The position numbers and the translations under genes are program-made. 64,000 bases of DNA. It comes from TPA_inf: Saccharomyces (taxonomy: Eukaryota). This document shows, piece by piece, positions 1 through 64,000 of this stretch (position 1 is the first letter of the stretch; each line of letters starts with the position of its first letter). The DNA lies in assembly GCA_000146045.2 (NCBI GenBank), contig BK006947.3:416001-480000 (forward strand), in the 5' to 3' direction. The notes below the pieces were generated by a model. It made no database searches. It was given only the letters and a program-made list of their open reading frames with translations, and was not told the DNA's origin.

Positions 1-10855: not shown

Positions 10856-11734
10856 CTTACACGTAAGTTTCTTTTTACTGGTCAAGTTGAAAAATAACCA
10901 ATAAATGATTATGGAAAGAACGTTGAAAGAGGAGAGAGGCTGACCCAAGAGGAGAAAACATCGAACCTACGCGACTCCATAGCGCACATCTCCCATGCGC
11001 CCGTGCTTATATATATATAAATATACATACACACATACATGCACGCACATACATGCACGCGCATGACAGTGACTGGCCGTTACTGTACAATTTTTTCAGC
11101 CAAGTATGACACACATTCAACTCAGCTTTTCTGAGGCCTTCTTTCTTTTCCTGCGCGTCGGTAGAGCGATGACTAACCTACTACTGTCTCAGAGCCGGTC
11201 CCGCTCCGGTAGCAATCCTGGGGCTGGTCATAACAGCCGAGTGGAAGTGTCAAAGCGGAGAACAGAAGCATAAGCTCAATCGCTGGACATACGGATGCTT
11301 ATATACGTCTTATTGTCGTTGAAAAATATCGAATTTTTTACTTCATTTATCGAGGCTTCTTCGAGCACTTTTCCGCTATGGCTTTTTCCCCGTTTCCTTT
11401 TAATCACGTGCGCGGGTAGCACCCGGCACACAGCTGGTGTCTCGTCGCACATGCTATTGTGTGTCATCGGGCCACACAAGCATATTGCTTGAATTTTCTT
11501 TCATCGTTCAACTTAAATCCACCCAATCTAGATGTAGCCGTAGCATGTAATAACGTATATCCTTGTTTACATGCATCTGTGCCAGGTGAAACGGTCTGTT
11601 TGAACGCACATCATTTCATATATTAGTCAACTCCTGAAGGTCTTCTTGCCTGTCCGTCAACTGTTTAGACAGACTCTCGTCAATAAAGCGCACTTCTGAT
11701 AAGCACTTTTATTCCTTTTTTTCCACTGTGAACG

Positions 11735-13753
11735 ATGAAGCAGGAGCAGTCCCACGAAGGCGACTCATACAGCACGGAATTCATAAATCTCTTTGGCAAA
11801 GATACCGCAACACACCCTAGCAGCAACAACGGTGCTAATAATAATGGCATGGGGAGCACGAACTCGTTGGACCAGTTTGTGGCAACAGCCTCATCGTCAT
11901 CTTCTCTGGTGACCAGCAGCGAGAATAGGCGCCCCCTAATAGGTGACGTTACCAATAGGGGCAACACTAACCTATATGACCACGCTGTCACGCCAGAAAT
12001 ACTCTTAGAACAGTTGGCCTACGTGGATAACTTCATACCATCTCTGGATAACGAGTTCTCTAATGTGGATTGGAATGTGAATACCACCCATAATAATGCA
12101 AACAATAATGGCGCGGACACTTTCAGCAGCATAAATGCAAATCCTTTTGACTTGGATGAACAACTAGCCATTGAGTTGAGTGCGTTTGCCGACGATTCTT
12201 TCATCTTCCCAGACGAGGATAAGCCGAGCAATAACAATAACAACAGCAATAATGGTAATGACGACCATAGCAACCACGACGTATTGCATGAGGACCCTTC
12301 TACCAATAATAGACAAAGAAATCCTCACTTCTTGACTCAAAGAAGGAATACTTTCCTAACTTCCCAATACGACCAATCAAAGTCTCGATTTTCGTCCAAA
12401 AACAAAAGAAATGGCAATAACGGCGAAACAAACAACTTTGGCGACAATATGCAAAATAACCATCCTTTTGAGCCAAACTTTATGGGAAGCCCTTCTCAGT
12501 TTCCCGCTGACGCAACTAATATGACATCAATCGACCATGGCGGCTTCACAAATGTTGACATTACATCAACTGAGAACAATACTACCGGTGACAATGGAGT
12601 GGATGCGCTATCAAATCTACTACATAGGACAACACACACACCGAACCGCTCCTCCCCCCTAAGCAATGTCACTTCTGCTCAAAATTCCTCTTCACAACAA
12701 CGAAAACATTCGGAAAGCAAAGTCGATAGTAACAGCGATAATAACAGCTCCAACAAAGCCCCCAATATAACTGTTCCTGACTATTCAATTATACCAACCT
12801 CTGTTTTAGTAACTCTATTACCGAGGGTCAACGTGCCCAACGGCGCATATAACTCGTTGATCAGCGCGGGATTTGACAATGATCAAATAGATGCTATAGC
12901 CGCAATAATGGCGTATCATCATCAAAAAAAGATTAGGGAAAATAACAGTAATAATAATAAAAACATCAACACCAATGACAGTCAAGAGGCACCCATTCTA
13001 AAAAACATCAACGAACTTTTAAGTGTCTTAATACCACCCTCTCCGGCTGAAACTGCTGCGCCAACTACCTTATCAACGTCGCCTTCGTTCAATGAGCACG
13101 GTGTAGTAGCAGAGGCTTCTTTTCTAAGCTCCATTTTGGAACTGGGCATAAAGCATCCAAAAAGTAATAATATTCACAATCAACGACAACCTTCACGAAA
13201 CGATCATAAAATATCAAGAGAGAGTGACGGTAACAATGGAAACGATAATGTCCATCATAATAACGCTGTTATTAAGTCAAGTACGACGCGTGGAGACGAA
13301 ATTGCCAAGATACGATCCGAGCCAACTTTAAATGCAAGTTCTTCTGATCACAAGGAAAATAGTTTAAAAAGATCACACTCCGGAGATTTGAAAAATAAAA
13401 AAGTACCCGTCGACCGCAAGTATTCTGATAATGAAGACGATGAATATGACGATGCAGATTTACACGGCTTTGAAAAGAAGCAACTGATCAAGAAAGAGTT
13501 AGGGGACGACGATGAAGATTTATTGATACAGTCGAAAAAATCTCATCAAAAAAAAAAACTAAAGGAAAAGGAGTTAGAATCATCGATACATGAACTGACC
13601 GAAATTGCAGCATCCTTACAAAAACGGATACATACGTTAGAAACGGAAAACAAGCTTTTAAAGAATTTAGTTCTGAGTAGCGGTGAAACGGAAGGAATAA
13701 AAAAAGCTGAAAGCTTAAAGAAGCAAATTTTTGAGAAGGTTCAGAAAGAATAA
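11735..13753 (+). CDS. MET4: bZIP transcriptional activator of sulfur amino-acid metabolism (672 aa). Asn-rich low-complexity regions, C-terminal basic region and leucine zipper.
   Basis: Translation MKQEQSHEGDSYSTEFINLFGKD... with a C-terminal basic and heptad-Leu region (KKKLKEKELESSIHELTEIAASLQKRIHTLETENKLLKNLVL). Confidence 0.92.
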   Translation: MKQEQSHEGDSYSTEFINLFGKDTATHPSSNNGANNNGMGSTNSLDQFVATASSSSSLVTSSENRRPLIGDVTNRGNTNLYDHAVTPEILLEQLAYVDNFIPSLDNEFSNVDWNVNTTHNNANNNGADTFSSINANPFDLDEQLAIELSAFADDSFIFPDEDKPSNNNNNSNNGNDDHSNHDVLHEDPSTNNRQRNPHFLTQRRNTFLTSQYDQSKSRFSSKNKRNGNNGETNNFGDNMQNNHPFEPNFMGSPSQFPADATNMTSIDHGGFTNVDITSTENNTTGDNGVDALSNLLHRTTHTPNRSSPLSNVTSAQNSSSQQRKHSESKVDSNSDNNSSNKAPNITVPDYSIIPTSVLVTLLPRVNVPNGAYNSLISAGFDNDQIDAIAAIMAYHHQKKIRENNSNNNKNINTNDSQEAPILKNINELLSVLIPPSPAETAAPTTLSTSPSFNEHGVVAEASFLSSILELGIKHPKSNNIHNQRQPSRNDHKISRESDGNNGNDNVHHNNAVIKSSTTRGDEIAKIRSEPTLNASSSDHKENSLKRSHSGDLKNKKVPVDRKYSDNEDDEYDDADLHGFEKKQLIKKELGDDDEDLLIQSKKSHQKKKLKEKELESSIHELTEIAASLQKRIHTLETENKLLKNLVLSSGETEGIKKAESLKKQIFEKVQKE

Positions 13754-13776
13754 AATAACAGACTATACAGTTTAAT

Positions 13777-13796
13777 TATATATATATATATATATA
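13777..13796. repeat. (TA)10 dinucleotide microsatellite 23 bp downstream of the MET4 stop.
   Basis: tatatatatatatatatata read directly. Confidence 0.9.
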
Positions 13797-13878
13797 CGTG
13801 CATTTTTCTTAAAGAAATATAACTTTTTTCTTGTACTGCCTGCAATCTCTATTCTTCATTCATCACACATCTATTCAA

Positions 13879-13925
13879 ACGCGTTAAAATTTTTTTGTTA
13901 GCCTATAAGTAAAACGCGTCGCGTG
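13879..13925. promoter_or_regulatory. MluI cell-cycle boxes (MCB, ACGCGT) upstream of POL1. ACGCGT at 13879..13884 and ACGCGTCGCGTG at 13914..13925 lie about 165-210 bp before the ATG.
   Basis: Exact ACGCGT hexamers read from the sequence. POL1 is a classical MBF/MCB-regulated G1/S gene (established). Confidence 0.75.
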
Positions 13926-14086
13926 TATCCAATTTTACTGAATTAAATTCTTTACTCATTGGATGATATATATCTTCTTGGTCTAGACAACGAACACATA
14001 CCAATTCAGACTCACGAGAAAAAAAACTGTCTTCACTCTGCTATTAGAAACCAAATAGTATCAAGGCATAAAATAAACAGTGGAAA

Positions 14087-17000
14087 ATGTCTTCTAAAAG
14101 TGAAAAATTAGAAAAATTGAGAAAGCTGCAAGCCGCTCGAAATGGTACATCCATCGATGATTACGAAGGTGACGAATCAGATGGTGACAGAATATACGAC
14201 GAAATCGACGAAAAAGAATACAGGGCCAGAAAGCGCCAGGAATTGCTGCATGACGATTTTGTTGTAGATGACGATGGTGTAGGCTACGTCGATCGTGGTG
14301 TCGAAGAAGATTGGAGGGAAGTTGATAACAGTTCAAGTGATGAAGACACTGGAAACCTTGCTAGCAAGGATTCTAAAAGGAAGAAGAATATAAAAAGGGA
14401 GAAAGACCACCAGATTACAGATATGCTGCGAACTCAACATTCCAAATCAACACTGCTAGCACATGCAAAAAAATCCCAAAAAAAAAGTATCCCCATCGAT
14501 AATTTTGATGACATTCTTGGTGAGTTTGAATCTGGTGAAGTAGAAAAACCCAATATTTTACTGCCATCCAAATTAAGGGAAAATTTAAATTCTTCGCCGA
14601 CTAGTGAATTTAAATCGTCAATAAAGAGAGTTAACGGAAACGATGAGTCAAGTCATGATGCCGGTATTTCTAAAAAAGTCAAGATTGATCCAGATTCAAG
14701 TACTGATAAATATTTAGAAATCGAATCATCACCGTTAAAATTACAAAGCAGGAAACTGCGCTACGCAAATGATGTACAGGATTTATTGGATGATGTGGAA
14801 AATTCCCCAGTAGTAGCCACAAAGAGACAGAATGTACTTCAAGATACGTTACTAGCAAATCCACCATCCGCTCAAAGTTTGGCTGATGAAGAAGATGATG
14901 AAGATAGTGATGAAGATATTATTCTGAAAAGAAGAACTATGAGAAGTGTGACAACAACTAGACGCGTGAATATAGACTCAAGAAGTAACCCTTCAACTTC
15001 ACCGTTTGTCACAGCACCCGGAACGCCAATCGGTATTAAAGGACTAACTCCAAGTAAATCTTTGCAGAGCAACACCGATGTTGCTACACTTGCGGTTAAT
15101 GTCAAAAAGGAAGATGTGGTAGATCCGGAAACTGATACTTTCCAAATGTTTTGGTTGGATTACTGTGAAGTGAACAACACTTTGATTTTATTTGGTAAGG
15201 TTAAACTAAAGGATGATAATTGTGTGTCAGCCATGGTTCAAATCAACGGTCTCTGTAGAGAGCTATTTTTCCTTCCAAGAGAGGGTAAAACACCTACCGA
15301 TATACACGAGGAAATAATTCCGTTACTGATGGATAAATATGGACTGGATAATATCCGCGCTAAACCTCAAAAAATGAAATATTCGTTTGAGCTTCCTGAC
15401 ATTCCATCTGAAAGTGATTATTTGAAAGTCTTACTTCCATACCAAACACCGAAGTCCAGTCGAGACACCATTCCATCGGATTTATCTAGCGATACCTTTT
15501 ATCATGTTTTTGGTGGGAATTCCAATATTTTTGAAAGTTTTGTTATTCAAAATAGGATTATGGGACCATGCTGGTTAGATATAAAGGGAGCAGATTTCAA
15601 TTCAATTCGTAATGCTTCTCACTGTGCGGTTGAAGTTTCGGTAGATAAGCCTCAGAATATCACGCCTACTACAACAAAGACAATGCCTAATCTGAGATGT
15701 CTATCTTTATCGATTCAGACGTTAATGAATCCCAAGGAAAATAAGCAAGAGATTGTTTCGATAACGTTATCAGCATATAGAAATATCTCGTTGGATTCAC
15801 CGATACCTGAAAATATAAAACCAGACGACTTGTGTACTTTAGTAAGGCCGCCTCAGTCAACTAGTTTCCCATTAGGTTTAGCTGCACTGGCAAAACAGAA
15901 ACTACCCGGTAGAGTCAGGTTGTTCAACAACGAAAAGGCCATGCTATCTTGTTTTTGTGCTATGTTAAAAGTGGAAGACCCAGATGTTATCATAGGCCAT
16001 CGTTTGCAAAATGTCTACTTAGATGTTTTAGCTCATAGAATGCATGATCTCAACATTCCAACGTTCAGCTCTATTGGCCGTCGTTTAAGAAGGACTTGGC
16101 CTGAAAAATTCGGTAGAGGAAATTCGAATATGAACCATTTTTTTATTAGTGACATTTGCTCTGGTAGGCTGATATGTGATATCGCCAATGAAATGGGTCA
16201 ATCATTAACACCCAAATGTCAAAGTTGGGATCTTTCAGAGATGTATCAAGTTACATGTGAAAAGGAGCATAAGCCGTTAGATATTGATTATCAAAATCCA
16301 CAATACCAAAATGATGTAAATAGTATGACAATGGCCCTACAAGAGAATATTACTAATTGTATGATTTCTGCTGAGGTGTCTTATAGAATTCAATTATTAA
16401 CCTTGACTAAACAGTTGACAAATTTGGCTGGTAATGCATGGGCCCAAACGCTAGGCGGTACAAGAGCTGGTAGAAATGAGTATATCTTACTACATGAATT
16501 TTCAAGAAATGGTTTTATTGTTCCTGACAAAGAAGGCAATAGAAGTAGAGCTCAGAAACAAAGACAAAATGAAGAAAATGCTGATGCACCAGTTAATTCT
16601 AAAAAGGCAAAATATCAGGGTGGTTTAGTTTTTGAACCTGAGAAAGGTCTTCATAAGAATTACGTTTTAGTCATGGACTTTAATTCTTTGTATCCATCTA
16701 TTATCCAGGAATTTAATATATGTTTTACCACCGTTGATAGAAATAAGGAAGATATCGATGAGTTACCAAGCGTACCTCCTTCAGAGGTGGATCAGGGTGT
16801 TTTACCAAGGTTATTAGCTAATCTGGTGGATCGTCGACGTGAAGTTAAGAAGGTGATGAAAACTGAAACTGATCCCCATAAGCGAGTTCAATGTGATATT
16901 CGTCAACAAGCTCTAAAATTGACTGCCAATTCTATGTATGGTTGTTTGGGTTATGTTAACAGTAGATTTTACGCAAAGCCGCTCGCCATGTTAGTCACTA

Positions 17001-18493
17001 ATAAGGGTCGTGAGATTTTAATGAATACAAGACAACTAGCTGAAAGTATGAATCTTCTTGTAGTTTATGGTGATACAGATTCGGTCATGATAGATACCGG
17101 TTGTGATAATTATGCGGATGCAATTAAAATTGGCTTGGGATTTAAAAGGCTAGTAAATGAGCGCTATAGATTATTGGAGATTGATATTGATAATGTTTTT
17201 AAGAAGTTACTATTACATGCCAAGAAAAAGTACGCTGCTTTGACTGTAAATTTGGACAAAAATGGTAATGGAACTACTGTTCTAGAAGTTAAAGGGTTGG
17301 ACATGAAGCGTCGTGAATTTTGTCCACTTTCGAGGGACGTTTCTATACATGTTTTAAACACCATCCTGTCAGATAAGGACCCAGAAGAAGCATTGCAAGA
17401 AGTGTATGATTACTTAGAAGACATCAGAATAAAAGTGGAAACCAATAACATTAGAATTGATAAATATAAGATCAATATGAAGCTTTCAAAAGATCCCAAG
17501 GCCTACCCAGGTGGTAAAAACATGCCTGCAGTCCAAGTAGCTCTAAGAATGCGTAAGGCTGGTAGAGTTGTTAAAGCTGGCTCTGTCATCACTTTTGTGA
17601 TCACAAAGCAGGATGAAATAGACAATGCAGCGGATACGCCGGCTCTTTCTGTGGCTGAACGTGCCCATGCATTGAATGAGGTAATGATTAAAAGTAACAA
17701 TTTGATACCTGATCCACAATATTATCTCGAGAAACAAATATTCGCGCCGGTAGAAAGGTTGTTAGAAAGAATTGATAGCTTCAACGTGGTGCGTTTGAGT
17801 GAAGCGCTTGGTTTAGATAGTAAAAAGTATTTTAGAAGAGAGGGCGGTAATAACAATGGAGAAGATATTAATAATTTGCAACCCTTAGAAACAACAATTA
17901 CAGACGTTGAAAGGTTTAAGGATACTGTAACATTAGAATTAAGTTGCCCATCATGCGATAAAAGGTTTCCATTTGGTGGTATTGTATCTTCAAATTACTA
18001 TCGCGTGTCATATAATGGTTTACAGTGCAAGCATTGTGAGCAACTTTTTACTCCTCTTCAATTAACTAGCCAAATAGAGCATTCTATAAGGGCACACATT
18101 TCCTTATATTACGCAGGGTGGTTACAGTGTGATGACAGCACATGCGGTATAGTTACAAGACAAGTCTCCGTTTTTGGTAAGCGTTGTTTGAATGACGGCT
18201 GCACGGGTGTCATGAGATACAAATACAGTGACAAGCAATTGTACAATCAACTTTTATATTTCGATTCTTTATTCGATTGTGAAAAAAATAAAAAGCAAGA
18301 ATTGAAGCCAATATATCTACCCGATGATCTCGACTACCCCAAGGAACAGCTGACAGAATCATCTATTAAGGCTTTAACAGAACAAAACAGAGAACTAATG
18401 GAAACCGGCCGGAGCGTTGTTCAAAAATATTTGAACGATTGTGGACGTCGCTACGTTGATATGACTAGCATATTTGATTTCATGCTAAATTAG
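14087..18493 (+). CDS. POL1: DNA polymerase alpha catalytic subunit (1468 aa). Family-B polymerase motifs and C-terminal zinc modules.
   Basis: Translation carries the family-B motifs DFNSLYPSII, KLTANSMYGCLG and YGDTDS, plus C-terminal CysA/CysB clusters (CPSCDKRF..., CDDSTCGIVTRQVSVFGKRCLNDGC). Confidence 0.96.
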   Translation: MSSKSEKLEKLRKLQAARNGTSIDDYEGDESDGDRIYDEIDEKEYRARKRQELLHDDFVVDDDGVGYVDRGVEEDWREVDNSSSDEDTGNLASKDSKRKKNIKREKDHQITDMLRTQHSKSTLLAHAKKSQKKSIPIDNFDDILGEFESGEVEKPNILLPSKLRENLNSSPTSEFKSSIKRVNGNDESSHDAGISKKVKIDPDSSTDKYLEIESSPLKLQSRKLRYANDVQDLLDDVENSPVVATKRQNVLQDTLLANPPSAQSLADEEDDEDSDEDIILKRRTMRSVTTTRRVNIDSRSNPSTSPFVTAPGTPIGIKGLTPSKSLQSNTDVATLAVNVKKEDVVDPETDTFQMFWLDYCEVNNTLILFGKVKLKDDNCVSAMVQINGLCRELFFLPREGKTPTDIHEEIIPLLMDKYGLDNIRAKPQKMKYSFELPDIPSESDYLKVLLPYQTPKSSRDTIPSDLSSDTFYHVFGGNSNIFESFVIQNRIMGPCWLDIKGADFNSIRNASHCAVEVSVDKPQNITPTTTKTMPNLRCLSLSIQTLMNPKENKQEIVSITLSAYRNISLDSPIPENIKPDDLCTLVRPPQSTSFPLGLAALAKQKLPGRVRLFNNEKAMLSCFCAMLKVEDPDVIIGHRLQNVYLDVLAHRMHDLNIPTFSSIGRRLRRTWPEKFGRGNSNMNHFFISDICSGRLICDIANEMGQSLTPKCQSWDLSEMYQVTCEKEHKPLDIDYQNPQYQNDVNSMTMALQENITNCMISAEVSYRIQLLTLTKQLTNLAGNAWAQTLGGTRAGRNEYILLHEFSRNGFIVPDKEGNRSRAQKQRQNEENADAPVNSKKAKYQGGLVFEPEKGLHKNYVLVMDFNSLYPSIIQEFNICFTTVDRNKEDIDELPSVPPSEVDQGVLPRLLANLVDRRREVKKVMKTETDPHKRVQCDIRQQALKLTANSMYGCLGYVNSRFYAKPLAMLVTNKGREILMNTRQLAESMNLLVVYGDTDSVMIDTGCDNYADAIKIGLGFKRLVNERYRLLEIDIDNVFKKLLLHAKKKYAALTVNLDKNGNGTTVLEVKGLDMKRREFCPLSRDVSIHVLNTILSDKDPEEALQEVYDYLEDIRIKVETNNIRIDKYKINMKLSKDPKAYPGGKNMPAVQVALRMRKAGRVVKAGSVITFVITKQDEIDNAADTPALSVAERAHALNEVMIKSNNLIPDPQYYLEKQIFAPVERLLERIDSFNVVRLSEALGLDSKKYFRREGGNNNGEDINNLQPLETTITDVERFKDTVTLELSCPSCDKRFPFGGIVSSNYYRVSYNGLQCKHCEQLFTPLQLTSQIEHSIRAHISLYYAGWLQCDDSTCGIVTRQVSVFGKRCLNDGCTGVMRYKYSDKQLYNQLLYFDSLFDCEKNKKQELKPIYLPDDLDYPKEQLTESSIKALTEQNRELMETGRSVVQKYLNDCGRRYVDMTSIFDFMLN

Positions 18494-18998
18494 GTAAGTA
18501 TTTTGTATGTGTTGTGTGATCTCATGAATATTCTATATAGTAAGAAAAGAATACAACTGTACATACGCATCCTACTAGATACCTAATGTACAGACATCGG
18601 AAGGAGCGCTAGGAAGCTTTTATTATTGAAGGTTTTCAGCGATATTCTGAGAATGTTTTTTCGGCTCTGGTGATCAGTTCTCACATGCATCATCCTTTAA
18701 TAAACCCATGCATTAAGATTCGCCTTATCAGCAAGATCAGATAAGCGAACAGCTTCATCAATGAAATAGAATGCTTAAATCTTGTGAAGCACTGTCATAA
18801 GCCAGTTTGATAAAAGCAATACCCACAATATAGTTGGATATCATTTACCTTGATCTGCTCTTGCTTTCGAGGTGACATAGCATTTTTAGCCATCTGATTC
18901 CTTAGGTTCAAAGGCACTCATCATTCCTCCTCTAAAACACATTTCAACGTCATTCATAATCTGGAATCAACATAACAATATCCTAGAACACATCATCA

Positions 18999-21140
18999 AT
19001 GGTCACTAACAATGGAGATGGTGAGCACCTTGGGATCCGAAGAAACGGAAATTTAAGGCATCCTTCCAATAATATGAAAATTCCCAGAAGGGCTCAATCA
19101 ACAGTTCTCAATTCAAACCCATTTTATAGTAGGAAGTATTCTATGTCTACCTTAACGCCGAGGGATATATGTCGAAGCGTTGATTCTAGAGTATTTGTGG
19201 ATATGTCTTCTCCCAATTTTCAGACTCTGGAGGATCCCCACAGAGATGAGATTATAAACAGTGTACGGCTTAACTACTTGAACAGTAGCAAAAGAAGTTC
19301 CGTCTCTCATGGAAATGAAGCAATCCCTAGGGTTAATCCGACTAAGAATTCTTCAGCAAGTACCATAGCTGCAGCAAATGTTGATAGTGATGACGATGAG
19401 ACTAACCTGAGTAGCGCTGGAGGCGACATAACGCATGATATTTACAAGTTGGTTAAAGCAGAGGATCCTAAACGGCTCAGACGCCCTCGGTCCATGGAAA
19501 ATGTAACACCTAAAATTGAGCACCATACTAAATTGTCATCAGCAAGTGGTTTAAATGTCCCCGGTGGCTTCAGAAGGGAATTTATTGTCAACAAAAAAAG
19601 GCAAGAACATCAATTAAATGATTCCGCTAGCTCAGACTTCACTTCGCATGAAAGCGATTCGATTAACCAGTCATCTCCATCTTCTAACCAAGATATCGAT
19701 AAGGTCCCCTTTTTAACAAGAAACTTTTTGGAATTTCTATACGTGTTTGGACATTTTGCTGGTGAATCCTTCGAGGATGATTTTATCCCTGATAGCTCAA
19801 ACATGATGATACGCGGAGAAGATGAAAGGAGTGCATTGCTGTCTCGGCCTGACCATATGAAAGTATTACCTTCAGCCAAAGGTACGACTTCGACAAAGAA
19901 GGTTTTTTTGATATTGCTTAAATCTTTCATTGGAACTGGCGTTTTATTTTTACCTAATGCCTTTCATAATGGTGGTTTGTTTTTCTCAGTAAGTATGCTG
20001 GCCTTTTTTGGAATTTATTCATACTGGTGTTACTACATATTGGTGCAGGCCAAATCTTCATGCGGTGTATCCTCCTTTGGTGATATTGGTTTAAAACTGT
20101 ATGGACCTTGGATGAGAATAATAATTCTTTTCTCCCTAGTAATAACTCAAGTTGGATTCTCTGGAGCTTATATGATATTTACTGCAAAAAATTTACAAGC
20201 TTTTCTTGATAACGTATTCCATGTGGGCGTCCTACCTTTATCTTACCTGATGGTCTTTCAAACGATCATTTTTATTCCACTTTCGTTTATTAGAAACATT
20301 TCGAAATTGTCACTACCATCTTTACTAGCAAATTTTTTCATCATGGCTGGTTTAGTCATTGTCATTATTTTTACAGCCAAAAGGTTGTTTTTTGACCTGA
20401 TGGGGACCCCAGCAATGGGTGTCGTCTATGGCTTAAATGCAGACCGTTGGACGCTGTTTATCGGGACGGCAATATTTGCTTTCGAAGGAATCGGGTTAAT
20501 TATTCCTGTTCAAGACTCAATGAGAAATCCTGAAAAATTTCCTTTAGTACTTGCTTTGGTGATTCTAACGGCAACCATACTTTTCATTTCCATAGCTACA
20601 TTGGGATATTTGGCATACGGCTCAAATGTTCAAACGGTTATACTGTTGAACTTACCTCAAAGTAACATTTTTGTAAACTTAATCCAGCTGTTCTATTCCA
20701 TCGCAATTATGTTGTCCACACCTTTGCAGTTGTTTCCAGCTATTAAAATTATTGAAAATAAGTTTTTTCCAAAGTTCACTAAAATATATGTCAAGCACGA
20801 TGATCTAACAACAAGAGTCGAATTACGTCCTAATTCAGGAAAGCTGAACTGGAAAATTAAATGGCTGAAGAACTTTATTCGTTCTATAATCGTAATCATT
20901 GTTGTATCAATTGCTTACTTTGGGTCTGATAATTTAGACAAGTTCGTTTCAGTTATAGGATCCCTCGCCTGTATTCCTTTGGTATATATATACCCATCGA
21001 TGCTGCATTTACGGGGCAATAGCCTTCCAGAGACTAAAGGGGAATTTTGGAGATTCAAACCAATGTTAGATACCATTTTAATTTTCTTCGGTATTGCAAG
21101 CATGCTTTATACGTCTTACCAGAGTATATTCGGTGTCTAG
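18999..21140 (+). CDS. AVT4: Vacuolar amino-acid transporter of the AVT family (713 aa). Hydrophilic N-terminus, multi-pass C-terminal domain.
   Basis: Long hydrophilic N-terminal region followed by about 11 hydrophobic segments, as in AAAP/SLC36-like permeases. Synteny as YNL101W. Confidence 0.86.
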   Translation: MVTNNGDGEHLGIRRNGNLRHPSNNMKIPRRAQSTVLNSNPFYSRKYSMSTLTPRDICRSVDSRVFVDMSSPNFQTLEDPHRDEIINSVRLNYLNSSKRSSVSHGNEAIPRVNPTKNSSASTIAAANVDSDDDETNLSSAGGDITHDIYKLVKAEDPKRLRRPRSMENVTPKIEHHTKLSSASGLNVPGGFRREFIVNKKRQEHQLNDSASSDFTSHESDSINQSSPSSNQDIDKVPFLTRNFLEFLYVFGHFAGESFEDDFIPDSSNMMIRGEDERSALLSRPDHMKVLPSAKGTTSTKKVFLILLKSFIGTGVLFLPNAFHNGGLFFSVSMLAFFGIYSYWCYYILVQAKSSCGVSSFGDIGLKLYGPWMRIIILFSLVITQVGFSGAYMIFTAKNLQAFLDNVFHVGVLPLSYLMVFQTIIFIPLSFIRNISKLSLPSLLANFFIMAGLVIVIIFTAKRLFFDLMGTPAMGVVYGLNADRWTLFIGTAIFAFEGIGLIIPVQDSMRNPEKFPLVLALVILTATILFISIATLGYLAYGSNVQTVILLNLPQSNIFVNLIQLFYSIAIMLSTPLQLFPAIKIIENKFFPKFTKIYVKHDDLTTRVELRPNSGKLNWKIKWLKNFIRSIIVIIVVSIAYFGSDNLDKFVSVIGSLACIPLVYIYPSMLHLRGNSLPETKGEFWRFKPMLDTILIFFGIASMLYTSYQSIFGV

Positions 21141-21612
21141 ACGATATATGTTGTTGCTTCATAAAGAATTTATTTGGAATCGAGGAACACTATTTTGCCA
21201 TTGTCGCCATTGACAGCTTGCAGTTGCAAACGTCTTCTTAATTCACTTTATATAAACAAGGACCGCCAGGTCACAGTATTATTCGCACGAAATTATGTAG
21301 TAGGTAAAAAACACTAAAAGCATTACCCCTATATTGTTATTTAATGTTCCATCTACGATTAGTAGGTGGTGAGCATGTCTGAATATACACAATTTCATAT
21401 TTATTATCAAGTTCAAGATTGCCAGAATTTTATTTTTTTTTCCAATCTGCGAATAAGCTTGATCCGATTACTCCGCTTAATGCCCCGACAACCTGAGAAC
21501 TTTTAAACATATCAAGGAGTAGAGTGGGATTAATGACAATGTGATAGTTTCATAATTAAAGTAAGCAGTCAAAGACAGAAGCAGCACACCATTTACCAAT
21601 ACAGCTTCCAAA

Positions 21613-22317
21613 ATGGTAAATTTTTATGATGACGTGGATGAGTCGAAATCACACGGTGAATTCCCATTAATACCCGTTGTGCTTCAAAATTCATCAGAGC
21701 TATCAGTCAGAACTATACCTACCGGGAATGAAATCATTGAGTCAGTGCACCTGACCAAATGGTTACGGAAATATAGAAACGCACTTGCCAGTCAACTAGA
21801 TCGTTATGAGAAGGGGTGGCAATCCAAGATAGCCAACTTTAGGCTCCAGGTCCAACATGTTATCAATTATTCGAGAAAGAATATTTTCAATGTTGATTCT
21901 GAAAATAAACATACTGTGGTCCCGGGGTCATTAATAGCGTTAGGTGCCTTTTTTGCTGGAAGCATAGCTGTGAACAGGTCTAATTGGGGAGCTAAAAGGT
22001 TGATATTTGGTCACAAATCTAGTATCCTCGAGAAACTATGTACGTCATTGCCATCTAGGATATTGTTACCATGGGTATTGGCAGCAGCTACATTCAAGTA
22101 TTGGGCTCCACAGACATCACAGAATTTGGTCAATGCCACTGAAAATGATTTACTGCCAGCTGATTTCGTCAAGTCATATCACAATACTTGGAAACGAATT
22201 TATGAGGAAGGATATGTTGCCAAGAAATGTGATTTAAAACGTCAAATCGATCAGACATTACAAAAAAATATAAGGTATGCAAGGGAACAGCTTTATGAAA
22301 AGTTGGAGCAAGCATGA
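21613..22317 (+). CDS. MIC27: MICOS complex subunit Mic27 (YNL100W, formerly AIM37), 234 aa.
   Basis: 234 aa product with internal hydrophobic segments. The call rests on size and synteny, not on a recognised motif. Confidence 0.75.
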   Translation: MVNFYDDVDESKSHGEFPLIPVVLQNSSELSVRTIPTGNEIIESVHLTKWLRKYRNALASQLDRYEKGWQSKIANFRLQVQHVINYSRKNIFNVDSENKHTVVPGSLIALGAFFAGSIAVNRSNWGAKRLIFGHKSSILEKLCTSLPSRILLPWVLAAATFKYWAPQTSQNLVNATENDLLPADFVKSYHNTWKRIYEEGYVAKKCDLKRQIDQTLQKNIRYAREQLYEKLEQA

Positions 22318-22566
22318 TATCAAGCGGATATCTTTTTTTGTTCATTATCATGTCCATAGTAAGTATGTCCATATATAAATCGGATAATTAATATTCTATA
22401 AAATTACCCATTAAATAAATTTCATTTATTTTGAATTTCATTTCGTGTGATCTTTAGAAGTTGGTTCGCGAATGGGCCGTGCATCCTGAAACATTTCAAA
22501 CTTTAGGTAAATGGTCATAAAGCTCAGTGCTTTTTCTTTATCTTTTGCATTTTTTTTTTCTTGCCT

Positions 22567-23283
22567 CTACTCCAAAGCTGTCAGTAACCAACTTGGTGCT
22601 TTATTTTTGTCTATTTTTACTAAATTAGTGTCGAAAGCTTCTATAAGCAACTCTACAAGAATTCTACCACCTCTGCTACCAGTAAAGCGTCTATATTCTT
22701 CGGATACACTGGCTAAGTTCCAACCCATTATTCTTCTGAGACATCCAATGACTGTCCCAGTCCTATGTCTTCCCATACCACAGCACACTAGCAAGGGATA
22801 ATTCTCTTGAGTGACGATCGTTTGTAGTACATTAATTATAGAATGTTCAGTGAGACCGTCCCATGGATTATCGTCCTCACCGGCATCCGGGTTGATGGCT
22901 GCGAATTGTAAGTTTATTCTATGAGTATCACAAAACTCTAGGAGGGTATCTTGAGGTTCTTCGTTAGACAGCCATATAATTGTTTTCAGTTTTAGGTTTA
23001 GTAAAAAGGGGAAATTCACAGGTGAAGGCTGACCAGATCTATAGAGGTATCTTTCAACGGGACAGAAATTCAAAGGTGGAACGATACGTTCTTGTGGGGC
23101 ATGTGATACCAAGACCTTTTCGCGACCAGATTCTGTTTCTTCATTGATATATATATGATCATCATCGTCGTCTTCTTCCTCGTCTTCGTCTTCTACTTCT
23201 TCTTCAGGTACGGATACGTTCTCTTCTGTGAGGCGGGACTCATCCTCTGGAACGTCCTCATATTCACCAACTTTAGATGTCAT
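22567..23283 (-). CDS. OCA1: Putative protein tyrosine phosphatase Oca1 (238 aa), with an acidic N-terminus.
   Basis: ATG at 23283. Translation shows the CX5R phosphatase P-loop ([11 protein letters not shown]) and a poly-Asp/Glu N-terminal stretch. Confidence 0.85.
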
Positions 23284-23601
23284 TCTAAGGGGAAAGAGAA
23301 GCTTGTTATTCCAGGTGGAACACCTCTTTCTTGTGAAAATGGATGTGATTGATGACTCTCTGCAATGTCCAATTTTATGTTATAGCGATGTTGTTTGTTT
23401 TTTCCTTTACCCGGCAACCATATGATATTGCCCAAAGTTTCCAATGTTAACAAGAATGAAACGGAAATAGCAAATGGCAATAAGCAATATAAAAACAGTC
23501 ACTTTTTTATTTACTTTTGTATATATTTATAAATGTGTGTACTCGTTTCAACTTTATAGAGTTCTTTTCGTCTTAGCGTTTCTACAACTATTTCCTTTTT
23601 A

Positions 23602-24570
23602 TTAACTTATAATACAACAGCCACCCGATCCGCTCTTGGAGGCTTCACTGGTGTTACCGCCGGGTGCAGCTTGCTGCTTCCTAGCCTGTTTAGCATTTGA
23701 AACTTGACCGGCCTTACTATTATTATTTACACGATTATTAACCGTATTAGCGCTTTGAGCGTTGGCCTGACCAGCTTGGCCCGTGGAATTGTCTATATTG
23801 GTGCGATCAGTTTGTGTCTTACCATTTGTCGCCTGGTTGCCTGCCAACCCTGTCTTACTCTCTATGCTTGCATTCCTGGCATTCACGACAGTTGTGCTAC
23901 TGTTCACATTTTTACCGTTGGCAGCATTGCTCATCTTCCTGTGGCCACCGCTATTTCTAGGCACAGAGTTGGCACCGCTCCCTTTTGTATCTTGAGAAGT
24001 TTGCTTGGAGTTGTCATTTTCCGTCAAAGTCTTGTTGTACTTGCCGCCTTCGTCTCTAACTAAACGTGCTAGAGTGTAAAACGCCTCTTCCACGTTGATT
24101 GCTTGCTTAGCAGATGTCTCCAAGAAAGGAGCGTTCATTTGCTTTGCCATGTTCAACCCGTCCTGGTAAGAGACCTGTTTTTCGTTTTCTAAATCAGATT
24201 TGTTACCAACAACCACAATTGGAACATAGTCGGTATCTTTGACTCTCAATATCTGTTGATAGTAAGTCATAAGCTCATCAAGAGACGACTTGGACGTTAT
24301 AGAGTAAACCAATAGGAATCCTTCGCCGTTGCGCATGTATTGTTCCCTCATAGCAGAGTATTCTTCCTGCCCTGCAGTATCCAAAATGTCCAATATAGAC
24401 ACTTCATCATCAATCACCACTTGCTTCCTGTATGAATCCTCAATTGTGGGATCGTATTCATCTACAAAGTGCGATTGGGTCAATTGTATGGTCAAAGCAG
24501 ATTTACCAACACCACCACCACCAACGACGACTAGCTTGTACTCTCTTATGTTCGACTTGTTCAAAGGCAT
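23602..24570 (-). CDS. RAS2: Ras2 small GTPase (322 aa). G-domain, long Asn/Gln-rich hypervariable region and a CCIIS CAAX box.
   Basis: ATG at 24570. Translation [41 protein letters not shown].. ends in ...GGCCIIS. Confidence 0.96.
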
Positions 24571-24992
24571 TTTTTTTTCTGTATATCTCCTTTCAATTCG
24601 AAAACGGTTAACTTGGTTTTTTTATCCGTAATTCTCTCGTATCTTTCTGCTCAAGTAATTTTCTCCTAGTTGATTAATATAGTGCAGAAGAGTCAGATAA
24701 AGAGTGGATGAATAAAATGGAAAAAAAACAAAAGCCGGATTGCGTTACGCTTGAAATGAGCGATTCTAGGCGATAAGAGAAGACAACGGCTAAAACTTAA
24801 GATGTTGGGGTACTATAAATGTTTACCCAGATTTTCGGTAGAAATGTTTGCTGATGTGAACCTTGTTTCCCGTTTTCCCAGATCCCCTTATTCCAGCTTT
24901 GTTTCGTCTTTGCTGTCATGTTCCGTTTAATTTCTGAAGGCCTGCCTAGCTTCACCGTCCTAAATGTCACGCTCCAGGCAGAGACATGGCGC

Positions 24993-25041
24993 AGGGGCGA
25001 GGCCAGGGGCAAAGGGGTCAGGCAGGAACCTCCAAGGGGGG
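24993..25041 (+). promoter_or_regulatory. Cluster of four AGGGG (STRE-like) motifs and G4-G6 runs 420-470 bp upstream of RAS2 (AGGGG at 24993, 25005, 25013, 25035; GGGGGG at 25036..25041). One CCCCT lies at about 24886.
   Basis: Motifs read directly from the sequence. Function is not established. Confidence 0.3.
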
Positions 25042-25268
25042 CGAGGTGAATGAAAAGGTCCTTCTGAATAAAAAGCCTAAGCGATTAGCCACACCACCCA
25101 CTGTACGGCGATTAGACTGAGCTGCTGGCGCTGCTACGCCGTGACAAGTCATTTCATCATTTATTACGTTTTATCGTGCCGTCATCACCATCGATTTGAA
25201 TATTTTATCTAGACCGGTAGGGCCCAAGTATCTTGCAGATCCATTGATACGGCCACGCCCGTTAAAAC

Positions 25269-25310
25269 GCTAAGATATATATATATGTAGCTAAGATATA
25301 TATATATGTA
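25269..25310. repeat. Perfect 21-bp tandem duplication gctaagatatatatatatgta x2, in the PHO23 3' flank.
   Basis: Two identical adjacent 21-mers at 25269..25289 and 25290..25310. Confidence 0.9.
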
Positions 25311-25365
25311 TATATTCGGTATTTAGTAGATATTTCCTTAAGGCGATATTCGCCCGAGAGCTATT

Positions 25366-26358
25366 TCACAGTTTTTTTTTGCAGTCGTCGCAATACCACT
25401 TGCCCTTAGGTAGAGTTTCGAGTCCAATACATGGCAAATGGAACCATTCTAGCTCACAGTCTGCGCCATCACACCCCACCATTTCCCCGTATGCCACTTG
25501 GTTACAGTAGCAGTAGAGCGGTTCGCCGTAGTCGTTGGTTTTTGGTCTTGATATCCTGCTGTTGTTGCTGTTTCCGACGCTGCTAACTCCCCTGGACGCT
25601 GTAGATGTACCTATCCTGCCATTATTGACGGCAGTTGCCGTGCTGATAGTGCTTGGTGAAACGGCTGTGGTGGCAACTCTCCTCTTGCGTTTTTTGGTCT
25701 CTGGATCGGCGTTGTTGGTATTGGCAGCGTTGGCTCTTTTTCTTGAGTTTGTGTTGTTACCAGTGTGGTCTTGGCTCTCGTGCCTGCTGCCTCCGTAGTT
25801 TGCGTCGTTCTTTGAGTCGTCTTGTTGGTGTGTGCTGGCGGAGTAATGTTCGCCCTGCCTCCTGTTGGCAGCCATGGCTTCTCTTCTTGATTCGCTCTTC
25901 AGTGCCTGCGACGATTTGCTGTTTGATTTGCTCTCTATTTTTTCCATTAGTTCATGATGGAGGTGCATTGCTGGATGGTTGTCCACACCCAGTCTTAAAC
26001 CTCTAGGAATTTCTGTGTTCTTGATTGCGACTTCATACGCCAATTCTAACCGGGACGTCAATCTGTCTAGATTATCCAGCATAATGGATGAGACATGCAT
26101 TTTCTCCTCCAGCGATGGCATCAGTTCTTCATAAATCTTGTTGATATTATTGAGCAGTCTTACTTGTGTTTGGTGATCTTTATTGAAGTCTTTCTTCAAG
26201 AACTTATCTATCCTCTCGTTCAAATTCGGCATAGAATGCACACATTTTGCATCTATTTCGTGTAGTAATGTTAAATATCTGGAGGTGGCCAGTGGGAATT
26301 CCTCCAGCACGTCAGTTATGTCGTTTAATCCAGGGAATAGGTTCGCTGGTGAACTCAT
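25366..26358 (-). CDS. PHO23: ING-family Rpd3L subunit Pho23 (330 aa), with a C-terminal PHD finger.
   Basis: ATG at 26358. C-terminal C4HC3 PHD (YCYCNQVAYGEMVGCDGADCELEWFHLPCIGL...WYCDDC). Confidence 0.9.
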   Translation of the reverse strand: MSSPANLFPGLNDITDVLEEFPLATSRYLTLLHEIDAKCVHSMPNLNERIDKFLKKDFNKDHQTQVRLLNNINKIYEELMPSLEEKMHVSSIMLDNLDRLTSRLELAYEVAIKNTEIPRGLRLGVDNHPAMHLHHELMEKIESKSNSKSSQALKSESRREAMAANRRQGEHYSASTHQQDDSKNDANYGGSRHESQDHTGNNTNSRKRANAANTNNADPETKKRKRRVATTAVSPSTISTATAVNNGRIGTSTASRGVSSVGNSNNSRISRPKTNDYGEPLYCYCNQVAYGEMVGCDGADCELEWFHLPCIGLETLPKGKWYCDDCKKKL

Positions 26359-27005
26359 TTGTACGTATTTCAGACTATGAACGTGGTTGCTGTTTGTGAT
26401 ACTGCAAGACTACAAACTTTTCTCCTTCCGGGTTCGTCCTGTTGTAAACGCCTAACTCTTTTCCTTAGGCTCCTTTTTCGTTTTTTCCCTAGCTCTTTCT
26501 TTCTTCTTCATGTGCATGCACTCTTTCCTACATATTTTTTTTTCAAGGGCATTTTTAACTTTCTTCGGAAATCGTCTAAGAATTGTAAACTATAATTGCA
26601 AATACGCGATTAGCTCTATCTAGAATACCGAAAAAAAGGTTTGCCACTCACAATTGGACGTGCCTCAATTATTTCAAGTATACGTCATTTGGGCTTTTGA
26701 CTTGTAAAATATACTCAAATGAAATTCTGATTATACAAAGTTGAAACACGTAACACGCCATGTCAAGGTACGCGTAGAGGTAAGCAGATAATGCATGGAC
26801 AATGTGCTGGGCGAAGAGGCGGATCTAATTACACATACTTGGGATCATCTAAGATTTCAGATGGTTATGTTAATGCTCACTTGTTCCACGCCTTTTTCCT
26901 TTCCTTCAGATAAGTAATCCGCATATCAATGTGAAAGAACTAACGGTTGTTGATGGACGTATCGTTGTCTAGCGATAAATAATGCTTTTTCTTCAACAAA
27001 TAAGT

Positions 27006-27119
27006 GGTTGTTTGGCCGAGCGGTCTAAGGCGCCTGATTCAAGAAATATCTTGACCGCAGTTAACTGTGGGAATACTCAGGTATCGTAAGATGCAAGAGT
27101 TCGAATCTCTTAGCAACCA
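27006..27119 (+). tRNA. tL(CAA): tRNA-Leu, anticodon CAA. Exon 1 is 27006..27043, a 32-nt intron is 27044..27075, exon 2 is 27076..27119 (82 nt mature, before CCA addition).
   Basis: A box TGGCCGAGCGG and B box AGTTCGAATCT are present. The acceptor stem GGTTGTT pairs with AGCAACC, and the anticodon stem CCTGA pairs with TCAGG. The anticodon loop is TTCAAG followed by C, giving U33 and anticodon C34 A35 A36; the intron sits immediately 3' of position 37, as in the yeast tRNA-Leu(CAA) family. The long variable arm fits a Leu tRNA. Confidence 0.92.
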
Positions 27120-27122
27120 TTA

Positions 27123-27130
27123 TTTTTTTT
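27123..27130 (+). terminator. Pol III terminator: a T8 run 4 nt after the tRNA 3' end.
   Basis: tttttttt sits immediately downstream of the tRNA discriminator base. Established Pol III termination rule (at least 5-6 T). Confidence 0.8.
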
Positions 27131-27355
27131 CCTTTTTATCTGATTGCAGCGAGAACTTGGGAAATCAACCCAATATGTATTCCAAAATGTCAAAACACCA
27201 ATTAAAGCATCTCTATATTGACAGATACAAAATATATTTAAGTATACATTCATAATTATTTTACTCGAATTAAAAAAGCCCACTTTTTGGAAACCTCCTT
27301 TTGTATTCTCATAACTATGTTTCTTTTTTTATTATTTTTTCTTAATATTATTTTC

Positions 27356-27402
27356 TTTAAGTATGACAAATGATGAGAATGATAGTTATCTCACTATTTA
27401 GT
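27356..27402 (+). mobile_element. Possible degenerate fragment of a Ty1/Ty2 delta LTR, about 45 bp, roughly 240 bp downstream of the tRNA.
   Basis: agtatgacaaatgatgagaatgatagttatctcactatttagttgg resembles the internal delta segment AGAAGATGACGCAAATGATGAGAAATAGTCATCTAAATTAGTGG as I remember it, at roughly 75% identity. Flanking sequence does not match delta ends. Confidence 0.3.
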
Positions 27403-27826
27403 TGGTCTGGCTTGGAATTTCAAAAACAATTTGTTTGCCAGTCAACTTGTTGTAGACAGCTTGGAAAGATTCCAACTTGTAGTCGATTTGTTGAACATCC
27501 TTGGAGTCTAACAAAACCTTTTGGATCTTGTTACCACCAACCAAATATCTAACTCTTTTACCGACAATTTCAGTTGGGAAAACCATGTCTTCCAAAACCT
27601 TGTCGTGAACAGCAGTCAAAGTTCTGGATCTTGGTCTCTTTTGGACTTGTCTAGATGTTCTAGATGGTTTTGGCAAGATTCTTCTTTCAGCCAAGAAAAT
27701 AACATGACGGTCAGGGAATTTCTTTTCCAATTCACGGGTCAATTTGGTTTGGACCTTATGGTATGCAGACAAAGCTGGAACTGGGACAAAAAGGACTAGT
27801 GCTTTCTTACCACCGGTGACATCAAT
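27398..27826 (-). CDS. RPS7B: Ribosomal protein S7 (RPS7B), exon 2: 142 codons plus stop. It is joined to exon 1 (28172..28315) to give a 190-aa protein.
   Basis: A 3' splice site tttag|ATT lies at 27828/27826. Translation [53 protein letters not shown]... matches eS7. The ORF track started this piece at a TTG (27772). Confidence 0.88.
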
Positions 27827-28171
27827 CTAAACAATAAGAATCAAGCAGCGTTGAAATAAAGTTAGTAACTGAATTGGTTCATTCATAACAAAAAAGGGTT
27901 TGTGATTCTTCTCCTTGGGGTAAGGTCTTTTTCGCGTGCTTCTATTTTATTCATCGATATTGGTACTGACCAAGGAGGCCTTTATAGTTCAAAGGCTCAT
28001 CGCAACGTTCATGGTATTGACAGCTCTCGGAATTACTATTTTTCTCGAACACATGAAAATTTCATACAGATACTGCTCAAAATCACTCTTTTTTGAAAAA
28101 ATTACTGCAAAGAACCCCTTTAGAAGAAATCACAATGTTGCTGCTTCCAAATTATATAACTTTTAACATAC
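27827..28171 (-). other. RPS7B: RPS7B spliceosomal intron (345 nt): 5' GTATGT, branchpoint TACTAAC, 3' TAG.
   Basis: Minus-strand GTATGT begins at 28171. TACTAAC is the reverse complement of + 27812..27818, ending 13 nt before the 3' splice-site AG at + 27827..27828. These are canonical yeast splice signals. Confidence 0.85.
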
Positions 28172-28315
28172 TTCTCTGATAGATTTGATTTGCAATGGTC
28201 TCAAGTCAGCCTTTAGTTCTGGAGAGGAGCTTTCTAGATCGATGAAGGTCTTGGCGACTTGTAATTCCAACTCACTTGGAGCTTGGGATAAGATCTTGGA
28301 TTGGACAGAGGACAT
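28172..28315 (-). CDS. RPS7B: RPS7B exon 1 (48 codons): MSSVQSKILSQAPSELELQVAKTFIDLESSSPELKADLRPLQIKSIRE.
   Basis: ATG at 28315 on the minus strand. The reading frame ends at GAA, directly followed by GTATGT. 48 + 142 aa = 190 aa, the eS7 length. Confidence 0.85.
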
Positions 28316-28651
28316 TGGTCAGTTATGTGTCTAGTCTTTAGTGTGTTGGTTTCTCTTCTGTTTGTATATACAAAGTCAAATAACACATATTTTAACCATA
28401 ATCAATAGCATTTGGTATTTCCCCCTCCGCGTATTATGAACGCCTAGTGAGCCCATTCTTCCCTAAAGCCAGGCTGGAAACCCAAACTGTGTGGAACGTG
28501 ACTGAATTGCATTTGGTGAGTTACCAAGCAAAGGCTCGCAGGCTTGAACCACATTTTACCAGGGCGCTCGCTTTTTCCGAAATATTGAAATTAAGCAAAA
28601 CAATAATGTACGGATTTAAAGAGGTACGGATGGAGACCGTAGAAAATTGAC

Positions 28652-28666
28652 TTTTTTTTTTTTTTT
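28652..28666 (+). promoter_or_regulatory. T15 poly(dA:dT) tract about 340 bp upstream of the RPS7B ATG. This is a nucleosome-excluding element typical of ribosomal-protein gene promoters.
   Basis: Homopolymer read directly from the sequence. Its role is inferred from general knowledge of yeast RP promoters. Confidence 0.45.
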
Positions 28667-28911
28667 GTTATTTTCTGTGCCTTTCGTAACTACTACTATG
28701 CAGAATGACAGGTAGTTGTTGTTTCGAATTGCTACTTTCACGCATTCAACTTGATCAACATTTCTCTCTGATGAAAGGTTGTGGAAAGTTTGGTCGTGTC
28801 TATAAGTAGGTGTTTTTTATTAGTTCTATATAAAAATGGAGAATGTTAATTTTAACCCACCCTAAAACAGTGATTAGGAGTGGTAATAATTTTTTGTTTA
28901 ATGGATTAAAA

Positions 28912-30840
28912 CTAAAGGTTCATCTGTACTTTCAGAAAGTAAGACACTAAAAATGGCAAGCTAACAACCATTAGCGGGTATTGCAGCATTAAGAAAAATG
29001 AAACACACTCCATTTGGATTGGCGCAGTTGTTTCTGGCGGCGTAAAACTGGCGGTGAAATATATAAGGGTAGTCATCGTTGGCAAGTTCCAGCTGATTGC
29101 TATAACAAATAGTAGCATTCTATCATCTTGCCAATTAACCCATCCAGCTTTCACTAACCGATCACACCATAGGACACCAAAAATTGGCATGACACATTGT
29201 CTCAAAATGACGAGTGTCACAGCGGCTTTCCAAAATCCAGGATAAAGGTTGCCAATCTTTAATCTTCCTAAAGTTGCTCCTAATAATATCAACCCAAATG
29301 GAACACATGCGGCACCGACATAACCTGTAAAATCCATGAAAAAGCTTAATGGTGGTGCATTGTCAGGAGCTTGGCTTATGTGAGGAGTATTAGCGGTAGT
29401 CACGAACAAAGCCTTGACCCATGGGATAAATGCAACAGTTAGGGCGATGATCACGGCCATAGAGCACGGTCTCAAACAATTCTTTAGGAAAAACACAAGT
29501 AATGGAGTTAATGAAAATTTTCTCATCCACTGTGGTAATGATTCGCCGGATGTTTCAATATCCTTTTTACTTACAGTGGCATCTGATGTTAAGATCCTGG
29601 TTAGGTTAGCAGTTTTTATAGTCTGTAAAGTGGAATTTGAGCTAATTGAATGCACATCATTCATATCAGCGCCGCGTAAACTGGAATTCCTCCTTTGATG
29701 ACCATACTGGTCAACGTTGGAGTACTCTCTGATAAGATGGTGTATATTTTGAGAAGGTAATGCACGCATATCAATGGAGCGGATAGGTTCCAATGCCGCC
29801 ATAGACATATTTTTTGGGCATTTTTCATCTAAACAGTTCTCTTCTAGGAGTGTGGTAGTATTGTAAGCTCTCGGCTGGCTCGCGGTTCTACGTGCTCTCA
29901 TAGTATCTATGCTACTCTCATAACTCTCTGACGTATTATAAGAATGTATTGTTGAAGCAGATGATTGGCTATCTAATGGATTTGAACCACGAGTTGCCTG
30001 TGACTCTTCGCTTTGAGTGCACGCAATAGTATTTCTTGCCTTCACCTGAACTGGTTTTGTAATCTTTGAATTCGAAGAAGTGTCTGGTAGTGACAGGGGA
30101 GCTATACTATTTGTTGATCTCCTTGAAATTGGTGGTACGTCTGCGTTTTCACCCTTTGTACCTATAGCTTCAGTGAGACTATCGCGAGCGGTGTACTTAT
30201 TGTTGAAAAGCTGTTGTTCGTTTGAGAAGAAACGCTCGCTAGTATCTGTATTAGTTGTGTTTGCACTTACTGCGGGCTGTGTCTTTGTCGTTTCTGAAAC
30301 CCTAACGGCGCTTTCATCGTCGTTGTACTCGAAATCGCTTTCAATCAGTCGAAACCCCCCCAAATTGAAAATGCAAATTAGAAACATTGTCAGAAATATA
30401 ATGACGTTAGCCACACCTTTGTTACCTTCTTCTTCCGAAAATACAAGCCCTTGGTCCATAGATTGTAAATATGCAATTGGTAAATCACTTATATTTGGAA
30501 ACATACCACCGGCAAGAATACCACCGTACCATTGTTTAGGAACAGGCAGGAATAGCCTAACAACGTATGCAAAAAAGAACCCAGAACCAAATATTAGGAG
30601 GGCAGACAGACAGATAATTCCCACAGATTTGATGTCTTTATCTTCAATATTAGCGACAATCTTGTTGAATGACAGAGAGGGTAGTAAAACTGTTAGCACG
30701 ATATCAGAAATAATTCTTGTTGCTTCAACCGTAAGAATTCCCATTTTAGCCATCAGAAAGCCGACTCCTATAATCAAATAAATCTTGATTATCGGCTTAA
30801 CTGACACCCATATCGCTTGACCCAGAGTAATGTGCACCAT
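28912..30840 (-). CDS. Putative membrane transporter of the auxin-efflux-carrier (AEC) family, 642 aa (YNL095C).
   Basis: ATG at 30840. Hydrophobic N- and C-terminal multi-pass halves are separated by a long hydrophilic Ser/Thr-rich loop, which is AEC-like topology. Synteny. Confidence 0.82.
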   Translation of the reverse strand: MVHITLGQAIWVSVKPIIKIYLIIGVGFLMAKMGILTVEATRIISDIVLTVLLPSLSFNKIVANIEDKDIKSVGIICLSALLIFGSGFFFAYVVRLFLPVPKQWYGGILAGGMFPNISDLPIAYLQSMDQGLVFSEEEGNKGVANVIIFLTMFLICIFNLGGFRLIESDFEYNDDESAVRVSETTKTQPAVSANTTNTDTSERFFSNEQQLFNNKYTARDSLTEAIGTKGENADVPPISRRSTNSIAPLSLPDTSSNSKITKPVQVKARNTIACTQSEESQATRGSNPLDSQSSASTIHSYNTSESYESSIDTMRARRTASQPRAYNTTTLLEENCLDEKCPKNMSMAALEPIRSIDMRALPSQNIHHLIREYSNVDQYGHQRRNSSLRGADMNDVHSISSNSTLQTIKTANLTRILTSDATVSKKDIETSGESLPQWMRKFSLTPLLVFFLKNCLRPCSMAVIIALTVAFIPWVKALFVTTANTPHISQAPDNAPPLSFFMDFTGYVGAACVPFGLILLGATLGRLKIGNLYPGFWKAAVTLVILRQCVMPIFGVLWCDRLVKAGWVNWQDDRMLLFVIAISWNLPTMTTLIYFTASFTPPETTAPIQMECVSFFLMLQYPLMVVSLPFLVSYFLKVQMNL

Positions 30841-31610
30841 CTGATGAAAATTTGAGGTTTCAATCCCTTTCTCTGTTTGATTCTATAACTTCTCCAAAAA
30901 AATTGCGCTGACGCTAATTAGTCACTGTTTATATCTTTTTTAGCGATGATTTGTAACAATATGCCATAAAAGCGTTCTCTAACTGCGGAAGTGATGAGAA
31001 TTGAATAGTTTTATTCAGAAGGCAATATATCCTAATATGGCACAAAAAGGCAACTTGTATGCACAAAATGAGCATAAGAGTTCAGGCAGAACGTTGTGCT
31101 CTTGATCCAAAGGTTAAAAGTCATCGAGTAGGAAGATATTGTAACCTTCGCGCAAACCGCAGCCGCAGCGGGTCACGTGGTCGCGCAAATGATGATGAGG
31201 GCGCGGTCTAACTTTCCAAACGAGGTTACCAACAATTCTCGGACAGATAAAGCATTAGAATAGGGTGGCAACGCCTTTACGGTTAGCTTGTTCATTGTGA
31301 TTGGTTTGTGTATCTTTTCTTGGCTTTTTATGCCCACGAGACATAAAGTATACGAAGCTGTTATACTATTCGTGATCCAGGGCAAAAATTTAGCATCATT
31401 AAGGCATATATATCGCAAATAGTGGGTTGCACAAGGCTTTCAATAAACAGTGTCATATGTTTCTCTAGCTCTGTCGGTTTGTTGGCTATAAAGAGTTTGT
31501 CTAGTAATCGCCGTCTTTTCTTGGGACCATTAACACAGACAAGGACATTGAAACTTGGCTATAAGTTCCGTCAAAGGGGGAAAAAATTGCTTTGGAGAAG
31601 GAATAAAAAG

Positions 31611-33374
31611 ATGAATAGTCAAGGTTACGATGAAAGCTCTTCCTCTACTGCTGCTACTAGCGGTCCTACTTCTGGAGACCCACGAATGGGTAAGAAACAA
31701 CGGTTTATGAATCTCATAAGAACCACAAAGGATGTTTATATTCCTAACCTGACGTCATCCATTTCTCAAAAGACAATGGATGGCATCAGGAGCACTACGA
31801 ATTCCTTCGAAGGTTATAATGACTTGCCTATGGAATTGCCACATAATACCACGATAACATATTTTCCAACGTATACCACAACTAATTTGGTTGACCCTGA
31901 CGGTTTGAGTGCGCCTCGGAAAGATTTTGAAACTACTGTCAGATGTGCTGTTTCTTATCCAGGAAATCCTACAAGCAGGAGAAATAGGTGGTTGCTTTCT
32001 CTTTGTAAACAATATCTTAGAACTGGAACGGCGGAGGCCGATGTTGCACCTGTTGTTCCCCCTCATCTCGAAGAGGATTCTGGAGATTTAAACGACTCCC
32101 AATCAAGTATAGAAAGTTCTTTGTCTTCAAAGAGCGAAAATAGGTATTCACATATGGGCATCCAAGAGGAAGATGTTCTGAATGAGAGAATTCAAGGATT
32201 CCTGTCCAAAAAAGTTCCTAATACTCCAGTGGTGGTTGACCTATTGCCCAAAGATAAGCTCAGAGGGGATACGGCTTCCTTTTTTGGTACCACGGACTCT
32301 TATGGTAATTTACTAATCAAGGCAGAAACAGATTTTTTACCGTCCAAGATTAATATTACATTAGATACCCCTATAGAAGGCCATGCAGATCCCATATCTG
32401 AAACATTTCCGGCCAATTATGTCTCGCCCTACGGTATTGGTTTAATCAGTGATATTGACGACACCATCAAGCATACTGGCGTTACGGGTGACAGGAGATC
32501 GATGTTTCGTAATGTTTTCATCCATGATGTTCAATCGTGGGTAATAGATGGTGTTCCTCTTTGGTACAAAACTTTACATGATGTCGCAGACGTTGATTTC
32601 TTTTATGTTTCTAATTCACCCATCCAAACTTTTACTCTTTTGAAACAATATATTTGCGCCAATTTTCCTCCGGGTCCAATTTTTTTGAAACAATACTCTG
32701 GTAATTTCTTTTCCACTATCATGACTTCAAGTGCGAATAGAAAAATTCAGCCGATTGCAAATATCTTAAAGGATTTTCCCAAAAAAAAATTTATTTTGGT
32801 CGGTGATTCTGGTGAACATGACTTAGAAGCGTATACCACTACGGCTTTACAATTTCCGAACCAGATTCTGGCTATTTATATAAGATGTTGCTCTAATTCC
32901 ATGAGTGATGTCCCATCGCATGATGAAGAAGTTATGAATGAAGTGAACAATATCATCGAATTACAACAACGGCCCATGCAAATGACCAAGTCTACCGTAC
33001 GTACCAGGAGAAGACCACCACCACCTCCCATTCCTTCCACTCAAAAGCCATCGTTGACAGAAGAGCAAACCGAAAGTATAAGAATGTCACGCCGTAATAA
33101 AGATGAGAACAATGCTAAAAGAGTTGCCCCACCACCGTTGCCGAACAGACAGTTACCTAACTTAGACGCTAATACTTACTATGTACCATCCTCACAAAAT
33201 GACTATGGCATGTATGGTGCTTTCATGGATAAAAAAGCAGATGAATGGAAGAGAAGAGTAATGGACTCAATTCAAAAATTGAGCAATCAAGACACCACAT
33301 TGATGTTCTTTTCGGATCCGGCATTAAGTTTGGAAGACAGTATTCGCAGAATTAGGGAGAAGTATTCAAACTAA
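31611..33374 (+). CDS. APP1: Phosphatidate phosphatase App1 (587 aa), with a Pro-rich C-terminal region.
   Basis: The ORF track starts at GTG 31422. The first in-frame ATG is at 31611 (MNSQGYDESSSS...). The product ends with PPPPPIPS and PPPLPNRQLP motifs, and 587 aa matches App1. Confidence 0.87.
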   Translation: MNSQGYDESSSSTAATSGPTSGDPRMGKKQRFMNLIRTTKDVYIPNLTSSISQKTMDGIRSTTNSFEGYNDLPMELPHNTTITYFPTYTTTNLVDPDGLSAPRKDFETTVRCAVSYPGNPTSRRNRWLLSLCKQYLRTGTAEADVAPVVPPHLEEDSGDLNDSQSSIESSLSSKSENRYSHMGIQEEDVLNERIQGFLSKKVPNTPVVVDLLPKDKLRGDTASFFGTTDSYGNLLIKAETDFLPSKINITLDTPIEGHADPISETFPANYVSPYGIGLISDIDDTIKHTGVTGDRRSMFRNVFIHDVQSWVIDGVPLWYKTLHDVADVDFFYVSNSPIQTFTLLKQYICANFPPGPIFLKQYSGNFFSTIMTSSANRKIQPIANILKDFPKKKFILVGDSGEHDLEAYTTTALQFPNQILAIYIRCCSNSMSDVPSHDEEVMNEVNNIIELQQRPMQMTKSTVRTRRRPPPPPIPSTQKPSLTEEQTESIRMSRRNKDENNAKRVAPPPLPNRQLPNLDANTYYVPSSQNDYGMYGAFMDKKADEWKRRVMDSIQKLSNQDTTLMFFSDPALSLEDSIRRIREKYSN

Positions 33375-33867
33375 ATACACTGTTATTTATATACATCGGG
33401 AGGGAGTTTAAAAATTGTATACACTAAAGTGACCTTATGAATTGGAGCCATTTTCAACGTTTTAGAGTGATGTTGCATCCTTTTCATCAGATCGGGAAAT
33501 TAAAAAAACGGTTATAGAAGGGCTAAATGTAAATATGTAAATTTTATGAAGTCAAGAGTAAAGAAAATCTTCGGTTGCCGATCAAATACACTCTTACAAA
33601 ATACCCTAAACTCAGTTTATCTTTCCATTCCAACTGATTATCGCGTACGCCTTGGTGACCAACCATACCCTAAAATGTCAATTTCCGGGGCGGAAGGGGT
33701 CCTTAAACTGCAAAGCCTCTTCCCATGTAAATAAAATAAATCCGTAGAATTTATTAAATATTGTCATATTATAAGTCGGGAAAGGCCTTCTGAATGCACG
33801 TATATTGACCAAATAGAGTTAGATTCAAATTATTTATTACATTTTTTCAGCATCGAAGTTAAGTAGA

Positions 33868-34530
33868 ATGGATAAACATACAGCAGCTATTCCAACATTA
33901 ACTATCAAAGTAGTCTTACTCGGAGAATCTGCTGTCGGGAAGTCCTCAATAGTCCTCAGGTTTGTATCTGACGATTTTAAAGAGAGCAAAGAACCTACTA
34001 TTGGTGCCGCATTTTTAACAAAGAGAATTACAAGGGATGGCAAGGTCATTAAATTTGAAATATGGGATACGGCAGGCCAGGAGAGATTTGCTCCTTTAGC
34101 GCCTATGTACTACAGAAATGCTCAAGCTGCTTTGGTAGTTTTTGATGTTACTAATGAAGGGTCTTTTTATAAGGCTCAAAACTGGGTCGAAGAACTACAC
34201 GAGAAGGTAGGACATGATATCGTTATTGCCTTGGTGGGGAACAAAATGGATTTGCTGAATAATGATGACGAGAATGAAAATAGGGCTATGAAAGCACCAG
34301 CTGTACAAAATCTCTGTGAAAGAGAGAACCTCTTATATTTCGAAGCAAGCGCTAAGACTGGTGAGAATATTTACCAGATATTTCAAACATTAGGCGAAAA
34401 AGTACCATGTCCTGAACAAAATACACGACAAAGCTCTACTCATGATCGCACAATTACCGATAATCAACGAATCGATCTCGAATCAACGACTGTAGAAAGT
34501 ACTAGGGAGACTGGGGGTTGTAACTGCTAA
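33868..34530 (+). CDS. YPT53: Rab5-family GTPase Ypt53 (220 aa), with a C-terminal CXC prenylation motif.
   Basis: G1 GESAVGKSS, G3 WDTAGQE, G4 GNKMD, ending ..GGCNC. Confidence 0.9.
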   Translation: MDKHTAAIPTLTIKVVLLGESAVGKSSIVLRFVSDDFKESKEPTIGAAFLTKRITRDGKVIKFEIWDTAGQERFAPLAPMYYRNAQAALVVFDVTNEGSFYKAQNWVEELHEKVGHDIVIALVGNKMDLLNNDDENENRAMKAPAVQNLCERENLLYFEASAKTGENIYQIFQTLGEKVPCPEQNTRQSSTHDRTITDNQRIDLESTTVESTRETGGCNC

Positions 34531-34870
34531 ACTGCAAGCAAAACAACAGCAAACGCGGCATATTCAGCGTCTTAGCGAAGCTTGCCATTGAAAAGAACAG
34601 TTCGTAACAACAGCTGGAAGAATAGTACTGGAAATTTTCAATTACTTTTGCAAAACAAGCACTTTTTTGTTTCACTTCCATTAGCCGCAAGAAATACACT
34701 TTTTTTAGGGGCGGGAATTTTCATCGCCAGATCGAGAATCACAAGGCCTTTACGTACTATAGTTTGTAATTTATACAAAATCAGCTACTGTTATTTTGGT
34801 GTACCAGCGGCAAAAATTGGTGAGGATCTGAAAATTAATTAGAGGTGAACACATATCAGTAATTTTGACT

Positions 34871-36073
34871 ATGGACGAGAATGAATTTGATAATCAAAGG
34901 GAGAATAAAGCTGTAGCTCGAGTGATCATATCATTTCTTAAGTATGAAGAGTATGCCCTAAAGGAAATCTACAATTTGAGAGTGAAAAAATGGGCATCGA
35001 TCTCAGATCGTCAAAAAGACATGGTACCAAACTATACAAAATATTTAGCTAATCTGAAAGCCGCAATTATAGAAAATGGCAAGTTCTTTAGAAGTGTCGC
35101 CGAATATGCCCTGCAATCAATAAGTTTTGAGCCAGGAGAAATCGTACAACCAAACGATTTAGATATGAGTAAAACATGCTCTTTACTTACGCAAGTTTAT
35201 AGGGAGTGGTCCGCAGAGGCCATTTCTGAACGTAATTGCTTAAATTCGAGGCTTGTACCGTTTTTGAAGACCCTATCACCCCCAAAAGCCGACATTTTGA
35301 TACCGGGTTGCGGCACAGGACGCCTTCTCGTGGATCTTAGCAGAATGGGCTATAATTGTGAAGGTAACGAATTTTCATATCACATGCTGCTTGTATCTCA
35401 ATACATGTTGAATGCAGGATTACTCCAAAACCAAATTATTATCTATCCCTTCATACACTGTTTCTCCCACTGGAAAAAAATTGAAGATCAGTTGTCTCCC
35501 ATTAAGGTGCCGGACATAGAAGCGTGGTCTTCAAATAAAGGTATGGGGTCCATGTCGATATGTGCTGGCTCGTTTGTTGATTGTTATGGTCGTAATCAAG
35601 GCACAAAAATCTCGTCACATTATACATTTTCGCGAAGGATGCAACTAAGTAGAGCAAAAGCTGAAAACTCCAAAGACGTTGTAGTAACAAACTTTTTTAT
35701 AGATACGGGATCCAACATCTTGGATTATTTGGATACTATTGGCCACGTCTTGAAGCCAGGCGGAATCTGGTGCAATTTCGGCCCATTGCTTTATCATTTT
35801 GAAAATGACCATGGGGTTGAAACTACCTACGAAGTTAACCCTTACTCTGGGTTTCAAGATAAAATCAATGACTATACACCACTGATGGGTTTAGAGCTTT
35901 CTAGCGATGATATCATAAGCATTGCCACAAATCATCTGGACTTTGAATTAATACGGAGAGAGTCAGGAATACTTTGTGGGTATGGCCGCTACGCGGGTCC
36001 AGAAAGTTGCGCCATGCCTGGATACATGTGCCACTATTGGATCCTGAAGTCGAACCCCACCAATGAATCATAA
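34871..36073 (+). CDS. Putative SAM-dependent (carnosine-N-methyltransferase-like) methyltransferase, 400 aa (YNL092W).
   Basis: The track ORF starts at TTG 34865. The first ATG is at 34871 (MDENEFDNQ...). Contains the SAM-binding-like motif [11 protein letters not shown]. Confidence 0.8.
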
Positions 36074-36407
36074 GCTTACACAATAATCTAATTGCACTAT
36101 ATAGAAGTTGCTGACACAGCCGTTTTAGAGAACTCAGAATGTTACCCGCGCGGAAAATTCTTTTTGCTCCCTCTCGCTATGTTCTGTTTACCATATTGAC
36201 AGTACTGGTTATCAGCCTAGATCCAGTAATACATAAAGCCCTCAATTTGAACTATATATCAAAGCTAGAAGAAGAGTGATTTGTCATAATTGATTCACTT
36301 TATAAGCTCCTTTATCGTTTCAGTTTCCAGGTGCATTTATCGCTTAAGGCCATTACTTTCAACAATAAGCAATCTTTATAAGTGAAAAATTGGGGAAATT
36401 GCCAAAG

Positions 36408-39400
36408 ATGCCCCCAAACTCCAAGAGTAAGAGAAGAAAGAACAAATCCAAGCAACACAACAAGAAAAATGGCAACTCTGATCCTGAACAAAGTATAAAT
36501 CCTACACAGCTAGTACCTCGAATGGAGCCAGAGTTGTATCATACAGAATCGGATTACCCAACTTCAAGAGTAATAAAAAGAGCGCCCAATGGCGATGTCA
36601 TCGTGGAACCAATAAATACAGACGATGATAAGAAAGAACGTACGGCGAACTTGACTCATAATAAGGATAGTATGGATTCTGCTTCTTCCTTAGCTTTTAC
36701 TCTAGATTCTCACTGGGAATCATTATCGCCAGAAGAAAAGAAAACTATTCTACGAATCGAAAAGGAGGAAGTATTTAATGTCATAAGGAATTACCAGGAC
36801 GATCATAGTTGTAGTTGCTCTGTTTGTGGACGCCGCCATTTAGCAATGGATCAAGAAATGGAGCGTATATACAATACACTTTATGCCATGGATAAGGATA
36901 AAGACCCTGAAACCAATCCTATCAAATTCCACTTAGGCATAATAAAGGAGCTACAGATTTCCAAAAATCAACAGCAAAATGATTTATCTTCTACAAAGGG
37001 CGAAGTTGTAAAAAATTTCCTTTCGTCAAGTACAGTTGGCTCTTTGAAAGAGGAAGTGCTGCATTTCAAACAAAAGCAACTTTCAAAACAAGAACAAGCG
37101 CATAATGAAACGGCGGATAATACCTCATTACTTGAAGAAAATTTGAACAATATACACATCAACAAAACTTCTAGTGAAATTTCCGCAAATTTCAATTCTG
37201 TGAGCGATGAAGAGTTGCAACAAAAATATTCCAACTTCACAAAAACGTTTATTTCATCACATCCCAAAATAGCAGAGGAGTATGTACAAAAAATGATGAT
37301 GTATCCGAATATTAGAGCACTGACTGATGACTTAATGAATAGTAACGGGCAAGGATTTCTTAATGCAATCGAAGACTTTGTGCGAGATGGCCAGATACAA
37401 GCATCGAAAAAAGACGACAGCATCACTGAAGATGAAGCATCTAGTACAGATTTGACTGATCCAAAGGAGTTTACCACAATGCTGCATAGTGGAAAACCAC
37501 TTACAGAAGATGAGTATGCCGACCTCCAGCGCAACATTGCTGAAAGGATGACTAATGCGTACGATACCGCAAGTAAGAAATTCAAAGATGTGTCACAATT
37601 AGAGAAGGAGCTATTTACACGATTCATGTCGGGGAGAGACAAAAAATCTTTCAGAGAGTTGATAATTCAATCCTTTAAAAATAAATTTGATGGGGAATTA
37701 GGTCCATCCGTTCTAGCAGCCACTTTAAGCTCGTGCTTTTCATCTCAATCGAAGGATACTTCGTTAGATACTGATTCTATATATGAAGATGAAGATGAGG
37801 AAGACTATGATGACTATTCAGAATATGCTGAAGATAGCGAAGAGGTTTCTGAGTATGAAGGAATAGAGGCAGTCGAAAAACCAGAGCATGATGAAAAAAG
37901 CAACGGGATACGTGAAACATTACATTTAAGTTATGACCACGATCATAAACGACAGAACCACCCTCACCATCACTACCATAGTACCAGTACCCACAGCGAA
38001 GATGAACTGAGTGAAGAAGAGTATATTTCCGATATAGAATTACCGCATGATCCTCATAAGCACTTTCACCGCGATGATGATATATTAGATGGGGATGAAG
38101 ATGAGCCAGAGGAAGAGGATGAAAATGAAGGCGATGACGAAGAAGATACTTATGACAGCGGTCTTGATGAAACTGACCGTTTAGAAGAAGGTCGGAAATT
38201 GATTCAGATAGCCATTACAAAGTTGCTTCAAAGTCGAATAATGGCTTCTTATCATGAGAAACAGGCAGATAATAACAGACTAAAACTTCTACAAGAACTA
38301 GAAGAAGAAAAAAGAAAGAAAAGAGAGAAGGAAGAAAAAAAGCAGAAAAAAAGAGAAAAAGAGAAAGAAAAGAAGAGGCTGCAACAGTTAGCTAAAGAGG
38401 AAGAAAAACGAAAAAGGGAAGAAGAGAAAGAAAGGCTAAAGAAGGAATTAGAAGAGCGTGAAATGAGAAGACGAGAGGCTCAAAGGAAAAAGGTTGAAGA
38501 AGCCAAACGGAAGAAAGACGAGGAGAGAAAGCGTAGATTGGAAGAGCAGCAGCGGAGAGAAGAAATGCAAGAAAAACAACGGAAACAGAAAGAGGAACTA
38601 AAACGCAAGAGGGAAGAAGAAAAGAAACGTATTAGAGAACAGAAAAGGCTAGAACAAGAAAAGCTACAGAAAGAAAAAGAAGAAGAAGAGAGACAAAGAT
38701 TAATTGCAGAGGATGCGCTAAGAAAACAGAAATTAAACGAAGAACAAACATCTGCGAACATACTTTCCGCCAAACCTTTTACTGAGAATGGAGTTGGCAA
38801 CCCTGTTTCATCTCAATCACATCCCAACATGACTAACTACCAAGAGGATAATAGTTGCAGTATCAACGATGAAATACTTAAAATGGTTAATAGCGTGGCT
38901 GCATCCAAACCAGTTTCACCCACAGGCTTTAACGTTCATGATCTACTTCTTCCTTCAACTAACAACCAGATGCCTGCTATGGAACAATCACACTTGCCAC
39001 AGCCAGGTAATCAAAACAACCATTTTGGAACTACAACTATTCCGAATGCGTTAGACTTGGCTACAAAATCTTCTTTACAGACTGAAAACAACTATTTAAT
39101 GAACTCACAAACTCTGGAAAATACAAGTCTATTGATGCATAATAATTCATCGCCAACTAAGCTATTGCCAAATGACTTTGGTTTATCATCTTGGGGTGGT
39201 CTGACAAATACAATGTCCATAAATCCTACATGTAAACCACCGGTTATTCAAACTTCAGAAATGGAATCACAAGCCCATAAATCTAGTCCTCAAGCTACAA
39301 TGCCATCTTTTGGACTACCTAATGGTGGTACTCACCGTAAATCGTTTACCGACGAGTTGAACACTTTAACTAGCATGCTTTCTTCTTCCGGGTTCGCAGA

Positions 39401-40130
39401 TACATCACTTTCATCATCAGGATTCCCCCCATCACAGCGTTCTGTGTGGAATGATCAAAAAAGCTCATTTTCGGGACCGTCGACTGCAGGAAACTTTAAC
39501 AACAGCAGTATACAAAGCGGTATGCTGCTCGCACCTACATTAGGAAGCGTTGAATCGTTTCCAAATCGAACTTCTATCTGGGACAGCAGCACCACTCCGA
39601 TGATGAATAAATCCGAGCTTTCCGGTCGCAATATAACTAGTACTGCGCAAGATAGCCCTGCGTTCATGGCATCAAATATCTGGTCTAGTAACAGTCAATA
39701 CAATTCACCATATTTGACTAGCAACGTCCTTCAATCCCCTCAAATTTCGAGTGGAGTGGATGAAAGCCACATTCTGGATAGCATCTACAATACTTATTTA
39801 GCTATTTCCCCACAAGATAGTTTAAACCCCTACATTGCTATCGGGACACTATTCCAAAATTTAGTAGGACTTAACTTGGATTACTCGACGTTTATCAACA
39901 AATTGATAAGCATGCAAGGAGCCTACAATTGCGAATTCTTTACTGATAACAATGGATCCATTACCCACGTTCGATTTGCGAGACAAACTCCCGCTGGCCA
40001 CTCAAAGGGGTTGCTGAATCAACTCTTTAGTGGATTGAACGATCCAACTGCTACACCATTTACGTCAAGGCCTCATACCTCCACAAGGGCTAGTTTTCCA
40101 ATTGCCTCTTCAACTACGCAAACGTCTTAA
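36408..40130 (+). CDS. NST1: Nst1, 1240 aa. A large Lys/Glu/Arg-rich coiled-coil region is flanked by Ser/Asn-rich low-complexity regions.
   Basis: The track ORF starts at TTG 36390. ATG is at 36408 (MPPNSKSKRRKNKSKQHNKK...). Length 1240 aa and synteny as YNL091W. Confidence 0.87.
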   Translation: MPPNSKSKRRKNKSKQHNKKNGNSDPEQSINPTQLVPRMEPELYHTESDYPTSRVIKRAPNGDVIVEPINTDDDKKERTANLTHNKDSMDSASSLAFTLDSHWESLSPEEKKTILRIEKEEVFNVIRNYQDDHSCSCSVCGRRHLAMDQEMERIYNTLYAMDKDKDPETNPIKFHLGIIKELQISKNQQQNDLSSTKGEVVKNFLSSSTVGSLKEEVLHFKQKQLSKQEQAHNETADNTSLLEENLNNIHINKTSSEISANFNSVSDEELQQKYSNFTKTFISSHPKIAEEYVQKMMMYPNIRALTDDLMNSNGQGFLNAIEDFVRDGQIQASKKDDSITEDEASSTDLTDPKEFTTMLHSGKPLTEDEYADLQRNIAERMTNAYDTASKKFKDVSQLEKELFTRFMSGRDKKSFRELIIQSFKNKFDGELGPSVLAATLSSCFSSQSKDTSLDTDSIYEDEDEEDYDDYSEYAEDSEEVSEYEGIEAVEKPEHDEKSNGIRETLHLSYDHDHKRQNHPHHHYHSTSTHSEDELSEEEYISDIELPHDPHKHFHRDDDILDGDEDEPEEEDENEGDDEEDTYDSGLDETDRLEEGRKLIQIAITKLLQSRIMASYHEKQADNNRLKLLQELEEEKRKKREKEEKKQKKREKEKEKKRLQQLAKEEEKRKREEEKERLKKELEEREMRRREAQRKKVEEAKRKKDEERKRRLEEQQRREEMQEKQRKQKEELKRKREEEKKRIREQKRLEQEKLQKEKEEEERQRLIAEDALRKQKLNEEQTSANILSAKPFTENGVGNPVSSQSHPNMTNYQEDNSCSINDEILKMVNSVAASKPVSPTGFNVHDLLLPSTNNQMPAMEQSHLPQPGNQNNHFGTTTIPNALDLATKSSLQTENNYLMNSQTLENTSLLMHNNSSPTKLLPNDFGLSSWGGLTNTMSINPTCKPPVIQTSEMESQAHKSSPQATMPSFGLPNGGTHRKSFTDELNTLTSMLSSSGFADTSLSSSGFPPSQRSVWNDQKSSFSGPSTAGNFNNSSIQSGMLLAPTLGSVESFPNRTSIWDSSTTPMMNKSELSGRNITSTAQDSPAFMASNIWSSNSQYNSPYLTSNVLQSPQISSGVDESHILDSIYNTYLAISPQDSLNPYIAIGTLFQNLVGLNLDYSTFINKLISMQGAYNCEFFTDNNGSITHVRFARQTPAGHSKGLLNQLFSGLNDPTATPFTSRPHTSTRASFPIASSTTQTS
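38280..38720 (+). repeat. About 440-bp polypurine (A/G about 90%) tract on the coding strand. It encodes the Lys/Glu/Arg-rich coiled-coil of NST1.
   Basis: Runs of aagaaagaaaagagagaaggaagaaaaaaag.... The strong strand asymmetry produces a spurious antisense ORF (38480..38800). Confidence 0.85.
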
Positions 40131-40564
40131 ATTTGCTCCGGTACGCAGGGCCAAAAATATTTACATACATACATAATTCGACGAAATTTCAGAAGAGACA
40201 CTAAACAATCGTACATCTCTCTACTCGATGTGAGCCACGCGTCGGTTTTTCTTACCGTCGTGGCTTTAGAGGTGAGGCTGCGACACCCCATACATCTTAC
40301 CCGGCATTTAATTTCCATTTTTCGCAGGAATGTGAATATGATAATAGACTTCGGTACACTCTTTTTTAGGTATAACATATATCAATTGTTCAACAACAAT
40401 TATTCAAAGCGCAACTCTCCAAAGGTAGTTATTCTGATAATTTGAACCAAAAGTCCCCAGATTAAGTCTTAATTAAACTGCCCTTGCATACCGCTGTAAA
40501 CGATTTGTGTGCAGACATCAATTGCTGAAACGTTCTGCTTTGGTTGTGCTTTTGATCCCGTACT

Positions 40565-41143
40565 ATGTCTGAAAAGGCCGTTAGAAGGAAACTTGTTATT
40601 ATTGGTGATGGTGCTTGTGGCAAGACCTCTTTACTATATGTATTTACATTAGGAAAATTCCCTGAACAATATCATCCGACAGTGTTCGAGAATTATGTCA
40701 CTGATTGCAGAGTTGACGGAATAAAAGTGTCCTTAACGCTCTGGGATACAGCGGGACAAGAGGAATATGAACGTTTACGTCCATTCTCATATTCAAAAGC
40801 AGATATAATATTAATTGGGTTTGCTGTAGACAATTTTGAATCACTAATTAACGCAAGGACGAAATGGGCGGATGAGGCATTACGATATTGTCCTGACGCA
40901 CCAATCGTTCTTGTAGGCTTGAAAAAAGATTTGAGGCAAGAAGCCCATTTTAAAGAGAATGCTACCGATGAAATGGTTCCCATTGAAGATGCAAAACAAG
41001 TTGCAAGGGCCATTGGGGCCAAGAAATACATGGAATGTAGTGCACTGACTGGTGAGGGTGTGGATGATGTCTTTGAAGTAGCTACAAGAACCAGTTTGCT
41101 TATGAAGAAGGAACCAGGGGCTAACTGTTGCATAATTTTATAA
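40565..41143 (+). CDS. RHO2: Rho-family GTPase Rho2 (192 aa), CAAX box CIIL.
   Basis: MSEKAVRRKLVIIGDGACGKTSLL...WDTAGQEEY... ending ..ANCCIIL. Confidence 0.94.
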   Translation: MSEKAVRRKLVIIGDGACGKTSLLYVFTLGKFPEQYHPTVFENYVTDCRVDGIKVSLTLWDTAGQEEYERLRPFSYSKADIILIGFAVDNFESLINARTKWADEALRYCPDAPIVLVGLKKDLRQEAHFKENATDEMVPIEDAKQVARAIGAKKYMECSALTGEGVDDVFEVATRTSLLMKKEPGANCCIIL

Positions 41144-41703
41144 AAAAAACTTACACTGAAATGATACATTATCTTTTTAGCAAGGGAGGGAAAAACAATA
41201 CCGTATTATAATTTTAATCAAATTTCATAGATATAATGGAATAAGTTAAAAAGGCTTATCGATAGTGCATGTATAAAACACAAACCCATTCGATATGTTT
41301 GTTCGTTAATGTCCTACAGATTCTTATTCGAGAGCCTTTACCAGAAGCAAAATTTCCGACGGATATAAGAAAATGGCACATCAAACCATAGCTCAAGGTA
41401 CTGCGCCGATGAGCTAAACGGAACTGCCTAGTTTGATTATTTTTCGTTTATATACTTATTTACTTATTTACGCTATTTGTATTCGAATTCCTTACGAGGC
41501 GATGAGTGAAAGACGCGCCAGTAGGACGCGTCTTTTTTTTTTCAGTATAATGTAAACATATTATTGAATTGCCGAAGGAGACAAAAAGAAAAGAAAAGAG
41601 GAGATCATCTTTCATATAATCCAACCACGTCGTAGAGCAAACCACGACAATTTTAACTTTCTGTTTCAGTTAAAGGAGTTTATAACGACCAGCACGGCTA
41701 ACC

Positions 41704-44700
41704 ATGTCAACTGAACCGGTAAGCGCCTCTGATAAATATCAGAAAATTTCTCAACTGGAACATATCTTAAAAAGACCAGACACTTATATCGGTTCTGTTG
41801 AAACTCAAGAGCAGCTGCAATGGATATACGATGAAGAGACCGATTGCATGATTGAAAAAAATGTCACAATTGTACCAGGGTTGTTCAAAATCTTTGATGA
41901 AATCTTAGTCAATGCGGCAGATAATAAAGTTCGTGATCCATCGATGAAACGAATCGATGTAAACATACATGCTGAGGAACATACTATAGAAGTGAAAAAT
42001 GATGGAAAAGGTATTCCCATAGAGATTCATAACAAGGAGAATATTTATATTCCTGAAATGATATTTGGTCATTTGTTGACATCATCCAATTATGATGATG
42101 ATGAGAAGAAAGTCACTGGTGGTAGAAACGGTTATGGTGCTAAGCTTTGTAATATATTTTCCACTGAATTCATATTAGAAACTGCAGATCTAAATGTTGG
42201 CCAGAAATATGTTCAAAAATGGGAAAATAACATGAGCATTTGCCACCCCCCAAAAATAACATCTTACAAGAAGGGTCCATCATATACAAAGGTGACATTT
42301 AAGCCGGATTTAACCAGATTCGGAATGAAAGAGCTAGATAATGATATCTTAGGAGTGATGCGAAGAAGAGTTTATGATATCAATGGTTCTGTTCGTGACA
42401 TTAATGTCTATCTGAATGGCAAGTCCTTAAAGATAAGAAATTTCAAAAATTATGTTGAACTCTACTTGAAATCACTCGAAAAAAAAAGACAACTAGATAA
42501 CGGTGAGGACGGTGCCGCTAAGTCTGATATCCCGACTATTCTTTATGAGAGAATAAACAACAGATGGGAAGTTGCTTTTGCGGTTTCTGATATCTCTTTT
42601 CAACAAATTTCTTTTGTGAATTCCATTGCAACTACCATGGGTGGTACCCATGTCAATTACATAACAGACCAAATTGTAAAAAAAATTTCAGAAATTTTGA
42701 AGAAAAAGAAGAAAAAAAGTGTGAAGTCTTTTCAGATTAAAAATAATATGTTCATTTTCATTAATTGTTTGATTGAGAATCCTGCATTTACCTCACAAAC
42801 AAAAGAGCAACTGACAACAAGAGTCAAAGATTTTGGGTCCCGTTGTGAGATTCCTCTTGAATATATTAATAAGATTATGAAAACTGATTTGGCTACAAGA
42901 ATGTTTGAAATTGCCGACGCAAATGAAGAAAATGCGCTAAAGAAGTCTGATGGTACAAGGAAAAGCAGAATTACTAATTACCCTAAACTGGAAGATGCCA
43001 ACAAAGCCGGTACAAAAGAAGGCTATAAATGTACTTTAGTTCTGACAGAAGGGGATTCCGCCTTGTCATTAGCTGTTGCAGGTTTAGCTGTTGTTGGTAG
43101 AGATTATTATGGTTGTTATCCACTTCGTGGTAAAATGCTGAATGTTAGAGAAGCTAGTGCTGATCAGATACTAAAAAACGCGGAAATTCAAGCCATTAAA
43201 AAAATTATGGGGTTACAACATCGCAAGAAATATGAAGATACAAAATCTTTAAGATATGGGCATCTTATGATCATGACCGATCAAGATCATGATGGTTCGC
43301 ATATTAAAGGTTTAATTATAAACTTTTTAGAAAGCTCATTTCCTGGTCTTTTGGATATCCAAGGTTTCTTACTTGAATTCATAACTCCGATCATCAAAGT
43401 TTCCATCACTAAACCAACAAAAAACACTATTGCATTCTACAATATGCCGGACTATGAAAAATGGAGAGAGGAAGAATCGCACAAATTTACTTGGAAGCAG
43501 AAGTATTATAAAGGATTAGGGACTTCTCTAGCACAAGAAGTCCGAGAATATTTTTCGAACTTGGACAGACATTTGAAAATATTCCATTCTTTGCAGGGTA
43601 ATGATAAAGATTACATTGATTTAGCTTTCTCCAAGAAAAAGGCAGATGACCGTAAAGAATGGCTGAGACAATACGAACCTGGTACTGTTTTAGACCCTAC
43701 TTTAAAAGAGATTCCAATTAGCGACTTCATTAATAAGGAATTAATCCTTTTTTCTTTGGCCGATAATATACGGTCGATTCCCAATGTTTTAGATGGATTT
43801 AAACCTGGCCAAAGAAAAGTTCTTTATGGTTGTTTCAAAAAAAATTTAAAGTCGGAACTGAAAGTAGCTCAACTTGCACCATACGTGAGCGAATGTACGG
43901 CATATCACCATGGTGAGCAGTCATTGGCACAAACTATTATTGGGCTAGCCCAAAACTTTGTTGGGTCCAACAATATTTACTTGCTATTACCTAACGGTGC
44001 TTTCGGTACAAGAGCCACTGGTGGTAAAGATGCAGCGGCAGCGAGATATATCTACACAGAATTGAACAAATTAACTCGTAAGATATTTCACCCTGCTGAT
44101 GATCCATTATACAAATATATACAAGAAGATGAGAAAACAGTGGAGCCAGAGTGGTATTTACCAATTCTTCCTATGATTCTTGTTAACGGTGCTGAGGGTA
44201 TTGGCACTGGCTGGAGTACTTACATTCCTCCATTCAACCCATTGGAAATTATAAAGAATATAAGACATTTAATGAACGACGAGGAGCTTGAGCAAATGCA
44301 TCCGTGGTTTAGGGGATGGACCGGTACTATTGAAGAAATTGAGCCTCTGCGTTACAGAATGTACGGTAGGATTGAACAAATTGGAGATAACGTCTTAGAA
44401 ATAACTGAGTTGCCAGCCAGAACTTGGACATCGACTATAAAGGAGTACTTACTTTTAGGTTTAAGCGGTAACGATAAAATAAAACCCTGGATCAAAGATA
44501 TGGAGGAGCAGCACGATGATAACATCAAATTCATAATCACGCTATCACCTGAGGAAATGGCTAAAACAAGGAAAATAGGTTTTTATGAAAGATTTAAACT
44601 AATTTCGCCTATAAGTTTGATGAATATGGTCGCATTTGATCCTCACGGGAAAATCAAGAAGTACAATTCCGTGAATGAAATATTAAGCGAATTTTACTAC

Positions 44701-45990
44701 GTCAGACTAGAATACTATCAAAAAAGAAAAGACCATATGAGCGAAAGGTTACAGTGGGAGGTAGAGAAATACTCTTTCCAAGTAAAATTTATTAAAATGA
44801 TTATTGAAAAGGAGTTAACAGTCACCAATAAGCCTAGGAACGCTATTATCCAAGAACTTGAGAATTTAGGGTTCCCCAGATTTAATAAGGAAGGTAAACC
44901 ATATTATGGAAGTCCTAACGATGAGATAGCTGAACAAATTAACGACGTAAAAGGCGCAACTTCTGATGAAGAAGATGAAGAAAGTTCACACGAAGATACT
45001 GAAAATGTTATAAATGGTCCTGAAGAACTATATGGCACATATGAATATTTATTAGGAATGAGAATATGGTCATTGACCAAGGAAAGATATCAAAAGCTGT
45101 TGAAACAAAAACAAGAAAAGGAGACAGAGTTGGAAAACTTGTTAAAACTTTCCGCGAAAGATATATGGAACACTGACTTGAAGGCTTTTGAGGTGGGATA
45201 TCAAGAATTTTTGCAACGAGATGCAGAAGCTCGCGGTGGTAATGTTCCCAATAAAGGGAGCAAAACGAAAGGTAAAGGAAAAAGAAAGCTTGTTGACGAC
45301 GAAGACTACGACCCATCAAAAAAAAACAAGAAAAGTACTGCTAGAAAGGGCAAAAAAATTAAGTTAGAGGATAAGAATTTTGAAAGGATTTTGTTAGAAC
45401 AAAAACTAGTAACCAAAAGCAAGGCGCCTACAAAGATTAAAAAAGAGAAAACGCCTTCTGTTTCAGAAACAAAAACAGAAGAAGAAGAGAATGCTCCTTC
45501 TTCCACGAGTTCTTCTTCTATTTTCGACATAAAGAAAGAAGATAAAGATGAGGGCGAACTGAGTAAGATTTCGAACAAGTTTAAAAAAATTAGCACGATT
45601 TTTGACAAAATGGGTTCTACTTCCGCTACATCGAAGGAAAATACACCAGAACAGGACGATGTAGCCACTAAAAAAAATCAAACAACCGCTAAAAAAACAG
45701 CTGTAAAACCTAAATTGGCCAAGAAGCCAGTCAGGAAACAACAAAAAGTTGTGGAACTATCTGGTGAAAGCGACCTAGAAATTTTAGATTCATACACTGA
45801 TCGGGAAGATAGCAATAAAGATGAAGATGATGCTATACCACAACGATCAAGGAGACAAAGATCGTCGAGAGCTGCGTCGGTTCCTAAGAAATCTTACGTT
45901 GAAACTTTAGAATTATCTGACGACAGTTTCATCGAAGATGATGAAGAGGAAAACCAAGGATCAGATGTTTCGTTCAATGAAGAGGATTGA
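41704..45990 (+). CDS. TOP2: DNA topoisomerase II (1428 aa): ATPase, TOPRIM, breakage-reunion domains and an acidic/basic C-terminal tail.
   Basis: ATPase region (ILVNAADNK..., GGRNGYGAKLCN), TOPRIM (LTEGDSA, MIMTDQDHDGSHIKGL), and an active-site Tyr region with the ...RYIYT... motif in the breakage-reunion domain. Confidence 0.97.
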   Translation: MSTEPVSASDKYQKISQLEHILKRPDTYIGSVETQEQLQWIYDEETDCMIEKNVTIVPGLFKIFDEILVNAADNKVRDPSMKRIDVNIHAEEHTIEVKNDGKGIPIEIHNKENIYIPEMIFGHLLTSSNYDDDEKKVTGGRNGYGAKLCNIFSTEFILETADLNVGQKYVQKWENNMSICHPPKITSYKKGPSYTKVTFKPDLTRFGMKELDNDILGVMRRRVYDINGSVRDINVYLNGKSLKIRNFKNYVELYLKSLEKKRQLDNGEDGAAKSDIPTILYERINNRWEVAFAVSDISFQQISFVNSIATTMGGTHVNYITDQIVKKISEILKKKKKKSVKSFQIKNNMFIFINCLIENPAFTSQTKEQLTTRVKDFGSRCEIPLEYINKIMKTDLATRMFEIADANEENALKKSDGTRKSRITNYPKLEDANKAGTKEGYKCTLVLTEGDSALSLAVAGLAVVGRDYYGCYPLRGKMLNVREASADQILKNAEIQAIKKIMGLQHRKKYEDTKSLRYGHLMIMTDQDHDGSHIKGLIINFLESSFPGLLDIQGFLLEFITPIIKVSITKPTKNTIAFYNMPDYEKWREEESHKFTWKQKYYKGLGTSLAQEVREYFSNLDRHLKIFHSLQGNDKDYIDLAFSKKKADDRKEWLRQYEPGTVLDPTLKEIPISDFINKELILFSLADNIRSIPNVLDGFKPGQRKVLYGCFKKNLKSELKVAQLAPYVSECTAYHHGEQSLAQTIIGLAQNFVGSNNIYLLLPNGAFGTRATGGKDAAAARYIYTELNKLTRKIFHPADDPLYKYIQEDEKTVEPEWYLPILPMILVNGAEGIGTGWSTYIPPFNPLEIIKNIRHLMNDEELEQMHPWFRGWTGTIEEIEPLRYRMYGRIEQIGDNVLEITELPARTWTSTIKEYLLLGLSGNDKIKPWIKDMEEQHDDNIKFIITLSPEEMAKTRKIGFYERFKLISPISLMNMVAFDPHGKIKKYNSVNEILSEFYYVRLEYYQKRKDHMSERLQWEVEKYSFQVKFIKMIIEKELTVTNKPRNAIIQELENLGFPRFNKEGKPYYGSPNDEIAEQINDVKGATSDEEDEESSHEDTENVINGPEELYGTYEYLLGMRIWSLTKERYQKLLKQKQEKETELENLLKLSAKDIWNTDLKAFEVGYQEFLQRDAEARGGNVPNKGSKTKGKGKRKLVDDEDYDPSKKNKKSTARKGKKIKLEDKNFERILLEQKLVTKSKAPTKIKKEKTPSVSETKTEEEENAPSSTSSSSIFDIKKEDKDEGELSKISNKFKKISTIFDKMGSTSATSKENTPEQDDVATKKNQTTAKKTAVKPKLAKKPVRKQQKVVELSGESDLEILDSYTDREDSNKDEDDAIPQRSRRQRSSRAASVPKKSYVETLELSDDSFIEDDEEENQGSDVSFNEED

Positions 45991-46410
45991 ATAATATTTA
46001 TCCAGAGAAAGCGCCATTCTTTTTATATGTTTATATCAGAAACAAATAGAAGTCGATCGTAATGACTAGATTATATAATCAGAAATAGCCTTTGGTGATC
46101 ACTTCCATTTTAGTCAGCATAATAGAAAGTTTAATTACGCGCTTTTTTACATTCCGACAAAGATCTGCCCGAGAAAATTCTTCGAGAAGACAACAACAAC
46201 AAAAAAAATAAAGCCTGGGCGAAAAACATCGTGCGTTTACATAATATCTTGAAAAGCAAACAGATATATAAACCGCTATTGAAATTACCTTTTTAAGTAT
46301 TCGCCTAGAAGCCTTGTTTCAAGTAGCATCAACAACAGGTGTTAGGTTAAACTGCTTTGACTTTTTGTTCTTTAACGAATATCATTAAAAAAAAAGGACA
46401 TCTATAAAGA

Positions 46411-49400
46411 ATGTCTCCAAACTCGTCGAAAACTCGAACGGACCAGATAAGCTCCATGCCTGGTATTAATGAAGCCACGAAGGTGGAAAGTAAGAATGTT
46501 GTGAAGGATGCTGTTCCAATAAAATCTGAAGTTGAAACCAATGGTACATCAATAGTAAGAGAAAAACAAGATCCATCGTACGTTGGTTGGAAACAAGTTG
46601 GTGGTTGGGAGGAAAAGGACGAGTTAACTTCCGAAGACCTTTTAGTGGACGTAAACAAGGACACTTTTTTGGGGAACCTTTTACCAGATAAATTCTATGG
46701 TGATTGGTATCATGAAGTCGCTATTCTCATCATCGCTGGTTTATGTTCCTTTGTGCTGGGCTATTTTAAATTCTCTCTCGCGTCCGTCCTTATCGTGATG
46801 CTAACCACAGGAATGTTATATAGAACTTCGTCCAAAAAATATAGGGAATCGTTAAGGGATTTAGCCCAGAAAGAACAAACTGTAGAGAAAATTACTAGTG
46901 ATTATGAATCTGTCGAATGGTTAAACACCTTTTTAGATAAATACTGGCCCATTATCGAACCTTCTGTCTCCCAACAAATTGTCGATGGTACAAATACTGC
47001 ATTATCTGAAAATGTGGCAATTCCAAAGTTTATAAAAGCCATCTGGCTGGATCAATTTACGTTAGGTGTGAAGCCTCCAAGAATTGATGCCATAAAGACA
47101 TTCCAAAATACAAAATCTGATGTCGTAGTCATGGACGTATGTCTATCATTCACTCCACACGACATGTCTGATCTTGATGCAAAACAATGCAGGAATTACG
47201 TAAATTCCAATGTCGTATTAAAGGCAAAGATATTCGGAATGGACATACCTGTTTCAGTTGCTGATATTTTTTTTCAAGTTTTTGTTAGATTTCGTTTCCA
47301 ATTGATGACAACTTTGCCTCTTGTTGAAACTATAAATATTCAGTTATTGGAAGTTCCTGAAGTTGATTTTATTAGTCGTTTATTGGGTAACTCCGTCTTT
47401 AATTGGGAAATCCTGGCTATTCCAGGCTTAATGAGATTGATTCAAAAAATGGCATTTAAATACTTGAGCCCTGTTTTACTCCCACCTTTCTCTTTGCAAC
47501 TTAATATACCACAACTTCTTTCCAAGACTGGCTTACCTATAGGTGTTTTGGAAATCAAAGTCAAAAATGCCCATGGATTAAGAAAACTTGTGGGCATGAT
47601 CAAGAAAACAGTTGACCCATACTTGACATTTGAGCTCTCTGGTAAAATAGTCGGTAAAACTAAGGTTTTTAAAAATTCTGCTAATCCTGTTTGGAATGAA
47701 TCCATTTACATTCTGTTGCAATCTTTTACTGATCCACTTACAATAGCCGTATATGACAAACGCGAAACCTTAAGCGACAAAAAAATGGGTACAGTAATTT
47801 TCAACTTGAATAAGTTACATGCAAATCACTATCACAAAAATGAAAAGGTACATTTCCTAAGAAATTCTAAACCTGTCGGTGAGTTGACATTTGATTTGCG
47901 ATTTTTCCCCACTATTGAACCAAAAAAATTACTGAACGGTGATGAGGAGCCTTTACCGGATATGAATACAGGTATCACCAAAATTACTATTCGCGAACTC
48001 AAGGGACTGGATGAACTAAGTGACAAAAAATTCGTCTTTGCAGAGTTGTATGTCAATGCAGAATTGGTGATGACCACAAAGAAAGAGAAAAGAACTGCCC
48101 ATTTGAAATGGAACTCAGATTATTATTCTGTGGTAACAGACCGTAGAAAGACTATCTGTAGATTTGTTTTGAAGGATCAGAGTGGTAAAGTAATTTCATC
48201 TTCGGTACAACCATTAAATCATTTGATAGATAGAACAGAAGTCAATAAAGAATGGATTCCTTTAAGGAATGGAAAGGGAGAATTAAAAGTCACCACTTAC
48301 TGGAGGCCGGTAGATATCGACCTCGGATTGAAAAGTGTAGGATATACTACTCCTATCGGTATGTTGAGAGTGTTTATCAATAAGGCTGAAAACTTGAGAA
48401 ATCCAGATAGCTTAGGAAAGATAAGTCCATACGCCAAAGTATCCGTCAATGGTGTGGCAAGAGGTAGGACAAATGAAAGAATAGAGACATTGAATCCTAT
48501 CTGGAACCAATCAATTTATGTGTCTGTCACATCTCCCTTACAAAAAGTCTCAATTGACTGTTTCGGTATAGATACAAATGGCGATGATCATAATCTCGGG
48601 AGCCTTAATATTCAAACTCAGAATATATATCATAAAGACAATGACGATAAATATACCATTTTTATTGACAACGCTCCAAGAACTGGCAACTTAATTGGAA
48701 AGAAGGGTGTAAAGGGGACCGTTACGTATTATTTATCATTTTATCCAGTTGTTCCTGTTTTAAGCTTGGAAGAGGCGAAGGAAGTTGACGAGATTAATGA
48801 GAAAAAAGATAAGCTAGAAAAGCAGAAAAGTACACTGGATGACAAAAACATCTCAAAGGAGGAGAAAGAAAGAATTAAAAAGGAAGAGTTCAGGCTCACC
48901 GAAAAATATGACATGTATAGTTACAAAATGAAGCTTGACCTCGATGAATTGCTGCAATACAATGCTGGTGTACTAGGTGTTACTGTATTAGGCGGGGAAC
49001 TACCCCAGCCTGGGCTCTATGTTCAAACATTTTTTGATTCCTGTGGTTACGCAGCGATAACTAGTGCAAAAAATGCTATTAGGACCATTAAAACAGGCTG
49101 GTCGGGCGATTTCATGATAAAAGAGCTGGAATGGTCCGTGACTACATTTAGGGTAACAAAGACTAAAGACGCGAATAAGGCGGAAAATTTTATTTGCGAA
49201 GTCAACATTCCAACAATTGAATTGGTGAGGAACTGTTATTACAAACCTTCCGTATTAAATCTAATAGGGAAAAAGAGTGCCAAACTATTAGTTCAAGTGT
49301 CATGGTTCCCCGTAACTGCCACGGAATTGCCTCAATCAGACTTGATAACTAACTCTGGTGATTTGAAAATCACCGCTAAAAGTGCTGAAAATCTAATTGG

Positions 49401-49947
49401 TGTTAATAAGAATGGTTATTCCGATCCATATGTCGAATTCTTTTTGAATGAAAAGAGCACATCACCCTTCTTTAAAACCGCAGTTCAAAAAAAGACACTA
49501 AATCCTACCTGGAACGAAAGCAAAACTATCGAAGTTTCAAATCGTGTCAATGACTACTTGACAATTAACGTGAAAGACTACGAATCCACTAACTCCAATA
49601 GGAGTATTGGAAAAGCCGTTGTTCCATTATCTACTATTGATCCAGAGAGCGATACCACCTTTAATATACCGTTAGTGGGACCAAAGGGAGAAGATGGCGG
49701 TGTGCTACATCTTGAATTTGAGTTTGAACCCCGCTATACTACCAATGTAGTCAAACGTGAAGCCGGGCTTGGAAATTTTGCCACGAAAGGATTAGGTACA
49801 GGCATCAAAGCTGGTTCTACAGTTTTCGCCTTAGGAACCAATGTTGTAAGCACCGGATTAGGAACAATTGATAAAGTAAAGGCCGGAGTCTTTGGTGGCA
49901 AGAAGTCTACAACCACTGGGGACAAAAAATCCGAAGAGAAGCAATAA
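46411..49947 (+). CDS. TCB2: Tricalbin Tcb2 (1178 aa): N-terminal membrane hairpin, SMP domain and multiple C2 domains.
   Basis: Extended-synaptotagmin-like architecture with repeated C2-like segments (DPYLTF, DPYVEFFLN...). Synteny as YNL087W. Confidence 0.9.
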   Translation: MSPNSSKTRTDQISSMPGINEATKVESKNVVKDAVPIKSEVETNGTSIVREKQDPSYVGWKQVGGWEEKDELTSEDLLVDVNKDTFLGNLLPDKFYGDWYHEVAILIIAGLCSFVLGYFKFSLASVLIVMLTTGMLYRTSSKKYRESLRDLAQKEQTVEKITSDYESVEWLNTFLDKYWPIIEPSVSQQIVDGTNTALSENVAIPKFIKAIWLDQFTLGVKPPRIDAIKTFQNTKSDVVVMDVCLSFTPHDMSDLDAKQCRNYVNSNVVLKAKIFGMDIPVSVADIFFQVFVRFRFQLMTTLPLVETINIQLLEVPEVDFISRLLGNSVFNWEILAIPGLMRLIQKMAFKYLSPVLLPPFSLQLNIPQLLSKTGLPIGVLEIKVKNAHGLRKLVGMIKKTVDPYLTFELSGKIVGKTKVFKNSANPVWNESIYILLQSFTDPLTIAVYDKRETLSDKKMGTVIFNLNKLHANHYHKNEKVHFLRNSKPVGELTFDLRFFPTIEPKKLLNGDEEPLPDMNTGITKITIRELKGLDELSDKKFVFAELYVNAELVMTTKKEKRTAHLKWNSDYYSVVTDRRKTICRFVLKDQSGKVISSSVQPLNHLIDRTEVNKEWIPLRNGKGELKVTTYWRPVDIDLGLKSVGYTTPIGMLRVFINKAENLRNPDSLGKISPYAKVSVNGVARGRTNERIETLNPIWNQSIYVSVTSPLQKVSIDCFGIDTNGDDHNLGSLNIQTQNIYHKDNDDKYTIFIDNAPRTGNLIGKKGVKGTVTYYLSFYPVVPVLSLEEAKEVDEINEKKDKLEKQKSTLDDKNISKEEKERIKKEEFRLTEKYDMYSYKMKLDLDELLQYNAGVLGVTVLGGELPQPGLYVQTFFDSCGYAAITSAKNAIRTIKTGWSGDFMIKELEWSVTTFRVTKTKDANKAENFICEVNIPTIELVRNCYYKPSVLNLIGKKSAKLLVQVSWFPVTATELPQSDLITNSGDLKITAKSAENLIGVNKNGYSDPYVEFFLNEKSTSPFFKTAVQKKTLNPTWNESKTIEVSNRVNDYLTINVKDYESTNSNRSIGKAVVPLSTIDPESDTTFNIPLVGPKGEDGGVLHLEFEFEPRYTTNVVKREAGLGNFATKGLGTGIKAGSTVFALGTNVVSTGLGTIDKVKAGVFGGKKSTTTGDKKSEEKQ

Positions 49948-50315
49948 TTCTATCGATGGTAAAGAGTATGTGTCACGAAATCATCTTGATGCCGCAATGT
50001 ACGAGCAAAAAAAGAAAAGAGAAATCAATCTTAACAACTCAACCATGCCGAGTGCTACTATAGTACTTTTCTTTATTACTACGTATGTAAATTGTAACAA
50101 ATGTGTACTTTTATGTGTGTTCTTAAATGGGAAACTACTTAGCGTTTTGTTCATTTCCAGTGTTAAGTAGGAAGAATGACTGAGCGAAAAAAACCGTAGA
50201 AGTAGAACTTAAAATAAGAACGGAGGCTAAACCACCAAAACAGCTCATCAACAGTTAAAACACCACCAATATTTCCAGAAAAAAGAACTGTAGATATAGT
50301 CTCATTAGTATTTAG

Positions 50316-50642
<327 letters not shown>

Positions 50643-51130
50643 GTAAACATACACATGTATAGCATAATCTTCGATTCCTTTTACCCATTCGTAGATGGCA
50701 TCGACAGTGTACTTATAATACTACCGTGAGAAACGATATTAAGAACAAGACGAAAAATGGTGGAAAATCTGGAAAGCAAGAACGTAGCACGCTAGAGTTA
50801 TTCTAGCTTGTCAGCTCGACTGTTTAATTATTATTGTTATTATATTAACATTAACGTAATAACCATTGAACTACATTAAAGAAATAACTGTCTCGCTTAT
50901 ATCTGGTCTATTTTTTGTTTTTTGCCTTTCCTTTTAAATTCTTTATAACCTTGAAAACAAAAAATCACATTGGTAAATTACAATCATTTATTACCAAATT
51001 TGTCCATTAACTATTTTAGCGTGACTGACTGATAAAGACTGTTTCACTCTCTTTATTTATTCATAACAAAAATTCAGATATTTTGAACTATAAAGTACTA
51101 AAGGCAGAAAAATTAATAGCAAATTAAGCG

Positions 51131-53623
51131 ATGGCAATCAAGTCATTGGAATCGTTCCTTTTCGAAAGAGGTCTAGTAGGATCCTATGCCATTGAGGCTC
51201 TGAATAATTGTACCCTGGATATAGACGTCAACCATTATGTTTCCAGATTGTTGACCAATAAAAGAGAACAGTATTTGGATGCCATTGGTGGTTTCCCTAC
51301 CAGTTTAAAAATGTATTTGGAAAGCGACTTAAAGATATTCAAGGATTTCAATATTACCCCTATTTTTGTCTTTAATGGTGGTTTGACTTACAACCAATTA
51401 GAGGCATCGGGCCATTTTACTGCAGCATCTGCTTCTGCGTCGATTTCGTCAACCACTACTTCCAGCAGCGGTACCAATGCCACAACAAGATCCAACACGG
51501 AATCCGTTCTTTTGCAGAGAAGTAGAGGCTGGACACAATGGAACAACTTGATTAGTTCGAATCAGAATTCCTATATTGACCAGCCTATTCAACCCCAAGA
51601 GCCATTCAGACATAACACCACAATTGACTCCAAAGCTTACCAAAACGATTTGATCGCTTATTTTATTGAGCATGGGTATATGTACCAAGTGGCTCCTTAC
51701 TCCTCTTGGTTTCAACTAGCATATTTATTGAATAGCGCTTATATTGATGCGATCTACGGCCCAACTGATTGTTTGATGCTAGATTGTGTTGATAGGTTCA
51801 TTTTGGGTATGGAATTTCCAAATAAAGAATTTCGATTCATTGACAGGTCAAGAGTGATGAAGGATTTAGGTTGTACCCATGAAGAGTTTATCGATATTGC
51901 TATGGCTGTAGGTAATGATTTGCAACCAACAACTTTACCACCATTGCAAATTTATCCAGTTCCTCAGCTGTTTGATATTGCTCTAGAAATGGTTTTGAAT
52001 ACAGGTACAAACTTCTATGCCTATCAACTATCTACAACCTTACAAAATGACTCCAAAGAGAATATTCAAAACTACCAAAGAGGTATTTCTGCATTAAGAT
52101 ACATGCCAGTCTTGAAAGATACAGGTAAAGTTGAATTATTTGTTCAAGAGATCGTTGTTTCAGAGGAGGACAGTGAAAAGAATAACAAGGATGGAAAAAA
52201 GAGTAATCTTTCCTCACCATCTTCTGCGTCATCTAGTGCTTCTCCTGCTACCACCGTGACTAAGAACGCTAGTGAAAAGTTAACTTATGAAAAATCCAGC
52301 ACTAAAGAGGTTAGAAAACCAAGAGATATTCCTAATGATGTTCATGATTTTATCGGCCAAATGTTACCTCATGAATACTATTTCTATAGATCCATAGGAC
52401 TGGTTACTGGAAAATTATTTGACGCAATTGTCACAGGAGTTTATCCTGAAGAGCCTCCATTGGGCGGAGGATCTTCTACATCCTACAAGAAACTGGTTTC
52501 CAAGTCCGTTGAAATCTTCAAGAATAAAGAAATCAATTTATTAACTCAACCAATTAACAGATACTATCAGATTAAACAAATTAAACAAGTCAAGTGGTAT
52601 GCGGCAAATGAGCCTACCACTTTGACCAACAGGATGTCACCTTCTATGTTTGAAACTATCAACCACTTAATTGTTAAAACAGAAACGTCTGATGAAAAGG
52701 AATTTTCTATCTCTGAGTTCATTACAACAATAAATGGTTCTAGCAATATGGCGAAAGATTTTATATCTGAAAAAGTCATTTTCCCAAACTCCGTACCAAT
52801 CGAATCCAAATTAAACTCACCATTTAATTTATTGTCGACCAATTTCTTAAGATTACTAGTACTATTGGAGTTCTTCACTTTTGATTTCAAGGAAAAACTG
52901 CTAGAGCCTACGAGATGGGGTGAGGTATTCTTAAAATTAAATGAGCTCAATATTGACAGTAAGTATCACGAATCAGTTATTATCTTTTTGGTATTTTTGA
53001 AATGCGATGTCTTAAAACTTGACGAAGAAGTTCAACCACCGGCTCCCTCAGCCCTATCTCAAGCCACTCTTCGTTCATATCCTGAAGAATCATTGTACGT
53101 CCTATTGATTACGCGTGTATTAACTTTATTTCAAGTGGACCAAAAGCCATCAAATTACCACGGACCAATTGATAAGAAAACTTTGATCTTTAGAGATCAT
53201 CTTTCTTTCATAAAGGAAAATTTAAATGAACTTTTTGAAGCCGTTTTGATCTCATCTTTAACTTCTGGCGAGTTTAATAGATTATCACTTGATAACTTTG
53301 GTTGGGCAAGAAAGATTGTTAGATATTTACCGTTCAAATTAGATTCCCCAAATACTATAATGGCTATGATGTGGGAGTTTTTCTTACAAAAATATCTTCA
53401 CAATGGTAATGCCAAGAATGATGCATTGTCTTTAGTTGCTACTGAATTCAACACTTACAAATCCACACCAAATCTTGATGAACAGTTTGTCGAATCCCAT
53501 AGATTTCTTCTTGAAATTTCAAAAGTCATGCAGGAGCTAAATGCTGCGAAATTAATCGATGAAAACGTGTTTAAATTATTCACTAAAGCAGTTGAGTTTA
53601 CTACAACAGCTCTATCTAGCTGA
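51131..53623 (+). CDS. MKT1: Mkt1 (830 aa), with an N-terminal XPG-like nuclease fold. Codon 30 (51218..51220) is GAT = Asp.
   Basis: MAIKSLESFLFERGLVGSYAIEALNNCTLD(30)IDVNHY.... Length and synteny. Asp30 was read directly. Confidence 0.92.
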   Translation: MAIKSLESFLFERGLVGSYAIEALNNCTLDIDVNHYVSRLLTNKREQYLDAIGGFPTSLKMYLESDLKIFKDFNITPIFVFNGGLTYNQLEASGHFTAASASASISSTTTSSSGTNATTRSNTESVLLQRSRGWTQWNNLISSNQNSYIDQPIQPQEPFRHNTTIDSKAYQNDLIAYFIEHGYMYQVAPYSSWFQLAYLLNSAYIDAIYGPTDCLMLDCVDRFILGMEFPNKEFRFIDRSRVMKDLGCTHEEFIDIAMAVGNDLQPTTLPPLQIYPVPQLFDIALEMVLNTGTNFYAYQLSTTLQNDSKENIQNYQRGISALRYMPVLKDTGKVELFVQEIVVSEEDSEKNNKDGKKSNLSSPSSASSSASPATTVTKNASEKLTYEKSSTKEVRKPRDIPNDVHDFIGQMLPHEYYFYRSIGLVTGKLFDAIVTGVYPEEPPLGGGSSTSYKKLVSKSVEIFKNKEINLLTQPINRYYQIKQIKQVKWYAANEPTTLTNRMSPSMFETINHLIVKTETSDEKEFSISEFITTINGSSNMAKDFISEKVIFPNSVPIESKLNSPFNLLSTNFLRLLVLLEFFTFDFKEKLLEPTRWGEVFLKLNELNIDSKYHESVIIFLVFLKCDVLKLDEEVQPPAPSALSQATLRSYPEESLYVLLITRVLTLFQVDQKPSNYHGPIDKKTLIFRDHLSFIKENLNELFEAVLISSLTSGEFNRLSLDNFGWARKIVRYLPFKLDSPNTIMAMMWEFFLQKYLHNGNAKNDALSLVATEFNTYKSTPNLDEQFVESHRFLLEISKVMQELNAAKLIDENVFKLFTKAVEFTTTALSS

Positions 53624-54052
53624 AGCGTGAGAATGAGTATGATGGAAATAGTGGAACTATTTAAAAAGCACCCAATAAAGAAAGATAGTTACTGTAAAGA
53701 GGTATATTATCATTATTCAGAGGGTTCAAGTACCATCATCAAGATTTAACACAAGCACAGTGAATAGCAACAATTAAAGAAAAAACTAATCAAAATCACG
53801 GTAGAAATAGGAGAAAAAAAGTAAAACAGAAACTAAGTCACTGTTTCTTTATATGACATATTCTATTATATAAATATGTAAAGAACGCTGAACAGTAAAA
53901 ATTTTATGAAATTCCGGCAGAGAAGAAAAGGAAAAAATAAGTATACACCACACCGTTACTGGATAGATTGAAGTTCAAATCAAAAAAGTTTACAAGTGAA
54001 ATAACAAACAGTAAATATTACACATTCATGTACATAAAATTAATTATCGGTG

Positions 54053-55102
54053 TCAATTGATTTCTGCTTGTAATGCTTGCAATTCGTGTCTCTTATTGTT
54101 CAAGTAATTCTCCAATACTTCAACCTGCTGTTCAATGTTATCCAAGTCATCAGTTATCGACCTGATGTTAATCCGCTTAGAAAGTTTTGAGCCTCCTTGA
54201 GTTTTTTCACTCTTTTTGTAGTTCAAAAGGCCTTCTAATTGTTCTCTCATGTTCGCAACTTGATCATCTGTCAGAGAAGCATATTTTTGCTTTATACTGT
54301 CTTCATTTGAAAGCACGTTACTGCCACTGCTATCGGAACTCGAGTTCTGCCCATTGTCACGCAGATTGTCCACTTCGTTAGCTTCTTCTTTTCTCTTTGT
54401 AGGAGGTTGAGAGGACCGTAAATCATAGCTCAGTTGTTTTTTATTGCACACCTCCGCCAGAGAATTTGGTAAACTTGCTGGAATTTCAGCACCCAAATCA
54501 TTTCTTTGTCTTAAACAGTGAATAAAATAAAAAGTAGGATCTCTATCAATTGATGGCAAATTTTGTGGGTTAATTAAACTCCAAACCTTATTTAAATCTG
54601 TCTTACTGATGTTAAAAAATTTTGTGGAAAGTTTTGTTGACAGTTCGTTGAATGTAATAGTACCATCGGTTAGTTTTGCACAGCTATTATAAATTTTTTC
54701 ATATTGATTCAAATCATCTGGAGACATGTACCAATCTACTTTGATTTCCTTCTTTGGAGGCAAGTCTGCGTTTTCTATTTGCTTGCGCTTCTTTCTTTCT
54801 TTGATTAGATTCACCTTACTCCCTGGAATCAACCAATCAGGCAATTCATCTGGAACAGAGCTAATGTTTTTATTAACCATATCAAATATTAATCTCATGC
54901 AAATTACAAATTCCTCAAAGTCTAAATTGTCGTCGTCATCAATATCAGCTAAAAACCAAATCTTGTTTAGAACCGATGAATCTAATTTGGAATTATAAAG
55001 AATTGGTAAAACCTGGTCATGGTTTACCTTATTCTCTATTGGTTTCAAACCCGAGAAGATTTGCCAGTATTTTTTTATTTCAAATTGTTCCAACTTGGGC
55101 AT
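54053..55102 (-). CDS. END3: EH-domain endocytosis protein End3 (349 aa).
   Basis: ATG at 55102. Two EH/EF-hand-like regions at the N-terminus ([21 protein letters not shown]...) and C-terminal repeats. Synteny. Confidence 0.92.
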
Positions 55103-55376
55103 TTTTCAGAGATCCCTGTTATCTTTACCGGCCTTTCCAATACCCACTAACTCTATGGTTATATTACAATCGTCTGATTATAACAGGCAATTAACCTTGT
55201 GTTTCTGACGTTCTTTTCATTCATTCTTGATATGTTAAATCATAGGGGTCCTACACGATCGTCAAATATGATATTTAAAAAGTAATAAATAAAAATGCAG
55301 CTTTTTTATTAGCGATGGGAAATATTGAATATTTGAAGGGGCAAATAACGTTTAATTCAATCGAATGACGGTCTAA

Positions 55377-56861
55377 ATGCTGCTGAAAAATTGCGAGACG
55401 GACAAGCAGCGAGATATACGGTATGCGTGTTTGTTCAAGGAACTTGATGTTAAGGGAAATGGTCAAGTTACTCTAGATAATCTGATAAGTGCTTTTGAGA
55501 AGAACGACCATCCGCTCAAGGGAAATGATGAGGCAATCAAAATGCTGTTTACTGCAATGGATGTTAACAAGGACTCTGTAGTTGATTTAAGCGATTTCAA
55601 GAAGTATGCTTCCAATGCCGAATCTCAAATTTGGAACGGCTTCCAGAGGATAGATTTAGATCATGACGGTAAGATTGGCATTAACGAAATAAATAGGTAT
55701 TTGTCAGACCTCGACAACCAGAGCATATGTAATAATGAACTTAATCATGAACTTTCAAATGAAAAGATGAACAAATTCTCGAGGTTTTTTGAATGGGCGT
55801 TTCCAAAGAGAAAAGCCAACATTGCGCTACGAGGCCAGGCTAGCCACAAAAAGAATACTGATAATGATCGGTCAAAGAAAACCACCGACTCAGATTTATA
55901 CGTTACATATGATCAATGGAGAGACTTTTTGCTGCTGGTACCGAGAAAGCAGGGTTCGAGACTTCATACTGCTTATTCCTATTTTTACCTATTCAACGAA
56001 GATGTCGATCTGTCCTCAGAGGGAGATGTTACTCTCATAAACGATTTCATTCGCGGGTTCGGGTTTTTTATTGCTGGTGGTATTTCAGGTGTTATTTCAA
56101 GGACTTGTACCGCGCCATTTGATAGACTGAAAGTGTTTCTCATCGCAAGAACGGATCTATCCTCGATCTTGTTAAATTCAAAAACAGATCTCCTTGCTAA
56201 AAACCCCAATGCTGACATAAACAAGATATCATCTCCATTAGCAAAGGCTGTCAAAAGCTTATATAGGCAAGGCGGGATAAAGGCTTTTTATGTTGGGAAC
56301 GGTTTAAACGTCATCAAAGTTTTTCCAGAAAGTTCGATAAAGTTTGGTTCTTTCGAGGTCACCAAGAAAATAATGACCAAATTAGAAGGCTGCCGCGACA
56401 CAAAAGATCTTTCAAAGTTCTCTACTTACATTGCTGGTGGTTTAGCTGGTATGGCAGCTCAGTTTTCCGTTTATCCTATAGATACTTTGAAATTCAGGGT
56501 GCAGTGCGCTCCTTTGGACACAAAGTTGAAGGGGAATAATTTGCTCTTTCAGACTGCAAAAGATATGTTTCGAGAGGGGGGGGGTCAGATTATTTTACAG
56601 AGGTGTCACAGTCGGTATAGTGGGCATATTTCCCTATGCTGCATTAGATTTGGGGACTTTTTCTGCCTTAAAAAAATGGTATATTGCCAAACAGGCAAAG
56701 ACCCTGAACCTACCACAAGATCAGGTCACTCTAAGCAACCTGGTTGTACTTCCAATGGGTGCATTCAGTGGAACTGTAGGAGCTTCTGTTGTTTATCCAA
56801 TCAATCTTTTAAGAACAAGACTACAAGCCCAAGGAACATATGCACATCCTTATGTGTATAA
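55377..56861 (+). CDS. SAL1: Ca-binding mitochondrial carrier Sal1 (EF-hand N-terminal domain plus three mitochondrial-carrier repeats). As it reads here the ORF is frameshifted in a G9 tract at 56576..56584, so the annotated 494-aa product ends in 92 out-of-frame residues (sal1-1-type allele).
   Basis: EF-hand loops (DVKGNGQVT, DVNKDSVVD, DLDHDGKIG) and carrier repeats 1-2 are in frame 0. After ...KDMFREGG the frame-0 translation becomes Cys-rich nonsense (GQIILQRCHSRYSGHISLCC...). The third carrier repeat continues in frame +1. Confidence 0.9.
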   Translation: MLLKNCETDKQRDIRYACLFKELDVKGNGQVTLDNLISAFEKNDHPLKGNDEAIKMLFTAMDVNKDSVVDLSDFKKYASNAESQIWNGFQRIDLDHDGKIGINEINRYLSDLDNQSICNNELNHELSNEKMNKFSRFFEWAFPKRKANIALRGQASHKKNTDNDRSKKTTDSDLYVTYDQWRDFLLLVPRKQGSRLHTAYSYFYLFNEDVDLSSEGDVTLINDFIRGFGFFIAGGISGVISRTCTAPFDRLKVFLIARTDLSSILLNSKTDLLAKNPNADINKISSPLAKAVKSLYRQGGIKAFYVGNGLNVIKVFPESSIKFGSFEVTKKIMTKLEGCRDTKDLSKFSTYIAGGLAGMAAQFSVYPIDTLKFRVQCAPLDTKLKGNNLLFQTAKDMFREGGGQIILQRCHSRYSGHISLCCIRFGDFFCLKKMVYCQTGKDPEPTTRSGHSKQPGCTSNGCIQWNCRSFCCLSNQSFKNKTTSPRNICTSLCV

Positions 56862-57015
56862 CGGCTTTAAAGATGTTTTGTTAAAGACGCTAGAAAGGGA
56901 AGGTTATCAAGGTCTATTTAAAGGTCTAGTACCAACTTTAGCAAAAGTATGTCCAGCAGTTTCCATCAGCTATTTATGTTACGAAAATCTGAAAAAATTC
57001 ATGAATCTGGAGTAG
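56584..57015 (+). other. SAL1: SAL1 C-terminal coding segment displaced into the +1 frame (third mitochondrial-carrier repeat, VRLFYRGVTVGIVGIFPYAALDLGTF...KKFMNLE, stop 57013..57015). Removing one G from the G9 run restores a contiguous ~545-aa Sal1.
   Basis: The frame-1 translation gives carrier-like motifs (PYAALDLGTF, VYPINLLRTRLQAQG) and is contiguous with frame 0 if the G tract were G8. The 56620..57015 ORF-track entry is part of this segment. Confidence 0.85.
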
Positions 57016-57248
57016 TGATAATAACATATGCATATGTATCAACTAGTGAATTCTATTTAATTATAAACCGCTGCTGCGGTTTGTGGGCGTACTGTCAGCC
57101 AAGCTTTCGTTATAATATATATTCTTTTCAACATGTACATAGCTAGAACTCTAGAAAGCACAGATTAATACCGATTCTAATACAGATTTTAATGACCTCA
57201 ATAGTTAATTGATATTTGATAAAATATTATAAAAATCGTCTATAACAG

Positions 57249-57272
57249 AACGCGAAAAGAAAAGACGCGTCT
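57249..57272. promoter_or_regulatory. MCB elements upstream of PMS1: ACGCGA at 57249..57254 and the perfect 10-bp palindrome AGACGCGTCT at 57263..57272.
   Basis: Read directly. PMS1 is periodically expressed with MluI boxes reported upstream (from memory). Confidence 0.65.
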
Positions 57273-57390
57273 CTCTTAATAATCATTATGCGATAAAATG
57301 TTTCACCACATCGAAAACTTATTAATTGAGACAGAAAAAAGGTGTAAGCAAAAGGAACAGAGGTATATCCCTGTGAAATATTTATTTAGC

Positions 57391-60012
57391 ATGACACAAA
57401 TTCATCAGATAAACGATATAGATGTTCATCGAATTACATCTGGACAAGTTATCACCGACTTAACAACTGCAGTGAAAGAACTCGTTGATAATAGTATAGA
57501 TGCGAACGCAAACCAGATCGAAATAATCTTTAAAGATTATGGTCTTGAATCTATCGAATGTTCTGATAATGGTGATGGCATAGACCCTTCAAATTATGAG
57601 TTCTTAGCTTTAAAACATTACACATCAAAAATTGCGAAATTTCAAGATGTTGCTAAAGTACAGACGTTAGGGTTTAGAGGGGAGGCCCTATCTTCTTTAT
57701 GTGGCATAGCTAAACTAAGTGTGATAACAACAACTTCACCACCAAAAGCGGATAAGTTGGAGTATGATATGGTCGGTCACATTACTTCAAAGACAACGAC
57801 ATCAAGAAATAAAGGGACGACCGTGTTAGTTTCGCAGTTATTTCATAACTTGCCCGTTAGACAGAAAGAATTTAGCAAAACTTTTAAGCGCCAGTTTACC
57901 AAATGTCTCACAGTTATACAAGGTTATGCAATCATAAATGCTGCCATTAAATTTTCAGTTTGGAATATCACACCAAAGGGTAAAAAAAATCTAATTCTAT
58001 CAACAATGAGAAATTCAAGTATGAGAAAGAATATATCCTCAGTATTCGGTGCAGGTGGTATGCGTGGGCTTGAAGAGGTTGATTTAGTGCTTGATTTAAA
58101 TCCCTTCAAGAATAGAATGCTTGGGAAATACACCGATGATCCTGATTTCTTAGACCTCGATTATAAAATTCGAGTGAAGGGCTATATATCACAGAATTCG
58201 TTTGGTTGTGGTAGAAATAGTAAGGATAGGCAATTCATTTATGTGAATAAAAGGCCAGTGGAATACTCTACGCTTTTAAAATGCTGCAATGAGGTTTACA
58301 AAACGTTCAATAATGTTCAATTTCCGGCTGTATTTCTCAATCTTGAATTACCCATGAGCTTAATTGATGTAAACGTCACTCCAGACAAAAGAGTGATACT
58401 GTTGCACAACGAACGGGCCGTCATTGATATTTTCAAAACAACTCTCAGTGATTATTACAATAGACAAGAATTAGCTCTTCCCAAAAGAATGTGCTCACAA
58501 TCAGAACAACAAGCTCAGAAAAGACTTAAAACGGAAGTCTTTGATGATAGAAGCACAACACACGAATCCGATAATGAAAACTATCATACCGCCAGAAGCG
58601 AAAGTAATCAATCCAATCATGCACATTTTAATAGTACTACTGGCGTAATAGACAAAAGTAATGGTACAGAACTAACTTCTGTGATGGACGGTAATTATAC
58701 TAATGTCACTGATGTCATCGGTTCGGAGTGTGAAGTTTCGGTTGATTCATCAGTTGTATTGGATGAGGGCAACTCAAGTACACCGACTAAGAAGCTGCCA
58801 AGTATCAAAACAGATTCTCAAAACCTAAGTGATCTGAACCTGAATAATTTTTCCAATCCTGAATTTCAAAATATAACTAGTCCAGATAAAGCACGTAGCT
58901 TGGAAAAAGTTGTTGAAGAACCAGTTTATTTTGATATTGATGGTGAAAAGTTCCAAGAAAAAGCGGTTCTATCACAAGCAGATGGTTTAGTTTTTGTAGA
59001 TAATGAATGTCATGAGCATACAAATGACTGCTGTCATCAAGAAAGAAGAGGAAGTACTGACACAGAACAAGATGATGAAGCTGACTCTATATACGCAGAG
59101 ATTGAGCCAGTTGAAATCAATGTGAGAACTCCTCTAAAGAACTCACGTAAATCGATTTCCAAAGATAATTATAGGTCATTGAGTGATGGATTGACGCATC
59201 GCAAATTCGAAGATGAGATATTGGAGTACAATTTAAGCACAAAAAATTTTAAAGAAATAAGTAAAAATGGCAAACAAATGAGTAGCATCATAAGTAAAAG
59301 AAAATCAGAAGCTCAAGAAAACATTATCAAAAATAAGGACGAACTAGAGGATTTCGAACAAGGAGAAAAGTATCTGACGTTAACAGTTTCAAAAAATGAT
59401 TTTAAAAAAATGGAGGTTGTTGGACAATTTAATTTAGGATTTATCATAGTGACCAGAAAAGTTGATAACAAATATGATCTGTTTATTGTCGATCAGCATG
59501 CAAGTGATGAAAAGTATAATTTCGAAACACTGCAGGCCGTGACAGTTTTTAAATCGCAGAAATTGATAATACCTCAGCCGGTAGAATTAAGTGTCATTGA
59601 TGAACTTGTGGTGCTGGACAATTTACCAGTTTTTGAAAAGAATGGATTCAAATTGAAAATTGACGAAGAAGAAGAGTTTGGCTCCAGAGTTAAGCTGTTA
59701 AGCTTACCTACTTCCAAACAAACCCTTTTTGATTTGGGTGATTTTAATGAACTGATACATTTGATCAAAGAAGACGGTGGGTTACGAAGAGACAACATCA
59801 GATGTTCCAAGATTCGTTCTATGTTTGCTATGAGAGCATGTAGAAGTAGTATAATGATAGGTAAACCGCTGAATAAGAAGACTATGACCAGAGTCGTTCA
59901 TAATCTCAGTGAACTTGATAAGCCTTGGAATTGTCCCCATGGACGTCCAACAATGAGACATTTAATGGAATTACGTGATTGGAGCTCATTTTCGAAGGAT
60001 TACGAAATATGA
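57391..60012 (+). CDS. PMS1: MutL-homologue mismatch-repair protein Pms1 (873 aa from ATG 57391). An in-frame upstream ATG at 57298 would add 31 aa.
   Basis: GHKL ATPase motifs (ELVDNSIDA, DNGDGI, GFRGEAL) and a C-terminal MutL dimerisation/endonuclease region (DQHASDEKYNFE, ..CPHGRPT..). The start choice is discussed in findings. Confidence 0.9.
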   Translation: MTQIHQINDIDVHRITSGQVITDLTTAVKELVDNSIDANANQIEIIFKDYGLESIECSDNGDGIDPSNYEFLALKHYTSKIAKFQDVAKVQTLGFRGEALSSLCGIAKLSVITTTSPPKADKLEYDMVGHITSKTTTSRNKGTTVLVSQLFHNLPVRQKEFSKTFKRQFTKCLTVIQGYAIINAAIKFSVWNITPKGKKNLILSTMRNSSMRKNISSVFGAGGMRGLEEVDLVLDLNPFKNRMLGKYTDDPDFLDLDYKIRVKGYISQNSFGCGRNSKDRQFIYVNKRPVEYSTLLKCCNEVYKTFNNVQFPAVFLNLELPMSLIDVNVTPDKRVILLHNERAVIDIFKTTLSDYYNRQELALPKRMCSQSEQQAQKRLKTEVFDDRSTTHESDNENYHTARSESNQSNHAHFNSTTGVIDKSNGTELTSVMDGNYTNVTDVIGSECEVSVDSSVVLDEGNSSTPTKKLPSIKTDSQNLSDLNLNNFSNPEFQNITSPDKARSLEKVVEEPVYFDIDGEKFQEKAVLSQADGLVFVDNECHEHTNDCCHQERRGSTDTEQDDEADSIYAEIEPVEINVRTPLKNSRKSISKDNYRSLSDGLTHRKFEDEILEYNLSTKNFKEISKNGKQMSSIISKRKSEAQENIIKNKDELEDFEQGEKYLTLTVSKNDFKKMEVVGQFNLGFIIVTRKVDNKYDLFIVDQHASDEKYNFETLQAVTVFKSQKLIIPQPVELSVIDELVVLDNLPVFEKNGFKLKIDEEEEFGSRVKLLSLPTSKQTLFDLGDFNELIHLIKEDGGLRRDNIRCSKIRSMFAMRACRSSIMIGKPLNKKTMTRVVHNLSELDKPWNCPHGRPTMRHLMELRDWSSFSKDYEI

Positions 60013-60187
60013 TCTAGCTTTGATATTCATTCATTATATAATTAACAAATACATTATATACAGGGAGTGACAACACAAAATATACTCGTGCATTGAAGAT
60101 GCTTGATGGATATATGTATTACGACATAAAGCTTAGCCATTAAGAATATGAACGTGGCTTTAATTTGTTTATATGTGGAGAGTATAA

Positions 60188-60688
<501 letters not shown>

Positions 60689-60931
60689 CTAGCCTGATAT
60701 ATGAAGGAGTTTTTTTAACCTTAAAGAACAAATATATTTCATTTCTATAATGAGCGCCATGTCGTCAATAGGGATATTGTATCTTCAGCTGTCATGTAAC
60801 ATATTAACTTCCAGGAATCTTAATTGAATGATTATGTAGGGATGATCTTGTAGCGTAAATATAGATACATAGTTAGAGCTGTTGCAGCATATACATATAC
60901 ATATATATTATATATTTTTCTTTTATTTTTT

Positions 60932-62032
60932 TCATGCGGGGGGATGCATTTCATGCAGTATTCTTTCTAATTGCTCTACATCCAATCTTTGGATGAACAG
61001 GTTTCGCAGTAAACCTAACATGGTGATAAAACTAGCTAGTCCCACAGGGACGACACAAAGAACCGTGATTTTATATAGATCTATCGTTCGCTTAGTGGTA
61101 AAATTGAATGCTTTTTTTGGATATTTTTTGGGTCTTTTAGGGCTTTGTGAATGAGAGACTGAGGGCCTGTTAACAGGAAACAATCCGCCATCACTGTTAT
61201 CGGAGAGACTGTCGTTGGAAGGAACATCTACTGTACTTTCGTCGGCTACCACAACATGTGAGTCTTCATCAGCGTCATCTTCACCATCCTCATAGTCTTC
61301 TGTTTCTTCTGGAACATTAGTATCCTCTTGTACTTCGCCTTCCTGGTTCCTGATATACCTCAGATCCGAGGTAAGATAACTTTGCCAAATGTACACTGCT
61401 GTTAGTACACAACTAATGAGTATCCATGTATGCAAAAAATAGTCGAGTTCCGGAGACAAAGACGACAAAAGAAGGAGTTCTAAGGTGACAATGATCAATG
61501 ACATGGAAAACATTCTTAAAATGGCGGCCACAGTAGAGTACTTGACGATCCATCGGACCATCAAAGAGTCGAGAATGGCATACGAGAGGTATAAAGACAC
61601 CAGGCACCAAAGTGAGCAAAGGAGATATTCAGACGCTCTTGCTGTAGTGAGTGCGGATAATAGGAGTGAATCCTTACCGTCGCCATTCACAGCCTTTTGC
61701 GAAGCTCCTTCAAATGATGAGTTATTGTCGTAAGCGCTATTGAGTTTTTGCCAGAAATAAGTGAACGCATCTCTTAGTGATTGTGGCTCGTAAAGCGTTA
61801 TGCTGGTGCGCATGGAGACTCTCCAAGCCTTCCGCAGAGATGTGAAGATGTAAGTTAACGGCGGTAAAAGGGATATGTCCCTGCATAAGGCCATCAGCAT
61901 ATGCTGCTTGGCAGTTAAATGATTCAAAGACAGCGTTTTCATAGAACTGTACGTCTTTTTAAAGGTCGCTCGCTCATGCTTGGCATACTTGTCCTCATGA
62001 GGGCCCATACCAGTACTTAGTATCCACGTCAT
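60932..62032 (-). CDS. EOS1: ER membrane protein Eos1 (366 aa): acidic N-terminal region followed by multiple transmembrane segments.
   Basis: ATG at 62032 (MTWILSTGMGPHEDKYAKHE...). Hydrophobic segments in the central and C-terminal parts. Synteny as YNL080C. Confidence 0.83.
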   Translation of the reverse strand: MTWILSTGMGPHEDKYAKHERATFKKTYSSMKTLSLNHLTAKQHMLMALCRDISLLPPLTYIFTSLRKAWRVSMRTSITLYEPQSLRDAFTYFWQKLNSAYDNNSSFEGASQKAVNGDGKDSLLLSALTTARASEYLLCSLWCLVSLYLSYAILDSLMVRWIVKYSTVAAILRMFSMSLIIVTLELLLLSSLSPELDYFLHTWILISCVLTAVYIWQSYLTSDLRYIRNQEGEVQEDTNVPEETEDYEDGEDDADEDSHVVVADESTVDVPSNDSLSDNSDGGLFPVNRPSVSHSQSPKRPKKYPKKAFNFTTKRTIDLYKITVLCVVPVGLASFITMLGLLRNLFIQRLDVEQLERILHEMHPPA

Positions 62033-62565
62033 CTGGTTTTTTAAAACCCTGAAGAATCAAATAAGATTATTTGACCAAAGGAAGGGAAGGGAAGAGAAAA
62101 AAAACTTAAAGAAAAAAGAAATGAGAAACCCTGGTGTGTTCACGTAGATGCACAGACGGTGGGCAACCCAAAACTTAGTCTTCCGATAAACTTTTCAGGT
62201 TCTTGTACACGTGGAAACGCCCGATATATATCACATGTAGCTGTGTAATATGAGAATGCCTTTGTCCATGTGATAAACCGTGCAAAACTTAACATGGGAG
62301 CAGGCACAAGTGTGAGTCCCACGAACAAAACGCCGCTCGGGTAATAACGCCCAATGTAAAAACATCATAAATCAGCACGCAAACGGTAAAGAACAAAAAC
62401 ATCTTCAAGGGAAAAGTATACAGATGTATAGTCTAAGCTATTGTATTTGTATAAATGGTTCTTATTTTAGTTTCGTTTGCCCATGAGCGTTTGATTTGCT
62501 CAAGAACAAGGAACAAAGACCAGCGTGTTGGGGAAAAGAAAAAGAAAACAAAAAACAAAAGTAGA

Positions 62566-63165
62566 TCACAAGTTTTCCAGAGATGCAGCAATTTCGTCCA
62601 GTTCCTTCTTTGCGTCTTCGTACTTGACGGTCAATTCCTCGTTCTTTCTTTCCCATTCTTCTCTTTGTTCTTCCAAGGCAGCTACTCTTCTTTCCAATTG
62701 ATCTGCCTTCAAGTCGGACTCTCTCAATTTCTCAGTGGTTTCCTTTAGCTTGGTGTCGCTTTCCTCCAAGTCTTCTTCCAATTGCTGGTTCTTCTTGGAG
62801 AAATTGTCGTTGTTGGACTGCAAGTGGTGAGAGTCCTCGGACAATTGCTTGGATTCAGCCAATTCTGCTTCCAACTTCTCGATCTCTTCCTCCAATTGGT
62901 GGTTCTTCACCGTCAAGGACTTGATCTGATTTTCTTTTTCAACGTTATCCTGTTCTGTTTGCTTAGAGTCAGAAAGTCCCGCTTCCAGCTTCTCGATCTC
63001 ATCCTCCAATTGCTGGTTTTTGACGGTTAAAGACTTGATCTGATTCTCCTTTTCGACGTTCTCTTGCTCCAAGTCCTTGTTCTTCTCTTTCAACTCCTCG
63101 TACTTCTCCTGCCATGATTCGGCTTCCAACTTCAAGTTGCTTAGCTTTTCTCTGATTTTGTCCAT
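62566..63165 (-). CDS. TPM1: Tropomyosin 1 (199 aa): continuous heptad coiled coil with an internal 38-aa duplication.
   Basis: ATG at 63165. MDKIREKLSNLKLEAESWQEKYEELKEKNKDLEQENVEKENQIKSLTVKNQQLEDEIEKLEA... is followed by a near-repeat DNVEKENQIKSLTVKNHQLEEEIEKLEA. Confidence 0.95.
   Translation of the reverse strand: MDKIREKLSNLKLEAESWQEKYEELKEKNKDLEQENVEKENQIKSLTVKNQQLEDEIEKLEAGLSDSKQTEQDNVEKENQIKSLTVKNHQLEEEIEKLEAELAESKQLSEDSHHLQSNNDNFSKKNQQLEEDLEESDTKLKETTEKLRESDLKADQLERRVAALEEQREEWERKNEELTVKYEDAKKELDEIAASLENL
62867..63060. repeat. Intragenic direct repeat in TPM1: two 80-bp copies (62867..62946 and 62981..63060), about 88% identical and 114 bp apart (38 aa).
   Basis: gcttccaacttctcgatctcttcctccaattggtggttcttcaccgtcaaggacttgatctgatt... 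versus gcttccagcttctcgatctcatcctccaattgctggtttttgacggttaaagacttgatctgatt... Confidence 0.9.
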
Positions 63166-63459
63166 TGTTGCCTTTTTTGTGTGTATGGGGTGTGAGTTCT
63201 ACTATGTAGATTTCTTCTACCAACCTAATCTTTTACAGTATCAGAAGGGAAAAACGAACCTTCTTCTTGCCAAGTATGCAGTATGTGATCTCTAACACTT
63301 TTCCGTTTCTCGTAGATCGTGCTATGGTGTGCTGATTTTTTATTTTAATGGTTACCCGACTTCTTTACCCGGCTCTCCGTCGGGTAAGATATATGTGCTA
63401 GCGCCACGCGATGGCTGGTTTGTCTTTTTAAGTTCTTAATATTTATTTTTATATTTTGA

Positions 63460-63481
63460 TTTTTTTTTTTTTTTTTTTTTT
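63460..63481. repeat. T22 homopolymer in the TPM1-NIS1 divergent intergenic region.
   Basis: 22 consecutive T read directly. Confidence 0.9.
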
Positions 63482-63767
63482 CCATTAGTGAATGACAGCA
63501 ATGTATTAAGCTGCTGCCGCGCATACAAAATGTACTGCGTTAAATTAGATTAGCTTAAATTAGTGCTTGGTAAAGGAGGAGTGGTTTCAAGTCCGGTGTG
63601 CGCCCCACTTTATTCGGGTATCTTCTACGTTTTTACATCCATGTTTCAGGTACTGTTGAAAATAGTTAAGATCGTTCGTATTTCTTAATTCATGTATTTT
63701 TCCCTGTTCCTAACTCGCAAACATCAGTTTTCTTGCAGATACGTCTTGAAATACAACCATACAGACA

Positions 63768-64000
63768 ATGGAGACATACGAGACTAGCATTGGGACTCAG
63801 TCTTATCCCCCGACTTTGTTCCCACCTCCCCTGGGTACCGGTGGGTTTACCACTTCAGGTTATATACATGCGCTTGTGGATTCTACATCGAACTCGAACT
63901 CGAACTCGAACACAAATTCGAACACAAATTCGAACACAAATTCAAATTCAGATACCAAGATTCCTATAGTGCAAATATCGGATGACTCTCATATAACACA
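63768..64000 (+). CDS. NIS1: Nis1, 5' end only (first about 77 codons, runs off the window): METYETSIGTQSYPPTLFPPPLGTGGFTTSGYIHALVDSTSNSNSNSNTNSNTNSNTNSNSDTKIPIVQISDDSHIT.
   Basis: ATG at 63768 with an open frame to the window edge. Position and orientation are those of YNL078W, divergent from TPM1. Not in the ORF track because no stop lies in the window. Confidence 0.72.
   Translation, partial: METYETSIGTQSYPPTLFPPPLGTGGFTTSGYIHALVDSTSNSNSNSNTNSNTNSNTNSNSDTKIPIVQISDDSHIT
63888..63950 (+). repeat. Coding tandem repeat in NIS1: (TCGAAC)x4 followed by (ACAAATTCGAAC)x about 3, encoding SNSNSNSNTNSNTNSNTNSN.
   Basis: Read directly; in frame with the NIS1 ATG. Confidence 0.85.

Follow-up and report, generated by a model that had tools for sequence, protein, structure and literature searches.

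Three genes of Saccharomyces cerevisiae chromosome XIV, RHO2, MKT1 and END3, are known from a high-temperature-growth QTL, for which the S288c states reported are 30D/453K in MKT1 and 258S/268D in END3 (PMC1359075). In MKT1, 30D is the S288c state and 30G is found in all ten other backgrounds; 453K is likewise the S288c state, position 453 being neutral for high-temperature growth (Sinha 2006, PMC1359075). In END3, 258S is the allele of better high-temperature growth and position 268 is neutral; the effect of RHO2 maps to its 3'UTR (Sinha 2006, PMC1359075). Mkt1 works post-transcriptionally with Pbp1 (PMC1359075), and in the literature 30D is described as abolishing or reducing the function of this post-transcriptional regulator and as the variant behind QTLs for growth at high temperature, sporulation, the frequency of petites, the response to drugs and expression hotspots. 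Deletion of MKT1 in an 89A background left sporulation unchanged; 30D may retain activity for phenotypes besides sporulation (Gupta 2015, PMC4454590).

The allele has repeatedly been described as rare. According to the passage of PMC2440805 that cites Deutschbauer & Davis, the BY allele of MKT1 was absent from 13 other strains; variants of MKT1 and SAL1 were classified as private to S288c and/or W303 (Strope 2015, PMC4417123); the minor allele frequency of MKT1 was given as <5% (PMC10935846); and 89A was seen in S288c only, the progenitor strain EM93 having 89G (Gupta 2015, PMC4454590). W303 carries neither 30D nor the SAL1 frameshift (PMC12458176). This second lesion, sal1-1, shifts the reading frame of SAL1 at codon 403 of 545 (PMC12458176). 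EM93 is a wild fig isolate, which gave about 88% of S288C; it is diploid and heterozygous, also at markers along chromosome XIV, and about 12% of S288C stems from other progenitors.

The DNA analysed here, called the window in the following, has a length of 64,000 nucleotides. We have very little doubt that it is chrXIV:416,001-480,000 of the S288C reference, and that it carries a derived hypomorphic allele, MKT1-30D, linked to sal1-1, the two lesions probably being of different age and 30D the later one.

Residue 30 of Mkt1

At least 10 variant and gene coordinates given for S288C chromosome XIV in the supplementary tables of PMC12458176 exceed the window's own positions by 416,000 in each case; therefore, the window corresponds to chrXIV:416,001-480,000. 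Ten out of ten further proteins encoded in the window (INP52, LEU4, MET4, POL1, AVT4, RAS2, YNL095C, TOP2, TCB2 and EOS1) each have an identical sequence on record, with an S288C entry among its names. No tRNA genes were found within the 64 kb.

The coding sequence of MKT1 (YNL085W) occupies positions 51131 to 53623 of the forward strand; the supplementary table of PMC12458176 gives chrXIV:467131-469623 for it. The translated open reading frame has 830 residues and three Pfam matches, namely XPG_N (residues 1-102, E-value 8.6e-29), MKT1_N (401-490, 1.6e-32) and MKT1_C (574-824, 8.6e-66). This combination identifies the product as Mkt1, and over its full length the protein is identical to allele P0002, which is NP_014314.3 (Mkt1p, S288C). 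Codon 30 (51218-51220) reads GAT and encodes aspartate in the context ...NNCTLD30IDV...; its middle base, A at 51219, is MKT1 nucleotide 89 and chrXIV:467219. An earlier note on this DNA had reported Asp at this codon, which direct reading of the sequence bears out, and its coordinates for codon 30, RHO2 and END3 are all exact. Codon 453 (52487-52489, forward strand) reads AAG for lysine, with A at nucleotide 1358. This is a derived state: S. paradoxus has arginine at this position, as do 13 of the 14 other S. cerevisiae alleles listed. The exception is allele P0003, which combines Lys453 with 30G. For the MKT1 -104 site, a strict count leads to position 51027 (G), and the polymorphic base is 51028 (A/G); this mismatch is probably due to an off-by-one in the numbering of the source paper.

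From the 182 members of the Mkt1 cluster, 15 distinct S. cerevisiae sequences were listed; Asp30 occurs in one of them, namely the window's own protein, and the other 14 have Gly30. Beyond the species, position 30 lies within the motif LGIDVNHYVSRLL and is glycine in 82 of 83 homologue cluster representatives, ranging from Saccharomyces to Ogataea, and valine in the remaining one; S. paradoxus Mkt1 has Gly30 and Arg453. At the nucleotide level, 51219 is G (GGT, Gly) in contigs L004 to L009, of which L009 is S. paradoxus, as well as in L011 and L012. A metagenome scan for the codon-30 context gave two S. cerevisiae contigs, both with Gly30/Arg453, a number too small for a frequency. Since glycine is present in 82/83 homologues and in 14/14 other listed alleles, Asp30 is real and unusual and not an ordinary polymorphism, even though a single codon admits of no test against chance. 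The comparison of sequences thus confirms that Asp30 of MKT1 is derived and effectively private to S288C. These counts, together with the reports of Sinha 2006, Strope 2015 and Gupta 2015, agree with the earlier description of 30D as a rare allele of the S288C lineage, with 30G elsewhere. Two doubts attached to that description can be settled: the assignment of the alleles to strains was not inverted, as NP_014314.3 has Asp30 (in line with Sinha 2006), and Asp30 is not the common allele, being present in none of the 14 other listed S. cerevisiae alleles.

Residue 30 is located inside the XPG_N domain. In an AlphaFold model of Mkt1, computed with 51 homologues (mean pLDDT 84.9, pTM 0.87), it lies in a predicted strand formed by residues 28-32, which is followed by a helix (33-40); the pLDDT of this block is about 94. 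A Foldseek search with the model gave EXO1, FEN1 and Rad2 as best matches among solved structures, with E-values down to 2e-10 and target TM-scores up to 0.71. A weak but consistent alignment to the catalytic core of Rad2 (E = 0.003) places Asp30-Ile31-Asp32 of the window's protein on Ala-Val-Asp. Among the homologues, each of the residues Gly30, Ile31 and Asp32 has a conservation of 90% or more. Asp30 is due to one G-to-A transition, at MKT1 nucleotide 89 (G89A). The aspartate takes the place of a near-invariant glycine of the putative first core β-strand of the XPG-N (FEN1/EXO1/Rad2-like) domain, two residues ahead of the conserved Asp32. In the model, a charged side chain replacing glycine in a buried strand beside an acidic pocket may disturb how the domain folds or works, and lowered function would be the expected outcome. 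We infer that Gly30→Asp perturbs the strand next to a conserved acidic residue and in this way cuts function.

SAL1, END3 and RHO2 in the same window

The frameshifted SAL1 (YNL083W), i.e. sal1-1, extends from 55377 to 56861 on the forward strand. It encodes 494 residues and is exactly identical to NP_014316.3; this form, with Met131, is on record on a single contig, which is named S288C. The presence of the SAL1 frameshift in the window, claimed before, is thus borne out. A run of nine G is found at 56576-56584, and deletion of one G restores an open reading frame of 545 amino acids; the 494-residue and the restored protein diverge at residue 403, which lies inside a carrier repeat (347-437). 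The window's Sal1 keeps its EF-hands and has two Mito_carr matches (99.9 bits) versus three (204.7 bits) in intact Sal1. According to the frame translations (restored 545-residue frame; ORF 56620-57015), positions 56587 to 57015 of the forward strand are an out-of-frame 3' remnant, which in the intact frame encodes, as far as the original stop, the remainder of carrier repeat 2 and the whole of repeat 3. As read from the sequence, the Ca-binding mitochondrial ATP/ADP carrier would be truncated within its second carrier repeat by a lesion located about 5.4 kb downstream of MKT1 codon 30.

The G tract had been proposed as a place to look, and it does disrupt the frame in the window; it is, however, not the product of plain slippage. 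We compared the lesion site (56576-56586, forward strand) of the window and of contigs L001 to L004 with that of the intact contigs L005, L007 and L008: GGGGGGGGGTC in the window stands against GGGTGGGC-TC in the intact alleles and GGCGGGCTC in S. paradoxus. Relative to the intact alleles, sal1-1 has an additional G besides the substitutions T>G at 56580 and C>G at 56584. In the supplementary table of PMC12458176, the entries for this site are chrXIV:472577 GG>G, 472580 G>T and 472584 G>C. As intact alleles read GGGTGGGC, a simple slip of 1 bp in an existing G tract was rejected; sal1-1 combines T>G, C>G and an additional G in a cluster and is not a slip in an older long run. One of the intact contigs, L005, was also considered as a representative of W303 and rejected: it has Lys453 and G at 55767, whereas W303 has 468488 A>G (Arg453) and is not listed for G at 471767.

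END3 (YNL084C, 349 residues) is encoded on the reverse strand at 54053-55102, with Ser258 (AGC) at 54329-54331 and Asp268 at 54299-54301. The protein is identical to allele P0017, which includes S288C End3p and several YJM strains and is found on 101 contigs, a count which, like those given below, is skewed by repeated sequencing of laboratory strains and is not a population frequency. Ser258 is also the residue of S. paradoxus and of the divergent strain represented by contig L007, and 8 of the 14 other listed END3 alleles share it. The common alternative, Asn258, is derived; its main allele is on 193 contigs. Asp268 is derived relative to S. paradoxus. We therefore reject Ser258 as a laboratory-specific residue, and the corresponding label in the earlier note fails. 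As the serine is both the beneficial allele and ancestral, it does not represent a lab-specific defect.

RHO2 (YNL090W, 192 residues) is located at 40565-41143 on the forward strand. Its Phe91 also occurs in S. paradoxus and S. kudriavzevii and belongs to the majority allele (720 contigs); being ancestral and in the majority, it too was rejected as a laboratory-specific residue. The RHO2 3' flank up to the start of TOP2 (41144-41703, forward strand) is of S288C type. With respect to the two sequences compared, S. paradoxus and L007, the window's bases at 41263 (T) and 41485 (G) are derived. These positions match the W303 variant sites chrXIV:457263 and 457485 in the supplementary table of PMC12458176. 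In summary, 30D is private, sal1-1 is confined to the lineage, and the others are ancestral or shared. The proposal that several lab-strain-specific alleles are linked in this region is consequently overstated: it holds for 30D and, as a lineage-restricted allele, for sal1-1, and it does not hold for END3 Ser258 and RHO2 Phe91, which are ancestral or widespread.

Linkage and relative age of 30D and sal1-1

All 23 contigs read with the exact 30D protein also encode the 494-residue Sal1; these contigs represent three contexts in all. Together with the identity of the window's proteins to NP_014314.3 and NP_014316.3, this upholds the view that 30D and the SAL1 frameshift mark an S288C-type haplotype. 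The look-up was also run in reverse. Starting from P0144, the BY-type sal1-1 protein (57 contigs), 24 contigs were read, and one context combined sal1-1 with MKT1-30G. This context is L004/L014 of GCA_947370305.1. Over 22.5 kb, L004 differs from the window at positions 51219 and 55767 only. P0144 carries the source name ACA_G0046520, and ACA denotes EM93_3 in the ScRAP strain table; judging from the shared protein name and the accession series, L004 appears to be EM93_3, a segregant of S288C's wild progenitor EM93. In the literature searched, no joint mention of sal1-1 and EM93 was found.

As sal1-1 resides on an MKT1-30G haplotype of an EM93_3-like assembly, it is lineage-specific and probably not of laboratory origin, and for the same reason 30D and sal1-1 differ in age. 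Probably, sal1-1 existed before laboratory use, and 30D alone is a later change. The sequence of events would then be that an S288C-like haplotype of EM93 type already had sal1-1, MKT1-K453 and END3-D268, and that G89A, i.e. 30D, was added afterwards. The same data bear on the idea that the linked variants form a co-adapted block of laboratory alleles selected under domestication, instead of independent lesions linked by chance. MKT1 and SAL1 both influence mitochondrial genome stability and growth, their repaired alleles interact (PMC12458176), and one group is known from the literature to have retained 30D for its lower petite frequency; all this would suit a selected block. Its members differ in age, however, given sal1-1 on the 30G progenitor haplotype, and END3-258S and RHO2-F91 are merely ancestral, so that we regard such a block as unlikely and continue with chance linkage of independent lesions.

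A further question is whether Asp30 could have been inherited as a natural low-frequency polymorphism of the wild progenitor, instead of having arisen by mutation after the isolation of EM93. The heterozygosity of EM93 along chromosome XIV is compatible with inheritance, the roughly 12% of S288C derived from other progenitors might have been a source, and the EM93 segregant haplotypes sampled amount to one. Against this, the EM93_3-like contig has the window's haplotype over 22.5 kb and yet Gly30, Gupta 2015 (PMC4454590) reported 89G for EM93 and 89A in S288c only, and Asp30 is absent from all non-S288C-type sequences sampled. We consider inheritance of Asp30 quite improbable and prefer a mutation after isolation.

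The second difference between L004 and the window, at 55767 (chrXIV:471767), concerns the identity of the window itself. For non-coding DNA, the base-by-base comparison covered positions beyond 41130. For L001 and L003, 55767 is the sole difference, over 22.5 and 18.8 kb, respectively: the window has A, corresponding to Met131 of SAL1, and all S288C-type contigs fetched (L001 to L004) have G. In the supplementary table of PMC12458176, chrXIV:471767 A>G is the BY allele; because the window has the reference A at 55767, it is the reference assembly and not a BY derivative. That it might nevertheless be of BY4741/BY4742 type or another S288C derivative and not the reference S288C (AB972) assembly would fit the essential identity with L001 to L004 over 22.5 kb, but is highly improbable in view of this base, for which all of these contigs have the BY allele, and of the 494-residue Sal1 with Met131 being known from one contig only, named S288C. 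With regard to the order of events, we lean, with somewhat more than even confidence, towards the following reading of the reference assembly: 30D alone arose after isolation, sal1-1 with its two substitutions and inserted G was already present in EM93 on the haplotype ancestral to S288C, and Met131 (A at 55767) is a later back-change private to the reference.

Comparison with described systems

All main elements of the above are already in print, namely D30G as an S288C-private QTN, sal1-1, the RHO2-MKT1-END3 QTL and 89G in EM93. The additions made here are minor: the polarity of END3 positions 258 and 268, the clustered change that constitutes sal1-1 and its probable pre-laboratory age, and the reference-only base at 55767. 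For the interpretation of crosses with S288C or BY, region-linked phenotypes stem from a hypomorphic MKT1 allele that is private and from a truncated SAL1 and not from variation typical of the species, a caveat which is long established; neither END3-258S nor RHO2-F91 belongs among the lab-specific alleles. If the proposed age of sal1-1 is true, this allele is natural loss-of-function variation and not a product of domestication.

At the level of protein families, the closest relatives are the 5'-nucleases of the FEN1/EXO1/XPG(Rad2) superfamily. The N-terminal half of Mkt1 resembles them according to both the Pfam XPG_N match and the predicted fold, and in the alignment residue 30 is found two positions ahead of the first conserved active-site aspartate of the strand. 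In contrast to these enzymes, Mkt1 has the additional domains MKT1_N and MKT1_C and is known as a Pbp1-binding regulator of mRNA. We know of no nuclease activity demonstrated so far for Mkt1.

With respect to the QTN D30G, i.e. MKT1(89A)/Mkt1-D30 (Steinmetz 2002; Deutschbauer & Davis 2005; Sinha 2006), the window agrees in gene, codon, base and Lys453, and there is no difference. Of the chrXIV high-temperature-growth QTL (Steinmetz 2002, Sinha 2006), RHO2, MKT1 and END3 are all in the window, with the S288c states 30D/453K, 258S/268D, F91 and a 3' flank of S288C type. In that QTL, 258S of S288c END3 is the beneficial allele, and by the present comparison it is the ancestral one. Finally, the window's SAL1 corresponds to sal1-1 (Chen 2004; Dimitrov 2009, as cited in PMC12458176) in the frameshift at codon 403 of 545 and in the 494-residue product, identical to NP_014316.3. 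It differs in two respects. In the literature, sal1-1 is a 1-bp insertion, whereas here two substitutions accompany the extra G (GGGTGGGC-TC → GGGGGGGGGTC); and the window's copy has Met131, whereas the sal1-1 copies of BY type and of EM93_3 type have Val131.

The sal1-1 lesion and the haplotypes that carry it

In the window, the frameshifted SAL1 allele sal1-1 (55377-56861, plus strand; 494 residues versus 545 in the intact protein) departs from intact SAL1 at positions 56576-56586, where GGGTGGGC-TC is replaced by GGGGGGGGGTC. The exchange consists of two substitutions, T>G and C>G, plus an additional G; judged from the sequence, sal1-1 is a multi-base clustered change. A one-base slip in a pre-existing homopolymer was rejected as an explanation, since two substitutions accompany the inserted G.

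The same lesion occurs together with MKT1-30G/K453 on the S288C-type contig L004 (also listed as L014; 10001-15731 of CANCNK010000014.1, GCA_947370305.1). Over 22.5 kb, this contig differs from the window only at MKT1 nucleotide 89 (window position 51219), which is G, and at position 55767. Its SAL1 protein is named ACA_G0046520, where ACA denotes EM93_3, a strain that segregated from the progenitor of S288C; the contig appears to come from this strain.

Position 55767 is the first base of SAL1 codon 131 (55767-55769), which reads ATG (Met131) in the window, A being the reference state. All S288C-type contigs compared (L001-L004) as well as a further comparison contig, L005, possess G and thus Val131; A is found in S. 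paradoxus and in the divergent strain L007. The window therefore contains the ancestral base, yet at this position is unlike its nearest relatives. For the BY allele, chrXIV:471767 is tabulated as A>G (supplementary table, PMC12458176). The reference A may be a back-mutation or a private change of the reference isolate.

Sites in END3, RHO2 and upstream of MKT1

The earlier note had flagged Ser258 of END3 (codon at 54329-54331, minus strand) as a lab allele. This residue proved to be ancestral; on comparison of the alleles, the derived one is Asp268 (54299-54301, minus strand), as S. paradoxus and 14 of the 14 other END3 alleles listed have Asn at this position. In the 3' flank of RHO2, T at 41263 and G at 41485 are both derived when set against strain L007 and S. 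paradoxus. The W303 variants chrXIV:457263 and chrXIV:457485 (supplementary table, PMC12458176) fall on these two positions, which are candidate QTL sites of the RHO2 3'UTR.

Position 51028, which precedes the MKT1 start codon by 103 bases, is A in the window and G in two contigs, L008 and L002; the latter is S288C-type with 30D, but has five additional SNPs compared to the remaining S288C-type contigs. The site probably corresponds to 'a-104g' in Sinha 2006 (PMC1359075), where the numbering would be off by one.

SAL1 and PMS1 gene models

SAL1 and PMS1 proteins share one 90% cluster of the protein database, because some assemblies contain fused SAL1-PMS1 gene models of 1390-1394 residues; the LEU4 cluster includes partial bacterial Tet(A) efflux proteins. 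In both cases an artefact of clustering or annotation seems likely. Strain ADM has a further shortened SAL1 model, P0037 (442 residues), which shares 99.8% identity with the intact protein across residues 1-432 and diverges thereafter; it may be a further natural truncation or a gene-model artefact.

For PMS1 (57298-60012), the open frame from an upstream ATG encodes 904 residues, the annotated protein starting at 57391 only 873. PMS1 of strain L007 shows four substitutions and a four-residue insertion (TCEG) after residue 415. Residue 818 (873-residue numbering) is Arg in the window, the S288c-type partner of the MLH1-PMS1 incompatibility.

Follow-up and report, generated by a model that had tools for sequence, protein, structure and literature searches.

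The SAL1 gene of the Saccharomyces cerevisiae S288C reference carries the known sal1-1 frameshift, a cluster of three changes at a run of nine G's

We analyzed a window of 64,000 nucleotides from Saccharomyces chromosome XIV and found that its SAL1 gene is almost certainly sal1-1, the allele of the S288C reference, in which a frameshift arising from clustered changes truncates the ATP-Mg/Pi carrier. This allele is already known, and nothing here is new in kind. The result is a caution rather than a discovery: the yeast reference genome has a broken mitochondrial ATP-Mg/Pi carrier gene, and in S288C and BY strains the effect of sal1-1 on petite frequency, on growth, and on the outcome of many QTL studies and deletion screens is well documented. 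Our addition is descriptive only, namely that the functional allele reads GGGTGGGC at the lesion and is not a run of eight G's (G8). Judged against that allele, sal1-1 combines two substitutions, T>G and C>G, with an inserted G, all inside 9 bp, and is not a plain one-base slip. The primary papers on sal1-1 are Chen 2004, Dimitrov et al. 2009, and Kucejova 2008.

The window was placed using a published chrXIV variant table, in which YNL083W spans chrXIV 471377–472861, equivalent to window positions 55377–56861 at an offset of 416000. All 35 of the 35 reference alleles in the table between 456993 and 479898 agree with the window at this offset, compared with 4–14 at shifted offsets. The window is therefore chrXIV:416001–480000 of the S288C reference (sacCer3). 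The gene order is MKT1(30D, 453K)-END3-SAL1-PMS1, with END3 (349 aa, minus strand) upstream and PMS1 downstream of SAL1. This is the known setting of sal1-1, with SAL1 on chrXIV flanked by END3 and PMS1. MKT1 in the window encodes Asp30 (A at 51219) and Lys453 (A at 52488), which are the S288C alleles and lie 4–5 kb from sal1-1.

Several observations on the neighboring genes are recorded here in their own right. Gly30 and Arg453 are found at MKT1 in nearly all other strains compared, and MKT1 and SAL1 are tightly linked and together underlie a chrXIV QTL hotspot. The mechanically called PMS1 ORF starts at 57298 and has 904 aa, and the published YNL082W start, 473391, corresponds to window position 57391 and gives 873 aa. 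In several strains the 5′ extension (57298–57390) is hit by an indel, either a 1-bp loss at 57369 or an insertion at 57303, which argues that the extension is non-coding. Further into PMS1, at 58635, an in-frame 9–12 bp insertion in L007, L009, and L012 results in an 877-aa Pms1 (...NSTCEGTTGV...) as opposed to the 873 aa of S288C.

The features of the SAL1 locus, in window coordinates, are listed below.

55377..56582, plus strand: SAL1 (YNL083W) codons 1–402 in the native frame, comprising the EF-hand domain, carrier repeat 1, and the start of repeat 2 (odd-numbered helix H3 and matrix loop), from the ORF and Pfam.
55767, plus strand: A, the reference state, Met131, from the haplotype comparison and the variant-table line "471767 A G BY".
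56576..56584, plus strand: G9 run, the sal1-1 lesion, where the functional allele has GGGTGGGC (8 nt).
56583..56861, plus strand: out-of-frame tail, residues 403–494 and stop, GQIILQRCHSRYSGH...TSLCV, Cys-rich, without a family match.
56585..57015, plus strand: stranded +1 coding remainder, RLFYRG...KKFMNLE and stop, spanning the even-numbered helix H4 of repeat 2 and the whole third repeat (H5, H6), Mito_carr.

Read directly from the window sequence, positions 56576–56584 are ggggggggg (G9). This is the sole G or C homopolymer longer than 7 within the 64-kb window, for which composition (38% G+C) predicts about 0.04 runs of at least nine G or C by chance. The run starts at base 1200 of the SAL1 ORF. 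The S288C codons at the lesion are GGG GGG GGT C, and the frame is lost at codon 403. Translation of the frame-0 ORF (55377–56861) gives 494 aa that read ...TAKDMFREGG before turning into the Cys-rich tail, and the frame-0 stop lies 154 nt ahead of the normal SAL1 stop. In the +1 frame from 56584, the translation reads VRLFYRGVTVGIVGIFPYAALDLGTF...KKFMNLE, also given as VRLFYRGVTVGIVGIFPYAALDLGTFSALKKWYIA...KKFMNLE, with its stop at 57015. An initial annotation of this DNA had described a SAL1 frame broken at G9, with a Cys-rich frame-0 tail to 56861 and a carrier-coding +1 frame to 57015, and the sequence and translations bear out every one of its coordinates.

Pfam searches agree with this picture of two severed pieces. 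The 92-aa frame-0 tail matches zero families at E ≤ 1, and the +1 piece matches Mito_carr in two stretches with E = 1.9e-27. As it stands, the 494-aa ORF contains two Mito_carr stretches scoring 100 bits, the second of which ends abruptly at residue 402. With one G removed, SAL1 encodes 545 aa with three Mito_carr stretches scoring 205 bits. This joined protein also has EF-hand_7 at residues 18–78 (E about 5e-13) and EF-hand_1 at 89–111, with Mito_carr beginning at residue 231. In a homologue search, full-length budding-yeast orthologues of 511–558 aa span 97–100% of the joined Sal1. Because orthologues across budding yeasts cover the joined protein, the +1 piece is a real coding part of the gene rather than an ORF formed by chance.

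The 494-aa product is identical to NP_014316.3, the Ca(2+)-binding ATP:ADP antiporter SAL1 of S288C, and the lesion amounts to one extra G at codon 403 of 545. In the literature, sal1-1 is given as a 1-bp insertion at chrXIV:472575 (window 56575/56576), in codon 403 of 545, and elsewhere as 1200insG. The position matches, and the proposal in the initial annotation that this is a sal1-1-type S288C allele was correct.

We retrieved the SAL1 locus of other S. cerevisiae assemblies via fused SAL1-PMS1 models, cluster members, and the neighboring END3. The resulting 16 other S. cerevisiae sources consist of 11 assemblies, 2 metagenome contigs, and 3 sources of a different SAL1 allele, called A6 here. 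The site reads GGGTGGGC in 16/16 of these non-S288C-type sources, and in longer context they have CGAGAGGGTGGGCTCAG versus CGAGAGGGGGGGGGTCAG in the window. W303 is in the same GGGTGGGC state according to the published variant table, which lists 472577 GG>G, 472580 G>T, and 472584 G>C. Thus, neither the 16 other sources nor W303 has G9. In one paper, the polymorphism in SAL1 is called private to S288c and/or W303. The functional codons 401–403 are GGT GGG CTC (Gly-Gly-Leu), and the proteins of other strains read REGGLRLFYRG. Compared with the functional allele, the lesion therefore consists of one extra G, a T>G at 56580 that is synonymous (Gly401), and a C>G at 56584, the first base of Leu403. 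The outgroup tracts are interrupted as well, reading GGGTGGGT, GGGCGGAC, and AGGTGGGT. S. mikatae has GGGTGGGTTC, S. kudriavzevii has GGGCGGACTC, and L017, a further Saccharomyces-like orthologue, has AGGTGGGTTC. Since the site is interrupted in both the outgroups and the other strains, the G9 run is derived.

The simplest account of the lesion would be plain homopolymer slippage, in which a functional G8 gained one G to become the G9 of sal1-1. Deletion of one G does restore the frame, and papers usually summarize the lesion as a 1-bp G insertion. The initial annotation likewise implied a G8 functional allele and proposed counting the G's in other strains. We ran this check and the picture of a tract of varying length proved wrong, as other strains are interrupted at the site and G8 occurs in 0/16 sources and not in W303. 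The same annotation held that deleting one G joins the two pieces into an EF-hand carrier of roughly 545 aa. This part stands with respect to length and all three repeats, but the deletion gives Leu403Val (L403V), not the natural Leu403. The Val403 protein, with either Met131 or Val131, was found 0 times in a 15-billion-sequence collection, whereas the functional 545-aa Leu403 protein on the S288C-type backbone is exactly the RM11-1a SAL1 and is present on 419 contigs. We consider slippage improbable as the full account, and G8-to-G9 slippage in that role is refuted by GGGTGGGC in the strains together with the interrupted outgroup tracts. G8 could have been a short-lived intermediate among the ancestors of S288C, with a slip quite possibly as the final step of the three. 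There are two practical consequences. Because the functional allele is GGGTGGGC, a repair or revertant made by the mere removal of one G yields the non-natural Leu403Val protein, and variant callers will list the sal1-1 lesion as three separate variants.

We next turn to how a cluster of three changes could have arisen. Beyond the 9-bp lesion, the S288C SAL1 ORF shows no difference from the functional alleles L003 and L004. By our rough estimate, the chance that three random differences on 1.6 kb share 9 bp is 3 x (9/1639)^2, or about 1e-4, which argues that the three changes are mechanistically linked or at least not independent. In the history that we propose, the ancestral GGT GGG CTC (Gly401 Gly402 Leu403) would have become GGG GGG GGT C in S288C by three changes made together or in quick succession, with the substitutions lengthening the G tract and slippage following. 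A degenerate pattern scan of metagenome contigs for the intermediates GGGGGGGC, GGGTGGGG, or G8 returned two contigs, both with GGGTGGGC, a search that leaves room for unsampled strains and S288C progenitors. That no intermediates occur among about 17 other sequences or in the 15-billion-protein collection is compatible with a single complex event, but is no proof of one. Our tentative suggestion, which we would rate at somewhat less than an even chance, is that one complex event of misaligned or error-prone synthesis made G9 from GGGTGGGC, leaving an allele unusually revertible by the loss of one G. If so, a G9 run shortened by one G would encode a full-length Leu403Val carrier, and selection (respiratory or aac2-delta) could bring SAL1 function back at appreciable frequency in S288C-derived cultures. 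A literature search on combined terms returned no paper on sal1-1 reversion or on a homopolymer description of the allele.

The G9 run is also present in two further sequences. Over 9,050 bp, L008, a Logan assembly of run DRR531724, differs from the window at 1 position and L013 (GCA_947370305.1) at 2. Since they are nearly identical to the window, both belong to the S288C family. These two carriers bear directly on whether G9 is a sequencing or assembly artefact in a SAL1 gene that is really intact. Homopolymers are error-prone on some platforms, and some public SAL1 models break the frame at T runs in an error-like manner, such as that of Lalvin QA23 (252 aa). However, the same G9 appears in two independent assemblies, and a sal1-1-type truncated protein with Val131, named [quoted passage not shown] in UniRef, is present on 57 contigs. 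A pure length error would also leave the two substitutions unexplained. Furthermore, one published study inspected read alignments at the site and reports from allele replacement that removal of the frameshift speeds the growth of BY and that sal1-1 slows growth in YPD. Several laboratories have also repaired the frameshift, which lowered petite frequency, and such repair is routine in engineered strains. An artefact has a negligible chance of explaining these data, and sequencing error is ruled out by the two independent assemblies. The initial annotation was thus right to take G9 as real.

The carriers do not all share one haplotype. At 55767 the window has A (Met131), which is also the outgroup state, and BY4742, L008, and L013, all sal1-1, have G (Val131). 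Val131 is also found in the functional alleles L009, L011, and L012. On this comparison, Met131 at 55767 marks the window as the reference version of sal1-1. The allele therefore occurs on two backgrounds, told apart by a site 809 bp upstream of the lesion, which points to recombination within the laboratory pedigree or to a second mutation there. A look-up of the exact reference 494-aa (Met131) protein returned zero gene positions on record, because the other carriers found have Val131. L013, with gene models prefixed ACA, joins G9 and MKT1 Lys453 with MKT1 Gly30 (the equivalent of window 51219, Asp30 in S288C) and otherwise equals the window over 9 kb. It may be an S288C relative older than the D30 mutation, or else a strain that was engineered or arose by recombination.

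The lesion arose recently and is limited to the S288C family. Downstream of it, the stranded 3′ coding sequence is base-identical to most functional alleles compared, the exceptions being a silent C>T at 56613 (L002) and the A6 allele. It carries no further damage, probably owing to the recent origin of the lesion. A +1 frame that continues without further damage would also be expected if G9 were a programmed ribosomal or transcriptional slippage site from which useful full-length Sal1 is still made, and long homopolymers can give low-level transcriptional slippage. However, the recent origin of the lesion already accounts for the undamaged downstream frame. Programmed frameshifting is recognized by a slippery sequence conserved in orthologues, and the other SAL1 genes are a single uninterrupted ORF, with G9 absent in every other strain and species examined and hence not a conserved signal. 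The loss-of-function genetics also argue against recoding, as papers report that aac2-delta tolerance is strain-specific and depends on SAL1 and that repair improves growth and mtDNA stability. We regard recoding as very improbable, and programmed frameshifting was rejected since G9 is unconserved among the strains and species examined.

With G9 taken as a true frameshift, we looked at which parts of the carrier are lost. Alignment to the ADP/ATP carrier structures 4c9j and 1okc places residue 403 at the "GLRGLYQG" segment of bovine AAC1, before H4. The pattern of this segment is "G-L-R-x-L/F-Y-x-G", ahead of the even-numbered helix of repeat 2. We take the helix boundaries to follow those of 1OKC (bovine AAC1), in which case H1–H3 would be kept and H4, H5, and H6 lost in the S288C product. 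The shift at codon 403 falls just ahead of the conserved [FY]xG motif leading into H4, and 92 unrelated residues follow. With the EF-hands and H1–H3 but without H4–H6, the product would be unable to form a carrier. The N-terminal EF-hand regulatory domain that defines this carrier subfamily is present, and the 494-aa S288C product does not have the three tandem Mito_carr repeats in one polypeptide that make up the six-helix carrier domain. SAL1 is thus, as far as its sequence indicates, a member of the carrier family (SLC25) by descent whose S288C product is an incomplete carrier. With half of the carrier barrel gone, the truncated Sal1 is probably a transport null.

This expectation is consistent with the published genetics. 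A review gives the function of Sal1 as Ca2+-dependent import of ATP-Mg in exchange for Pi. SAL1 is also reported to be the gene required for aac2-delta survival, which explains why some strains tolerate the loss of AAC2 and others do not. The secondary literature describes sal1-1 as a loss of function, with aac2-delta synthetic lethality and raised petite frequency. In the absence of Sal1, net mitochondrial ATP import would be left to Aac2/Aac3, and this reliance would explain the lethality of aac2-delta in the S288C background. According to one paper, sal1-1 together with CAT5-91I and MIP1-661A makes the mtDNA loss rate about 100-fold higher in BY strains. The statement in the initial annotation that this allele contributes to mitochondrial-genome instability is in line with papers that tie it to petites and mtDNA loss. 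The allele also emerges as a QTL in S288C crosses.

We also observed two side effects in public annotation. SAL1 and PMS1 are fused into 1,390–1,394-aa models by a spurious intron (...VPTLAK|INDIDVHR...) in the long-read annotations L001–L004, L010, L011, and L014. Through these fused models, SAL1 and PMS1 end up in a single 90%-identity cluster with a PMS1 representative, and therefore S. cerevisiae Sal1 is hidden from a homologue search. Additionally, the orthologues P0037, P0054, and P0112 (Monosporozyma unispora, M. servazzii, and Candida anglica) are full-length Sal1 proteins of 542–546 aa, and their NCBI name is [quoted passage not shown]. Evidently, a label that belongs to the S288C allele has spread by similarity to intact orthologues.

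A second natural frameshift was found in SAL1. The A6 allele is present in strain ADM (GCA_030035835.1) and two metagenome S. cerevisiae contigs (L020, L021, L022), and the window has A7 at the equivalent positions, 56670–56676. Its product is 442 aa ending in ...ALKNGILPNRQRP, with an orphan 86-aa ORF left over. Like sal1-1, the A7-to-A6 frameshift removes the last carrier repeat, and it lies 86 bp downstream of G9. Unlike sal1-1, it is a one-base loss in an existing A7, on a different haplotype with a normal GGGTGGGC. As A6 is independent of sal1-1, SAL1 has been inactivated in nature more than once.

In general, the window allele is equal to the sal1-1 of the literature in locus, position, and 494-aa product. 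Where published accounts give a "1-bp insertion", our comparison adds two flanking substitutions, T>G and C>G. Both substitutions are already in the published W303 variant table, and the papers examined make no comment on them. Functional Sal1, as in RM11-1a, W303, and others, has 544–545 aa and three carrier repeats, whereas that of S288C is without H4–H6. The joined S288C Sal1 shares 91–92% protein identity with Sal1 of S. mikatae and S. kudriavzevii. Further afield, Sal1 resembles the human SCaMC/APC carriers (SLC25A23/24/25) in having an EF-hand regulatory N-terminus fused to a carrier domain and in the function described, ATP-Mg/Pi exchange. There is a match at about 1e-11 between the Sal1 N-terminus and 4zcu and 4n5x, structures of the SCaMC-1 regulatory domain, and the carrier part can be aligned to structures of ADP/ATP carriers. 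Sal1 differs from the human carriers in that its sequence is distant from theirs and the S288C allele is a truncated null.
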